A DNA stretch of 63,256 nt, counting the filler, from Sphacelaria rigidula (Eukaryota), in the NCBI GenBank assembly GCA_964200075.2. It is 10 parts of 10 records of this genome, joined end to end, with 100 filler letters (N's around TTAATTAATTAA, not from the genome) between each part and the next. Parts side by side here need not be neighbours in the genome. Positions count along the whole stretch, not along the records: positions 12,673 to 18,908 come from CAXNAA020021320.1; 9 more parts are not named here. The stretch is one strand, 5' to 3'. The notes beneath the pieces were generated by a model. The model searched no databases, had not been told where the DNA came from, and was given only the letters and a program-made list of their open reading frames with translations. Made by a program: the position numbers and the translations under genes. Shown here piece by piece: positions 1 through 63,256 of this stretch. Position 1 is the first letter of the stretch, and the number at the start of each line of letters is the position of its first letter.

Positions 1-1553
1 ACTCACTTAAAGCGAATGATCAAAGCCACTCTTAATCGTGTCATCTACTCTCAATCTCACGAAAACACTGTTAAAGGTCTTGTGGCTTTCACGCAACGCT
101 GTCGGTAGTACGGCAGGCAAACCCGATCATATCTAGCTTTCGTTGCTGCCGTGCTTACTCCCGACCGAAGTTCTCAACGGGGATGAAAGCTAAACAGCTG
201 ATTATTCTCAACTTCATCCACCCAATTCAAACGACTCTCAAGACCTGAGGGAAAGTGGCTCGGGTCCTCTCAATTTGAGGCCTACCTAACCCTAACCCTA
301 AAACCCCTAGATACCGTCGGACCCCCGACAAATGGTGAAAAACTCAGGAAGTGAAAAAACCTCGTCCGTACAAAGTTGCGTGTTGGTACATAGCATATTT
401 GTGCAAAGTTTCAGCATCTAACTGCTAATACCGGCGTCAAGGTTTGCGCGTTAGTGGAGGACGTGGGCTTGAAACGTGCAACTCCTAGCTACTTGCTTTT
501 AGTATACAAACGTCTTTTAGGGTGAATTTTACGTCAGGGCAAGAAGAACTGTATGAGGTTTACGATTTTCTCCACCAAACGTTGTACATGTATTCTTTGG
601 ATTCTCCCGGGACTCATCATTTTATTATTTTTCTATAAGGGCACTCTGTGCCGCCTTCCGGGGGTCTTCATACTGGGACCCCCGAATCACTGTAGAGAAC
701 GGAGAAACCATGATATGAGTGATGCTACGGTAGGGTTGCACTTTCTGAGCGAAAATGTTTCTCGGGGTGTTGCACGCATCATTTTCAATTAAAAAAGACT
801 GAAAATGACGCCGATTCACGAAAAGGCCCCTGTGTGCATCTCTATGTCCTGTCCCCGGAGATTCGGGTTGCACAGTAAGCCCCATATATTTGGGCTCCTA
901 CAAAAACGAGACCCAGAAACAAAAAGTGCAACCCCTATCGTAGCATTGGTCATACATTGTCAAGAATACATTTTTTCCCGTTTGAGCATCAATACCTACG
1001 GAACTGCCGAGTTTGAGGACGATCTGAGCTTTTCTACGACAGATATAGGGGACACCGTCACAAGGCTCCCTGGGTTTTTCGTGCGTATCATTAGTGGAGG
1101 TTAGACGACGCCAACACCGGACATCACCGCAACATCACGGTTTAGGGTATAATTCGACCCCCGTGGTAACCGTTTAAGAAAAATGTTTTTCTCGTTGGAT
1201 TCCTGTGCCGATGGCGGTCACTACGATTTGAAGCATGTGGAGATTGAGTGAAATTTGGGCTTGGAATTCGTAATTTCGATCTCGGAACAGTTTGAAGGGC
1301 GCTGATTGGTTGAGACACATTTGGATCCGTACCGCCACCGCTGCGGCCTTGAACAAAATTCCGGCTATGTCTCCTTCTTCGTCTCTTCATTGCTTTCAGT
1401 ATTATACCATATATGCGGCTATTGGGTGCGTATTGCGGAATGCATTTGCTGATGACACAATTTTGGGTGATCACCGTGAACCAGCTCGTACAGGAATGAA
1501 TTACTAGACATGGGATCTAATCAACGAGAAAAAATGGCCCAGACTTCTGAGCA

Positions 1554-1996
1554 CACGGAACAAGGGATCCTACAAATTGGGGATGGATCTTTTATTGGGG
1601 ATGAGAAACCCGGAGGATTAAAATCTTCGTATCCACACCAAATCTTCGAAATATGGTTCCATTTCTTCAAATACTGATAGCTATTGAAATCTGCTACACG
1701 CCGTAGAAATTTGGATTTCGATTACCAAAATGTTGGGATTCTAGGCGAGAAAAATCGGAACAACTTTGGCGTCCGTTCGGATACCCGGAATTCCCCCAAA
1801 ACGGTTTTTCACCTGGAACCCCAACATTTCGGTGATCGAAATCCAAATTTCTATGGAGTGTAGCAGATGTCAATAGCTGTTCGTAGGTGCAGAAATAGAA
1901 CCATATTTCGGAGACTTGGTGTGGATACGAAGATTTTAATCCTCCGGGTTTCTCATCCCCAATAAAAGATCCATCCCCAATTTGTAAGATCCTGTG
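1554..1996. mobile_element. Foldback MITE with ~190-bp terminal inverted repeats
   Basis: GGATCCTACAAATTGGGGATGGATCTTTTATTGGGGATGAGAAACCCGGAGG... at 1565 is reverse-complemented by the arm ending at 1992. It interrupts a host repeat seen uninterrupted at ~25790-25980. Confidence 0.85.
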
Positions 1997-2700
1997 TTAT
2001 GGGCACCTTCCCCGTGATCAGACAATTAGTACGATATGCAGATCACGGCCCAACTCGTCTGTGTCGATGAGATGTAGCTTTTAGAGCTTCTAGATATTGC
2101 TTCGAGAGCTTTAATGCGCGTCTAGGCCGGCTCGGCTCGTTTTGATTTCGGTTTGGGGGGCATAATTTCGTCAAACAGATACCAAACACGTCTGTCTTAC
2201 TCCAAGGGGCACCTGGACACACAGCAGTTGTTGCTGCTGCGTCCCTTTAGTATCATCCTCGAAATCGAAGTCTTGAGTGAGAACGCCGGGCGTTTGGTGC
2301 CCAGTACGAGGATGATCTACATCTAGTATCATGCTCCAAAACGTACCTGACAAGGGGGCAACATCCCCGTACATGTAGCAATGCTAGCGGATCCTACGTC
2401 CTGACAGTCTGGTAGTCGGCAAGGTGGTTATGGTTGTGCTCTTCTAGCGATATCAACTTACAGTGCACCGGAGCAAAGTTTGCAGGTGAATATTTTAGCG
2501 ATTGGCTCCCCTGCAGTTCGCCCAGATGTTGCGGATTTTTTCACGATATCACTGCATGAGTAACATTACATCATATACGTTTACATGCGAAAATATACCA
2601 GACCCTGCATTATAAGTGGAAATGTACCCAACCGTGGACAAAGATTAAATATTTCTACAGTCAGTACGAAGACGATGTTGAAAGTGTACTGCGCAGTTAA

Positions 2701-2776
2701 TGTGTTGTGTGTATTGTCGTCCCATCTATTCTGGACGCCGGTCTCCACCTTTCGGTATATGTGGGCGCACCAGCAG
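2701..2776 (-). mobile_element. SINE family 1, 3' tail fragment
   Basis: Matches the 3' end (CCAGAATAAATGGGATGACAACAC-type tail) of fuller copies at 9611-9981 and 15090-15452. Confidence 0.8.
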
Positions 2777-2970
2777 CGGCTGTGTCCAATACAGCTTCGC
2801 CCAAGATACAGGCAGCGGTTACAGCAGCGGAGGCGGTCGTTGACTCCTGCGTGCGCCACCTGGGGCAAACGCACGCTGTAGCTACAACACGGACAGCTTT
2901 ACAAAATGTGACGCAGCGATATAGCGCGAAGCGAGGGTTGATATCCTGCGTACACGTTGGTCGCAGATAC
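2777..2970. repeat. Unclassified interspersed repeat, second copy at ~50005-50180
   Basis: Shared core ACTCCTGCGTGCGCCACCT(G/A)GGGCAAA with collinear flanks in two different contigs. Confidence 0.7.
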
Positions 2971-3299
2971 AAACGGCTGCATTCATGATGCGGCGGATTG
3001 CATAGGACAACACGAAATCAATGCAGGACGGGGATGGGCTAAGGGTCTCACGTCCTGCGGCGTGCTTCGTCACCCTGCACCCTGCCGCTGTGCAGTGAGC
3101 AGGTAGTACCGCCGAAGGCGTCACGCTGCGGTTGGTACGTAGTGTCGTACACAGCAATCAGTATATTTCATGTACAACAGTAGTACCGTACTTGTACATA
3201 GATCTGTGCTCTGAAGACTGATGCGCACACACACAGCAACTACTATCGTCATTATCCATCGATCAGGGGGTTGGTATCCCCCCTCCTCAAATAGCGTAC

Positions 3300-5200
3300 C
3301 CAAGAGTCCCCCCCTCTCCCACTACGGCCACAGAATGGGGTTCGGGCGATCTCGGGGGTGGTGGTGCCGTCATTTCACGATATGGGGCCCCTCAGCCCAG
3401 CGTGCAGCTTGCCACTGTCTCCCGTCTGCCCGAGAAACAGCAGTTTGCAACTCATACAGTAGTCTATGGCATACCGGGAAGCAAGTCGTGCACGTGTGCT
3501 TCAAAACAGGAATGGTAGTAGCTGGGACTCGTGCGGGACGACCTAGCGGGAATTTACCGGGTAACGGCTCGCGTCTCAGCGCCGACTTGCCGCGGGCCCT
3601 TGCGAATGTAGGGCAACGGAGATAACACGAACACGATTTATGATTCAATACAACTTCAGGCTTCCGTGAAGGGACACATCACCATATCCCGGGTGGGTGC
3701 GGCAGACCTTCATTTTAGAGTAGAAGGGTTCAGCCGATACCACTCCGGTTTCACCGCCGAAATCCGAGACCGCACCGTCACCAACACCCAAATGAATTGA
3801 AATTGGAAGCGCTCTGGACACAGGACAATCTGTTTCATACGGTATTGTTTGCGGAGCGCTTCACCCCACACCGTGAATGAGACAACAAATGTATCGCACA
3901 GGGTAAACATATCCCGACTTGCTGAGGGTTGATTGCTACACCAATTTTTTGCTGTCTGTTCAAACATGTTGAAATTATGATTCCATGCTGACGACGTTTT
4001 CAACACCGACATGTAACAAGTAGCGCTGTGCGCAACGCGGGGTATCCACAAACACATTCCACTGTTGTATTGTGTCGTCGAAATAACGGTACTTCATCAC
4101 CTCAATGGCCAAACGGGCAACGCAAAACAGACAGAAGTGCTGGCTATTTTCCCGAGTGTATTGGGTGTCAAAATTACACAGATATGGCAGAGACATGGCG
4201 CGGTAGACATCCCTTCCTCCGCCGCGCTTCTTTTCGGGGCGCTCCAGGATGCCATGGCTGCGTGGGGAGGATTACAACGGTGTTTCAACAGCATGCTACA
4301 ACAAGATGTGAACAAAGCAAGGACACGCAGTTCAGAACAAGTACACCACAGAGTTGAAGCACACCAACGCCGACCAGAGTGCACATAGAGTGCGCATAAT
4401 GGCATGATTCGTGATAGGGTCGCAATGCTCGCGCCCCAACAATGTACGTGGTATCGTTGTCTAATGCCAACGAGGATTGGTCGAAGATACGGTATGTAAC
4501 GTGATAACGAGATCCTGCACAACAGACGAATCCCCATCTGGGGAAATAGTTGTAGGACAGTTGGGCCTTTCTGTTTTGTTTTCTCTCCCGCTCGAGCGAA
4601 TAAATTCGTCAGACTCAACAAAACGCGTCTCCTTTTCTTTGAAGTTTCGAAATAAGCGGTCGACGCTCGATCTACAGTGCCGGTGATACCCACCTAGCCA
4701 CTCAGTCAACCGAGCCTGATCGAACTCCCGTTCGCCCCCGCAGTCCACACGAAACACGCCCAAGTCTACCAGGGAAAAACTGCATATGCAGGGCAACAAT
4801 ATCAGCCACGTGGGCACGAAGGTGAAATATATTCCGATGTTGACGGGCAGTCTTCACCACTAACGATTGCTGGTCCAAACCAAACGAAGAGATACTTCCA
4901 AGCACACAACTACAGATTCCCGAGAGAGGGTGGCTATTTCACAACATCTTCACCCGCACAAAAGGTGAACGGCATGCGTGAAAATCAAACGTCGCCGGGG
5001 TAGCTGATGGCTCCACCTGAGAACTTGGGTTCAGCGCTGACCACGTAGGCGCCTCCATCTGCAGGGCTGGCGATGAACGTTTCACCTCGAACGCCCACCG
5101 AGGCGGCGGCTTCTAGCATTGCTTCTGCCACCTGGATCACATGTCATGTGCAGTATCCAGCATGGACGAGTAAGGGCACGTGAGGCCTAGTCTCAGTAGC
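3300..5200 (-). pseudogene. Highly degenerate Ty1/Copia-like pol remnant
   Basis: Frameshifted fragments in Copia order: integrase-like FRVDCGGE, RT-start-like HAAMASWSAPKRSAAEEGM, then RYFD..VFVDTP and LKTSSAWNHNF (cf. LKQSSRAWN). Recognised by eye only. Confidence 0.4.
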
Positions 5201-6236
5201 CAGTACTTTTTTCTTGCAACATATTGCAACGTGGATGATATCAAAAATACTTGCACCATTACTGGTTGCATGAGAAGATGGATATAGCTGCGTCAACCCA
5301 ACGTTGACTGAAAGGGGGTACGTTCGGTGTTTAGCAACACAAGGCAGAGCAAGGACGGAGCATACTTGCGGCTCAAGTGCCACCTCCCATTCATGAAAAC
5401 GTTGGCTGAATAACACTTTATATTTGCCCTTCGACATTCCACACCCAGCAAAATGCTGTCGCACGGGGTTGCGAAATGACTCCTCCTGGGCGATTCATTG
5501 CCGTTTTCGTATCGCGGCCTTCATTCTACGGTGAGGCAGTGCAATCAACACGGTACTGGAGTGACTTTGGCGTGCTGTGTCCACTTCAAGGGCGACAGTG
5601 GTCGCTGTAGATCATGGTCGCAACACTACATCCATTCGCATCAACGAGCATTTAACCTGGAACAAGCAACCTCAGATATCTGCTCCGAATCGTTCCACAG
5701 GCAAAGTTTGCAGCTCAAAACGCTATTTGCCGTGCACATGCTGACACGAAGGCCTTTGACGTAGAACCCACCTCTGTTGTGGCGTAGATGTTTCAGTTTC
5801 GCACCCCCCGTCTTTCACGTGAGTTTTTAATGGGCATCCGTTTCAAGTGGGGTTTTGTACGTGGACACCTCCATTGGAGGGCAAGCTACGGTTGGATCGC
5901 TATGAGGGAGAGATATGAATGGAGGCACATATGTTTTTCTTCAAGTTGTCGACCTTTGCCCTCCCGCGGCGTGCAGATACTGTACATTGTCTTGATGCAC
6001 CCACGTCGGAGCACACAGTAAACGAAAGCCAATAGGAAACAATCAACACCGCAGTTGCTTTGGTAATATACATGTACCGTGCTGTCATACTGTTGGAATG
6101 CGGGTGTGCCGCTATCTCTTTGGTTTTCGCGCCCGGCGAGACATCACTCCTACCCCCCCCTGCCATCTCGTAGGGAACATCTATATGCCCCCAGAATCGA
6201 AAAGTACGGTGGACGGTATTCAGCGTAGGTTTGGAG

Positions 6237-6336
6237 NNNNNNNNNNNNNNNNNNNNNNNNNNNNNNNNNNNNNNNNNNNNTTAATTAATTAANNNNNNNN
6301 NNNNNNNNNNNNNNNNNNNNNNNNNNNNNNNNNNNN
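6237..6336. other. Artificial contig linker N44-TTAATTAATTAA-N44; identical linkers at 12573-12672, 18909-19008, 25245-25344, 31581-31680, 37917-38016, 44252-44351, 50587-50686, 56922-57021
   Basis: Nine identical 100-bp spacers with stops in all six frames; the intervening segments are 6236 bp (x6) then 6235 bp (x4), i.e. size-sorted contigs. Confidence 0.99.
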
Positions 6337-8157
6337 GTTTTGTGTGGGTTCGTATGTTGATGTGTGACTGTGTCGGTATGGCGCGCGGGGGCGGCTGTAG
6401 CGGGAGGGTTGGGGGGGGGGGGGGAGGGGGGGGAAGAAGAAACAACTAGTTGTCAGTACTGTTTTCAACGCCTGCTTTTTCCCGCTCAGACGAGTTCACG
6501 TCGGCCGTGGGATATTTGCGTGCACTACTCTTAAATCCCTGCACACAAGAGCCTGTCTTCGTTCGGACATCGAAACATATATTGTGATATTTCTGGACGA
6601 ACGTGCCTTGTGGGAGGATATCGAAGAAGTGTACGGCCATCTGTGTTTTGCGACAGTCGGAAGAGCTGAAATATGGTATTTCAGCTTACAGTATTGGAAT
6701 CCGCCACGTTCAGGTACAAATTCCGCTACAGTCAGGAACCTCTCGAAATTCAGGCAGTCTAGGTTTGGGAAAAAAGACAAAATACTCCGGTTAACATCAG
6801 GCGCTTTCCGTCACAAATAGATATTCGGCGGTTTCGGCCGATCGCGTGGCTGGAAGCCTCGGCACTTTATACTTCAAGTACAGACTGCAGCTGAATTTGG
6901 CGGGAGTACGTCCAGGTACACCTAGACCTGTCGCGACATGGCCCTTTCTGACACTTCATGAGCGGCCTTACCCTTCGGTAGATGTTTTACTCACCATTTG
7001 GTGGCAACATACCCAGACTATCTCGACGTCCCCACTATTGTTGTAATTCGCAATGGTGCCCTCGCTTTGAGAAGATGAAAATCACCTTGCACCGCTTTGA
7101 GGCTGAGTCCCGCCTGAAGGTGGTCAATTTTTGCCCAATCCTATACCGCATTCAAATGGGACCCATCTGTCCCGTACCGCTCCTAAACTGGACTCATCAT
7201 GTTCGACTAACCGAACCAGTCGCACCTCAAGATTTGCATAGTCGAATCCAGTCCACCATCCGCGCGCACCCGAGCACTACTAGCGTCACTTCCCACATCA
7301 CTCTTGCTGACTTCCCCGCCCGAAAAATCGGTCTCGGAGCCCTCGGCCGGGGGTGCCTGTCTCCTTCCAGCGTCACCGTGTCTAGCTGCCCATCCCGAGT
7401 GTTGCTGTCGTGGTTGGGGTCCATCGGAATGGTCGTCTTGAGATGTAAAGCTGTGCGATGGTTTGTCACTATGAGCGTTCAGGTTCCCTTTCGCTCCGGA
7501 GGATGACCACTCGCTGTCTCTCGGAGGTGGCAAGCGTCTCATGTCTTCCCTCGTGGGCTACGTTCAGCCGACGACCCGCAATAAACCCGCGCTGGGGAGC
7601 AAGTACAAGCAATGTACGAGTACTCGGCGTATATATTTGCACCGAGCACTCACAACCGGTTTGGTCACAGTTTCTTGTCCGAACAGTGCAGTCTTGCAGC
7701 CAGCACAATCAATGATCAGACACTGCTTTTCAGCATGAGTCTAGCCGAAAACTAGAGAATAATTCCCACCAAGCTCAGCTTATTGATCCATAGGATGCCT
7801 ATTTGCAGTCAAGCAAAGCACTGAAGAGATGCTAGTTGTCACATGCTCCTCGTCGGATCAACACGTCCTCTGTTCATGGAAAATTCAAATTTGAAAAATT
7901 ACAATGACGTGTTATTATCCATTCTGCAAATCTCAAGGCCAGCACTTTCTACACAGGTATAATTAGGTACAGCACGTACCCCTCACCCAATTCAATGATT
8001 ACTCTCTGAAATGTTTTTTACGTATCGAAGACAACATATTGTTTGTGTCAACTTGTGTGCAACACATAGAACAGCAGTGTGGTAGACACAACGGGTCTGC
8101 AACAATGATGGAGGACTTCGTGACAGAACAAAAACAAAAAATGTTTTACGGTCCTAG

Positions 8158-8412
8158 GATGCTTGTGGACGCAGCCACCCGAGGGCTTTGGAGGAGAACC
8201 CGACGGTGAAGGAGCCCACTTGTACCTCAACGAAACCGGTCAAAGCAATGGCGGCTATCGACAGCGAGAAGCTTGCGCTGCTGAACACTGATGAATTGGA
8301 TATCGCTTTACGGCTGAGCCATTTGAAGCATACAGCTGGAGCGGGAACCGGTTCCTTGGACGCAGACAAAGAGGCTCGAAGGAAAGAGAAGCGGCAGCAG
8401 AAAGATGCCAAG
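8158..8412 (+). CDS. Exon of Lys/Ala-rich protein of unknown function (coding may start at ATG 8248)
   Basis: CCTAG acceptor, AAG|GTACGC donor, 255 nt open; joins in phase 0 to exon 10871-10960 (...RQQKDAK|VLRAIEAKK...). Confidence 0.65.
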
Positions 8413-9610
8413 GTACGCCGTACTATGCTGTACCTCCGTCCCAGGGCGTGGATGCTTCGTGATGAATCGCAGCCATCAAGCCCTAATTTTGTGCGCTGCC
8501 TAGTGTTGTTTCATGCACTGCGGCACTGTACTATGAGTTTGTTGGTGTTGCTTGCATCCCAAGATGTGGCCGCAACACCGAACGGTTGCACCCCACAGAT
8601 ACCGTATACCGCACATACATGGAGCACTCGGTGCAACACACCCCGCACGGGTGCTTGACGTTTTTGCCCTGGATTCTCTCCTTTGAGGCTGCGATGCGTA
8701 TGCTTCCTAGTATTGCTCTATATACTGCGGTACTATACTGTACTGTGCTGTGTGTTTGTTGGCATTGGGTGCGTCCAATATGTAGCAGCAGCACCTGCAA
8801 CTCACAGCGCGAGTTGCATCCGAGAGATGCAGTAGTACAGGATATCTTACGCCATGCACACACAATGGACAGTGCGCAGGCGCTACACGTTTTCCCCCCT
8901 CGATTTTCTCGGAATCAAAAGGCCCTGCACTGACGGATAAGTCGATAGGTACAGCAGAACTTGATGGAAACTTTACACCAATCTGAATTATGGTGTATAT
9001 CGAGCGTCGTGGTCGTCGAGAACGTACTGCTCCGCGTGTGGTATTCATCAAGCTCTGTTTGGCGGGCGGGTACGAGTACAGTAGGGGGCTGACCTTGCAA
9101 TCATGGCGTCATCCATCGCAAATTGGAAAGTAGTTCAGTAGACTGAGTGTGATGCGTTGGTTGTAGCCCCGATTTGCTTGTTGTCTGTGTCTTCATTGCT
9201 GGAAATCACACAGCAACCGGGTGCCGATGCGTGCCATCTGTCTGTACGAGCTCGTTTGTGCCGAGTACCGTGCTATCTCTGTTATTCTGTGGTTTGACCG
9301 GATTTGCGGGGGTACTAGGAGACGGGCGTACCGCAGTGATGCCCAGCCGACAGGCCGGGCTGCCTGAACAGATCGCACCCCTCATCGGGATGCCACTGCA
9401 TTCGATTTCGCGGCATTACAAAGGGTTGCCCAACCCGTCGGCGATACAGCTGTATAGTGTGCACCGATATTTTTTGGCCACCACGTGGTCCGGTCCTGTA
9501 CTATCGTACAACAGTTCGTCAGAGTACCATATACGAGTATATTGCAGCAGTACGGTCGAACGTGTAATTGGTGCTCACGATAGAGTACGATACTCCAGGT
9601 GCTCTGAAAG

Positions 9611-9981
9611 CGGTCGCTGCGGTGATTTAGTTGGTAATCTCGAAACCCTCTAATGGTTCAAACGTGGGTTTGAATCTCGGTGGAGTCACACGGACTGAGA
9701 TTTTTCCTCACATCATGCTCAACAGTGGAGAGCGCCTGTGTCGTGGGTTACACAAAATTCAACTTCACCTTCTACAGTGGAAACGCGTCGCTGGACCTTT
9801 CTCGCTGTAAAAAGTACGGCAAGCGCGGCTGAAGGAAGGCGGAGTGCTATAAAAAAATAAAAACAAGAAACTGCTGTGTGTTACTCCCCTCCTGTGTGCT
9901 CCGGCTGATGTACCCACATATCCCGAAAGGTGTAGACTGGCGTCCAGAATAGTTGGAATGACAACACATACACATACACAC
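9611..9981 (+). mobile_element. tRNA-headed SINE family 1, near full length
   Basis: Degenerate A box and B box (GGGTTTGAATCTC), body shared with 15090-15452 and 48274-48510, ACAAC/ACAC tail. Confidence 0.85.
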
Positions 9982-10870
9982 GCATAGCCAAGTAAGACCA
10001 AGCGAAGGCCAGGAGCTCCCAGAACGGACTATGTCAACCGCACTACTGTAGCCCGTCTATCTTGGCGCGGTGTAGGACACGTGCACAGTGCAGTACTATC
10101 GAGTTGGTTGAAACAAGCGCTTCTAACGGGAATGGAATCTCACAGGATATTTTATCGAAACTAGACGGGCCGACGGATTTTCGGGGCTGCACGTCCCGTC
10201 CGATCTCGTCCCGTTCTGTCTTGTCTTGTCTCACACCCTTTTTCGTGTTCCCCATCCCCGTCCCGTCCTCACACGACGTCCCCTGAACGGGACGAGAGTT
10301 CCCGTCAAATGCTACGGGATAGAGTGGAATTTTTTCGCATCTTGGACCTTTGCGAGATTATTATTGACGGTATACAAGCGAGAGTTCGTTGAATTTTATT
10401 GCCAGATGTGATCAACGCTCATAAAAAAATCACGCACCCTGTTGGAAGTACTACTGTCCTTGGTTTTTTCTGTACCGTGCCGCAAGTGATTTGTATTCGG
10501 GAGGCATACTGTTTGGGCATGATGCATTACATATGGGCTCTATAGGGACGAGGCACAAGCACCACTACATGATGAAACTAGAAACAGAATGACAAACTAA
10601 AAACGAAGGAGAAACACTGAAAAAGGAAAATCGAGGGGAAATCAAGTAAAAAGAAACAGACAAAAAAACTTGAAGAGAAGAGATGAAACCCGAAGACAAG
10701 GCAGAATATATACGGGACCACAGCTTGGGGGATATCACAAAAGTTTGCAAACCAAGGGAAAAAATAAGGTCAACGACAGTCGATAATAAAATAAGAATAA
10801 GGCAACGGCGAATCAATCTCGTGTCATTTTTTTCTTTTTCATACGTTTTGATGATGTCCCGTTGTGGCAG

Positions 10871-10960
10871 GTGTTACGGGCGATCGAAGCCAAGAAGAAT
10901 GCGACCGCGGCGGCACCCAAGAAGGATAAGGACAAGTTCGAGAAAAAAGCACCTAAGGCC
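10871..10960 (+). CDS. Next exon of the same Lys-rich protein (VLRAIEAKKNATAAAPKKDKDKFEKKAPKA)
   Basis: GGCAG acceptor, GTAAGT donor, 90 nt, phase 0-0. Confidence 0.75.
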
Positions 10961-11181
10961 GTAAGTACTGCAGACCTGGTTGAGTTACGGGAATCGTGTG
11001 GTGCGGGTACACGGGGGGGGGTTCGTTCCCTAACCACTCGTGGGTTGTCTAGAATGTATAGCTCAGTATTTTTCATCCTATTCGATCACCGTCGATACCC
11101 TAGTTATCCTGGAAGTACCCTTCTCTTTCCCGCAGTCGATATTCCGGGTATCCCGTGGTGCTAGGTACAGCTGCAAGTGCA

Positions 11182-11507
11182 TTTTTTTTCTTGTCACACT
11201 TTGAACCCGTCCCCTTCCTCAGGACGAGTCCGTGGTCTCAAGGGATGAATCCATCTCTCCACGGCACACACCTTGCATTTAGGTCTAGCGGATTCGGTCA
11301 TGACTATCATTACTCCCGCCCCGCGTCAACTCTTGTAACACAAACTCAGCCTACTACTTTTTGTGTATTCAAATACTCACGCTTTCGACGGTGGAAATCA
11401 GATACTCCGAAGACAAACCCCAACGCTATCGGAATCGAACCCACGCTCTCTCAACACTAATGTTGTCAGTCGCGGCACTTCAATTTATACCACCGGGGTG
11501 TGGCGGC
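11182..11507 (-). mobile_element. tRNA-headed SINE family 2
   Basis: B box GGGTTCGATTCC on the minus strand; body and GACCACGG...AAAGTGTGACAA-A-rich tail shared with 18031-18360. Confidence 0.85.
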
Positions 11508-12161
11508 TAATCGCATTAGAAATAGAAATCCAGCGTCCCGCGAGAACGGTACCCTGAAGATATACTGGGTATCGAGAGGACGGCACTCTTGGTACCCTGC
11601 AAAATACCCCTTATGACCGGGTGGGGGAAACAGTTTTTCTTACTGAATATGGGGTGGGTATTAATACTTCCGACATCCAATTTTTGAGAGTAAGGGTTGG
11701 CCGTGATTACCTCATAGTAACCGAAGAACCTATGACGATCGATTTCAACCAAAATCGGTGGGTACTTCGGATACGCTGGAGCCCTTGAGTACCGAATGTA
11801 AAAAGCTGTTGGTAGCCTGGAACACCCTGTTTGCCTACGAGGGGTATAGTACTACTGTAATATTGTGCTTGCTCTGTGCGTACTATAGTCTCCGGCGGAA
11901 GAGGGCGACGTGTGCACGTGTGTCTTTTGGTTCCTCTGTCCTCTGTGTGTTGTGCTCATCTATTTTTCGCCCGTTATGATGGGATATAACCCCATTTACC
12001 CTTCGATCTATAGGAGTAAAGAGCTCTTGTTGCAAAGATCCAAAATGCCGATCGCTGGCACGTTTGCCATTTTTCCGTTCATCAAATGTTTTTGTGTTCG
12101 TTTTCTGTTCTTGTTTTGGTTTTGGTTTTTCGGTTTACTCCTTTCGTTTCTTCCGCGTATA

Positions 12162-12270
12162 AGCCTGATCCGGCAAAAACCCGGCGTGCTCCGTCCCGGC
12201 TTCGTAGGGATGAGAGGTTAATGGTCATATGACTATGGCATGCATGATCATGAGTATACCCTCCCCCCCT
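12162..12270 (+). mobile_element. Family A (ATGAGTAC-ended) non-LTR element, 5'-truncated
   Basis: ...GACTATGGCATGCATGATCATGAGTATA followed by a C-run. Confidence 0.9.
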
Positions 12271-12930
12271 CACTGTTCCCTTGGCGATCATTCTCATTTT
12301 GTTCATCTTGGGTACGTCTATGTTGTGGACAATGACCACGTCGGGGATCGGTGTATGTGTAACCATCAATAAGTCAATTAATTTATCGATCAAATTTGGA
12401 ATTATTCTGATTTTCTTCTATATTTGGACTGCAAGGAGCCCAAGCAAGAGGGCCAAAGTGTGAATGAAAGACTTGGACAAGCAAAATTGGTATTTGTCTC
12501 CCCCCCCCCCCCCCCCCCTCCTATCACCTGGCCTCGGGGGCCCCCGCCGCGCCCCCCCCCCCCTCTTCGTGGNNNNNNNNNNNNNNNNNNNNNNNNNNNN
12601 NNNNNNNNNNNNNNNNTTAATTAATTAANNNNNNNNNNNNNNNNNNNNNNNNNNNNNNNNNNNNNNNNNNNNTCCATGACTAGTTGTACTGTATCATCCG
12701 AATCAGGTACACTATTGTGTTCATACTTCACCCGTAGGAGCTGGATCGCATAGAAATTGATCTGTCCGACGTGTGGAAATATTGAAGAAGCGAACGACAG
12801 TCCACCTCGTCACTACAGAACAAAGGATCTCCGTATGAAGAAAAGGATCAACAAGACCGACCCCAGAAAACCTCCACGCTGAGCACCGTCACGTAAACTG
12901 TGCAGAAAAAGCTCCCCCATCAGACAGTGA

Positions 12931-13257
12931 TTTCTTCTTTGTCACACTTCTAACCCCTCAACCCTTTCGCGGGACAAGTCCATGGTTTCAAGGAACCAGC
13001 CCATCCCTGCCCCGGTGCATACCTTACATCTTGGCATCGGATGCTGTACAGCACTTCCGAACCGTGGCGACTGTCGTCTAACAAGCCACGTTAGGCTCTC
13101 TTCATTAATCATACCCTCGCGTGTTCAACCATGGGAGCCAAACAGTTCTCTGAGAAAAAAAAAAAGCCGAACTCTATGCACCTGGCGGGAATCGAACCCT
13201 CGTTTTTCCCAAACTAATGCTGTCAGTTGTGTGACCAAACCACCGGGACGCGGTGGC
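12931..13257 (-). mobile_element. SINE family 2 variant (same head and tail, divergent middle)
   Basis: B box GGGTTCGATTCCC and GACTTGTCCCGCGAAAGGG...AAGTGTGACAAAG tail. Confidence 0.7.
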
Positions 13258-13404
13258 GAAGACGCAGGAAGCGAACACAGGAACCTCATGGTGAGAAAAA
13301 AAAACAAATCAGAATACTTCATGAGCACACGAAAAAAAAAAACACAACCCACAGCGCTTTGACGTGATAACAGGCACAGTACAAACCAAAACGCAGCCGC
13401 TCAC

Positions 13405-13578
13405 CGCTCTTGTCCACTCCCCCACTTGTTTGCACAGCGCTATTGCCGTGTTGTACGTTTGAACATCACGGGGCACATCTCGGCCCCACATCTCCCTCAG
13501 CAGGCACATACCCTCTTCTAGCTCTCCCGCACGAGCGCATGCCATGATGCCGGCATTAAATACCGCCGTTGTAACCAC
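13405..13578 (-). CDS. Pentatricopeptide-repeat (PPR) protein, exon 5 of 5 visible
   Basis: VVTTAVFNAGIMACARAGELEEGMCLLREM..DVQTYNTAIALCKQVGEWTRA carries PPR motifs; CAG acceptor, GTGAGC donor, 174 nt, phase 0-0. Confidence 0.92.
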
Positions 13579-13766
13579 CTGCTCAGGGAAGGGTTTCTTG
13601 TTATGAGCGTGTTCACGTAATATTTCCGAGACGTATAGCCTTAAACAAAGGAACACGCTCACAAACATTTATTTTTGCTGGTCCGCAAGGGGTGAGTACA
13701 TGCGTGTATTCACATCTTAGACACGGCCATACCTTCCCTCTTTTTTATCGAAAGCTCGAAGAGAGC

Positions 13767-14293
13767 GGGGGCTGTACTCATGATCATGCATGCCATAGTC
13801 ATCAGACCATTGACCTCGCATCCCTACAAAGCCGGGAGACGGAGCGCGCTGGGTTTTCGCCGGACCAGGCTCGCACTATATCACCAAGCGCGAAGCGCCG
13901 TGGTGTGTTCGACGACTCGCATTAAGGGTGAGCTGCATTCTGCTGAGATTCTTCGTCCCGACGCCTACTGATTATCTTGCATTTGGACGACAGCCTCCAA
14001 TGAGTTGCTTCATCTTCTGGTATCGCCACTTCCAGAGACAGCCACAGCTTATACACTGACTGCCTCATGGGTATCTCACTATTTAAACACAACGGAGTAC
14101 GATCATACGATCATCCCCATTGTGCGGAGTTGAGGTTTTCCCACGCCGCACAACATGATCTAGCTCAACTACCATCTAATACCGCAAAGAAACGCGAGCG
14201 CGCAAAAAAATCGGTAAGTTCTTTACTTGGCTTACGCAGTGAGTGGCGTATTTTATAGCGTCATCGCCAACCGACGCCAACCCAATCGGGGGT
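13767..14293 (-). mobile_element. Family A non-LTR element, longest copy (~520 bp), G-runs on both flanks
   Basis: Collinear with 46142-46625, 38098-38418 and 31690-31960; ends CATGATCATGAGTACA; no intact ORF. Confidence 0.92.
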
Positions 14294-15089
14294 CGGGGGG
14301 GGGGGGGGGGGGGGGGGGGCACCATTCCAACTTCTAGTAGCGCATGAAGATAATTGTTCCAAAATGTTGAAACCATGAAGCATACATGCCCATGACCCAT
14401 AATTTTGGTCATTTTTCAAGCTAGATGGTATATATCGCATGAATGGCACAACGCCGACAGTCATCTAAAGTCAGGGTGACGGAGGGCCGCTCTAAATCCA
14501 AGTGACCAAGCTGCCAGAGGCTGTCAGACCTCCAAACTTATGTTGACTCACGCGGCACAGAAGTCCATTACTGGAGTCGACGTAAGGACGTACGTACACT
14601 GGTATTCATGAATTGGTAACTTGACTACCAGTCAGAAAATCAAACTGAGGTGATTACAAACAAACGGACGGATCGCCTGAGTTGCGGACTTGGGTGGAGA
14701 CTATCTTACACCACCCCACAGAAACGGGGTAGGAAACAAAAGTCGAGGCACCTCACGAGCATCAATACCTTCGACGCCCTCCGACCCCCCGGGTGCTCGG
14801 AGAGGAGATGCGTTGATTTCATCCCTGGGAAAGAAAGGGTAGAAGGTGAATTTTTTCCCCCTTTCAGCAGCGTTGTTCACGGGTTGAGCCCCCTCGGAGC
14901 GACGGGCTCTACTTGCAGCACGCGGTGGCTATTTTCGATGCATGCACTTTGACCCTGAGTGAAAAAGACGAGGGTCCTCCACTTTCATACTCACGGTTTT
15001 TGGTCATTACCAGTACTACATCTGTCTTCAGAGTACCTCAAACCCCGTAGTATCCGGATCTCCCGTTCATGGATGATCCGGATCTTCGG

Positions 15090-15452
15090 TTTGTTGCCAT
15101 CCCATTTATTCTGGACGTCGGTCTACACCTTCCGGTATATGTGGACGCACCCGCCGGGGTCACACAGGAAGAAGACCAAAACCGAATTATTACTTTTTTC
15201 TGTTTGTTTCAAATTCTCCACCTTCCTTCTGCGGCGCTTGCCTTTTTATTTTCATCACAAAAGGGGTGCAGAAGTCCCTTTTTCCCATCGACCGCTACGT
15301 CGAATTTTGTGTACCCACGAGTTAGTCGCTCTCCGCTGTTGGGCAGTGTGTGAAAAAAAATCCCAGATCGTACGACTTCACCGAAATTCGAACCCACGAC
15401 CCAATTGTCAGAAGGTTTCGAGGTTCCCAACTGAGCCACCGGGGCAACCCGC
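15090..15452 (-). mobile_element. tRNA-headed SINE family 1, full length, ~20 bp from a PPR donor site
   Basis: A box GGTGGCTCAGTTGG and B box GGGTTCGAATTTC on the minus strand; family tail present. Confidence 0.9.
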
Positions 15453-15472
15453 CAGGTTTATGGATCACTCAC

Positions 15473-15572
15473 CGTATGATCCGGATCTTCCATGTCTAAC
15501 AAATCGTTGAGCAAATTCATGGCATCCTCGAAACGACCCACACGTCCGTAGGCTGCGATTGTAGCTGTGGCA
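15473..15572 (-). CDS. PPR protein exon 4 (ATATIAAYGRVGRFEDAMNLLNDLLDMEDPDHT)
   Basis: AACAG acceptor, GTGAGT donor, PPR motif, phase 2-0 compatible with neighbours. Confidence 0.9.
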
Positions 15573-16110
15573 CTGTTGGAAAGTGACGAAACATTACAAA
15601 TATCGGGTGGGAGAGGGGGGGGAAGTGAGACCTACGAAAAAGCATATTCATCTTTCAAAAGAGATGTGAAGAGGAGATGAGTCCCCGATAGACGCCTGTG
15701 GTAACGTATCCCTTCTCGACGAGAGTACCTGCATCGCGCCCGTTTTCATGGGCCTCATTCCTGCGACGACGAAATATTTGAACATGTAACTTTTTATGCC
15801 AAGTAGCGGTTAGGATGTTCAGCTTTTTTTTTACTCACATATCGATTGCGTGTGTTGGTTCCGCCAGGTCAACGCCTGGCCGAAAAAAAAAAAAAATGTC
15901 ACGTTTGGGAACTCCTACTTCCTCACTTACCGGAATTTCCACGATCTTGTGCGCTATACTTTGACATTCTCCGACCATTTGGACCGTTTCTTACGGTTCG
16001 TATTTTCCACTTTGGGGATCTTTGGCACGGCTTTTGCCCCCAAACAGGGAATATCGTCATGGAACATCTTGGATGCTTTGCATCGGCCCACCGATATTAG
16101 TCTAGCTCAC

Positions 16111-16164
16111 CGCTTACATTCGCCTGGCTTCGAGGTTTCGAGGATGGCTAGACGAAAAAGCGAG
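16111..16164 (-). CDS. PPR protein exon 3 (SLFRLAILETSKPGECKR)
   Basis: TTTTTTTCCAG acceptor, GTGAGC donor, 54 nt, phase 2-2. Confidence 0.65.
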
Positions 16165-16684
16165 CTGGAAAAAAAATGCGGTGTATACAGGTGTTTCCAC
16201 CGTGAATCACTCTCTGTATCGTAGACGACATCATTACGCCACATACATGGAAATGTGAGGCGGGGGTGGGAGGACATGAAATACGGTACCGTCAGCATGT
16301 GGTGAACTTCCGAACGGCTTGCCACAGCGTGGTTCCAAGTGCAGTCAAGGACAAAAACAACGAGACATATCAAAGGTCAATTTGACGGAGTATTCCCCTC
16401 CCCCCCTGCACTCGATTGTTGTAGCATCTTCTCACCAAATAAATGAAAAAAAAAAAAACAGGAGTAATCCCAAAAGCATCAATCCAACAACACAGTCCCC
16501 CGTATCCTTCCGTTCGTCATCCGAATGATCACTACCGAAAACAAAACAAAAAACCAAAGAGAGAAAAAAACTTCGCCGCAACAAAAGCAGCACATCGTGC
16601 TACAGCAAATAACATAGAAGCCACATCGCCCCAGGGACACGGTCCTCTACCCCAACTGCCCTCGCAAACACACAGTCTCCACAC

Positions 16685-16828
16685 CTGTAGGCGTTGTGCA
16701 CGATGCCAGTCAAAGCCATCTCGTCGGCGAGAACGGCCGCCCCAGCCCAGCTCTTGCATCGCGTCAACGACGTCAGTACGCCGGCCACTGCACGCGGATC
16801 GCACACCAATCCCTTCTGGCGCATGCTC
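16685..16828 (-). CDS. PPR protein exon 2 (SMRQKGLVCDPRAVAGVLTSLTRCKSWAGAAVLADEMALTGIVHNAY)
   Basis: Degenerate PPR motif; CCAG acceptor, AG|GTGTGG donor, 144 nt, phase 2-2. Confidence 0.75.
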
Positions 16829-16951
16829 CTGGATAGGTTGCATGAGCACACACAGAACTTACACACAGGAAAAAATGAGAGGCTACGGGGCGGATCCGAC
16901 AAGAAGTGCCTTACATATACATATAAATATATATGCACATGTGTGTGTGCT

Positions 16952-17263
16952 GTGGCGCGGCCCTGGGGTCTAATGATCAAACTGTTACCTTTAGGGTGGA
17001 GAGAACGTGGGTTTGATTCTCGATGCGTTTGGGATTTTTTCTTCGGAATATTGGATTTACACCGTCGAAATAGTGAGTGATTGAGCAAACGCAAATCTAC
17101 TGACTTGAAATTTGTTTCACGAGAGTTGACGGGGTGCGGGAATGTGGACCCAATCCGCGAGACCATAACGAAATACGTGTACTGGGGGAGAGGATACGGG
17201 CTGATAACTTGGGACCACGGATTCCTTCCGAGGAAGTGGGGGGCTTCGAAGTGTGAGGTGAAA
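16952..17263 (+). mobile_element. tRNA-headed SINE family 2
   Basis: Collinear with 18031-18360; degenerate B box GGGTTTGATTCTC. Confidence 0.8.
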
Positions 17264-18030
17264 CTAGAAAATGTAGAATTCTATATTGTGAAGGCGACTG
17301 GACTTCTCAGGGATCAACTTACATGCGCCAAACAAAATCGAATCAATTGTAATTTTCAGAAAAAATCACGTCGACCGTACGGGTGTGTGGCAGCGGAGGC
17401 CGAAAAATCTGTGATGGGAATGTCGAGACGACAACTTGTTCTGTCGCACCCTTTTCATTTTCAATTCTACGAATGCGCGCAGAGAACGCAGGACAGGACA
17501 ATAAAAGGGTGGAAGCACCAAGTAATGCACGGCAACCATCTCCACCGCGGCCGTAATTACGGTCGAGAGGGTGGACTTCGAGCATTATGCTCTTCGACAG
17601 GCCAACTCCTTGCGCAGCACTGTCTTCCATCACTTGTCACCATGTATACACACTAGGTAAAATGATCGCGGACCCGTCACCACAATAGCAAGGCTGCATT
17701 ATATAGGTTATACAGTACCCATAAGTGGGGGAGTTTGGGTTGGCATACTAAACCATACCGAAATCAGTATGTGAACATTCCGGTACGGTTCGGCGGGGTA
17801 TCGAGCCCTCTTCCGAGCACTTTGGTATGGTCCGGAGTGGTAATTACCGAAAACAAGTTATATATGATTCAGCATATACCCTATTTATACCTTCAGCCGG
17901 TACATCACTGCAGAACACAACCTTGCAAAATTCCAAGGTGGAATATCCTTGTTTCCACCGAACCCTGAGGCTGGGCCTTATCCAAAGCCCGAGTCAAACA
18001 CGGACCAAGAACCCTCGGGTATGAACGGTA

Positions 18031-18360
18031 CCGCCGCGCTCCGGTGGTGAAATGGTCCGACTGCCACCGTAAGGGTGGAGAGAGCGTGGGTTCGATTCCC
18101 GATGCGTCGGGTTTTTTCCTCGAGGTAGTTGATTCCCACCATCAAAAACGTGAGTACGTGACCAAAACAAGAAGCAGTTGGTGAAGCTTGTTTGACGAGA
18201 GTTGACGCGGTACGGCGAGTGCTGGTCATGATCCAATCCGCGACACCAAAATTTAAGGCGTGAAACGGGGAGAGATGGGGTAATCCCTTGATACCAGTAG
18301 ACCACGGACTCATCCCGAAGAAGGAGAGGGGTTTAAACTGCGACAAATAAAAAAAATAAT
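18031..18360 (+). mobile_element. tRNA-headed SINE family 2, full length
   Basis: A box GGTGGTGAAATGG, B box GGGTTCGATTCCC (18088-18100), ends ...ACTGCGACAAATAAAAAAAATAAT. Confidence 0.88.
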
Positions 18361-18778
18361 CATAAAAAAGAGGGTAGCCTGGACAGCACTGACGAAGACA
18401 ATAGGACTGTCAGCCCTTTGAAGATCCGAGGGTGATGATCCGTAATTGAAACCAAGTATGCTCGAACCATGGGATGTTTTCCGGGTGACGGCTTAGCGTG
18501 AGGTTTGCGATATTCGCTAATATCGGTGTATTTCCTGATTCACTTGTTGATAGAATGTGTAACTCAAGTTGAGGTGAGGGCAGGGCACGTTTGCTTTTTG
18601 TGTGCAAAAGATCGGTGCTTGTTGACTGCGAGTCAGAAAGGTCGGTGTGATGTGGTGATGAAAAAATAAATACGGGTGACGCGAACGGGTGAGATTTGGA
18701 GTTGCCTGGAGATCGCGCTGTCTGCACTGTTGTAGGGAAGGTGTAGGAAAACATCGTTGCACCCGACCAGCTCTCCAC

Positions 18779-18835
18779 CTATGCTGGACCACTACTGCAG
18801 CTGATGCAGCTGCTTTTGCTGAGGCCTTCGGAGTG
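18779..18835 (-). CDS. Possible upstream PPR exon (TPKASAKAAASAAVVVQH)
   Basis: CTAAC branch point, GAAG acceptor, AG|GTGGAG donor, phase 2-2. Confidence 0.4.
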   Translation of the reverse strand, partial: HSEGLSKSSCISCSSGPA

Positions 18836-19008
18836 CTTCAATAGTTGTTAGCAGTCGGCATGTCAAATATTTCTCCAAAGCCGAAAAATGAGGAGGGAGC
18901 GGGGAGGGNNNNNNNNNNNNNNNNNNNNNNNNNNNNNNNNNNNNNNNNNNNNTTAATTAATTAANNNNNNNNNNNNNNNNNNNNNNNNNNNNNNNNNNNN
19001 NNNNNNNN

Positions 19009-19072
19009 CTTTGTAGGGATGCGAGGTCAATGACCCTATGACTATGGCATGCATGATCATGAGTACACCCTC
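19009..19072 (+). mobile_element. Family A 3' end at contig start
   Basis: GGGATGCGAGGTCAATG...CATGATCATGAGTACACCCTC. Confidence 0.9.
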
Positions 19073-19892
19073 AATTGCTTGTGCTCCATCCAGATAGTCC
19101 ATGGACGCCGGTCAAGGCAGATACACGTCATGTCAAGGAACGCCCTACAAAACTCATGCCCCTCAAACTAGCGTGGGTGGCTCAACCCAATATGCGCATA
19201 ATTGCATCACTAAGACCTGAAAATACCTGGAACTAGCACGAGGGTGCACACAAAAAACTTGTCTACTTATAGAAACAGAGGTAGGGATTTCCGAGTATCA
19301 CCTCACCTTCAAACGCTCCGGGAGCGTGTCCGTGAATGTGGTTTGCGTCACCGACAGCGCGCCTCTATCCCAGTCTCTATCCACCGCACACCCCATGTAC
19401 CACGTGACCTCTCCGAGATTGTTCATGGGGAACTTGTCGTTCAAAATTTTGCTCACATTTCGCACATTTTCCTCAGTACCACTGATCAGAATGTCATCCA
19501 CATGGACGACCAAAATCACACGTACGTCTCCTGCATCCACCATATTGAAAACACAAAGATCAGCTTCACACTGCACTATCCCGACATCCTCCAGTAAAGT
19601 TTGGCACAGAAAACGTGACCACTACCTGCCTCCTTGCTTCATCCCGTGAATAGATTTTTCGAGCTTAACGGTTATGTCAGTCAAAACGTAGCAACCTTCA
19701 GGTAGTCTTATGTACACGTTAGTAGTGTCCATCTTCGCTTGAACAAAAGTCTGTGTTACGTCGAAATGGTACAGCGGCCACTCTTCCTGAACGGCCACTG
19801 CCATGACCAGTTAAATGGAGGCCATGGAGGGTGCTGCCGGGAAAGTCTCGAAAAAATCGACTGCGAAACGTTGTCCGAATCCTCGTGCTACC

Positions 19893-20091
19893 TGTAATGC
19901 GTGAGAGGACCGCGTGCTTAGAGGACCGCATCGGAATTTGAACACCCCTATGGTTAGGGTTAGTGTTGGGGTTAGGATCAGGGGCGTGGTACCTGCAGGG
20001 ACTGGCCTGACTGGGTTTGAAAAACGTCGATCCTGAGGTGTTTTGAACAACGGCGCGGTCCTCTAAGCACGCGGTCCTCTCACGCATTACA
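19893..20091. mobile_element. MITE with TGT...ACA termini, 37-bp perfect TIRs, 5-bp TSD and internal TTAGGG-like repeats
   Basis: TIR TGTAATGCGTGAGAGGACCGCGTGCTTAGAGGACCGC; flanks CTACC/TTACC; splits the Copia KARLVARGF motif. Confidence 0.93.
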
Positions 20092-21642
20092 TTACCAACC
20101 TAGCCTTTGCCTTCATTATAGTAAATCTAAGTCACTTGTCCAACTAAGAACCCATCTCGCTGAAACCAAGTTCACTCCTTCCAGTACAGGGCCAATCGAA
20201 AATGTTCCAGCCTTTTCATGACCTCCCAGTTCGGCCTGCATCGCGTCTCATTATGCCTCTCGAAACTCTGATTTTGTAATGTCATTCATACTGGTGGGTG
20301 CTGCTTCTACTTCGCTTACATGCAGGCCAACCAGTGAACGCAAACCAAATTGAGGCTACCCTACTCTGTTTTCCTCAGCAATAAAACAAAAAGACTCCTT
20401 TTCGACCAACTCATTCTGGATCGAGGCGATTGAGCCTTGTCCGAAAACTTGTCGTGCTGCTGCGGTGATCATCTCCACGGTTGAGCATTTGTCGTCGGCC
20501 ATCCCCACCAGCGCCATCTCCGCTTCCTCTCTGCTCTCCTCCGCTCCGCTAGCTACCAGCTTTTCGCCATGTGTATCTACCGACCCCATAGCTCGCGCGT
20601 TTGGCTCCTCGTACGCCTCGCCCTTCGTGTTGGCAACTCGTCGGCCCACGTGGGACGGCGTCGCTCGGTCCTCGGGAGTTAAGGAGTGTCGCCCCCCCCC
20701 ATCCGCCGTCTTGCGAGGGACCCGTGGAAGAGGGTGACAGGGCGGGCGACGAGGGAATGTTCGATGTCGATGCGAGCGCCAGTGTTGGTGTCAGCGTCGG
20801 CGTAGGTGTCGGCATCCGCGCTGGTGTCAGCGTCGGCGCTGATGTTGGCGTTGATGTAGATGATGATGATGGTTCTAGCTCCCCCTCACCTCCTCTGTTG
20901 ACAAAATCTGGAACGGGGATCTCTCTGATATCACCCCGCCTTCTGGCACTTTGCCCCCCTTCACTACCGACGGGGATCTGCGGTGCTGCTCCGCCCCCCC
21001 ACCAACGGTACTCGGCGGGGAGGACGGTGCGCTCGAGGAACCGCTGGACGAAGTGTCCACTGTCGAGTTTTCCATCCTTTTCTCGCCCACTCCCTTGCCT
21101 GCATCGACTTTGGAATCCTTCGGCTCGCCCGGCGTCTGGATCGCTTGCTGTAGTGTGCGGGAAGGGGTGGCGGAGGTACTTTCTCACGTTACATGCCTTG
21201 TTACAGTCATGAATCCTCGTGAAGTCAAAACTCGCATCGCGTCAGGTGGGTAGCGTGGGGCTGGGCTTAAATACCAGCATTTTCCCGCCTTCGGCTGTAA
21301 TTTGTTTGTCCGCTTCCTCCCACAAAGCCCAGGCTTCAAAACCGGAATGAGATCACCGTCCGGTGGTGATCCGTACCACATATCATGCGGTGATTTGCTT
21401 TTTGGGTTAGCCGAGGTAGCGGTGCAGTTCAGGGGGTGACACGCCTAGTCTGCCTGTTCAGCCCACAGGTTGTCACCATTTGGGATACGCTCATCTGGGT
21501 ACAGCTCAGATGCTTGGATCTTGGCCGCAAGGCCAGCTCTTTCGATGATACCCAACGCTGGTTCTGCAACGCCGTTGAACTGGGTGTGTCGGGAGTTGTC
21601 GCGTCTTGCTTGATCTTTTCCCTTTCGCACACTTCACCAAAT

Positions 21643-21894
21643 GACTGCTGCTGAGATAGCCCCCCCCCCCCGAACCGGCCAAGAATGTGCACGGATGCGA
21701 TGATCATAAATGACGTTAGAGCTGGTTTCGTGTTCCACGACGCGACTTATTTGGGCGTTATAGCTGATTTAGGACTGCTACAAGCCTTTTATGTGGGCGG
21801 AATTGCTGCAAACGAGCCCAATAGTGGGATCGGAGCCGGTCTGTCGGACGGTCTCCCGTGAACTTGTTGTGGGGGGGCTATCTCGGCATTAGTC
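21643..21894. mobile_element. 252-bp MITE with ~23-bp TIRs and 4-bp AAAT TSD (Sola1-like)
   Basis: GACTGCTGCTGAGATAGCCCCCC / GGGGGGCTATCTCGGCATTAGTC; removing it plus one AAAT restores the integrase frame SEGAFGEV. Confidence 0.85.
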
Positions 21895-24272
21895 AAATGC
21901 ACCCTCCGAGAATTCACCCCCGTCATCGCTACGGACTATCTCGATTTTCTTGGAGAAGCCCATACAAAGTATGTAGTGAAGTTTCGCTCTGCCTCATCCT
22001 TCGTCCGGAGGAAATGCAGCTTCGTGAACCGTGAGTGATCATCTCGGGCTATCATCGTGTACCACTTTCCACCGTGAGACTTGACTGGTTCCGGGCCGGG
22101 AAGATCTACAAATGCCCTAGACGCTGATTCAGCTGCTCTCGTGTGCCTCGATCTTGAATCCGTCGTCGTAGTCCCTTCGCCTCTGAGCAACCGCGGCAGG
22201 GCTGCAGCTTTCTAGCCAGCTGCTTTCTCAGCTGCTTCGCAGTCTTTCGCAGTAAGTCCTCGTGGACGTGGGCGTGGGCACAGTGGAAATAGTTCATGTC
22301 AGCGATCTGGGGGCTAGGCGGAGCCCCCGGGGCAATAACAGCATATGCCGATGCACACTTGTCGCCACCACTTTGGTCAAGGCGCCGGGGTACATTTTTC
22401 GTTGAAGTTTTTGTCAGGGTATTTTCAGTGTATTTATTGCCTGAGATGAGATCCACCCTGAAACCTTCAAGAAAATCAGTGTAGGTGTGTCCCATGTTTT
22501 GGATCCTCGCGAGTGATAAGAGGTGATGGCGGACATTAGGTACATGGTCAACATCCATTAATTTGACCATCACATCCTGTCCGTCAGATCTGAAGGGAAA
22601 ATAAAAATTTCCTCTGCCTACGATCGGGTGAGTACTACCACCCGCGCACCGTAGTACCCTACCCTGACACTCTCTGGACTCCGTCATCCCACGGGAGTCG
22701 GGGGAGAAGTGCTAGGTAGCCCCCGTGTCAAATACCCACGGTTCGCCCTCACCCTGCTCTTTATCACACCCCTGCCCAACACACAATGCCTACTCGCCTG
22801 TTTCGCCGTTGATGCTGGTGTCGAAAGAAGAGAAAGTGTCCCCGTCTACGTCCGAGCAAACGGAGGAGTCGTCGCTGTCGTCGGCCGCACCCATCGCCAT
22901 CACCACATCATCTTTTTTCGCTGTCGATCTCGGACAGTCCCAGAACTTGTGCCCCTATTGACCGCATCTCCCGCAGTATCTCTTCGGGTAGTACCTGGCG
23001 CGGTGCGTCCTGTCCTCATCGCAAACGTGGCAGCGGAGCAGCTTCCCAGCCGCCGGTTTGCCGTCCGACGATTCCGACCCAGAGCTACTAAAACTCTGGC
23101 TCCCACCATTTTTCTGATCAGAGCCCCGGGGGTTTCCCGGTTTTCCTTTGTGGTGTGCACCGCTCGGGTTTCCGGTCCCACCCCTTGCGAGGAGAGCCTG
23201 GTCGCCAGGGGATAACGTTTTTCCCCGGGCAAGTTCCTGGTTCAAAGAGGTCGACTTGGAGCGCTGTCGGACCGAGGTTAGCATAACCTCCCGTGTCAGC
23301 GGCCCCTCTCGATCCTCCAGCAACTGCTTCTGCACGTGATACTGGTATGGCAAGGCGTTGAGGTATTTCAAGAGGATATGATTTCCGCTGAGGGGTCGAT
23401 GTTTCTCGTATGAGTTCAGGTATCGTGTATTTTCCTCCATCTCGAGCAACTCCTGTTCTGGATCATCACGAACACCAATCTTGAGTTCATCGAATTTTGC
23501 CAACAAAGCGATCCTTATCCCATCTGTTTTGGGGCGAAAGATATCCGCGAGGTTTCTCCAAACCACACCAAGTGAGGGGACTCTGAGCGAGATACCTTGC
23601 TTTCTCTTTCCTTCGAAATTGGCAGCAAGCATCCGTTTCGCCCTCACGTGGGCTGCTACTGTGTCCTTCCTGTATCTACTTTCTAGGTGTCCCAGTGCCA
23701 ATTTAGGGTCACCGGCATCTACGGCGTGCGAACTGTCGCCGGCCATGGTAAACACCCAGCCAATTTCTTCGCCCCTCGCGAAGTTGACCAGCTCATATCT
23801 GTATTGAGCATACTCTGCGTTTTTCTCTGAAAATGTCGGGACGTTTTGTCGAAAACGGGAACTCCTGATACATTTCCACCTGCATCGTTTATCAAGACTG
23901 ACTCAAGTTCGGGGACAAAGCCCCTAGCTCTGTCGTCTCCGGCCTCCTTATTCCCCGCGTTGCAAGTTCCTCCCTCTGGGACGGCTTGACTCCCGATGTG
24001 CTGGCGGTCTCTTCGAGCTCCGGCACTACGTCGCTCTACTGTACTGTTCGTTCTGGATGCCCCCTGTGGACTATGGCAACCAACACTATCGAGGACACCA
24101 TTGGTTTCTGCGCCTCTGGCCTCTCGTACTACCCTCATATCGTTCACGTCACTCAGTAATGCAGTTTGGTTTAACTACAACTCACGCAATAGCTCAGCCA
24201 TGGAACTTAGCTGGCTAGTCACCATCCCCAGTTGCTCAATAACACCCTGCTCACCAAGTACTGTAGCAAGCG

Positions 24273-24483
24273 TGTAATGCGTGAGAGGACCGCGTGCTTA
24301 GAAGACCGCGCCGTAGTTCAAAATACCTCAGGGTCGACATTTTTCAAAACCAATCGTGTCAGTCCCTGCAGGTACCACACCCCTGACCCTAACTCCAACA
24401 CTAACCCTAACCGTAACCCTAACCATAGGGATGTTCAAATTCCGATGCGATCCTCAAAGCACGCGGTCCTCTCACGCATTACA
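24273..24483. mobile_element. Second copy of the TGT...ACA MITE, opposite orientation
   Basis: Same TIRs, flanks AAGCG/AAGCC, CCCTAA-like repeats at ~24385-24424. Confidence 0.93.
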
Positions 24484-24834
24484 AAGCCTACCACCTTGAT
24501 CTGCCATTTTGCCCAACCGGTTGTAAAACTAGTGTATTCCGTGGCCCGTGGTGAATGATATATAGTTTCATATTTTGTTTTATTGGAGAGTACCCTCACG
24601 GAGTCGATCCTATGATAGAGGGATCAGATGTGGAGTGAGGGCTTACGACGGTGACGCTACCGGCCCAAGCATGGTACTGTAATCACATACACTCGACTAC
24701 CAGTACCCGTGCGTCAGCATTAATCTATCCGGACATGTGCATGTTCATTCAGTGTACCTCTGTGCACATGAACATGCCATCGACCTACGGACAGATTCCA
24801 TCAGTCACTCCTGTTGTCGCCACTAGGCGTGATA

Positions 24835-25068
24835 CTGATGCTGCATCCATCCCACAGCGAGAAAATCTCAGTAAGATCCCCCCAGATTCTGCTTCTGCTC
24901 CACAGCAAGTGAGCGTCGATAACATTCCCCCAGATTCTGCTTCCATTCCGCAGCAAGTGAGTATCAGTAAGATTCCCGTTGACTCTGCTTCTGCTCCACA
25001 ACGAGTTAGTGTCAGTCATATTCCCTCGGATTCCGCTTCTACCCCACAGCGTGTGAGTGTCGACCATT
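24835..25068 (+). repeat. 48-bp (16-codon) tandem repeat, ~4.5 units, within ORF 24651-25106; probably coding
   Basis: Units xxxIPPDSASAPQQVS; CAGATTCT recurs at 24883 and 24931; many differences between units are synonymous. Confidence 0.8.
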
Positions 25069-26526
25069 CTCGCGAATATTTCTTATACTCGGTTTTTAAG
25101 TGTTGAGGATTGAGTGGGGGGAGAGAAAGAACGTGGCACTGGCACCGAACCGACGACCCTCCATGGACGGCCAACCACAGCGAGAAATGACACTTTCTAC
25201 GATAGCCCCCCCCAAAAAAGTGCATGGTTTCGGGAGGCAAAATCNNNNNNNNNNNNNNNNNNNNNNNNNNNNNNNNNNNNNNNNNNNNTTAATTAATTAA
25301 NNNNNNNNNNNNNNNNNNNNNNNNNNNNNNNNNNNNNNNNNNNNATTCATCACGAGTCAACTTACCATACTAAAAGCAAGTAATTTCCTGACGAATCATT
25401 ATTTGTCCTAACCGTGAATTATTCTAGGGAAAAGGCCATCAAATATTATATTTTGTCCGCCATGCAGGGGAGGGAGGGGGTGACGGTCCAGGATTTCTTT
25501 TTTGAACATACTGTACTACTGTATTCCTGTACAGAAGATTTTTTTTCGGTCCGCTAGGGGGCGGGTAGAGGTGGGGGTGGGGGGGTTAACGAAAAGACAT
25601 TCTTACTAAACGCCTAAACCTGATAGATTACGAATCAAGTGAAGGTGAGGGTATATCTATCGTCTCCGCGTCCATGCTCCAGTCCAGGGAAGGCCCACAC
25701 CAAAAATTGCCACCATCCGCTCAATTGATGGTTCGGGGTTTCAAATATAGATTTTGTAGTGTGGAGGCTATCTCCGCACTGTGTAGGAATTACTAGACAA
25801 CATGGCGTGTAATCAACGAGAAAAAAATGGCCCAGCTTGTTTAGCAGATGGGCACCTTCCCCTTGATTAGGCAATTAATAAGATATGCGGATCACGGCCC
25901 GACTCGCCTATCTAAGTCGTTGATTGAGATAATATCGCTTTGAGAGCTTAAACCCGTTTTGAGGCTGGCCCAGCTCGTAGAGGATTACGAATACCCAAAA
26001 TCCTCTACGGGGAATTTCAAAACGGACGGAACCGAGGATGACGTTTGGAAAAGCCTATTAATAAACAAGGTAGCCAAATGCGGCCGCGTGTGGTGCGGCC
26101 TAACCTACTCAGTACCCCCAGCACCCGCGGAGCACTGTCTTCCCAAAATATTAGGCATATTCCGGAGTATCTCCAGTATCGGCAGTCAAAAATACTCGTA
26201 CTCGTTCTCCCCTGTACAACAGACAAAGGGTGAGGCAGTACGGACTTTTGCTCCTATTGTAGAGTATTACAGTATACTAGTACGGACCTCTGGATGAGTT
26301 TCCTTTTGATGGTTGGAGTTTGCGATGACATCATCATCATTTAACCGCAGGTGGGAAATAAAATAAAAAAACAAGAAATTGGAAACGTTTCTACAACGCA
26401 ACGTCAACTGGCGCCCTGCGACCCTGGCAGTCTACAGTCTAGAGTGCAGCAGACGGAGGCACTTCATTGAGATACAGTGACGGCAACGACAAGCGTGCCA
26501 GACGATCTCCATTTCCGGCTGTTGCC

Positions 26527-26954
26527 ATGTCCTCAACATCAACTTATGGGTCGATAGATGGAGCAGAGGACCACCGCATGCTCTTTGCATTGGAGCAAGC
26601 CAGTACGGTGAGACCTTCGCCGCAAACGACAAGTGACAGATCATGGAACACTCCATTCTCAAGCAGGCACCATCACCAAGGTTCTGCCAAGTACAGCTGG
26701 TACTCCGCTCGCAGTGGCAGTAACAGCGATAGCCCTATTGACGCGGCCTGGCGGACGTGCAGATCGCGAGCCTGCCTGGGCGTCGCGCTGTTCGGCTTGT
26801 TTGTGCTGCTGGCGGTGGCCTTCTACTACATGGGTCAATTTTTAGCTGAAGAAACTGAGCAGGTGAAACCTGCGGCGATGTTGGGCTTGGAAGCAGTAGA
26901 GCGCCATGGGGCTGGTGATTTTGCAACATCAGTATCTGATCATGTAAGAGCACA
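26527..26954 (+). CDS. Probable first coding exon of a type II membrane protein
   Basis: GCCATG start, Ser-rich N-terminus, hydrophobic segment ACLGVALFGLFVLLAVAFYYM, GTAAGT donor at 26955 (phase 2). Confidence 0.7.
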
Positions 26955-28217
26955 GTAAGTCGATATGAGTGCTATATATGTGTGTGTGCAACAGTTTGCG
27001 CAGCGCTGGATGAAGTCGATTATGGTGCACGGGCAGTTACGAGTTGGCACCGTGCCCGGCTTGCTTCGTCGTGCGGTCGGTTTGTTGTCCTGGTTGCAAC
27101 CTTTTGGGAAATTTTATGTTTGTGGATATTTTCGTTTCAGGTTTGGTCTTCCACTGTTGTTGTTGCTGCTGTTATCGTTGTTGGTGTTGCTGTTGTGTTT
27201 CTGATGTTCGTCTTCGTAGTGGGATATATAGTGGTTGGAACCGTCTGTACTTCGTCTGCACTGTACTGCATGTTTGTGCTGTGCCGCAGTGTACTTACTG
27301 TATAACTGCTGTGCAGCGCACGTGTGGCACAGGCTGGCCACCCTCTCGTGCATTGTCACGCTTCATCGGCGCATACCCCGACCCTCTTCTCTCCCACTAT
27401 CATTATTCACCCTTCATCGGTGCATACGCTGACCCTGTTCTCTCCCATATATATGGTCAGTTGCGCAGTAGATTGAGTTGACATCTAATCTATTCTGGAC
27501 GGCAGGGTGCACCTTTCGGTCACACCGTGCAAATGAAATTACATCGCACAACAGACACGATATCGTATTACTGTATAGTGTGGAGAGGAGGAAATAAGAA
27601 ATAATGAAATCATGACGTGTTTCAAATTTCCTTTATAATACCCCATCATTCATATCAAGTCATAACAGGATTGCACCATGGTCCTCAGAGGCTTCCACAA
27701 ACCAAGAAACCTTCGCAATACAATATATCATGAGATTATGAGCGCATACAAAACGAGAAACCTGCCTGCAGTGGTCACGGTATTTTGGCGACGTGGTCTC
27801 TGGTGTACACAAGCTTGTTGGCACTATTTAGTTGGCGCGCCACTACGATATGTTATGTGTCGATGATATACTATTATAACGTACAACGTTTGGGCGTTTA
27901 ACAGTCAGTACAGATATTCGCATGTCTGAACGGGTATCGCGCACCCTTCTTTGGGAATGACAGCGACTTCAGCCTCTTGGAAGGAGCTACGACACTTCCT
28001 TCGCTGCCCTTGCACCGTGTCCGTTTTCCCTTTATTTCATCCCTGCAGTCGGTAGAATAAATGGGACGACAACACAACACACACAGTCAGTATACAGGAA
28101 GTTGTACAGTGCAGTCAGTTTACAGTAGTTCATGTAGAGCTGCATTTGCTGCGCTTCACGGCACCGACACGACGAGCGATCTTCCCCATCCACGCACGAT
28201 TACCGCATGCTCCATAG

Positions 28218-28362
28218 AGTTTATGGGTCACTTTCGACCAACTCTTCCACCGGCAAAGGAATCATCTGGAACGGCATCGTTTTCACCCGGAAAATGAGGG
28301 ATCCCTGGGTACTGGCCGCACTGGTCGCGGCAGATTTCGACTCTAAAGATGCGAAATTGTCG
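28218..28362 (+). CDS. Probable second exon (VYGSLSTNSSTGKGIIWNGIVFTRKMRDPWVLAALVAADFDSKDAKLS)
   Basis: CCATAG acceptor in phase 2 matching the previous donor; its own donor is weak (GTGCTT). Confidence 0.45.
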
Positions 28363-28550
28363 GTGCTTCACCCTTGTACCCTTCTGTATTTTGTCGAAGC
28401 CAGCATACGCCACACAGAGATCTCGACATGATCCACATGACATATATTCATTGTGTTCTCCATATCCCTGTCTCACCGCAGCTACATCCAATAATATGTC
28501 AGGGTGCGCTCACTATTGCAAGGGATATGTTGGCCCGTGCAATGCGCGGG

Positions 28551-28845
28551 TTGTGTGTTGCCAACCCATCTAATCGGAGCGCCAGTCTACACCATTCGGT
28601 ATCCTACATATATCCCGGCGTATCAGCAGGGGTCACGCAGGAGGAAGGCCAGGACATGATTGTTTCTTTTTATGTTCCACGTCTCCTCAGCACTCCACCT
28701 TCCTTCTGCGGTGCTTGCCTAGCTTTTTATCGCGTGAAGGGCTCAGCGGTTCCTTTTCCACATTGAGCGTCAGGTCGAATTTTTGTACCTACGATATGGT
28801 CGCTATCCACTGTTGTTGGGTATGGCGTGGGAAGAAGTCATACAG
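28551..28845 (-). mobile_element. SINE family 1, 5'-truncated
   Basis: Tail and body collinear with 15090-15452. Confidence 0.8.
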
Positions 28846-29029
28846 TGTCTTTTGTTCCGAGTGGTTGAGTGATTCCATGCTAGGGCTGCATTTTTTTCCC
28901 GAAGATATGCACTGTCGGCGCATCCGAATGAAGTATACAATAAACAGTCTTCAGAATTCCTCACCTCCTGCCAACCCTCATGATCCTGGTACAATGTGCA
29001 TGTTCACAAGTCCGTATGTTGACTGTTGA

Positions 29030-29402
29030 CTAGCAGCTAGACGAAGTACTCAGATTTATGATTGATCTTTATGACCCGTTTGATTCGTACATACGTGTCT
29101 TATGATGATCTCGATGACCCGTGTGATTCGTACATATCTGTCTGAAGATGATCTGTATGACCCGAGTATCCGTTCAAAGCTACCACGAGTTATTTGTATG
29201 ATCTATTAATCCGTACATCACCTCCTTGGGCATACCCATGTGATCCGAATCAAGGTACACGAACGTCGAGAAGAACCTGTGTATCCTTATAAGCCGTACA
29301 AGATACCTCCCTCCTGATCGATGACATCCGGATCACGAGGACAGTTCCATAATTAGTTGTATGACCTGCGTCCTATAAAAAGTGACCCGTCCGACGTGTG
29401 AA
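29030..29402. repeat. TGATC/TGACC-rich interspersed repeat, related copy at 12673-12835
   Basis: Shared ATCCGAATCA(A)GGTACAC and GTCCGACGTGTG motifs. Confidence 0.55.
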
Positions 29403-29411
29403 ACATTTCAC

Positions 29412-29843
29412 TGTCACGTGTAACACCTAATGTAACGTTCATTGACACGTGTGACGTTCGAATTTAACGTTTCATTCTGTGCATGTCACAGCTCATTTAC
29501 CAGTGTTTAAGGAGTTGTAACGTGTCATGTAACACGTGACGTTTCAGTGTCCGGGCCCGTCGTATGTTTGAGCGTAGGCGCATTATCTGATTGTGTAACG
29601 TTACTGTCTCTGAAGTTTGTCGTTCATTTGTTTTTGACTATTATGTTTCCCGATATTTTCTCTTCTTTCCATCTTGTTTTCAATTTTTAATTTTCGAATG
29701 CTTGGTCATTCGCACGACAGCACATACTGTACACACAAGAGATCGTGAACATGATTGGCCGCAGCGGCGATTAGGCGTTACACGTACATTACACGTTACG
29801 CGTTACATTAAACGTTTCATATTACGTTACATGTTACGTGACA
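29412..29843. mobile_element. Degenerate MITE with GTAAC/GTTAC subterminal motif clusters
   Basis: GTCACGTGTAACA at the left end, TGTTACGTGAC at the right end; motifs oriented oppositely in the two arms. Confidence 0.5.
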
Positions 29844-30318
29844 CTTCTGGAATGATCCCCTGGCATATATATTCGTAGGGCTACTGATGTGAGTGTCGAT
29901 CAGCAGGAATCTTCGTGGGTGTGTTCGTGGGGCAGAGTGTCTCTCGCTGTAGCATGATACTGGGTATTCCGCCGCCTCATACTGGCAGGTTCTAGCGATA
30001 CTGAGTATCTTTGTCGTCTCATACGGGTGGATACTGGCCGTGCCCAGTATATGGGTACGGGTGATACTGTACTGGATACTGGCGCCGTACGGGACACGGG
30101 GAGCATATTTGCAATGCTCATATTTCGTATCGAAAGCATGTTGAGAACAGAGAGACGACCTGCCTCCGGACGTGAGACAACACAGTACAGTGTAGGGCTT
30201 GTATGTCGGTACCCAAACTGTCACATCGGTACGGTGCATGCAGGATGTCTGATATCCTATATAGTGCTGCAATGCCTGTGACGCGGGCATGTACGCGGCA
30301 ACGGCCTTTTTATGTAGC

Positions 30319-30387
30319 ATGACTGTTTTTAGTGGAGACACATATTAGTTATTATAATTACAATGTGTCTCCACTAAAAACAGTCAT
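30319..30387. repeat. Perfect 25-bp inverted repeat with 19-nt AT-rich loop
   Basis: ATGACTGTTTTTAGTGGAGACACAT / ATGTGTCTCCACTAAAAACAGTCAT. Confidence 0.95.
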
Positions 30388-30413
30388 TTCGAACCTCCCG
30401 CTGAAAAGATGGG

Positions 30414-30510
30414 TGTACTCATGATCTTGCATGCCGTAGCCATAATATGACCATTGGCCTCGCATCCCTACAAAGCCGGGAAGGAGCACACCGGGTTTTC
30501 CCCAGACCAT
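30414..30510 (-). mobile_element. Family A, 5'-truncated, with ~14-bp TSD
   Basis: Flanked by GCTGAAAAGATGGG (30400-30413) and GCTGAAAACAGGGG (30511-30524). Confidence 0.88.
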
Positions 30511-30668
30511 GCTGAAAACAGGGGGGGGGGGGACGGCCTGCAACCTCATGGAGGCTAGGGGGGCTTGATAGTTTTTATTGTTGCATATCTTTCCCAACAT
30601 GTTTCTTTTCCGGGCCTATCAGTCATTATATCGCCGTATCTTACGTCCCGTTTCTTCTTTCATCCTTA

Positions 30669-31131
30669 CACCGACTCTAATGGAAGCCGTTCAAAATTCC
30701 TGTGTAAAACTGCCTTTTTGGCTCCTCTCGGTCGTTTTTCGCCTGAAAAGAGGGCTAGGCGGATATTGGCGCCTCGGAATGGCTTGCTCTGCTAATTGAG
30801 CCCGTTTCAGGGAAACTTTGCATTTCCCGCTGGCCGCACTTTCATTTTTGGCCGAACACGGATTTTCAGTGAAAACGGTCAAGCGATCAAAATACTGGGA
30901 GAAATTTTGACTACCTGATCGTTTTTTACCGAAAATTCGTGTTCGGGCTGATTTGGTCAAAAACAAAAATGCGGCCAGCGAGAAATGCAGAGTTGCGGTC
31001 TCAACGAGTAGAGCAAGTCATTCCAAGGCGTCAATACCCGCCTAGCCCTCTTCTCGAGCGTAAACCCACGGAGAAGGATCCAAAAGGCAGTTTTCAACAG
31101 GAATTCTGAATGGCTCCCATTAGAGTTGGCC
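30669..31131. mobile_element. Palindromic PIF/Harbinger (Tourist)-like MITE
   Basis: Arms are reverse complements over ~200 bp (CCGACTCTAATGGAAGCCGTTCAAAATTCC / GGAATTCTGAATGGCTCCCATTAGAGTTGG); TTA on both flanks; GGCC terminus on the right. Confidence 0.8.
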
Positions 31132-31689
31132 TTACTCCGCAAGATTCACACCCGACATGGATTTCGCAGCTGAGTCGTCGAGGTCAGTTTACCACTTGGT
31201 AGGGGTGGAATTTTTCTCCGAAATTTATGATTTTGAGTAACACTAGAATAAAAAATAGCAAACGAAGGGTGATACGTGACCACAAAATACAAAGTACACT
31301 TTGGCTTGCAATTCAACTGCATGCTTGCTTGTGGGTCCGGACGTGAATCATTTTGCGCTCTCATCCCCGCCTGCTGCCTTGGCTTGTTTGCATCTTCCTC
31401 CCCTCACGGAGAGTCTGCTGCTGCATATTACAGATTGATGGTTTTAGAATCGCTCATCGCTTTGTATGGGATTTGAATGTCATCCGAGGGTACCCAAAAA
31501 AAACAATCCGAGACCCTATACCCCTTTTTTTTAATCCTGGAGTTTTTCCGGGGGGGGGAAAGGGGGGGGGGGGGGGTGTANNNNNNNNNNNNNNNNNNNN
31601 NNNNNNNNNNNNNNNNNNNNNNNNTTAATTAATTAANNNNNNNNNNNNNNNNNNNNNNNNNNNNNNNNNNNNNNNNNNNNGCCCTACTC

Positions 31690-31960
31690 AGACGTCAGTT
31701 GACCTCGCATCCACCCCTACGAAGCCAGGATGGAGCACGTCGGCTTTTCGCCGGACCAGGCTCGCAGTCAATCACCAAGCGCGGAGCGCCGTCATGTGTT
31801 CGGCGAGTCGCATGAAGGGTAACCTGCATCCCGCTAAGACTGTTCAGCCCTGTAGCGTACTGATTATTTCGCATATGGATGACAACCTCAAATGAAATGC
31901 TTCATTTTCTGGCATTGCCACCTCGAGAGACAGCCACGGCTTATACACTGTCTCATGGGT
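31690..31960 (-). mobile_element. Family A fragment at contig start
   Basis: Collinear with 13767-14293; G-run on the 5' side. Confidence 0.88.
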
Positions 31961-32099
31961 GTTTTACGGGGGGGAGGGGGAAGCCCGTAGGCAGCCACAA
32001 CACGCGACGCGCCCAACACCCCTCATCCCTAAGCTACGTACTGCACGAGGTATAGTGCATGATATATCTTTTCCTGGCCACTATCCAAGAACCACAAAC

Positions 32100-32441
32100 C
32101 TGAGAGAGGGTACGGGCAGCTCATTGACCCACTCCGTCATGACCTTAAACATCGCCTCCACCATCTCTGGCTGAGCATCAGGCCCACCTCCCCCCCGCGC
32201 CCCAGCAGCTCCCCACCCGCCGCTGCCGCCTCCCGCAACGACGACCACGACGTCAGACTTGGGTGTCGCCCCCGGGGATACAGCAGCGGCCGCAGCATTG
32301 GCCGCGGCAGCGGCTGCTGCCGCTCCGGAGGCGGCAGCGTATAGGCCCTGGTTTGCCCAATCACACGCTCGCAAGCTGAGGTCGGGCACCACGGCGGTTT
32401 CACCCGACCTATTGGGGTCCCCCGATGCCTCCGCGGAGTGC
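32100..32441 (-). CDS. Transportin-3/importin-13-like karyopherin, exon 5 of 5 visible
   Basis: AACAG acceptor, AG|GTTTGT donor, phase 2-2; QPEMVEAMFKVMTEWVNELP resembles a transportin-3 HEAT helix. Confidence 0.75.
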
Positions 32442-32576
32442 CTGTTGCGCGCGTTGACGTACAGCACATTTTATTGTCGTTCATTGCTTTTGATGTTGTT
32501 GGCATCGTGGGGGAATGGGCTGGGTAGGGTAGACAAGAGTATGAACGTACCGTCGTTTATTTGGCCCGACTCGCAC

Positions 32577-32881
32577 CTGCTAAACGTCGCCAGCTCCTTC
32601 GTGACGCACCGCAACGTCTCCAAGAACCTCACGGAAGGCCGGCGCAAAAATGCCTCCGCGAGGGCGTCCCCTAAATCAACCGCGAGCTTCAGTCCCTCCG
32701 CGTTATCGTTGCCCCGAAATATCCGGCCTGCGGCATCACCACTACTATCAACATGGCCGTTGGGTGTCGGTGTTACCAAAGGCGGGTGGTATCCACCGTG
32801 ATGAATATCGCTAGCCATGGGTAGACCTGACCTGCTCCCTTCCGCATGCCGCAATCGCTGTGCTATAGACCACGTGAGCGC
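32577..32881 (-). CDS. Karyopherin exon 4 (ALTWSIAQRL...LAEAFLRRPSVRFLETLRCVTKELATFS)
   Basis: CTGCAG acceptor, AG|GTGCGA donor, phase 0-2, followed by a 135-nt intron. Confidence 0.75.
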
Positions 32882-33258
32882 CTGCAGAACAAGAGCGACC
32901 GGAAGCGGTTATCATTATATATTACTATTTTTTCCGCACAGCAGTTGTGAGAGTTCTTTTCATCGTGTCTTCTGAGACTCCATAAATAAAAAAAAAACAC
33001 AAACAAACAAACAAAACAATACGTACGAAATAACATGAAGAAACGGCGCCGAGGTAACAGATAAGAAATCGCTTCCCCCCAGTTCATCGGGGGGAGAAAA
33101 AAAAAAAAAGCTCCATGCTAAACGAACGAAGCTGACATGAGTACAGCTCGGGAGGCCGTCATTTGGCCTAATGCCGCGAAAACACCCCCCCCGCGCGCGC
33201 GCCGGGGTGCTTACTTCACCCCAACCACCTTTGATGTTCGGGGAAGGAAGGTTCTTTT

Positions 33259-33400
33259 GATTGATTGATTGATTGTCGCACTTTAACTGACCCCCCAGGG
33301 GTCCAGCCGTGGTCCCATGATAGAGGTACCCAAGAAAAACGAAACTGAAGCACGCTCTGAGGAAAAAAAAGAAAAGAGAAAAAAAATGGGGAGGGGGGGG
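33259..33400 (-). mobile_element. (TCAA)n-tailed retroposon 3' end; other copies at 48515-48585(-), 53118-53182(-), 53968-54150(-), 58440-58600(+), ~12290-12395(+)
   Basis: T-rich body, then ACCACGGCTGGACCCCTGGGGGGTCAGTTAAAGTGCGACAA(TCAA)n. Confidence 0.82.
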
Positions 33401-34054
33401 ATCGAACAGAACGAACAAGTGACACAACACAGTATAGTGCGCGCAACCCCGCATACGAGCGTGTTTTTTGTGTGTCAAAAAGATAGCATCACCATCCCGT
33501 CGGCGGACTCATAATTGTCAGTCTTACCGGATTATCGCTTGGGCATGTTAGAATTACGGAACGTAAACGCAGCGCAGTCAGTATACACACACATAACTAA
33601 AATATATATATATATATATTTAAATAAAAAAATGAAAAATTAAATTAAAGGTTGATTGAGGATGGATGGTTGGATGGTTGGATTGTATTTTTTTTTGTAT
33701 TTTTTGGACAGAGGGGAAGACAATATAATGAACTACTGTATCGACTTTTAATTGATGAATTAATTTGAACGTGTTTCGGGGGGTGTTGCTTGGGAGTGGT
33801 TGGGGTTGGATTATTAATTTGTGGAAAAAAAAAAACTAAACATTGATAGTTCAGATTGTTCATTTTCAGACGGACTCTGTTTTATATAATCAAGAGATGA
33901 TTGAATTTGTTTGGGAGTTGTTGGGGGTGAACTATTTGTTGTTGGAAAAAGGGAAGACAATAACAGACACTATATATAAATAAGTGAAGAAAATGAAACA
34001 AAACAAAATAAAAGGGAACGTGAGGAAAATAAGGACGTACAACAAAATAATTAC

Positions 34055-34329
34055 CTCGAACACTTGACAGAGACCAGACAAGAGCCTCTCCTCCTCTTCC
34101 CCACAAGCGCCGACCATCTCCACCAGCAATCCTCGCCCCCCTGCCCCAGGCGCGCCGGGGCCGGCTGCACCACAAAACCCAGCCACAAGATTCGGTGCGC
34201 CCAAAGCGGGACTCGACTTTCGGAGGATGAGCGACATGTTGGACAGCGCATCCGAGGCGATCCCCCCCAAAACCCGATTTTGGTTCTGTAGTGCATCATG
34301 TGCTGCTGGTGCGATAGCTGCGATGCTCG
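34055..34329 (-). CDS. Karyopherin exon 3 (SIAAIAPAAHDALQ...LLSGLCQVFE)
   Basis: TACAG acceptor, GAG|GTAATT donor, phase 1-0. Confidence 0.75.
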
Positions 34330-34416
34330 CTGTATTTGGGAAGGCCAGAGCGGGGTCGAACGTTGGGAAAGGTTGGGGTGGGGGAGAGGGGAGGAGGGGG
34401 AGAGGGGAGGAGGGGG

Positions 34417-34596
34417 TTGCCCACACTGATGATCCCGCATGCTGTAGTCATATAATCATTGATCTCGCATCCCTACAAAGCCGGGATGGAGCACGCTGGG
34501 TGTTCGCCGGACCAGGCTCGCAATCAATCACCAAGCGCGAAGCGCCGTGGTGTGGTCGGCGAGTTGCATGAGAGGTGAGCTACATCCTACTAAGAT
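34417..34596 (-). mobile_element. Family A, 5'-truncated, abutting a G-rich tract
   Basis: Collinear with the family 3' region. Confidence 0.85.
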
Positions 34597-34996
34597 CGCC
34601 ATCGTTTCTCTTCGTTTCTTTTTTCCTGGTTACTTCATCTGCTTGGATTGTGCGATGTATGTACAGTACTGTCAAGTATCTTTCACCGAGTGTCCTCATA
34701 AGTCCACCTAGGGTAGGTACATCTATGTGACCACGGCGGGGTTCGCGGCAGTTCAATTCATCAAGACCATCAAACAAACACACCACACCATGGATAATGA
34801 CTATAGATGAACCTGTCGAAATGTGCACTGTGTACAGTATGGAATCTTCTTGTATATTGCAGTGGACGCAACGATGTATGTCGTGACAACAACAAAATAT
34901 ATCGTTAATATCCAGGGTGTGAGAAAAAAAAGCACACACACACACACGCAAGCTATTCCGGTGTCAGTCAAGCATCCAAAACTATGCCGTCCTCAC

Positions 34997-35681
34997 CCAA
35001 CTCTCGTCGCCGATCCAACACCCCTCCCAAACTCCTCGCCTCCCCCTCCACCAACCGCCGCAACACCTCGCCCACCTCCGCGCCGACACCAGAACCGTTC
35101 TGCATATTCCTAGGGTTCTCCAGAACAATTCCACCGGTCGCCATCGTCGTCCCTTTTACTCCATGCTCACCACCACCACCACCACCGACCCCTGCTCCCA
35201 CGCCCGATCCACCGGTTTCTTGGGGACCCCCCGAGGCCTGAGGATGTTCCTCGCCGAGCATCTTCACCAAGCATCCAAGGAACAGCGTGAGACTGCTTGC
35301 GTGCAAGGGTGGGGAGTTACCACCCCCACCAAACGAGTTATCAGTGCTATCCGTCCACCTCGCCCCCACTGGATCACACGATCCATCGCCGCTAACCCTC
35401 CTACTGTGACCCCCGTTTATCCCCGCCGTCGCAGAGTGGTGATGGTAAGCGGCGCGGCTGCCGCCAGCTCCCGCGGCGCCCGCGATTCCCACTGTACCCC
35501 CGCCGCTTCCTTGCATCGACTGGCTTGCGACGGCGGGGGGATACTCCAATTGCAGTCTGTGCTGCTGGAGGCTCTGAGAGAGCTGGAGATATCGCTGGAG
35601 AAGGTGGGTGGGCGGGGGGGGCACGGCCACAAGGGACGCCCCGGCTGCTGACGCGAGCTTCGACAAGGATACCGCTCCGAC
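34997..35681 (-). CDS. Karyopherin exon 2 (VGAVSLSKLASAAG...VLDRRREL) with Gly/Ser-rich insertions
   Basis: TCCAG acceptor, G|GTGAGG donor, 685 nt open, phase 0-1. Confidence 0.78.
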
Positions 35682-36494
35682 CTGGATATATTTGTTGTTT
35701 TCCATTCGTTTTTCGTTTGCTTGTTTTAATCCTTTTAGACAGCGAGAGCGGGTCATCTGTTCAGTCGGCATCCATTTCACTTATTTCACTTGAAAAAAGA
35801 GTGCATGATCCAGGTCGACGGACTGCCCTCGCGAGTCAACGGTTAATATTCATGTGATAGGATATCGTAGTGCGGGCGGTCATCATCACCCCGTGATTGG
35901 TCGTTTTAAGGCAGGTAATATTTGGTTGCGCTCATGTAATTAACCCTTCAACCGCCAGCGTAGATCATCTGTTGAATCGGCAATAATTTAACTCTGAAAA
36001 TGAATGCATGGTTCACATGACCTACCCTCGCAGTCAAGGGATTCATCTCACTCGGTCGAGTCATAACACAAATGAAAGCCAATGCAGAAGCTTTCACAAG
36101 AGTTGGAAGGAGCAGTAACACGACCAGGGGTTCGAAAATTTATCAGAAGTCGGAACAACAACAGGGAAAAAAATTGAAAAACAGGAAGTCTACGGAAGGA
36201 GACCACAAACAACGAAGAAATCTACAAATAAAATAAATGGGACCACGTATCGTACACATACCACGATAGGGGGGATGGGGAATTCCCCAACGAAATTCCA
36301 CTTCAAATCGTTGTTGAAAGCAGCGACGGTTGCTCGAATGCGCTTGTTACGGATGAACAACGCTCATTAATACTGCTTGACATAGTTTTTACACCAATAC
36401 AGCCGAACTGCGAGTGTGTTGCATTGTCTGAAAAACGACCAAGTCTTTTTTTGCGGAATCATACACTCCCCCCCCAAACCCCCCCGTACGAACG

Positions 36495-36720
36495 TAATGA
36501 CCTACGGAAGAAACGTTATGAGCGCCGGAATGTTGGAGGTGTCTCTATTTGGAGTAGGAACGGTGCTCCGTCCCGAAAGGGATGCGTGGTCAATGGTCAC
36601 ACGACTAAGGCAAGCAAAATATGAGTACACCCCCCCCCCTGCCCCTCCCCCACCGCCAGAGAGATGCGAGGTTAGTGGGCTCATGACTACGGGATGCGAG
36701 ATCATGAGTAGACCCCCCCT
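36495..36720 (+). mobile_element. Family B (RTEX-like LINE) 3' end followed by a short family A tail
   Basis: LRKKRYERRNVGGVSIWSRNGAPSRKGCVVNG matches the C-terminus of the LINE at 61111-63020; both pieces end ATGAGTA plus a C-run. Confidence 0.88.
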
Positions 36721-36764
36721 AATGTAGCATCACTCAACGATGAAAATAAAAGACGACGACGTAC

Positions 36765-37003
36765 ATGATTTCCTCCCTTCTCCCGCATAGACACTTCCGC
36801 CTTCGAAGCGGCTTCCTCGTCCAGCTCGAGAGCGCCCAGCGCCGCGTTGAGGGCGGGCTCCAAGCACCCAGGCCGCCGTGCTAACCACGGCGCCAATCCC
36901 CCCACCAACACCGCCACCGATATCTGCAACTCCCTCGCGCGGGAGGGCAACGCCGGTAGGGCATGCACGATCGCCTCCAAGGCACTGTTTCCTCCGCTTG
37001 ATT
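36765..37003 (-). CDS. Karyopherin exon 1 visible (ALEAIVHALPALP...LVGGLAPWLARRPGCLEPALNAALGAL...GGNH); acceptor uncertain
   Basis: HEAT pattern typical of transportin-3/importin-13 (LIG...WL..HP..L...L); CAT|GTACGT donor, phase 0. Confidence 0.78.
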
Positions 37004-38016
37004 CTGACACGCCCGCCACCGACATTACATTGGTAAAGAGAGCACGTCAACATAAAACAATAATAACGATACATATAGTTCAAACCTGTCAGAAAAAAAT
37101 ATAGTCCCACAAACGTACATTTTTTCCAACTACGGACGAAATAAAAATATTCAACGTTCGGACGAATCATCGCCGATTCGAATAACCTAAATCCACGATT
37201 TCGTAGGGCTGATAGCTCGAAAAAGAGAAAAAAAAGTCGACCGCTGGTCAAACAGGTCTCCACGCAACTTTCGCGTCATTCCACGTGCCTGGGCTAGGCG
37301 TACCAGTCTTGCAACGTTGAAAACATCGCTCAAGGATTGATTCGTGCGGAACGAATCAATTACACTGAATTCAATTCTTTTCCGGACGAATCGTTGAGTC
37401 GTCCGACCCTTGAAAATAATGTGCAGTACATTTTTTTTCCTCATTCAGCGGCGGTGCCGTGTGTTACCAGGTTGGTCTGCAATTCACTGTGATATGCTTC
37501 GGGATGCTTCGAGATCGGACTAGTGTGCGGAAATAATAGTACTAAAATAAAAATGCTTACATCGGGTTCATTCGGGAGACTGGGAAAGCTGTGGTGTGAA
37601 CAACTTTCAGCCGCTTTCAAGCTGGCCCAGCTCGTACCCGAGTTTTGGGATCGTGGTTGAGTATCTTTTTTCAAAATACCCGAGGGTAGGAAAATACCAG
37701 GGCCCTATACGTTACACCTTTCATGTTTCAGGTCAAAAGTTAAGCTAGGCTAGTACCACGGTGGGGGACGGGGACCACATGGTGGGCTCTGTTCAAAAGT
37801 CAAGTAACATCAGGGCTCCCCACGTGGTCCCCCACCGTATTACTGTGTTGTGTGTTGTGTGTGTTGTCGTCCCATTTATTCTGGGCACCAGTCTGCACCT
37901 TTCGGTGTATGTGGGTNNNNNNNNNNNNNNNNNNNNNNNNNNNNNNNNNNNNNNNNNNNNTTAATTAATTAANNNNNNNNNNNNNNNNNNNNNNNNNNNN
38001 NNNNNNNNNNNNNNNN

Positions 38017-38418
38017 TCCGTCCCGGCTTTGTAGGGATGCGAGGTCAATGGTCTTATGACTATGACATGCATGATCATGAGTACACCCTCCGCCCCCTGG
38101 TGAGACACCCATGAGGCAGTGTGTGTAAGCCGTGAATGTCTCTGGAAGTGGCGATACCAGACAATAAAACAACTCATTGAAGGCTGTCATCTAAATGCGA
38201 GATAATCAGTAGGTAGGCTTCGAGCCGATCAATCTCCGCAGGACGCAGCTCACCCTTCATGCGACCCGCCGAACATACCACAGCGCTTCGCGCTTGGTGA
38301 TTGAGTGCGAGCCTGGTCCGGCGAAAACCCGGCGTGCTCCGTCCCGGCTTTGCAGGGATGCGAGGTCGATGGTCTCATGACTTTGGCGTGCATGATCATG
38401 AGTAACCTCCCCCCCCCC
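38017..38418 (+). mobile_element. Two head-to-tail family A copies (38017-38085, 38098-38405)
   Basis: The second copy starts in the C-run after the first (CCCTCCGCCCCC) and ends at CCTCCCCCCCCCC. Confidence 0.9.
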
Positions 38419-39329
38419 GTATCGTAGGATGACTCTCGTACGATACGCATCAACTATACTAAGAGCAAGTAATATTCAGACGAATCACTATTCGTCCCAC
38501 CCTTCCAATTATGTGTGGCGTTGTGCGCTAGTGTGTGAGTGTCCAACTACACCAAACTTATAAATGGGTCGCCTCGAGCAGAGTTCTGGCAACCTAATGC
38601 TCTGAGACCACGGTTCCTATTCTATGTCGCATTCAATCGGAACGCACAACCGCATCAACTCGCGATACGTCTCTTAACTCTCACCAGCAGAATCAAAGAG
38701 CTGTCAACACCTGCTATCCAGGAATGTCTTTCACCGACGTAAACAGGGTCAGTATGAGATTGCGGTATTGGTTGTGCCGGTTCTCCGCCCGACCATTGAA
38801 AAAACAGCTGAAACACACGCGTACAGGAAAGCGCCAATGACCTATAGGCATGCCTGTGCTGTTTCGGTCGTGAGGACATCCAAGAGACCAGACGATGGGC
38901 AATGTCTACAATGACGGACCCAGGTTCGATGTTGGGGCTCCGGAGTTTGACCCCGTAATTGGACGGAAGCTCAATCCCGCAGCTGCGAAGTCTTGTTTAT
39001 AATGGGGACACTGTCGCGGAAAACGCATCGGAGCTGATGCGCGGGTAACTACCAGATTCGACGGACTGGAGCGAGGGGTCGGCGCGGGCTGGGATGGTTG
39101 CACTCTTCCTGCGAGACCGAATACAAAGCATGCACTAAGATAGATAAACAGAGAGTGAGCTCGGAAACCAAAATTATCCCTCGCACGCAAAGGTTGAAAG
39201 GAGTCAAGGACAAATAAAAGAGTAAAACAGAGCCACCTGTATAGATATAGATGAGGCAAGAGCTAAAGCTAAACTCGGTATCGTCGAGTTCACACTGGCG
39301 ACGCACATTGTTCGTACATCATCCCTGAC

Positions 39330-42300
39330 GGGACAGAAGGGCTGGCTACGCTGGGGTAGTTTCGCTCCAGTCCAAAGCGACAGATTGAGACGTCATCATG
39401 GCTGCCGGAGACGCGTTGACAAGGCAAAATCGAGCTCGCTGCCACGGAAAACCCCGTCCTCTGTGGGAGCGGAGGGGACAAGGGAAGGGAAGGGCTGGGC
39501 ATGGGGTTGGGTCGGCGGTCGAATGACAATCGCCGACAATGCTGCGTGGACACAGGTGTTCACCAGCGAGCGCCTCATGTTGACGACTTTCGGCCTTGCG
39601 GGGAAAACGAAGACTGACGTTTATGGTTGCCTGTGCCCAACACCCGCATGAATCAAGCCTAGAGAGGGATCTGTCCTGGACCGAGTTGGACAGCACTGTA
39701 AGCCGAACTAATCAAAAACGACCACTTGTTTGTTGAGATGGGCGCTACCGGTAGGACGGGGGCAAGAGCAGACGAGGATGATGGTGCAGTAGCACGGGCA
39801 TGCGGAAGGGACTCCCGGACCAGCGGCAACGATGACCCTGCGTTGCCATGACTCCCAGGTGACCACAGGCCTGCCCCGGTAAGTGTGCTTTCTTCTCCCC
39901 CGAGAGAGGCACATCGCGTACGATCAACGAATATTGCAGGCCGTCTAGCGGACAGAAAAAGTATTGACTACACCGTCATACGGCACGAGCCCACCTCCGC
40001 TTTTCAACATGTCGCTGTACACCCCCAACTGCCCAACTCGCCTGACGCAGGCCACAACATCGCGGGCGCTACGGCGCGGCCCCTTGGTAGATCGCTTGCA
40101 ACCGACAACGACCAGCCCCCAGTGGAGCAAAGGCACACACAGGGGAGCAGTAGCATTTTATATCGGCAAACGTAAGAAAGTCATACACGTTATCGTCAGC
40201 GAGCTCACGCAGGGCAAACCCCCGTGGAGTGTCAGTAAATTGACTGGAAACTTTGTCGACATACTGGTGAGATTCGCGTAGGAGATGGTGCCATGGCCCA
40301 CCCGACGCCCTGTGTACAAGGGTGGCTGGAGGATGCTGGGATCCGAGTCGAGTTTTAGGAGACCTAGAATGAGCGGGAGAGGACTGCGTCGGCGTCGCGA
40401 GGAGGGCTGAGAGATAGCCAGCCCCGCATGGCGCACCCAAGCGTGAGCCGGGCGCAAGGAGATGGTCGAAGCTGGGTTGGACAGGTACCTGGACGCGAAT
40501 GCGATGAAACCGGAGGAGTACATTAGAACTGGTAACATGAACGGCTGGTGTGGGTATCTGAAATTGGATAAAAAATCAGGGAAAAAAACAGCCAAAGAGC
40601 GAACAGTACACACATCAAGGATGAGAAGGGGGAAACTGCTTCGACGTGGGACTTCAGTCCATGATGAATGAAAACGGCCTTTCCCTACTTCGCCGAATAC
40701 AACATCGGCAACTCTTAGTCCAACCGTTATCGAGAGTATATCCGCTGCTGGAAGGCGTATGGGTTCGACGTCCGCCAACTCTTGCTGGAACAGAAGAGGC
40801 GCCGCCAGCCATGGCTAACGGCGAAGCGATGGGACGGGCGGACTACCTGCTGAACTCCTCAAGCTAAGATTTCGTCGGAGAGCCGTCGGGAACCCCGAAC
40901 CACTTTCAGAGCATAACCGGTGCTGTTTAGACGTCTGGTGAAGAGCTGAAAAAGTGGAACGACGCCACTATTACAGTTCTACAGTACACAAGACAAGGAT
41001 AGGACGGTGAAGTGACTATTCGAGCACTCCCCTAGGGGCTTTTACTTCGAGGAATCTGCGAATATTCATCCCTGGGGGTGTACTCACGGCATGCATGATC
41101 ATGAGTACGCCCCTAGGGGTGCAAGTTAGCAGATTTCTCGAAGATGGAGCCAGCAGACTCGGTATTTTGAGTGAAGAGGCTACCATTCCCCGCGACGAAC
41201 AGGGCAGTACCGTGAACCAACGATCGGCAACCGATATTTGTGTTCGCAGGGCGCCGACTGAAGAAGTTGAGACAGCGAAACGATGTCCCAGTAAGGACGT
41301 GCTTCGTCGAGTACATGCTTTGTCACCCTTTCTAGAGGGCGCAGGAGTGCATAGACCGCACGCACTCGTGGGAAGTACTTGCCCATTCTGAACACCCCGC
41401 GGCGGATGATCAAAGTCCTTCCCATGTTAGACGATGGCATGCTAGCTTGGGTACAGCTGGTTGATGGCGAACCATCAGGATGATTTCAGGTCGACCAGGG
41501 AATCAAGCAGGGAGGTGCTTCGTCCTCGCCACCGCTCAACATGTTCGGCATGGCACTCGCTGGCGTGATTTTACAACGTTTCTCAGCAGACCCGACCGTG
41601 GTTGCGGGCTTATTAATAGCATATCTCGATGATGCGCCGAAGACTGGGGATGGTCACACCAAACAAGAGACTTCGGCGAAGGGGATACGACGCCGGCGGG
41701 GGATACTATACGTGGATGACGCAGGCGTCGTCTCGACGTCGTCGGGCAAGCTTTCTCCGATGACGGCTGTGATAGTGGGAGTCCGTCAGTAGTTTGTACT
41801 GAAGATGTCTCAGAGCAAGATAGAGGCCATGCACCCGTGGTCAGTACTTAGCTCCCCAGGGACCGCGCTGCACACCAAGGCGTCAAGCAAACCGTATATG
41901 AAGACGGCCGACTTTTTCCCATCTTGGGTGGTGCTATCAGGCTAGAAGCGAATACTTCCATCAGAATCACGCACCGCACCAACGCTGCGTGGGCATATAT
42001 TCGTGAGTATAGCTCCCAACTCTACGGTCCACTAAATGCTCTGTTGTCGCGCGCAATCGGATTCTCGAAGCGGGAGTGGGTTGTCAAAGCGGGAGAGGTG
42101 AAAGCTGTGCTGTGCGGGTGTGGTACGCCGGCGCTGCCCCAGAGGACTTCGAGCACCTGCGAACTGCCTGCCACACGTCTTCACTGTGAAGAGCTGGCCT
42201 CCGCGACAGTACCGCAGTAGACACGTTCCATGCAAGCATGTTCACCAAATGATCACATGCGAACGGATCGAGACGGTCATCCGCAAGCCTCAATGCTTGG

Positions 42301-42550
42301 GTTGCGGGGGGCCTTGTCCGGCTAGACGAAATACGTCGATCATATAGCATCACGTCGCGACGGTTGGCCGCACAAAGATTTAAGGAGGCTGGCTGGCCTT
42401 CGAAATACTTGTGGGTCGCCTTCAGGAGGCGCCCCCTCAAGCAGCACCTACGTCCCCAAGGGGCTATCCCACGCTAGTAAAAACAAAGACAGTGGTTCGT
42501 CCACGGTATGGAGGTCAACAACTCGCGAGATAGGGTCGCTGCCACTTGCA
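39330..42550 (+). mobile_element. Decayed RTE-clade LINE (AP endonuclease plus reverse transcriptase)
   Basis: Endonuclease-like WTQVFTSERLMLTTFGLAGK..CPT and SIDY; RT-like MANGEAMG, EQG..QRSATD, QGIKQG, LNMF and GILYVDDAGVVS; many frameshifts. Confidence 0.88.
41039..41109 (+). mobile_element. 71-bp family A insertion with perfect 10-bp TSD CCCCTAGGGG
   Basis: TSD at 41029-41038 and 41110-41119; ends GGCATGCATGATCATGAGTACG. Confidence 0.85.
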
Positions 42551-42709
42551 ATGCGGGAAAATGACACCTAGGGGCTGACAAGGGCGCGGGGGTTGTCGAG
42601 GAAGCCTGTCAACGCAAGACCTGCGTCAATCCGACGTACGGTATATGACACACGAGAGGTTGCTTAGAGTCGCCGCTTGCAGAGCCGTCACCTTTTCAGT
42701 CAAAACAAA

Positions 42710-43300
42710 CTCCATGGCAGGGTCAAGTGAATGGAGTGAGGGTCGTGCGAGAGTCCGGGGTCGTAGATACCAATGGCGTCCTCGATAGTGATGATTCCCA
42801 TAATTCAAGGCAGGAATCCAGAGCAAATATCAGGACAGTAGAGCGACGAAGTGCTGGAGTTCGACGGGACAGCCAGTACATCGGGGTTCAAGCCGGACCG
42901 GAGGGAGGAGCTCGCGACGCGGGGGAACAACGGAGCCAGAGACGACGGAGCTGGGGGCTTCCAAAGCAGCAACCGCTCGCGAGACAGCCAATGTGAAAGC
43001 GATCGATAGAGTAGCCCGCTTGCTGGGTTTGTAGGAACTTAATTAATACATGGCATTCAGCACAGCAATCAGGAGAACCCCGACGCAGTTACCACAGGAA
43101 TACTCGTTGCTTGCCACGGATATCGACAAGTCAAATCGGAAGCCTCGACACGCCGAGCCCCAAACGAAGCATTTACTCACTGAAGTCCGGTGCCCAGAAG
43201 GGTCAAACCATGTTGTGCCTAAGCATGACCGCTCCGAGACGAGGAGCTGACAGTCGCAAGGCTTGAAAACGATATATAAGCGTAGGCGTAGATGCCTCCA
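42710..43300 (+). mobile_element. Copia gag 5' remnant homologous to 23930-24150
   Basis: MNGVRVVRESGVVDTNGVLDS..TVERRSAGVRRDSQYIG aligns with MNDMRVVREARGAETNGVLDS..TVERRSAGARRDRQHIG; downstream LPQEYSLL is gag-like. Confidence 0.75.
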
Positions 43301-44074
43301 TACATGGGAATGAGCGCCGATGATATTACCGATACCGAAAAAACATATCAAAGGTCCGGCTCCGTGTAGATGAAAAAAAAAGCGGGGAATTTTCGCTTTT
43401 GGTCGTTATACCACTGGAGGACTTTCAAGGAGTCAGAAAATGTTATTACCTTTGCGAAAATTTCCTCTATTCTTGGAAAATTCAAACGTGCTTTGTGGAG
43501 TACATGGCCAGCACGCCCCGATCGCTAGCGTGGCCTCCTCGCGGACTATACGCGAATATTCAAAGCGGTAGAGCTTACCCACACGGAGTCTGTGCCTTGG
43601 TTGATCCAATGTACCCACTCTGCTGTGTGGGGAAGCATTGTGGGTGTTGTCTTCATCCGTATGAAAGGCTTGTACTTTCCGCTAAGACATCATGGGCAAA
43701 AAATGACGTATCCGTGTCCAACCCATCAAATGAACACCCTAGACAGTGGAGAAGAAAGTCGAACGGCCGAGAGGGCAGGATCACCCACTGAAACGCGACA
43801 CGCGATTTGCCCTATTTTATTTTCGAACGTCGGGATGCGTGAGCATTCACATTTGCTGGAAAGCCTGTGGCATGCACACACATCTCTTTGCTTCGCTTTG
43901 AGTGCTAACCAACATATACTGAAAACGAGGCATCGAAAAATAGACAGTTTGAATGGGCTCCGACCGTTTTTTTTGCCTTACTTGTCTCCGCGTCAGAGAG
44001 AGGGGAAACTCCTCCGTCTAAGTCCTCGACAACATTCATACAACTTGTGGTACGTCTTGTCCTTTATTAATTAT

Positions 44075-44175
44075 TTTCATTCTTTACTATTTTCTTTATT
44101 TGTCGCACTTTGGACCCCTCCCCTTCTTCGGGACGCGTCCGCGGTCTCAAGGGATCAACCCGTCTCCCCCCGCTA
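44075..44175 (-). mobile_element. SINE-2-type 3' tail; another on + at ~44750-44835
   Basis: GAGACC(A/G)CGGACGCGTCCCGA...AGTGCGACAAATAAA. Confidence 0.75.
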
Positions 44176-44351
44176 TTCCCGGACATCGACATGAAATTGA
44201 GAAGCTAACCCTCCTTTTTCTTTAACCTACTATAATACAGCCCGGACATAGNNNNNNNNNNNNNNNNNNNNNNNNNNNNNNNNNNNNNNNNNNNNTTAAT
44301 TAATTAANNNNNNNNNNNNNNNNNNNNNNNNNNNNNNNNNNNNNNNNNNNN

Positions 44352-44500
44352 TATTGATCGCAGATGATTTTTCTTTCACTATTTGTCAAGAGATATAAAA
44401 TATCTCCGGATGCCCATTTTTTGGCATCCAACAGTCACCGTGATGAACGGTGACTAGCAAAACGAATTAGGACAATCTTTGAGAATCTCACAACTTACGG
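44352..44500. repeat. Interspersed repeat, reverse-complement copy at ~57083-57229
   Basis: TATCTCCGGATGC..TTTTTGGCATCCAACAGTCACC versus GGTGACCGTTGGATGCAAAAAAATTGCGTCCGGAGATA. Confidence 0.75.
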
Positions 44501-45826
44501 ATTCTGCATACTTATGACGCTGACTACTGTAGTGCAGCAGTTAGTCTGCTGCGGCTCTATCGAATTATGTTGATGTTGTCGCGTACACGGGAAAACATGC
44601 TTTTCCATACGTGAAACGAGAATGAGCGAGTTTCGTGGGAGGATTGGACTGGTACGGCGGCCCTCCACTTTCGCCGTAGGGAGGATGAAGAATTCCTGCG
44701 TTTTTTTTGTTTTCGTGCCTGGAAGATAGGTAAAAACCTTGACCGTGCACTTACCGCGGAGAGATGGGTTGATCCCTCGAGACCACGGACGCGTCCCGAG
44801 GAAGGGGGGGGGTTCAGAGTGCGACAAATAAATATTAGGATGAAAACAAACTAATGCTACGTTGTAATCCCCTTTTGCTAGTTTCGCGCAGCGCATTCGA
44901 ATGCGCCCCGCCTCGCCTCCACTTCGAAGCCAGCAAGGTGGTCCGGTGTATGGGTAGGCACTACGGTGGGGATGCCCCCCCCCCACCCAGGTAGTCTCGG
45001 ACTTGAAGTAATCCCTCTTCCTCAACTAGGTAGGGTCATCCTCACCGAGCAAACGTCCTTTCGATGTTCCCCAGCTCGACTCTGTACACGAGTCACCCTA
45101 CCCATCCGGGCGTTGGTCTTCAACTGGCCAGAACCCGAGGTTTCAAGAAGTTAAGCACGATCAAACATACGCTCGCGACAGGGGTCGGCCGTGACCGCCT
45201 GAACTCAAGTGCGAGCAGAGGAGCAGGAGCTCGGATAGGAAACTTATATTCGCAGTGTTTCCCCTCACGTACATCACCCACATTACGTACACGATTATTA
45301 GACGAGCACGAAAACGGGCTGCACAGCCACCCGATGAAGCAGCCGATGACTTTGTCACACTTGTGCTAGTTCCAGCGAACCAGCCTCAACTTCGCACGGT
45401 ACGGTCAAACACGCTGCCGCAACCTGGCACTAATAAAAACGGGACTTCCCGCATTTGTTTTTCTCTCAACGTTTTTTTCCCCGATCGAAAACAAACGTCA
45501 TTCGGCAAAAGCGATCAAATTTTGCAATTCTCCCAGAGAGGGAGCCTTGGACGCGCCGATTGTTTCACACAGTAATTAAAGACCACACACACAGGCACAA
45601 TTGTGTGGAAGGGAATACAATGCCACACCAAATCAAGGGCACTCCCCCTCTCTTACACCAAAAACACAACCAACACACGCACGAGAGCATCCAAGTGCCA
45701 TTTTGGGATGACAGGCAAAGAAAAAAAACGTAGGATTGAAAAAAAAAAAAAAGAGAAGTTTGGAGTAACATGGAGAGGGTTTGGGATTCTCCCGCAACTA
45801 ATCTATAACACAATCGGTGGTCGATG

Positions 45827-45951
45827 TCAGCGCTCGGCCCTCCTGCTGCTGCTGCTCTTGCTCTTCTTATCCTTCGGTGCCTCTTGGCTACTGGATTTGG
45901 ACGACTTGGAAGACTTCTCTTTCCGTGCCTTAGAAGACGATCCTTCTCCGC
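45827..45951 (-). CDS. AP-3 delta-like adaptin, terminal exon (Lys/Ser-rich, ends RRAER*)
   Basis: GCAG acceptor in phase 1 matching the upstream donor; TGA at 45827-45829. Confidence 0.7.
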
Positions 45952-46009
45952 CTGCTTTCACACAAAGCACGCAAGGCACACACATACATGCCATTATTTA
46001 TTTTTGTGC

Positions 46010-46625
46010 GGGGGTGTGCTCACGATCTTTTGCATGCCGTAGTCATATGGCTATCGGATCTCGCATCCCAACAAAGTCGGGACGGAGCGTGCCGGGTCTT
46101 GGTCGGACCAGGCTCGCAATTACCTTTTCATGTTTTGTGAGCGGGGTGTACTCATGATCATGCATGCCATAGTCAGAGGACCATTGACCTCGCATGCCTA
46201 CAAAGCCGTGACGGAGCACGCCGGATCTCCGCCGCACCAGGCTCGCACTCAATCACCGAGCGTGAAGTGCCGTGGTGTGTTCGGCGAGTCGCATGAAGGG
46301 TGAGCTGCACCCTACTAAGATTATTCGGCCCGAAGCCTACTGATTATTTTGCATTTGGATGACCGCCTACAATTAGGTGCTTCATTTTCTGGTATGGCCA
46401 CTTCCAGACAACCACGGCTTATATGCTGCCTCGTGGGTGTCTCACCATTCAAACGCTACGTAGTACGATCATCCCCATTGCTCGGAGTTGAGGTTCTCCC
46501 ACGCCGCACAGCATGATCTAGCTCGACTACCATCATGGTTACCGCGAAGAAAAATGCAAGCACGCAAAAGACAATTCGGTAACCTGGTTGCCTGGCTTAC
46601 GCAGTGAGTTGCGTGTTTTATAGGG
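46010..46625 (-). mobile_element. Two tandem family A copies (46015-46120, 46147-46623)
   Basis: All three junctions carry a related TTGTG(T/A)G(C/A)GGGG sequence, consistent with repeated insertion at one target. Confidence 0.9.
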
Positions 46626-46790
46626 TTGTGTGAGGGGGGAGTGGGTTCACAACTCTTGTACCCTACCCTTATCCTGTAAGCTCAACGACAAGAACACATA
46701 AAAAAACTTTGGAATTCCAAGAGCGCTCCTCCCGCCCTCCGGCGTCCCTCCCTGCCCTGACTTCCCACACCTCCCCGGCCCGCAACTCAC

Positions 46791-47373
46791 CGCCTTTTCG
46801 ACGCCCGCTCCCTCCAGCTCCCCCACCAATTCCGCCTATTTCATCAAACCCAGGTATCATCGATCTATCACCCGTACTGCCAACACCGCCACCGCCACCA
46901 AGCCCCACAGTCTGTGGTTGCTGCTGCTGCTGTTGATGCGGTATGGCCGCCTCCGACAATATCCTGGACAAATCGCTTTCCCAGCCAGCCCCCTGCAAAG
47001 CAAGAGACGCCGACGATGGAGGGGGTGGTGGTCTCATGGCAATGCCCGCCGCCTGCGCCGCACCCCCGGCGCTCGCACCAGAGTGCAATAGAGAAGGTTG
47101 GGCAGAACTTGTGCTGGGTGGCAAGGATAGGAGGTCGGCTACTTGGGCCGGAGCCGCGGCGGAGGGGGCGGGTGCAGCGCGGCTGTCGCCGCTAGCGTGC
47201 GAGCGCTTAGATTTGCGCGAGCTGGTCTTGTCTTTGCTGCCTTTGCTGCTGTGCTTGTCCTTCTTGCGGCGCGACGAAGATCCGTTCTTTCTCGTGTGGT
47301 CGTCACCCGGGGAAGCGGGAGTGGTTGCGGAAGCGACGGCGGCAGCAGCGGTTGCTGTCGCTGCCGTTTGCAT
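46791..47373 (-). CDS. AP-3 delta-like adaptin, low-complexity hinge exon
   Basis: AACAG acceptor, G|GTGAGT donor, 583 nt open; basic cluster and a DLL motif. Confidence 0.75.
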
Positions 47374-48273
47374 CTGTTCGTGCGTACAGTGTTTTCAAGG
47401 CAAGGAGAGGACAAAACAAGCATCCGCCCTGTGAAGATAACGTTCTTGAAGTTCCAGCGGTTCCGTCCCTCAGTAGTCGATACTATAATACAGGGCTTAC
47501 CCCCTCCGGCGAGATCAAGCGATGATTGAGCACACACACTTGGTTTTAGTGCAGACCATCACCTTCGGATACCTACTGGGGTCACAGTCCCAAGCGCTTG
47601 CTCGGCGTGCGCGCAACATGCATAGCACACGTTTGGTTCAAATCGGTGCCTCAGGCATAGATTTTGACCTAAAACACAGCACAATTTGCCTAGAGCAGAC
47701 TCCACGCACTTCCCTTACCCGAGGGTTCTCGGCCTGCTTCGGATTGGGGCTAGGGCGAAGGGTTGGCGTTATATGGCTGAAACAAGAACAGAAAAAAAAG
47801 TGTTGAATCATCGTTCATAAGCGAAGAAACCGGGGGTGAACCCACCTCGCTCCCGTACTTTCGATCCCCCAAGACAACCTACTACAAAGATCATTCCCAC
47901 AACCAACAGCTGACTAGCGGTATGGTCCCCTCAACAATAGATTAACTCCCTCGGAACCTATCGACTTCTGTGTCTCCACTCTGTATCGACCAGCCCCGAC
48001 GCTACAAGCTAGATACAGGACCCGACACAAACACCCGTGGTCGCCACTCTTCCGTGGGAGCCGACTGCTCTTGGTGCGTTTTTTTTCACCGAATCGGAGC
48101 ACTTTTGAGCCCTGCTTACTACGGCTGCTGTTTGGTCGTTGGGTGTGAAGGGGCACAAAAGGGTATGTGTACATATACTCCGTGGTACATGTTGGAAGAC
48201 GGCGGGCAGAACGAATGCTTGCCTTGAAACCACGTACGCATCTTCACCAAGTTTTCTGTTTCCCCATCAACAA

Positions 48274-48510
48274 GCCGGTCGCCCAGGTGGCTCAGCTAGT
48301 AACCATAAAACCTTCTGACGGTTGGGACATGGGTTCGAATCTCGGTGAAGTCACACGACCTGGGATCCTTCCTCACATCATGCCCAACAGTGGAGAGCGA
48401 CTTTGCCGTGGGCACACAGAATTCGACTTGGATGGTCGACGAGGGGAAGGGACTGCTCAACCCTTCTCGCGATGAAAAATAAAGGCGAGCACCGCAGAAG
48501 GAAGGTGGGG
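48274..48510 (+). mobile_element. tRNA-headed SINE family 1, 3' end lost at a (TCAA)n-element junction
   Basis: A box GGTGGCTCAGCTAGT, B box GGGTTCGAATCTC (48331-48343). Confidence 0.88.
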
Positions 48511-48598
48511 GTACTGATTGATTGATTGCTTGTCGTACTTTAACTGACCCCCCAGGGGTACAGCCGTGGTCACATGATAGTACTCGAAAAGGACGTAC

Positions 48599-48775
48599 CT
48601 CGTATGGCTTAGCCACATGCAACTCCTCGTCACTGCCCAACGGCTTGGTCAAGTCCACGGCCGCCAGCGCCATGTCGGAAGACCTTCTTGACTTTGACGG
48701 CCGCTGCGGCGGCACGGTGGAAGCCACGACTTCTTCATCTTCGCTACTCGCGATCGCCGCACGAGCTGGCACAAT
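48599..48775 (-). CDS. AP-3 complex subunit delta-like exon
   Basis: VPARAAIASSEDEE...ALAAVDLTKPLGSDEELHV resembles the delta-adaptin hinge motif (MPE.A..SDE...ALDIDLDKPL...EKLP); CATAG acceptor, GAG|GTACGT donor, 177 nt. Confidence 0.65.
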
Positions 48776-48888
48776 CTATGCACACATACACATCAGATTA
48801 TATTTGGATGATGCATTTATATCCACCGATCGAATCAAATCCGATTAAAACGAAGGGCACAACAGGGTGCACGCGATGGGAAGGAGAC

Positions 48889-48956
48889 GGGGGGGGGTTA
48901 CTCATTTGTTGCTTGCTCTAGTTATTCGATCACTGACTATACATCCCTTTCGAGAC
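48889..48956 (-). mobile_element. Family B 3' tail fragment against a G9 run
   Basis: TACTCATTTGTTGCTTGC...CATCCCTTTCGAGAC matches 61114-61192. Confidence 0.8.
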
Positions 48957-49302
48957 ACACACACACACCAGTGTTATTCCTTCGCCATAATGTGGAGGCG
49001 GTGTTTTTGCAGCTTAGGCGGGAAGAGAATCCGCACCCCGCGTCAGATTACGCCGAAACTTGAAGAATGTGTAGATTGGTATTCGAGGAAGGTGTCACAG
49101 TCACAGCTGCGGCAGGGGAAGTCGCTGACGGGCCGGTCTGCATCAATACGGTGGATAACCACGATGCGTGGGATTTCATTTTTTTCAACACCCTGCTGTC
49201 TGATGACGATTTTAGTGGGTACAATGACAGTTGAGCACGGAGGCTGCGACGGACCCTGCCGGCCTCATCATCGATCTTCGCCAAGTTATGAATGAACGCT
49301 CG

Positions 49303-49563
49303 AAGAAATCCAGCAAACGAGCATCGCTGATGGTCCGCTTTATATGTGAGGGTTGGGAGATAAACGTTTCCGCTCAAAAAAAGTCGAGAGTCGAAGGTTA
49401 ATTTCCTGTGGCACGACCAGTGGGTAGTGCTCTCCAAGAAATCCAGCAAACGAGCATCGCTGATGGCCCGCTATATATGTGAGGGTTGGGAGATGAACGT
49501 TTCCGCTCCAAAAAAGTCGAGAGTCAAAGGTCAAGTTCCTGTCGCGCGACCAGTGGGTAGTGC
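49303..49563. repeat. 133-bp tandem duplication (2 units)
   Basis: AAGAAATCCAGCAAACGAGCATCGCTGATGG at 49303 and 49436. Confidence 0.92.
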
Positions 49564-50981
49564 CACGGACCCCTACCGGCGTACCTGGCAATGGGGGCGA
49601 CGACCCCGTGCAGACAGTCCCGCCACTACCGGGACGGCCGTGCAAACAGGCTAGCAGCCGGGATGGTCGTTGCACTGGTGTTCTCCTCGCGTTATCAACT
49701 TAGAGTACGGCCGCATAGGCTTTTCACGAGAATATTTCGGTGATAGTAGCTCCACTCCACTTCAGCCATGTGCTGTGGATTATTTCACGATCTCAGCGCC
49801 CAATATATGTGGAAATATGTTATACCCTAGACAAAAGCTTTCTATAGTCAGTATGCAATTCAAAAAAATATTTTGTGCACAGTAATGAAGCTACTGCCTA
49901 ATTACGACGTGCGCAATACTCGTGGTGGGAACTGCGCGCAGTATCACTTCAAGAGAGTTCAAAAATCTCCACGGTACGAATTGTTACAGCCGGCTTGCGC
50001 GCCATAGCAGCTGTGTCACCAAACAGCTCCGCTCAAAAAACAGGCAGGCATGACAGCAGCAGAGGTGGCCTCTTACTCCTGCGTGCGCCACCTAGGGCAA
50101 ATGTACGCTTAGCTGCAATATCGACCGTTGTACACGATGTGGCGGAGCGAGGGGTGGTACACCACTTACACACAGACAGCAAGCAGTACCATACACATAT
50201 ACTGTAGACAAGTGTGATTTGAAATCCGTCCGCGCGGGGTGTGGCCGGCATTCAGAGAACCCTGCACAACCTCGCCGTGTACTACCGGGACGCGACCTCT
50301 TCTCAGTAGCAATCGCTTGCGCTGTATGTTGTGACGGGTCTCGTGCGTGATGGTGATTTTTCTACCTCTACACACCGCCCGTGAAGCGAGCTCTTGATGC
50401 TGGAAATGCCCACCCCTCTTCCTGTAATGATCTACTGGAAGGTACATATCTCCCACACAAATGCCTCTAAAGGAAATGTACCAATTGAGATACAATTTTT
50501 TTTAATCGTTCATATCTCCGCGAAATATTAACCGTCTTTCGTTCAGTTTTTTTCTGCGTGTGCACAAGAGCACGGCGCTTTGTTTGNNNNNNNNNNNNNN
50601 NNNNNNNNNNNNNNNNNNNNNNNNNNNNNNTTAATTAATTAANNNNNNNNNNNNNNNNNNNNNNNNNNNNNNNNNNNNNNNNNNNNCGACTGACTGATAG
50701 TAGGCTTCTTGCCCGGCCCAGATCGTATATACTATTGATTTGTGCGAACATTGAACCGGCACGCACGCAGAGCGTTTATGTATTCCGACTCCCCTCTTTT
50801 GTCGTCCTTCTACGCCACTATCATGACAACAGCTAAATGCTCACGACACCCACAGCATCCACCCCTTCCCGCATACCAACAACTACATGCTGACGACATC
50901 TACAACACCTCCCTCCCCCTTCCCCCGGAGGCACCGGTGGTTTGGGGTCAGCTCTCTTGCGCAACCTGCCGACACACGTAC

Positions 50982-51101
50982 TGGAGTAGCCTCTCTACCC
51001 AAAAACCCACGAGTGACGGACGCCGAGGGCTCCGTGACCGTCATGATGCTTTCTCCCTCCCGCGGCAGGAGGGGATCGAAGTTTCCACATTTCGGCACAG
51101 T
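50982..51101 (-). CDS. Orphan multi-exon gene, predicted exon (TVPKCGNFDPLLPREGESIMTVTEPSASVTRGFLGREATP)
   Basis: TTCCAG acceptor, GTACGT donor, 120 nt, phase 0-0. Confidence 0.5.
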
Positions 51102-51971
51102 CTGGAATTTTTTTATTTCTCGCATGTATCCAGAGATTAATACAACCCCCTCCCCCCCACGTGGAGTATTTCGATAGGATCGTATTTTGTAAAGCTGCCA
51201 CACTGCACTCTGCCCATTTAATTTCGGCGGAAAAATATGCTCCCGCCTTTCTGTTGTCATATAACTGAAAATGGGCAACTTTTAATTCAAGCCTCGTGTT
51301 AGGGAAGGAAGGAAAATGAGAACAATATTCTGAGAAACTTGAGGAGCACTACAATATTTTTGCGAGAAAGGATCGTAAAATGTCCGCCACGCGTGGGCTG
51401 TTGGTCATGATCCCAAATCAATCTTATTTCCATTCTCACAATCTCATTCTCCTCTTTTCTTTCTTTCGATGATACGGGGCCTTATAAGATGTGATATCCG
51501 GAAGAATCCACTTTTTTTATTGCTCACTGTAAACCACTTGAATACCATATGTTCCTTTATCGATAATATATACCGTAGTTTCGGATATTGATAGTTTCCT
51601 CGCCCACCAACATTTTTTGCTCTTCTGTTCTTCGTCCGTTTGTTTCAGCCTATCCTCTTTCACGTCTATACCGCAAGGGATGATTACATAACAACGGAAA
51701 GCCATAGCTTGAGCGAGAATTCTATTTTTTCAAACACAAACACACCAACATAACCATACACGCACACAACGGAGCACGGCACGAGAGAAGACCCTCCATA
51801 TAATATACGAGACCGCTCGGAAGCAACAAAAGAAGAAAAATATATATTGCACCTCGATCGCTTCCTCATGTTTTGACGTGCGTTCGTTAAGAGAAAAATG
51901 TGGACAGTGCTCCACGCTCGTTAGTTGACATTTTCATCTCTAATGCAAGGGACCACGCGAAGAGCACTCAC

Positions 51972-52022
51972 GGTAAAAGGCTCCCGCCGTCTTCCGAGGT
52001 CGTCATGTTCCTCATCAGGTAC
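51972..52022 (-). CDS. Orphan gene, predicted exon (VPDEEHDDLGRRREPFT)
   Basis: AAAG acceptor, GTGAGT donor, 51 nt, phase 0-0. Confidence 0.5.
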
Positions 52023-53000
52023 CTTTTTTCCAGCGACGTGTTGGGTAAGCGGCAGCAATTTGTGTGACGCTTTTTCTTTTTTTTCAAATACACGTTGTCA
52101 TCAGTTTGTCCCTCCCCCCGTCACCCCTCCCCCCCCCAACAACGATTTGTCAGTTTTGAGCTCCCCACGTCCTAGACACGGGATAAAAATGAATGCTGTC
52201 TGTCATGTTGTGAGATCTGGTATGATTCCACACCCTGGACAATGTATGGTCAATAGATGCATTAGACGAGAAGTGTACTGCATCAAGTATAGGCCTATTG
52301 CAACTAATGCCGGCCGACAACAGTCGCAATAGGCCTATACTTTGTGCAGTACGTTTATTGTCTATTGCAACTATCGACCATATTTTGTTTGAGGTGTGGA
52401 TGATTCTCACATCGTGCATGCCCAACAGAGGAGAGCGACCATGTAATGAACTACACCCAGTTCGACTTCACGGTCGACAAGGGAAAGGCACCAGAGTGTG
52501 AGGGGGGGGAGGAGCACAATAGATACGAAGCACTGCCTGTATCCCACCGTATATGGGCTAGACGAAAATACAAGTCAGGCCGTGTCTCGTCGAAAACATG
52601 TGGTATCGAAAACGTGCGGTGGAATCGAATTCCCTCGTACCTGTCACGTCCACGTAATTCATTTTTCTCGGGTGGTTGAAAACATGAATGCCGTGGACGT
52701 ATCAGGTTATGAGCGAATTCGATTCCACCGAAACGTTTTGACTCCATGATTTTTTTGCAAAACACGGCCTCAGAAACGCTCTTTAGACGGCAACAAGATC
52801 GAGGTCGTACCATGACACCTGGCGAACTCTCGTACGTTTTTACATCGGGAATCATGGTATGCTCAGTGACTTGGAGTGACCAAAACTCGACTTCTAGAAA
52901 ATGTCCGACAAGAAACAGGATCTATTTCAAAAGGGGGCGCAAGAAGCGCGCGGGTAGGCGGGGGTGATGGGGAGGTGGGCAGGGGATAATTCTCCCTTAC

Positions 53001-53072
53001 ATGTCCACCGCGAAGACGCGAGGGCGTTTCCTCTCCGCCGGTCTGCTCGCTCAGTCCAGTCATAACGGGCAC
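53001..53072 (-). CDS. 72-nt repeated exon, copy 3 (VPVMTGLSEQTGGEETPSRLRGGH)
   Basis: TTTTACAG acceptor, CAT|GTAAGG donor. Confidence 0.7.
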
Positions 53073-53507
53073 CTGTAAAATAGTGAACTCGTCATGTGGT
53101 GAGCAAGAACGAGTTTTGATTGATGGATTGATGGATTGATGGATCGATTGATTGATTGTCGCACTTTAACTGACCTCCCGGATCCATGTTCAGAACATGG
53201 ATGCCGTGGACGTTTCAGGTTATCAGCGAATTCGATTCCACCGAACCGTTTTGACCCTTTTTCTTTACAAAACACGGCCTCAAAAACGCTCTCTGGACGG
53301 CAACAAGATCGAGGTCGTACCATGAAACCTGGCAAGCTCTCGTACGTTTTCACGTCAGGAATTACGATATGCTCAGTGACTTGGATTGACCAACACTCGA
53401 CTTCTAGTAAATGTCCAACAAAAAAACAGCATCTATTTCAAAAGGGGGGGCAAGGCGCGCCCGGGTAGGGGGGAGGGGGGAGTGGGGAGGGGATGATTCT
53501 CCCTTAC

Positions 53508-53579
53508 ATGTCCACTGCGAAGACGCGAGGACGTTTCCTCTCCGCCGGTCTGCTCGCTCAGTCCAGTCATAACGGGCAC
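53508..53579 (-). CDS. 72-nt repeated exon, copy 2 (VPVMTGLSEQTGGEETSSRLRSGH)
   Basis: Same splice sites conserved. Confidence 0.7.
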
Positions 53580-53850
53580 CTGTAAAATAGTGAACTCGTC
53601 ATCTGGTGAGAAGGAACGAGTATTGATTGATAAATTGTAGGTCGCAAAACGACACGTCACGAACCATCATACGTTTTTACGGGAGGAATTGCGGTATGCT
53701 CAGTGACTTGGATTGACCGACACTCGACCTCTAGAAAATGCTCGATAAGAAACAGGATCTATTTCAAAAGGGGGCGCAAGAAGCGCCCGGGTGGGAGGAC
53801 GGGGGGGATGGGGAGGTGAGGTAGGTGGGCAAGGGATGATTCTCCCTTAC

Positions 53851-53922
53851 ATGTTCACTGGGAAGAGGCGAGGGCGTTTCCCCTCCGCCGGTCTGCTCGC
53901 TCAGTCCAATCATATCGGGCAC
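53851..53922 (-). CDS. 72-nt repeated exon, copy 1 (VPDMIGLSEQTGGGETPSPLPSEH)
   Basis: Same splice sites conserved; only phase 0 is open in all three copies. Confidence 0.7.
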
Positions 53923-54903
53923 CTGTAAAATCGTGGACTCATCATCTGGTGAGGAGGAACGAGTAGTGATTGACTGATTGATTGAGTGTCGCACTTTAAC
54001 TGACCTCCCGGACACAGCCGTGGTCACATGATAGATGTATACCTGAGATAAGACACATCTCGAACACTATGAGGGAAAAAAGAGAACAAAGAAAAGAAAG
54101 GAAAGGCAGAACAACAGAGTAGACTACAAGAAAAGAAAGGGGGTAAAAAATACACAAAAAGTACTATTGTACTACGGAGTACAGTATTCAAGACATTGTT
54201 CATTTACAGACCCCGTCACGGCCGGCGGCGACCATGGAAAAAGATCGCCCTCCCCTGACAACTCCAGCAGCGACACAAACGCCGCGCGTACAGTTCGTGA
54301 TGGTGTACACCGTCTTATCAAGTGATTGTAGCTGTATACCGCGCTCCCGGATCAGCATAGACACAGCGCCGTGCCACTTCGGCGAGACCGCTCGGAAAAT
54401 ACGATGCGCTGCAGTTCATGAACAAATCCTGTTTTGTATGCTGACTGTATCTCCTACTTCGGGGTTTTTCATCGACCGCAGTCCAAGTCTACGAATAGTA
54501 TCAAGTGCTGGAGCGGACTTTTTCACACCCTAGATGTTCATCTGTCAATAAATGTGCTGCGTACAGTGTGGATTCTTTTGTGTATCAGAAAGGACAAAAT
54601 CGTCGATACTGTTGTTTTGTGTTTGTGTTGTTTACCTGCACAGGGGCTTTGTTTTTGTTGACCGGAAACTCATGTCGAGACGACCAAAAACCAAGGATAA
54701 TTATTAACGTTCGGAGAAAACAGAAGGCGGCGCTTCGCCACACTGCACAGCACATCCAGCAAAATTGCTGCCGTGGGCTTCATTCGCAAGGGTTTTCATG
54801 TTTGCCTCAAAAGCCACTTGCTGCTCACTACCCTATGCTGTCTCTAGCAGCACGGAGATGTAACGGTAATACGTACAGTCAGCAGCCACACGGTCCAACT
54901 TAC

Positions 54904-54954
54904 TTGGTTAGGGTATAGGGTAGTATTTTCTACCGCGTACTTACTCGGTGCAAG
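54904..54954 (-). CDS. Orphan gene, predicted exon (LAPSKYAVENTTLYPNQ)
   Basis: TTTCAG acceptor, GTAAGT donor, 51 nt, phase 0-0. Confidence 0.5.
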
Positions 54955-55450
54955 CTGAAAGCGGGTGACCGATCTTTTGCCACACAAAAGAGAAAACACG
55001 CGCTATTACATACGCATGCACAGGGAACGCGGCGCGCAGCATCACATAGCATCTCACCACAAGCCACCCTGTGATGTACTGTACTCCAACTCTGTTGTGC
55101 GGAGAAAGAGCCGCAGCACAGCTCGTTTGCTGGTTAAAAAAACACTGGTTGTTCATCAGAGCTCGAAGCTTGAACTGCTATACCCACCGCTGCGTACTTA
55201 CTCTGGACCAGCTGAAAACGGGTGACCGATCTTTTCCCACACAAGAGGAAACAAGCACTACTACGAACGCATACACAGGGAACACAAAGCGCACCATCAC
55301 ATAGCATCCCATTACGAGCCAACCTGTGATGCACTGTACTCCAACTCTGTTGTACTGAGGAACAGTCACAGCACAGCTCGTTGGCTGGTGAAAAAACACC
55401 AGTTTTTTATCAGAGTTCGAAAGCTTGAACTGCTACTGGATACCCACCGC
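54935..55450. repeat. ~257-bp tandem duplication of a complete intron, creating a predicted 24-nt exon at 55188-55211 (minus strand)
   Basis: GCGTACTTACTC..GCTGAAA.CGGGTGACCGATCTTTT...TACCCACCGC occurs twice. Confidence 0.9.
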
Positions 55451-55594
55451 GGCGAGGTCTTTCGTACAAAAGTCGCAAGTGTGGCTCGTGTTGGGATCCG
55501 CGTTGGGCAGCATACTCTTCGCCGCAGCGAAATCCTCCGCTCGCGGCATCGTGACTGAGCTTCCCGTCGTATTCATCGCATCTCTCTTTATCGC
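55448..55594 (-). CDS. Orphan gene, predicted exon (AIKRDAMNTTGSSVTMPRAEDFAAAKSMLPNADPNTSHTCDFCTKDLAA)
   Basis: ACGCAG acceptor, GCG|GTGGGT donor, 147 nt, phase 0-0. Confidence 0.55.
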
Positions 55595-56285
55595 CTGCGT
55601 ATGCGGTGGATGATGATAATGCGTTCCCCCATTTGCGTGGAGGTGTTGATGCGGTGAGGAGGTCATTTTTGAACTGAACACCGAAAACCTATTCGGCGTC
55701 GGAAGTCCCTGTGCGCGTTTCTTTTCTCGGGCTCTCCAACAGTTGTTGAGATATTGTTGTTTGTTTGTCAGATAGTATTGAACGATCCACTCCACTCCCG
55801 GAAGATGGGCAGATGTATTTCGGTGGCACTTTGTCCGCTCTTCAGCTGCTGCTGTCGACAAAAATCCTGTCCTGATCTGGTGTATTTCTCCACTGATTGT
55901 CGGTGGCCGGGTGGGGTATGCTCGCTGTCTGTATATTGGAACATGACATAATTGCATATCACATTAGAAAATGGGTCTTTGTAGACCACGTGACGGTTGA
56001 TGTTTTGACCGGTAACCGCAGCAGTGCCGTACAGCTGTACTGTCTCGTGTAGCACTGATATCGGGCAGTACCGTACGATGCAATAGGGTGCATACAGGAG
56101 TGAAAAATCACTTTCTGCATTGTTTTCAGAATTTTTGTGCGAAGGAGAGAGAGACGGCCTGAGCTTCGATTTCTGCTGTCATTGTACAAACGTTAACGTC
56201 ACAAGCCGAGCTTGTTACACGCAAGGATCGTAGCGAAACTGGAGGATAGAGTGTACAGGCTGCGCTCTTCTTGCATACAAGGCCA

Positions 56286-56580
56286 ATGAGGAGGGCGCGC
56301 CAGCAAGAGGCACATCGGAAGCCGAGCCAACGACACTTTTGGTACGAAGACGGCGACAGCAGAAGCGAGGAAAAATATCAAGGATTGACAGAAGACACAG
56401 ACGGATCTCTGTCCGATTGTAGACGGTACCTGGGAAGAAGCAGAAACATGAACAACCATGGTGGCGGCCAACCGGGTCCGGTGGTCACCCTGCAGACTGT
56501 TGATGATCTTCAAGATGCAGCAGCTCGCATGCCGGACATGTCGTCAGAGATGCGCCGACTGCCATATGTGGTGGAAGCAG
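56286..56580 (+). CDS. Possible exon of a separate, divergently oriented gene, unknown product
   Basis: Open frame MRRARQQEAH...LPYVVEA ending at CAG|GTAAGC. Confidence 0.45.
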
Positions 56581-57421
56581 GTAAGCTGCAATGGGAGGGA
56601 GGGGACATCCCATGATACTGCAGGTCAGTTGCACCAGTGCCGAGTTGCGCTTTTCTGACGGAGCACAACACCCCGGCTGATATGTAGACTCTCTTGCACT
56701 GTACTGTCAGTTGTACTACTGTACTGCAATGTGCTGTACTGTACTGTGTCAATCTCGCTGCTAAGTTCGTTTGAAAAGCACAATGTGGTCGAGGGTCGTG
56801 GTCTTGCACTTGGATAAACTTGTGGTTGGAGCATCTACCAACGGGGGATGCCACACGCCGTCCTTTCGGCACGCTACTATTATTATTATTATTATTATTT
56901 CCGCACATTAGTCCCATCTCGNNNNNNNNNNNNNNNNNNNNNNNNNNNNNNNNNNNNNNNNNNNNTTAATTAATTAANNNNNNNNNNNNNNNNNNNNNNN
57001 NNNNNNNNNNNNNNNNNNNNNTTGAGCGCCCATTGTACCGCAGGCAACACGTCCACCCACTCGGAATCCACTCTACGCTGCTCCGTAATTTCTTAGTTTC
57101 TCAACGATTGTCCAAATTTATTTTGATGCCACTGCTCATCATGGTGACCGTTGGATGCAAAAAAATTGCGTCCGGAGATATTTGAATCCTCTTGAGAAAT
57201 ATTGAAAGAGAAATCATCGGCGATCAATCATGAGCGACTTACGGGCTTGACCGATCTTCTGGGGTCCTGCGAAAATACGACCCCAGCCTCTAGCTTCTCG
57301 GTGTTTTCGGTGGACCGACTCGATCCGGATTGAATGAGTGAAGACTCAAAAAGGATCATTTTTTTTCAATTCCACCTAGTCACTGCGCTAAAGCAGGAAA
57401 AGTATGTTTCTTGGACCATTT

Positions 57422-57865
57422 ACGGTCAATAACACCCTCCTGGTAAATGGGGTCTTTACCCGGTATCGCCCCCACAACAAGTTGGATGATTGTGATTTGA
57501 TCACGGTTTGTTTATTTTGCCAAAACTATCGACGCTAGCACTTTCGAGTGCTCATCGAAAATGTTATGCGAAAAAAAAAACGAAAATAGGCCATCCGCAG
57601 AAAATGCTAGACTGAGGCCTGTGCAGTATAGGAGGGAAACACGATCTCGATCGTTATTGTGAAGAATTCGAAACTTATTAATTTATCTGAATATTTACCG
57701 TTTCGTCGCTGACGGACTGCTTATATTGGATCAAAACCGTCAATAACACCCTCCTGAAACGGGGTATCAAATCCATATCGCCCCAAAAACACCAACGTGA
57801 GCACTGAAGTTTGAGCGCGGCCTATGCTTTCTCCCTAAATCTACCGGCGCTAGCACTTTCAAGTA
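57422..57865. repeat. Degenerate direct repeat (~125 bp, ~315 bp apart)
   Basis: GTCAATAACACCCTCCTG...TATCGCCCC...CGCTAGCACTTTC occurs twice. Confidence 0.7.
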
Positions 57866-58032
57866 GTAGACCGGTACTCCAGAAAAACATCGAAAAAAGG
57901 ACAACTACGAATTCTGAAAACTTCTGACGCTGACTACTATATTTCCGACACATTCAGGTACAGTGTGTAACGCTATCAGGAGCAACAAATGCTGAGATTT
58001 ACAGCCACGTGATTGGCCGAAACCGTCGTATA

Positions 58033-59429
58033 CCTGTTCGTGGCAGAAAACGCGACAGGTGTACCTGAGTCTATCGTCTCTTCTCCGAAACCTATTCCTG
58101 TCTATCGAAAGGCATCAGCATGTGGCGAACATCGTACCCGAAAGTAGCGGATCCCAATGAGCTGACATGCCATATTCCAGCTCTTTCAGCAGTGGCAGAA
58201 AAATTGATGGTAGTACACTCTTGGGTTCTTCCCACAAGACACATTTGTCCAGGAGTACCACACGTGTGTTCCGATCTCCGAACGAAGCCTGACTCTTGCG
58301 TGCGGAGGTCCGGCTACCGAGTTTGCTCGCGACTGGGTGTAAGTGTGATTCTGCGCAAGACCTCCTCTGCCGAAGTCATGTGGCAAAGGCCGGCGATTTT
58401 TTCTCTCATGTCTCTTGATATTTTTTCTCCCTTGTTCCTAGTCTACTCTGCTATTCCGTTCAGCCTATTTTGTTTTCGTTTTTTTTCTTGCAGCGAATGT
58501 TTCAGTTTTGTTTTCGTCTCGGATACGTCCACCATGTTACCACGGCTGGACCCCTGGGGGGTCGGTCGAAGTGCGAGAATGAATAAAATAAAATCAATTA
58601 TAGACAGTGCGGCGTAGTAGTACTACGTTGCCGCACATACAGCAGTCACGCACGCACTGAACACCGGCAATAGTGCACCGTACGGTACTGACTGCACCGT
58701 CGAGGGTGTCGTTCGTTGGGTCACGCCTTTCCCCCGTCATTCATTCCGAACCATCCGTGTTGTTTCCGCTAGGTTATCGCAGGTTGTTGCGGCCAAGAAT
58801 CGTAGAGTGCAATGGTGATGCACGTTTTTCTGCAGGACTATGCGCTTCGGAAATGGTATTTTCTAGTCCGGACAAGACGCTTATCTATGCGTCCGCCGTG
58901 ACACTGCTGTTCGTAGCGGCTTCGTGTGGCAACGTGTGTAGTGGTGCTCTGTACCACCAAAATAAATCACTGCTTTTTCTCGCTTGCTTTTTTCCCGCCA
59001 AGATGGGATACCGTCGGTCGGAGGGGTTTCGCGTGCACGACGCCCCTGGTGCGTTAGCGTACATGACCTCTCCTTGCTGGCACTCGCTGCGCCTGATTCT
59101 ATTTGTCCGTGCACGGATATGTCATCTGTCGCGAGCAAACTCGGTAGCAGAACCTCCGCACGCAAGATTCAGGCTTCGTTCGGAGATCGGAACACGCATG
59201 CGGTATTTCCGTACGAATCTGTCTTGTGGGAAGACCTCAAAAGTGTATGACCATCGTTCTTTTGTCACTGTTGAAAGAGCTGATGTATGCCGCATTTCAG
59301 CGCATTCAAATCCCCCCCGTTTCAGGTACAACGCCCGCCACATTCTGATACTTCTCGATAGACAGGAATATATTTCGGAGAAGGGACGACAGACTCAGGT
59401 AATCCTGTTGCGTTTCCCGCCACGAAAGG
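58033..59429. mobile_element. ~1.4-kb non-autonomous element with ~300-bp imperfect TIRs
   Basis: 58033-58333 is the reverse complement of 59129-59429 (e.g. GTGTTCCGATCTCCGAACGAAGCCTGA / TCAGGCTTCGTTCGGAGATCGGAACAC); no TSD seen. Confidence 0.8.
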
Positions 59430-59982
59430 CTGTTCTCTCTGCTTTCAATGCGACGTGAAAACGACTTGGACAGCGTGCATTTTCCCTTTTCACGTTTTCA
59501 AGTACAAAGATAATCGAAATGACGCGGCCTCAGACAAGCCCTAACCACTCCAACCGAAACCAAGAACAGCGCAGTTCTTTCGAACGTACCTTTTTTTCGT
59601 ACAGTTCCGACCTTGGGTCTTACTATCGCAAAGGTGTAAATGCTGCAACTTGAACCAAGTTGCGCATTATATGCTCGTGTAGAAAAGAGAGGGAGCGGTA
59701 TTCAGGGTTTGTGTGTGTGTGTGCATAGGTGCATAGCCCTTCCGAACACATTGGGTATACGACGGTTTCGGTGAATCGCGTGGCTGTAAATCTCGGCATT
59801 TTACAGTAACAGTACACACTGTATCTGAATCTGGCGAAAATACGTCCAGGTATACCCGCATCCGTCGTTCGCCCTAAACGTTTGTACCGGGTATTCTATG
59901 GTACGTGCCCCAAAATTCCCGTATCCGTACTCGCACAAGTACTCTTATCCTACTCTATCCACGTTGGGGAAGTGAATCTCAC

Positions 59983-60062
59983 CTTCACGTGCCCAGTCAT
60001 ATCATCTGGCCCCTCTATCGTATGCCGGAACAGCTCGTGATGCCACTTCACCGGGACCATTT
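59983..60062 (-). CDS. yjbQ: UPF0047/YjbQ family (secondary thiamine-phosphate synthase-like) internal exon
   Basis: MVPVKWHHELFRHTIEGPDDMTGHVK carries the family motif H..EG.DDM.(A/G)H.K; GACAG acceptor, AAG|GTGAGA donor. Confidence 0.85.
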
Positions 60063-61045
60063 CTGTCGAATACGCGGGCACAACGTCGGGGCACGCAAAA
60101 CACGCAATGGAACACGAAAAAATAAGAAGGCGTCGACACAGATGTGGAAGGCTTGTTTGTACCCGTTCATACCCACGAGTGCTACCGCCTATGAACAAGA
60201 CACACACATCGTATTAGAGCACCAAGCACAAAGGCAGTGTAGCGCTAAACATGCAAAATATGTCAACTTCAAGCGCCAAAACGTGAAGCGATGATATACA
60301 CGAGGGAATGAGCTCGTGCCTGGATTTGTTCATGCGCCACAGACGAAGAATATTGTTCTCGCCACCTAACAGGGGAGAATGACGGAGCGGTCGCGAATGC
60401 TACTGCACTATTTTCGCCGCGTTGCAGTTGGAACAAAGCACAAAGGTCGCGCGGGGCTATAGGCTGTAAGCATCAACACCACGAGACGTGCTGGCAGTAT
60501 CACAGTTCGCTGATACGATTGTTCAAGTGCCGCACCTGGCAGGTCGTACTTGAGTATATGATGAAAAACAATCGAAAAGACATATGAGTTGATTCTGAGA
60601 GAAAGGCCACGAGTCCCCTTGCAACGCACGTGAGGTACGCGCTAGAAATGACCACACCCTGCACAAAATAAACACACTGTCGAAGAAAGGGTACTGTGTA
60701 CAGTATCGACTATTGCGCCTATTGAATCAGACGAAAGGTTTCATACTGTACGCAGTACATTTTTTTCACAATATGATATTTTGTCCACGGTGTGGAAATG
60801 ACACAACGTCTCCTGTCCGTGTGACTGCGGAGGCGTTGTGGAGCTGTTACTGGGAGCGACCAAAGCCACGTTGCACAGGGCGGTGTACGTGAGCGTTAGG
60901 GTGGGATATTTAGTCGCCACCAGTGACGTCGAACGCGAGGAAATCGTGTCAACTGGCGCCACGGTGAGTGCTACATCAAGGTAAAACAAATCTCGTCGTA
61001 CAGAGTATACACACTCTGCATGTGGAACACCTGATACAGAGTAGT

Positions 61046-61098
61046 GGGGGGTGTACTCACGATGTTGCATGCCATAGCCGTGAGACCGTTGACTTTGC
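61046..61098 (-). mobile_element. Family A tail inserted directly downstream of the family B LINE 3' end
   Basis: GGGGGGTGTACTCACGATGTTGCATGCCATAG... followed by GGGGGCGGCGGGGCGTACTCAT. Confidence 0.85.
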
Positions 61099-61110
61099 AT
61101 TCCCACAAAG

Positions 61111-62087
61111 TCGGAACAGGGGGCGGCGGGGCGTACTCATTTGTTGCTTGCCGTGAGTCGTTTGACCATTCACCACGCACCCCTTTCGAGACGAAGCACC
61201 GTTTCTACCCCTAATAGAGACACCTCCAACATGTAGGTGCTCATTACGTTTCTTCCATACACTACATAACAACCTCTTACACATCGTTCCCCCGCCATGT
61301 TTCGCCGCCTGTGGCCACCACCTATATCCTAGTATAGTCATCGTTTTCTCCCTACTGTCTAATGCATCAAACGATTCCATGCCACTTTTGTTCACGTCCC
61401 GCATCCCGCCCTCTAGCACGTCCCGTTCCTCCTTGTATCGTTCACATTCTGCCACCATTATATACGAGTTCTGCTCTCTATTCCTTTGCCACAGGGGCAA
61501 CTCGGTGCATCTACTTCCTCCTCCTCTCGACTACTGGTATATCTCTTCTTGTTTCTGGCAGGTTCAGGTCCCCATCCCGAAATCGCAGTTTCATATTTTC
61601 CCCGCGTCCATTAGGCCATGCAGATATGCTTTCATCCCTAATCCCTCTCTCGACCCCCCGTATATCTTCAAGTGTTCTTCCTTGTCCACTTTGCGTCTGA
61701 GCGCTTCTTTCCCTTATTTCTATCACGTCTCTTACTTTTGTCTTGTACCCCGCACCTTCACCAATCAAAAACTTTTCGTCTTGGTTTCCTTCTATCTCCA
61801 TCCATACTTTATCGACTGCTCTGTCCCACCTCATTCCAGCCTGCTCTTTCGTAACTCTCTTCCATACAGCCTTCTCAACTATGACTGGCAATATCCCTCT
61901 CTGCATGTTCTTTACGCTATATTTCCATCGAAGTTTCCTCATGTCTCTGTTTTGAGTGGGTACATTCCCAACTCTCTCAATGCTGTATTACCCGTCGTTT
62001 TCGAGCATCCAAGCATTTTCTCAGCTGCTGCCATCTGTACTGTTTCCAACCTGTTCACCAGCTTCACGTTCCCCTCCCATACTTCCC

Positions 62088-62122
<35 letters not shown>

Positions 62123-63020
62123 ATATCACATTAGCTGATTGCAACAATCCAGCCCGTGGTCAGGAGCAGCAAAAATAGAACAGAATAATAAAAAGAAAAA
62201 AGAAAGATAGAAAAAGACAGAAGCCACGGCCTCAGAAAGTAAAGAAACTGAGCAGCGAAGACAACAAAAACAACACCACCACCACCAACAACAACAAACA
62301 ACAGCAACAACAATAAACAACAACAGCAGTAACAACAAAATAACGACAAACACAAACACAAACACGCATATTCCAGCCTTGGTACGATCACGTTCATCAG
62401 CATACATATCTTAATCCAAGTATCTAGGTGCGAGTCTTTGGGGATCACGTCCATCCTGCCTATCTGTGCCTTACCCTTTTCTATTACTTCATCCATGCGT
62501 GCATCCCAAGAACAGTGTTTTCAAATCTCGACGCCAAGGTATGTATACTGGTCTACGATCGGAAATTCCTCCCCTTCCCACTTCCATTTGAACTCTGTCC
62601 GATTTTTCCTATTTTCGTTGCAGACGAATACCGCACATTCGTTGACGTACGCTGTCACTCTCCATCTCCCAGTGTATTCTAGCGCCTCCTCTATTTGTTT
62701 TTGCAATCATTCTGCTGTTCCTGAGATCCCCACAACATCATCCGCGACCATCAATCCTGATACCATATCTTCACCCACCTTGACTCCTTGTTTTTCTGCT
62801 TTTATTGCAATTATCAAGTCATGAACACATACCTTGTATAAAGTGGGTGATAATGTACATCCTTGTGCAACTCCTTGAAGAATATAAAAGTATTGCGATA
62901 TTTGCCCGTCTAGCATCATAGCATGTTCGGCACATTCTGTCATCTTTTTCACCATTCTCCACATCTTTCCTCTAATTCCAGTTTCCCCATAACTTTTTCC
63001 ACAGCCCATTTCTCCATACT
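61111..63020 (-). mobile_element. Family B: 5'-truncated RTEX-like LINE (RT plus C-terminal Cys/His region), decayed
   Basis: ETGIRGKMWRMVK, QGVAQGCTLSPTLY, GLMVADDVVGIS, YTYLGVEI, VPRLEYA..VWEG, C-terminal C.CG..ES..H..EC remnant; ends GCAACAAATGAGTACG plus a C-run. Clade assigned by motif recall. Confidence 0.88.
62088..62365 (-). mobile_element. (TCAA)n-tailed retroposon nested in the LINE RT region
   Basis: (ATTG)8 tail, GACCACGG motif and T/GTT-rich body; splits the LEYA|GEVWEG motif. Confidence 0.8.
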
Positions 63021-63053
63021 GTGTTATGAGCCGTTTTTCCTCTTTTCTTTTTT

Positions 63054-63256
63054 GGGGGGGTCGTACTCATTTTTGCTTGCCTCAGTAGTGTGACAATTGA
63101 CCACGCATCCCTTTCGAGACGAAGCAATTTTACGGAGCATTTGTTTTTTTTGGGAGGGGGGTGTACTCATGACCATGCATGCCATAGTCACAAGACCATT
63201 GACCTCGCATCCCTACGAAGCCGGGACGGAGCACGCCGGGCTTTGGCCGGACCAGG
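63054..63256 (-). mobile_element. Stacked family B tail (63062-63126) and family A copy (63162-63256)
   Basis: Each is preceded on + by TTTTTTTGGG(A)GGGG, a TSD-like repeat. Confidence 0.88.

Follow-up and report, generated by a model that had tools for sequence, protein, structure and literature searches.

The closest described elements come from the brown alga Ectocarpus, for which a LINE with C-rich ends and its short partner were catalogued in 2025 (Genome Biol 2025, PMC12477816). According to the accessible parts of that paper, RTE-X is the most abundant LINE group in Ectocarpus, the best blastp matches of its members are RTEX-4_NV and RTEX-1_BF, and RTEX-1_Ec32 and RTEX-2_Ec32 are entered in Supplementary Material 3 with '(C)n 3'', '(C)n termini/TSD' and C-rich TSDs. 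The entries with C-rich TSDs cover RTEX-N1 and RTEX-N2 also; RTEX-N1_Ec32 is 607 bp long, is annotated with '60 bp 3' end 83% RTEX-1/RTEX-2', can occur in tandem and has a head which was left unassigned by the authors (PMC12477816, same parts). RTEX-1 is reported from Saccharina too, in the accessible part of PMC4421812. The pair and its C-rich ends are therefore already in print, as curation notes, and the suggestion in the preliminary description that this specificity was undescribed for RTE/RTEX-type elements is wrong; neither junction statistics nor a mechanism is given in the accessible parts of PMC12477816. A literature search on RTEX or RTE-X with TSD, poly-C or C-rich returned no further description. 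One mention of RTE-X and poly-C, in Blepharisma, concerns the TIR of a DNA transposon and was set aside as unrelated.

The stretch of DNA analysed here (63,256 nt, referred to as the window) was taken from the brown alga Sphacelaria rigidula (GCA_964200075.2) and consists of 10 pieces of 6235-6236 bp with N spacers between them. It holds a real pair of a LINE (family B) and a short parasitic element (family A) which, likened by the published table descriptions, are the counterparts in another brown alga of RTEX-1/2_Ec32 and RTEX-N1_Ec32, respectively. Copies were collected by using a profile of the last 75 nt over the whole window. At E<0.01, 18 copies with one common 3' end were obtained in 8 of the 10 pieces (zero in pieces 1 and 9) and were split by blastn into family A (14) and family B (4), by which the earlier count of about 14 and 4 copies over 8 contigs was reproduced exactly. 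The common 3'-end motif reported at the same time is genuine and far beyond chance, as the 20-mer GGGATGCGWGGTCAATGGTC gives 12 matches in the window at up to 3 mismatches versus 0 in 100 shuffles, and ATGAGTACACCC gives 13 matches at up to 1 mismatch versus 0.34 expected. When the longest copy of family A was used as the reference, 14 further blastn matches were found in the window, with an identity of 79-94% where the match covers at least 59 nt. These matches have one common 3' end position and 5' ends spread from reference position 1 to about 494; the window copies are 5'-truncated. The 3' flank is readable for 17 of the 18 ends, the remaining one being cut by a spacer, and the 5' junction is readable for 15 copies, comprising 9 stand-alone copies and 6 lying directly behind the tail of another copy. 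The features are as follows.

12162..12269 (+): family A, 3' fragment of about 95 nt with the tail TACCCTCCCCCCC; upstream without C-run.
13767..14293 (-): family A, non-coding; at 527 bp the longest copy. Its tail CAGCCCCC (13774-13767) follows GAGTA, whose last base is 13775.
14295..14319 (-): C25 run (G25 on the plus strand), adjoining the 5' end of the 527-bp copy; it is either a target run that was there before the insertion or a '(C)n terminus'. Contigs of the public runs break there, so that the length given cannot be relied on.
19009..19070 (+): family A 3' end with the tail CACCC; the copy is cut where its piece starts.
30399..30532 (-): family A copy of about 100 nt (30416-30513) with the cleanest TSD, CCCCTGTTTTCAGC versus CCCATCTTTTCAGC; C12 run just upstream.
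31681..31960 (-): family A copy corresponding to reference positions 222-484, with the 3' end cut by the piece boundary; 5' flank CCCCCTCCCCCCC.
34424..34596 (-): old family A copy; a long C-rich tract of CCCCT-like sequence comes after it, and no C-run lies upstream.
36503..36722 (+): array of a family B 3' fragment of 125 nt (36503-36627), a C10-rich linker, a family A fragment of 51 nt (36660-36710) and then C7.
38017..38418 (+): array of a family A 3' end (to 38083), the linker CACCCTCCGCCCCCTG and a family A copy of 305 nt (38100-38404) with a C10 tail.
41070..41121 (+): family A fragment of about 25 nt (41085-41107) between CCCTGGGGGTG and CCCTAGGGGTG; near-palindromic, with an inverted 3' terminus at 41076-41087.
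46017..46640 (-): array of family A copies of 478 nt (46149-46626) and about 100 nt (46017-46118), with CCCC.CTCACA.AA before, between and after them.
48889..48956 (-): family B 3' fragment of 58 nt (48899-48956), tail C9; no C-run in the 5' flank, which consists of a (GT)n tract.
61054..61121 (-): family A fragment of 68 nt, directly behind the C/G linker of the LINE and followed by CACCCCCC.
61134..63050 (-): family B, 5'-truncated LINE of about 1.9 kb with RT and C-terminal region (residues 791-1326 of a relative); stops, frameshifts and a low-complexity insert are present, and the endonuclease part is absent.
63064..63126 (-): family B 3' fragment of 63 nt, with a family A copy upstream of it and the LINE on its other side; flanks CCCTCCCAAAAAA and CCCCCCCAAAAAA.
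63164..63256 (-): family A 3' end with the tail CACCCCCCTCCC; the window end cuts the copy.

Family A had been described as a sequence without ORF or tRNA boxes, and this was borne out, since the reference copy gave zero Rfam matches at E up to 1 over 13700-14350 and contains no ORF above 116 aa within 13767-14293, and no tRNA was detected anywhere in the window. SINEs, strictly defined, carry an internal Pol III promoter in a head that stems from tRNA, 7SL or 5S; the Rfam and tRNA searches found no such head in family A. The repetition of the element was estimated from the contigs of four public runs on the piece 12673-18908. Over the element, the summed contig depth exceeds that of the flanks by a factor of 10^4-10^5 and declines from 3' to 5' (9.15, 4.66 and 1.81 million in run X2, versus about 65 in unique flanks); it shows high repetition together with 5' truncation and is not a copy number. 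By these contigs, no other sequence of the piece is repeated nearly as often as the element. Other highly repeated stretches of the same piece are located at 14961-15584, 16833-17248 and 17873-18496, where each of the four runs gives a summed depth 10^2-10^4 times the flank value. As for an empty site at 13767-14293, no bridging contig was present among the contigs of the four runs on this piece, and in runs X1-X3 the flank contigs end about 30 nt inside the element.

Family B is attached to a decayed RT ORF, in accordance with the earlier reading. The RT homology extends over 61150-63031 (-) and is split between 4 or more frames. Its best stretch, of 207 aa, shows 65% identity to a full EN+RT protein of 1328 aa (P0004, the nearest full-length relative), and the RT piece at 62707-63066 (-) shows 64% identity to an Ectocarpus protein; a 119-aa RT piece gives 24.5 bits with RVT_1, under the Pfam cutoff of 29.6. 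In P0004, Exo_endo_phos was assigned to residues 142-383 (55.6 bits) and RVT_1 to residues 710-959 (113 bits), so that the APE-type endonuclease is contained in the relative and the family B copy of the window spans only the RT and the C-terminal part. Since this 1.9-kb copy covers residues 791-1326 of P0004 and is interrupted by stops, frameshifts and an insert, family B is a decayed, 5'-truncated LINE. The region downstream of the RT is interrupted at 62130-62365 (-) by a T/G-rich low-complexity insert and then an (ATCA)n-like repeat. An assignment of family B to the RTE-X clade is supported by sequence similarity, namely by the 64-65% identity to Ectocarpus proteins in combination with the published blastp of the Ectocarpus elements to Repbase, from which the putative clade label was derived.

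The 3' end of the LINE was delimited with the aid of marine metagenome contigs. Among 69 metagenome loci with an exact match to the shared 20-mer, the element is present in only 3 (L011, L018 and L050), with an identity of 75-78% to family B over about 755 nt; none of the three contains the 5' junction. The other 66 loci (from soil, sludge and other sources) match only the region of about 20 nt and are unrelated, possibly representing a conserved bacterial gene segment or chance. In all three marine copies, the LINE ORF aligns through the last residue of P0004 and is followed by GTACG and a C-run of at least 7. In the coordinates of L011, the stop codon TGA lies inside ATGAGTA, 5 nt before the C-run, and the family B ends of the window share this layout. 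Because the TGA sits within the shared motif ATGAGTAC, the 3' UTR is limited to about 5 nt plus the Cs. A very short 3' UTR is a trait of the RTE group, and family B has it.

In their last 59 nt, families A and B show 83% (83.05%) identity, and the sequence before that is unrelated between them; to L011 and L018, family A is likewise 83.05% identical over 59 nt. Because the metagenome ORFs reach the last residue of P0004 and then run into Cs, the module shared by A and B corresponds to the end of the LINE coding region, the 5-nt UTR and the Cs. The proposal of an RTEX-like LINE accompanied by a short partner with the same 3' end is supported. A candidate hairpin in the module pairs in 90.3% of cells, with 4 changes on both sides, a value reached by 2-4 of 500 shuffles, and one A-U to U-A swap in it distinguishes families A and B. 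The folding energies of single sequences are no better than those of shuffled ones (z from +0.75 to -1.39), and the alignment of the copies gives weak support to a putative shared 3' hairpin.

The flanks of the copies were then compared with the background of the window. On the 3' side, a C-run of at least 4 is located within 14 nt after GAGTA at 15 of the 17 readable ends, versus 4.2% of 124,450 background 14-mers (binomial 2e-19), a C-run of at least 3 is present in 17 of 17 flanks, and CACCC directly follows GAGTA at 10 of the 17 ends. The family B ends are followed by a C-run of at least 4 in 4 of 4 cases in the window and in 3 of 3 metagenome copies. In the contigs of the four public runs, the consensus of 258 loose ends past the 3' end of the element is a G-run on the plus strand and is C-rich for about 18 nt. 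On the 5' side, a C-run of at least 6 occurs within 25 nt upstream of 5 of the 9 stand-alone copies (background 1.2%; P about 3e-8), and the remaining 5' flanks include one with CCC and three without any C-run. C enrichment above background is accordingly found on both sides, as the preliminary description had required. From the five enriched 5' flanks it follows that the target often contains a C-run. The upstream runs (C6 to C25) are preceded by sequence unlike the 3' end of the element, and therefore they look pre-existing and not like the tails of older copies. On the other hand, the CACCC at 10 of 17 ends and the absence of 5' Cs in 3 of 9 copies indicate that a part of the C-run travels with the element; the earlier view of a tail-less element with all Cs from the target is not supported. 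The postulated preference of the pair for C-runs is supported by the five upstream runs and by TSDs that begin with Cs; because only 5 of the 9 stand-alone copies have an upstream run, it is a preference and not a strict specificity. In strict targeting of the microsatellite type, nearly all copies lie inside the target repeat; here, 5 of 9 have an upstream run of at least 6 and 3 have none.

TSDs which start with Cs and run on into unique sequence were identified at 30513, 46626 and 63126. Of the two examples put forward initially, 30400/30511 was confirmed (CCCCTGTTTTCAGC versus CCCATCTTTTCAGC) and 41029/41110 proved ambiguous. The string CCCCTAGGGG occurs at 41030 and 41111, but a closer repeat (41070-41080 versus 41111-41121) directly flanks the fragment of about 25 nt, and the inverted GTGAGTACACCC is located at 41076-41087; the TSD at 41085 is ambiguous because the site comes close to a palindrome and contains the 3' terminus in inverted form too. 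Its 3' side has one C more than the 5' repeat. Within this near-palindrome (41070-41121), the inverted GTGAGTACACCC(CC) on the minus strand faces the direct ATGAGTACGCCCC at a distance of 13 nt, inside a CCCT.GGGG site, an arrangement that may have arisen if, at a C/G target complementary to itself, both nicked strands served as primers. When TSDs were scored by permutation over all 14 copies with both flanks readable, 5270 of 20000 shuffled pairings were as high (4707 of 20000 with C matches down-weighted), a non-significant result of a test that is weakened by the common C-richness and by shared flanks within arrays; the TSD support therefore comes from 3-4 copies only.

Among the 15 copies with a readable 5' junction, 6 lie tail-to-head behind another copy. 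They belong to four arrays (36503>36660; 38017>38100; 46626>46118; 63256>63126>LINE>61121), and many joints in the contigs of the four public runs likewise connect a 5'-truncated copy with the 3' end of its neighbour by way of a G-rich linker.

These data fit target-primed reverse transcription with a C-ended RNA that anneals to a G-run at the nick. It is considered probable that family B is an RTE-X LINE and family A its non-autonomous partner, that the C-tail of the RNA anneals at a nick in a G-run, and that each insertion produces a new C-run. The LINE ORF, encoding an APE-type endonuclease and RT in intact relatives, runs almost to the end of the element. The steps would be as follows. The partner would have copied the last 60-75 nt or so of the LINE as a module and, as we infer, would thereby borrow the RT of the LINE. 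The element RNA would end in ...GAGUAC(A)CCC(C)n. The endonuclease would nick the bottom strand within or beside a G-run, and the exposed ...GGG-3' end would pair with the terminal Cs and prime reverse transcription, as a C/G analogue of the L1 nick at TTTT/A that pairs with poly(A). Priming by C-annealing would explain why TSDs start with Cs, and also why a longer C-run is left upstream of the 5' copy of the TSD; the variable number of Cs could result from the annealing position or from slippage. As each insertion would leave a fresh C-run, and hence a new target, the frequency of tail-to-head arrays would be explained as well.

Other origins of the Cs were weighed against this scheme. If the Cs were borne by the element alone, as a (C)n tail of the RNA or as Cs added by the RT, at sites otherwise unselected, the upstream runs would have to be older tails that are no longer recognisable. 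The CACCC at 10 of 17 ends, the three stand-alone copies with a 3' C-run and none upstream, the loose ends C-rich for about 18 nt and the term '(C)n 3'' in the accessible Ectocarpus table (PMC12477816) are all in favour of such a tail; nevertheless it is unlikely to be the whole explanation, as C6 to C25 runs stand in 5 of 9 stand-alone 5' flanks against a background of 1.2% with no element 3' motif before them, and the TSDs at 30513, 46626 and 63126 extend from the Cs into unique sequence. The opposite origin, in which there is no tail at all and every C stems from an oligo(C) target duplicated as TSD, was that of the preliminary description. It agrees with TSDs that begin with Cs and with the C12 and C25 runs upstream of two copies which have only 3-5 Cs in the 3' flank. 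It is nonetheless judged very unlikely in view of the copies at 12162, 34596 and 48956, where 3' flanks of C7 to C9 or longer C-rich tracts are accompanied by no upstream C-run, of the extra C on the 3' side at 41085 and of the near-constant CACCC. With three stand-alone copies lacking 5' Cs and five having long 5' runs, the copies as a whole are not accounted for by a tail alone or by the target alone. That the homopolymer runs are artefacts of sequencing or assembly, such as the poly-G of two-colour chemistry, is hardly credible: several long runs do lie near piece ends and the run contigs break at the G25 run, but read on the strand of the element they consist of Cs in every case, whatever its orientation, and they lie internally between stretches of unique sequence; such runs are also present in three independent metagenome contigs and in the curated Ectocarpus library (PMC12477816).

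The arrays might also arise from one event, if the RT, at the 5' end of an RNA, switched to the C-tail of a second one; repeated insertion would then not be involved. The linkers 61134/61121 and 36627/36660, which are pure C/G without a repeated unique flank, and the many such joints in the run contigs are consistent with switching. In the arrays 46626/46118 and 63236/63126, by contrast, the same unique string is repeated after each member, as fits successive insertions that regenerate the TSD. Because of this recurrence, repeated insertion into the same regenerated C-run fits two arrays, and switching is regarded as a rather unlikely general cause. The reading preferred here remains target-primed reverse transcription of a C-ended RNA at a G-run nick; compared with it, the initial interpretation was correct in the kind of element and only partly right in the mechanism, as its tail-less and undescribed attributes were not sustained.

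The abundance of homopolymer runs was counted for the whole window. C/G runs of at least 7 number 41 versus 5.8 in shuffles, and A/T runs of at least 7 number 63 versus 5.6; at a length of at least 10 there are 10 C/G and 9 A/T runs. About 12 of the 41 C/G runs touch copies of family A or B. C7-C12 runs at 21640-21671 (+), 21871-21897 (-) and 25186-25213 (+) each lie behind a similar string of about 19 nt ending in GAGATAG or CGATAG, and these strings may mark another C-tailed family whose members are very short or strongly truncated; no longer homology and no family emerged when the preceding 300 nt were searched by blastn. At the piece end 31550-31580 (-), TACA is followed by C15, TTT and C9, which may be the 3' end of a boundary-cut element with only 4 nt visible.

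The pair matters mainly for annotation, in which RTE-X LINE and RTEX-N-type repeats are the labels under which these copies should be masked. Remnants of a copia-type LTR retrotransposon are also present at 22106-23902 (-), where one ORF has a weak match to Retrotran_gag_2 and another a match to Pol_BBD; the best protein match of the gag ORF (22955-23902) is from Sphacelaria rigidula, at 75% identity. For the TE proteins encoded in the window, the best named matches come from brown algae. With regard to the pair, it is put forward tentatively, and with somewhat more doubt than confidence, that the endonuclease/RT of brown-algal RTE-X elements is selective for G/C homopolymers, that these elements would then form the first LINE lineage with an oligo(C) tail and an oligo(G) primer as counterparts of the poly(A) and TTTT of L1, and that their insertions may have seeded the excess of C/G runs in the genomes. 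Element activity could account for brown-algal genomes being rich in C/G runs, an idea already hinted in print. A pair that is both C/G-tailed and C/G-targeting would help to separate endonuclease specificity from primer-template annealing in the A/T preference of L1-like elements.

Microsatellite-specific LINEs, reportedly treated by Kojima and Fujiwara in 2004, are said to occur almost exclusively inside their target repeat. Like them, the window pair inserts into simple sequence that matches its own 3' repeat; unlike them, it has an upstream C-run in 5 of 9 stand-alone copies and shows a preference in place of a strict specificity.

With mammalian L1/Alu, as partly known from the accessible parts of PMC3747384, the pair would share a homopolymer RNA tail, a non-coding partner that exploits the LINE, a TSD that starts with the tail base through annealing of the nicked strand, and tails that seed new targets. 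It differs from this relaxed type in that the base is C/G and not A/T, in that the LINE is a single-ORF RTE-X element and not L1, and in that the partner shares a specific 3' module of about 60 nt with the LINE, as stringent-type pairs do. In the stringent pair UnaL2/UnaSINE1 (PMC3747384, same parts), the partner likewise has the 3' end of the LINE, a possible conserved 3' hairpin is a further likeness, and terminal short repeats, thought to be sites of initiation or slippage, are common to both systems. In the window, unlike in UnaL2/UnaSINE1, a single C makes up the repeat unit, the shared module belongs to the end of a coding region and not to a 3' UTR, the hairpin is weakly supported, and no Pol III head was found in the partner.

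The Ectocarpus elements, as given in the accessible parts of PMC12477816, are the nearest to the pair; the partner differs in length, the longest copy of the window being 527 bp and RTEX-N1_Ec32 607 bp. RTEX-1/2_Ec32 is a LINE with a single EN-RT ORF, and the RT of the window is 64-65% identical to Ectocarpus proteins. Like RTEX-1/2_Ec32, family B has a (C)n 3' end (at the B ends of the window) and a C-rich TSD (at 63126). Like RTEX-N1_Ec32, an abundant non-coding partner of about 600 bp with a 3' end 83% as in the LINE, family A is 83% identical to its LINE over 59 nt, occurs in tandem (in the four arrays) and has a C-rich TSD.
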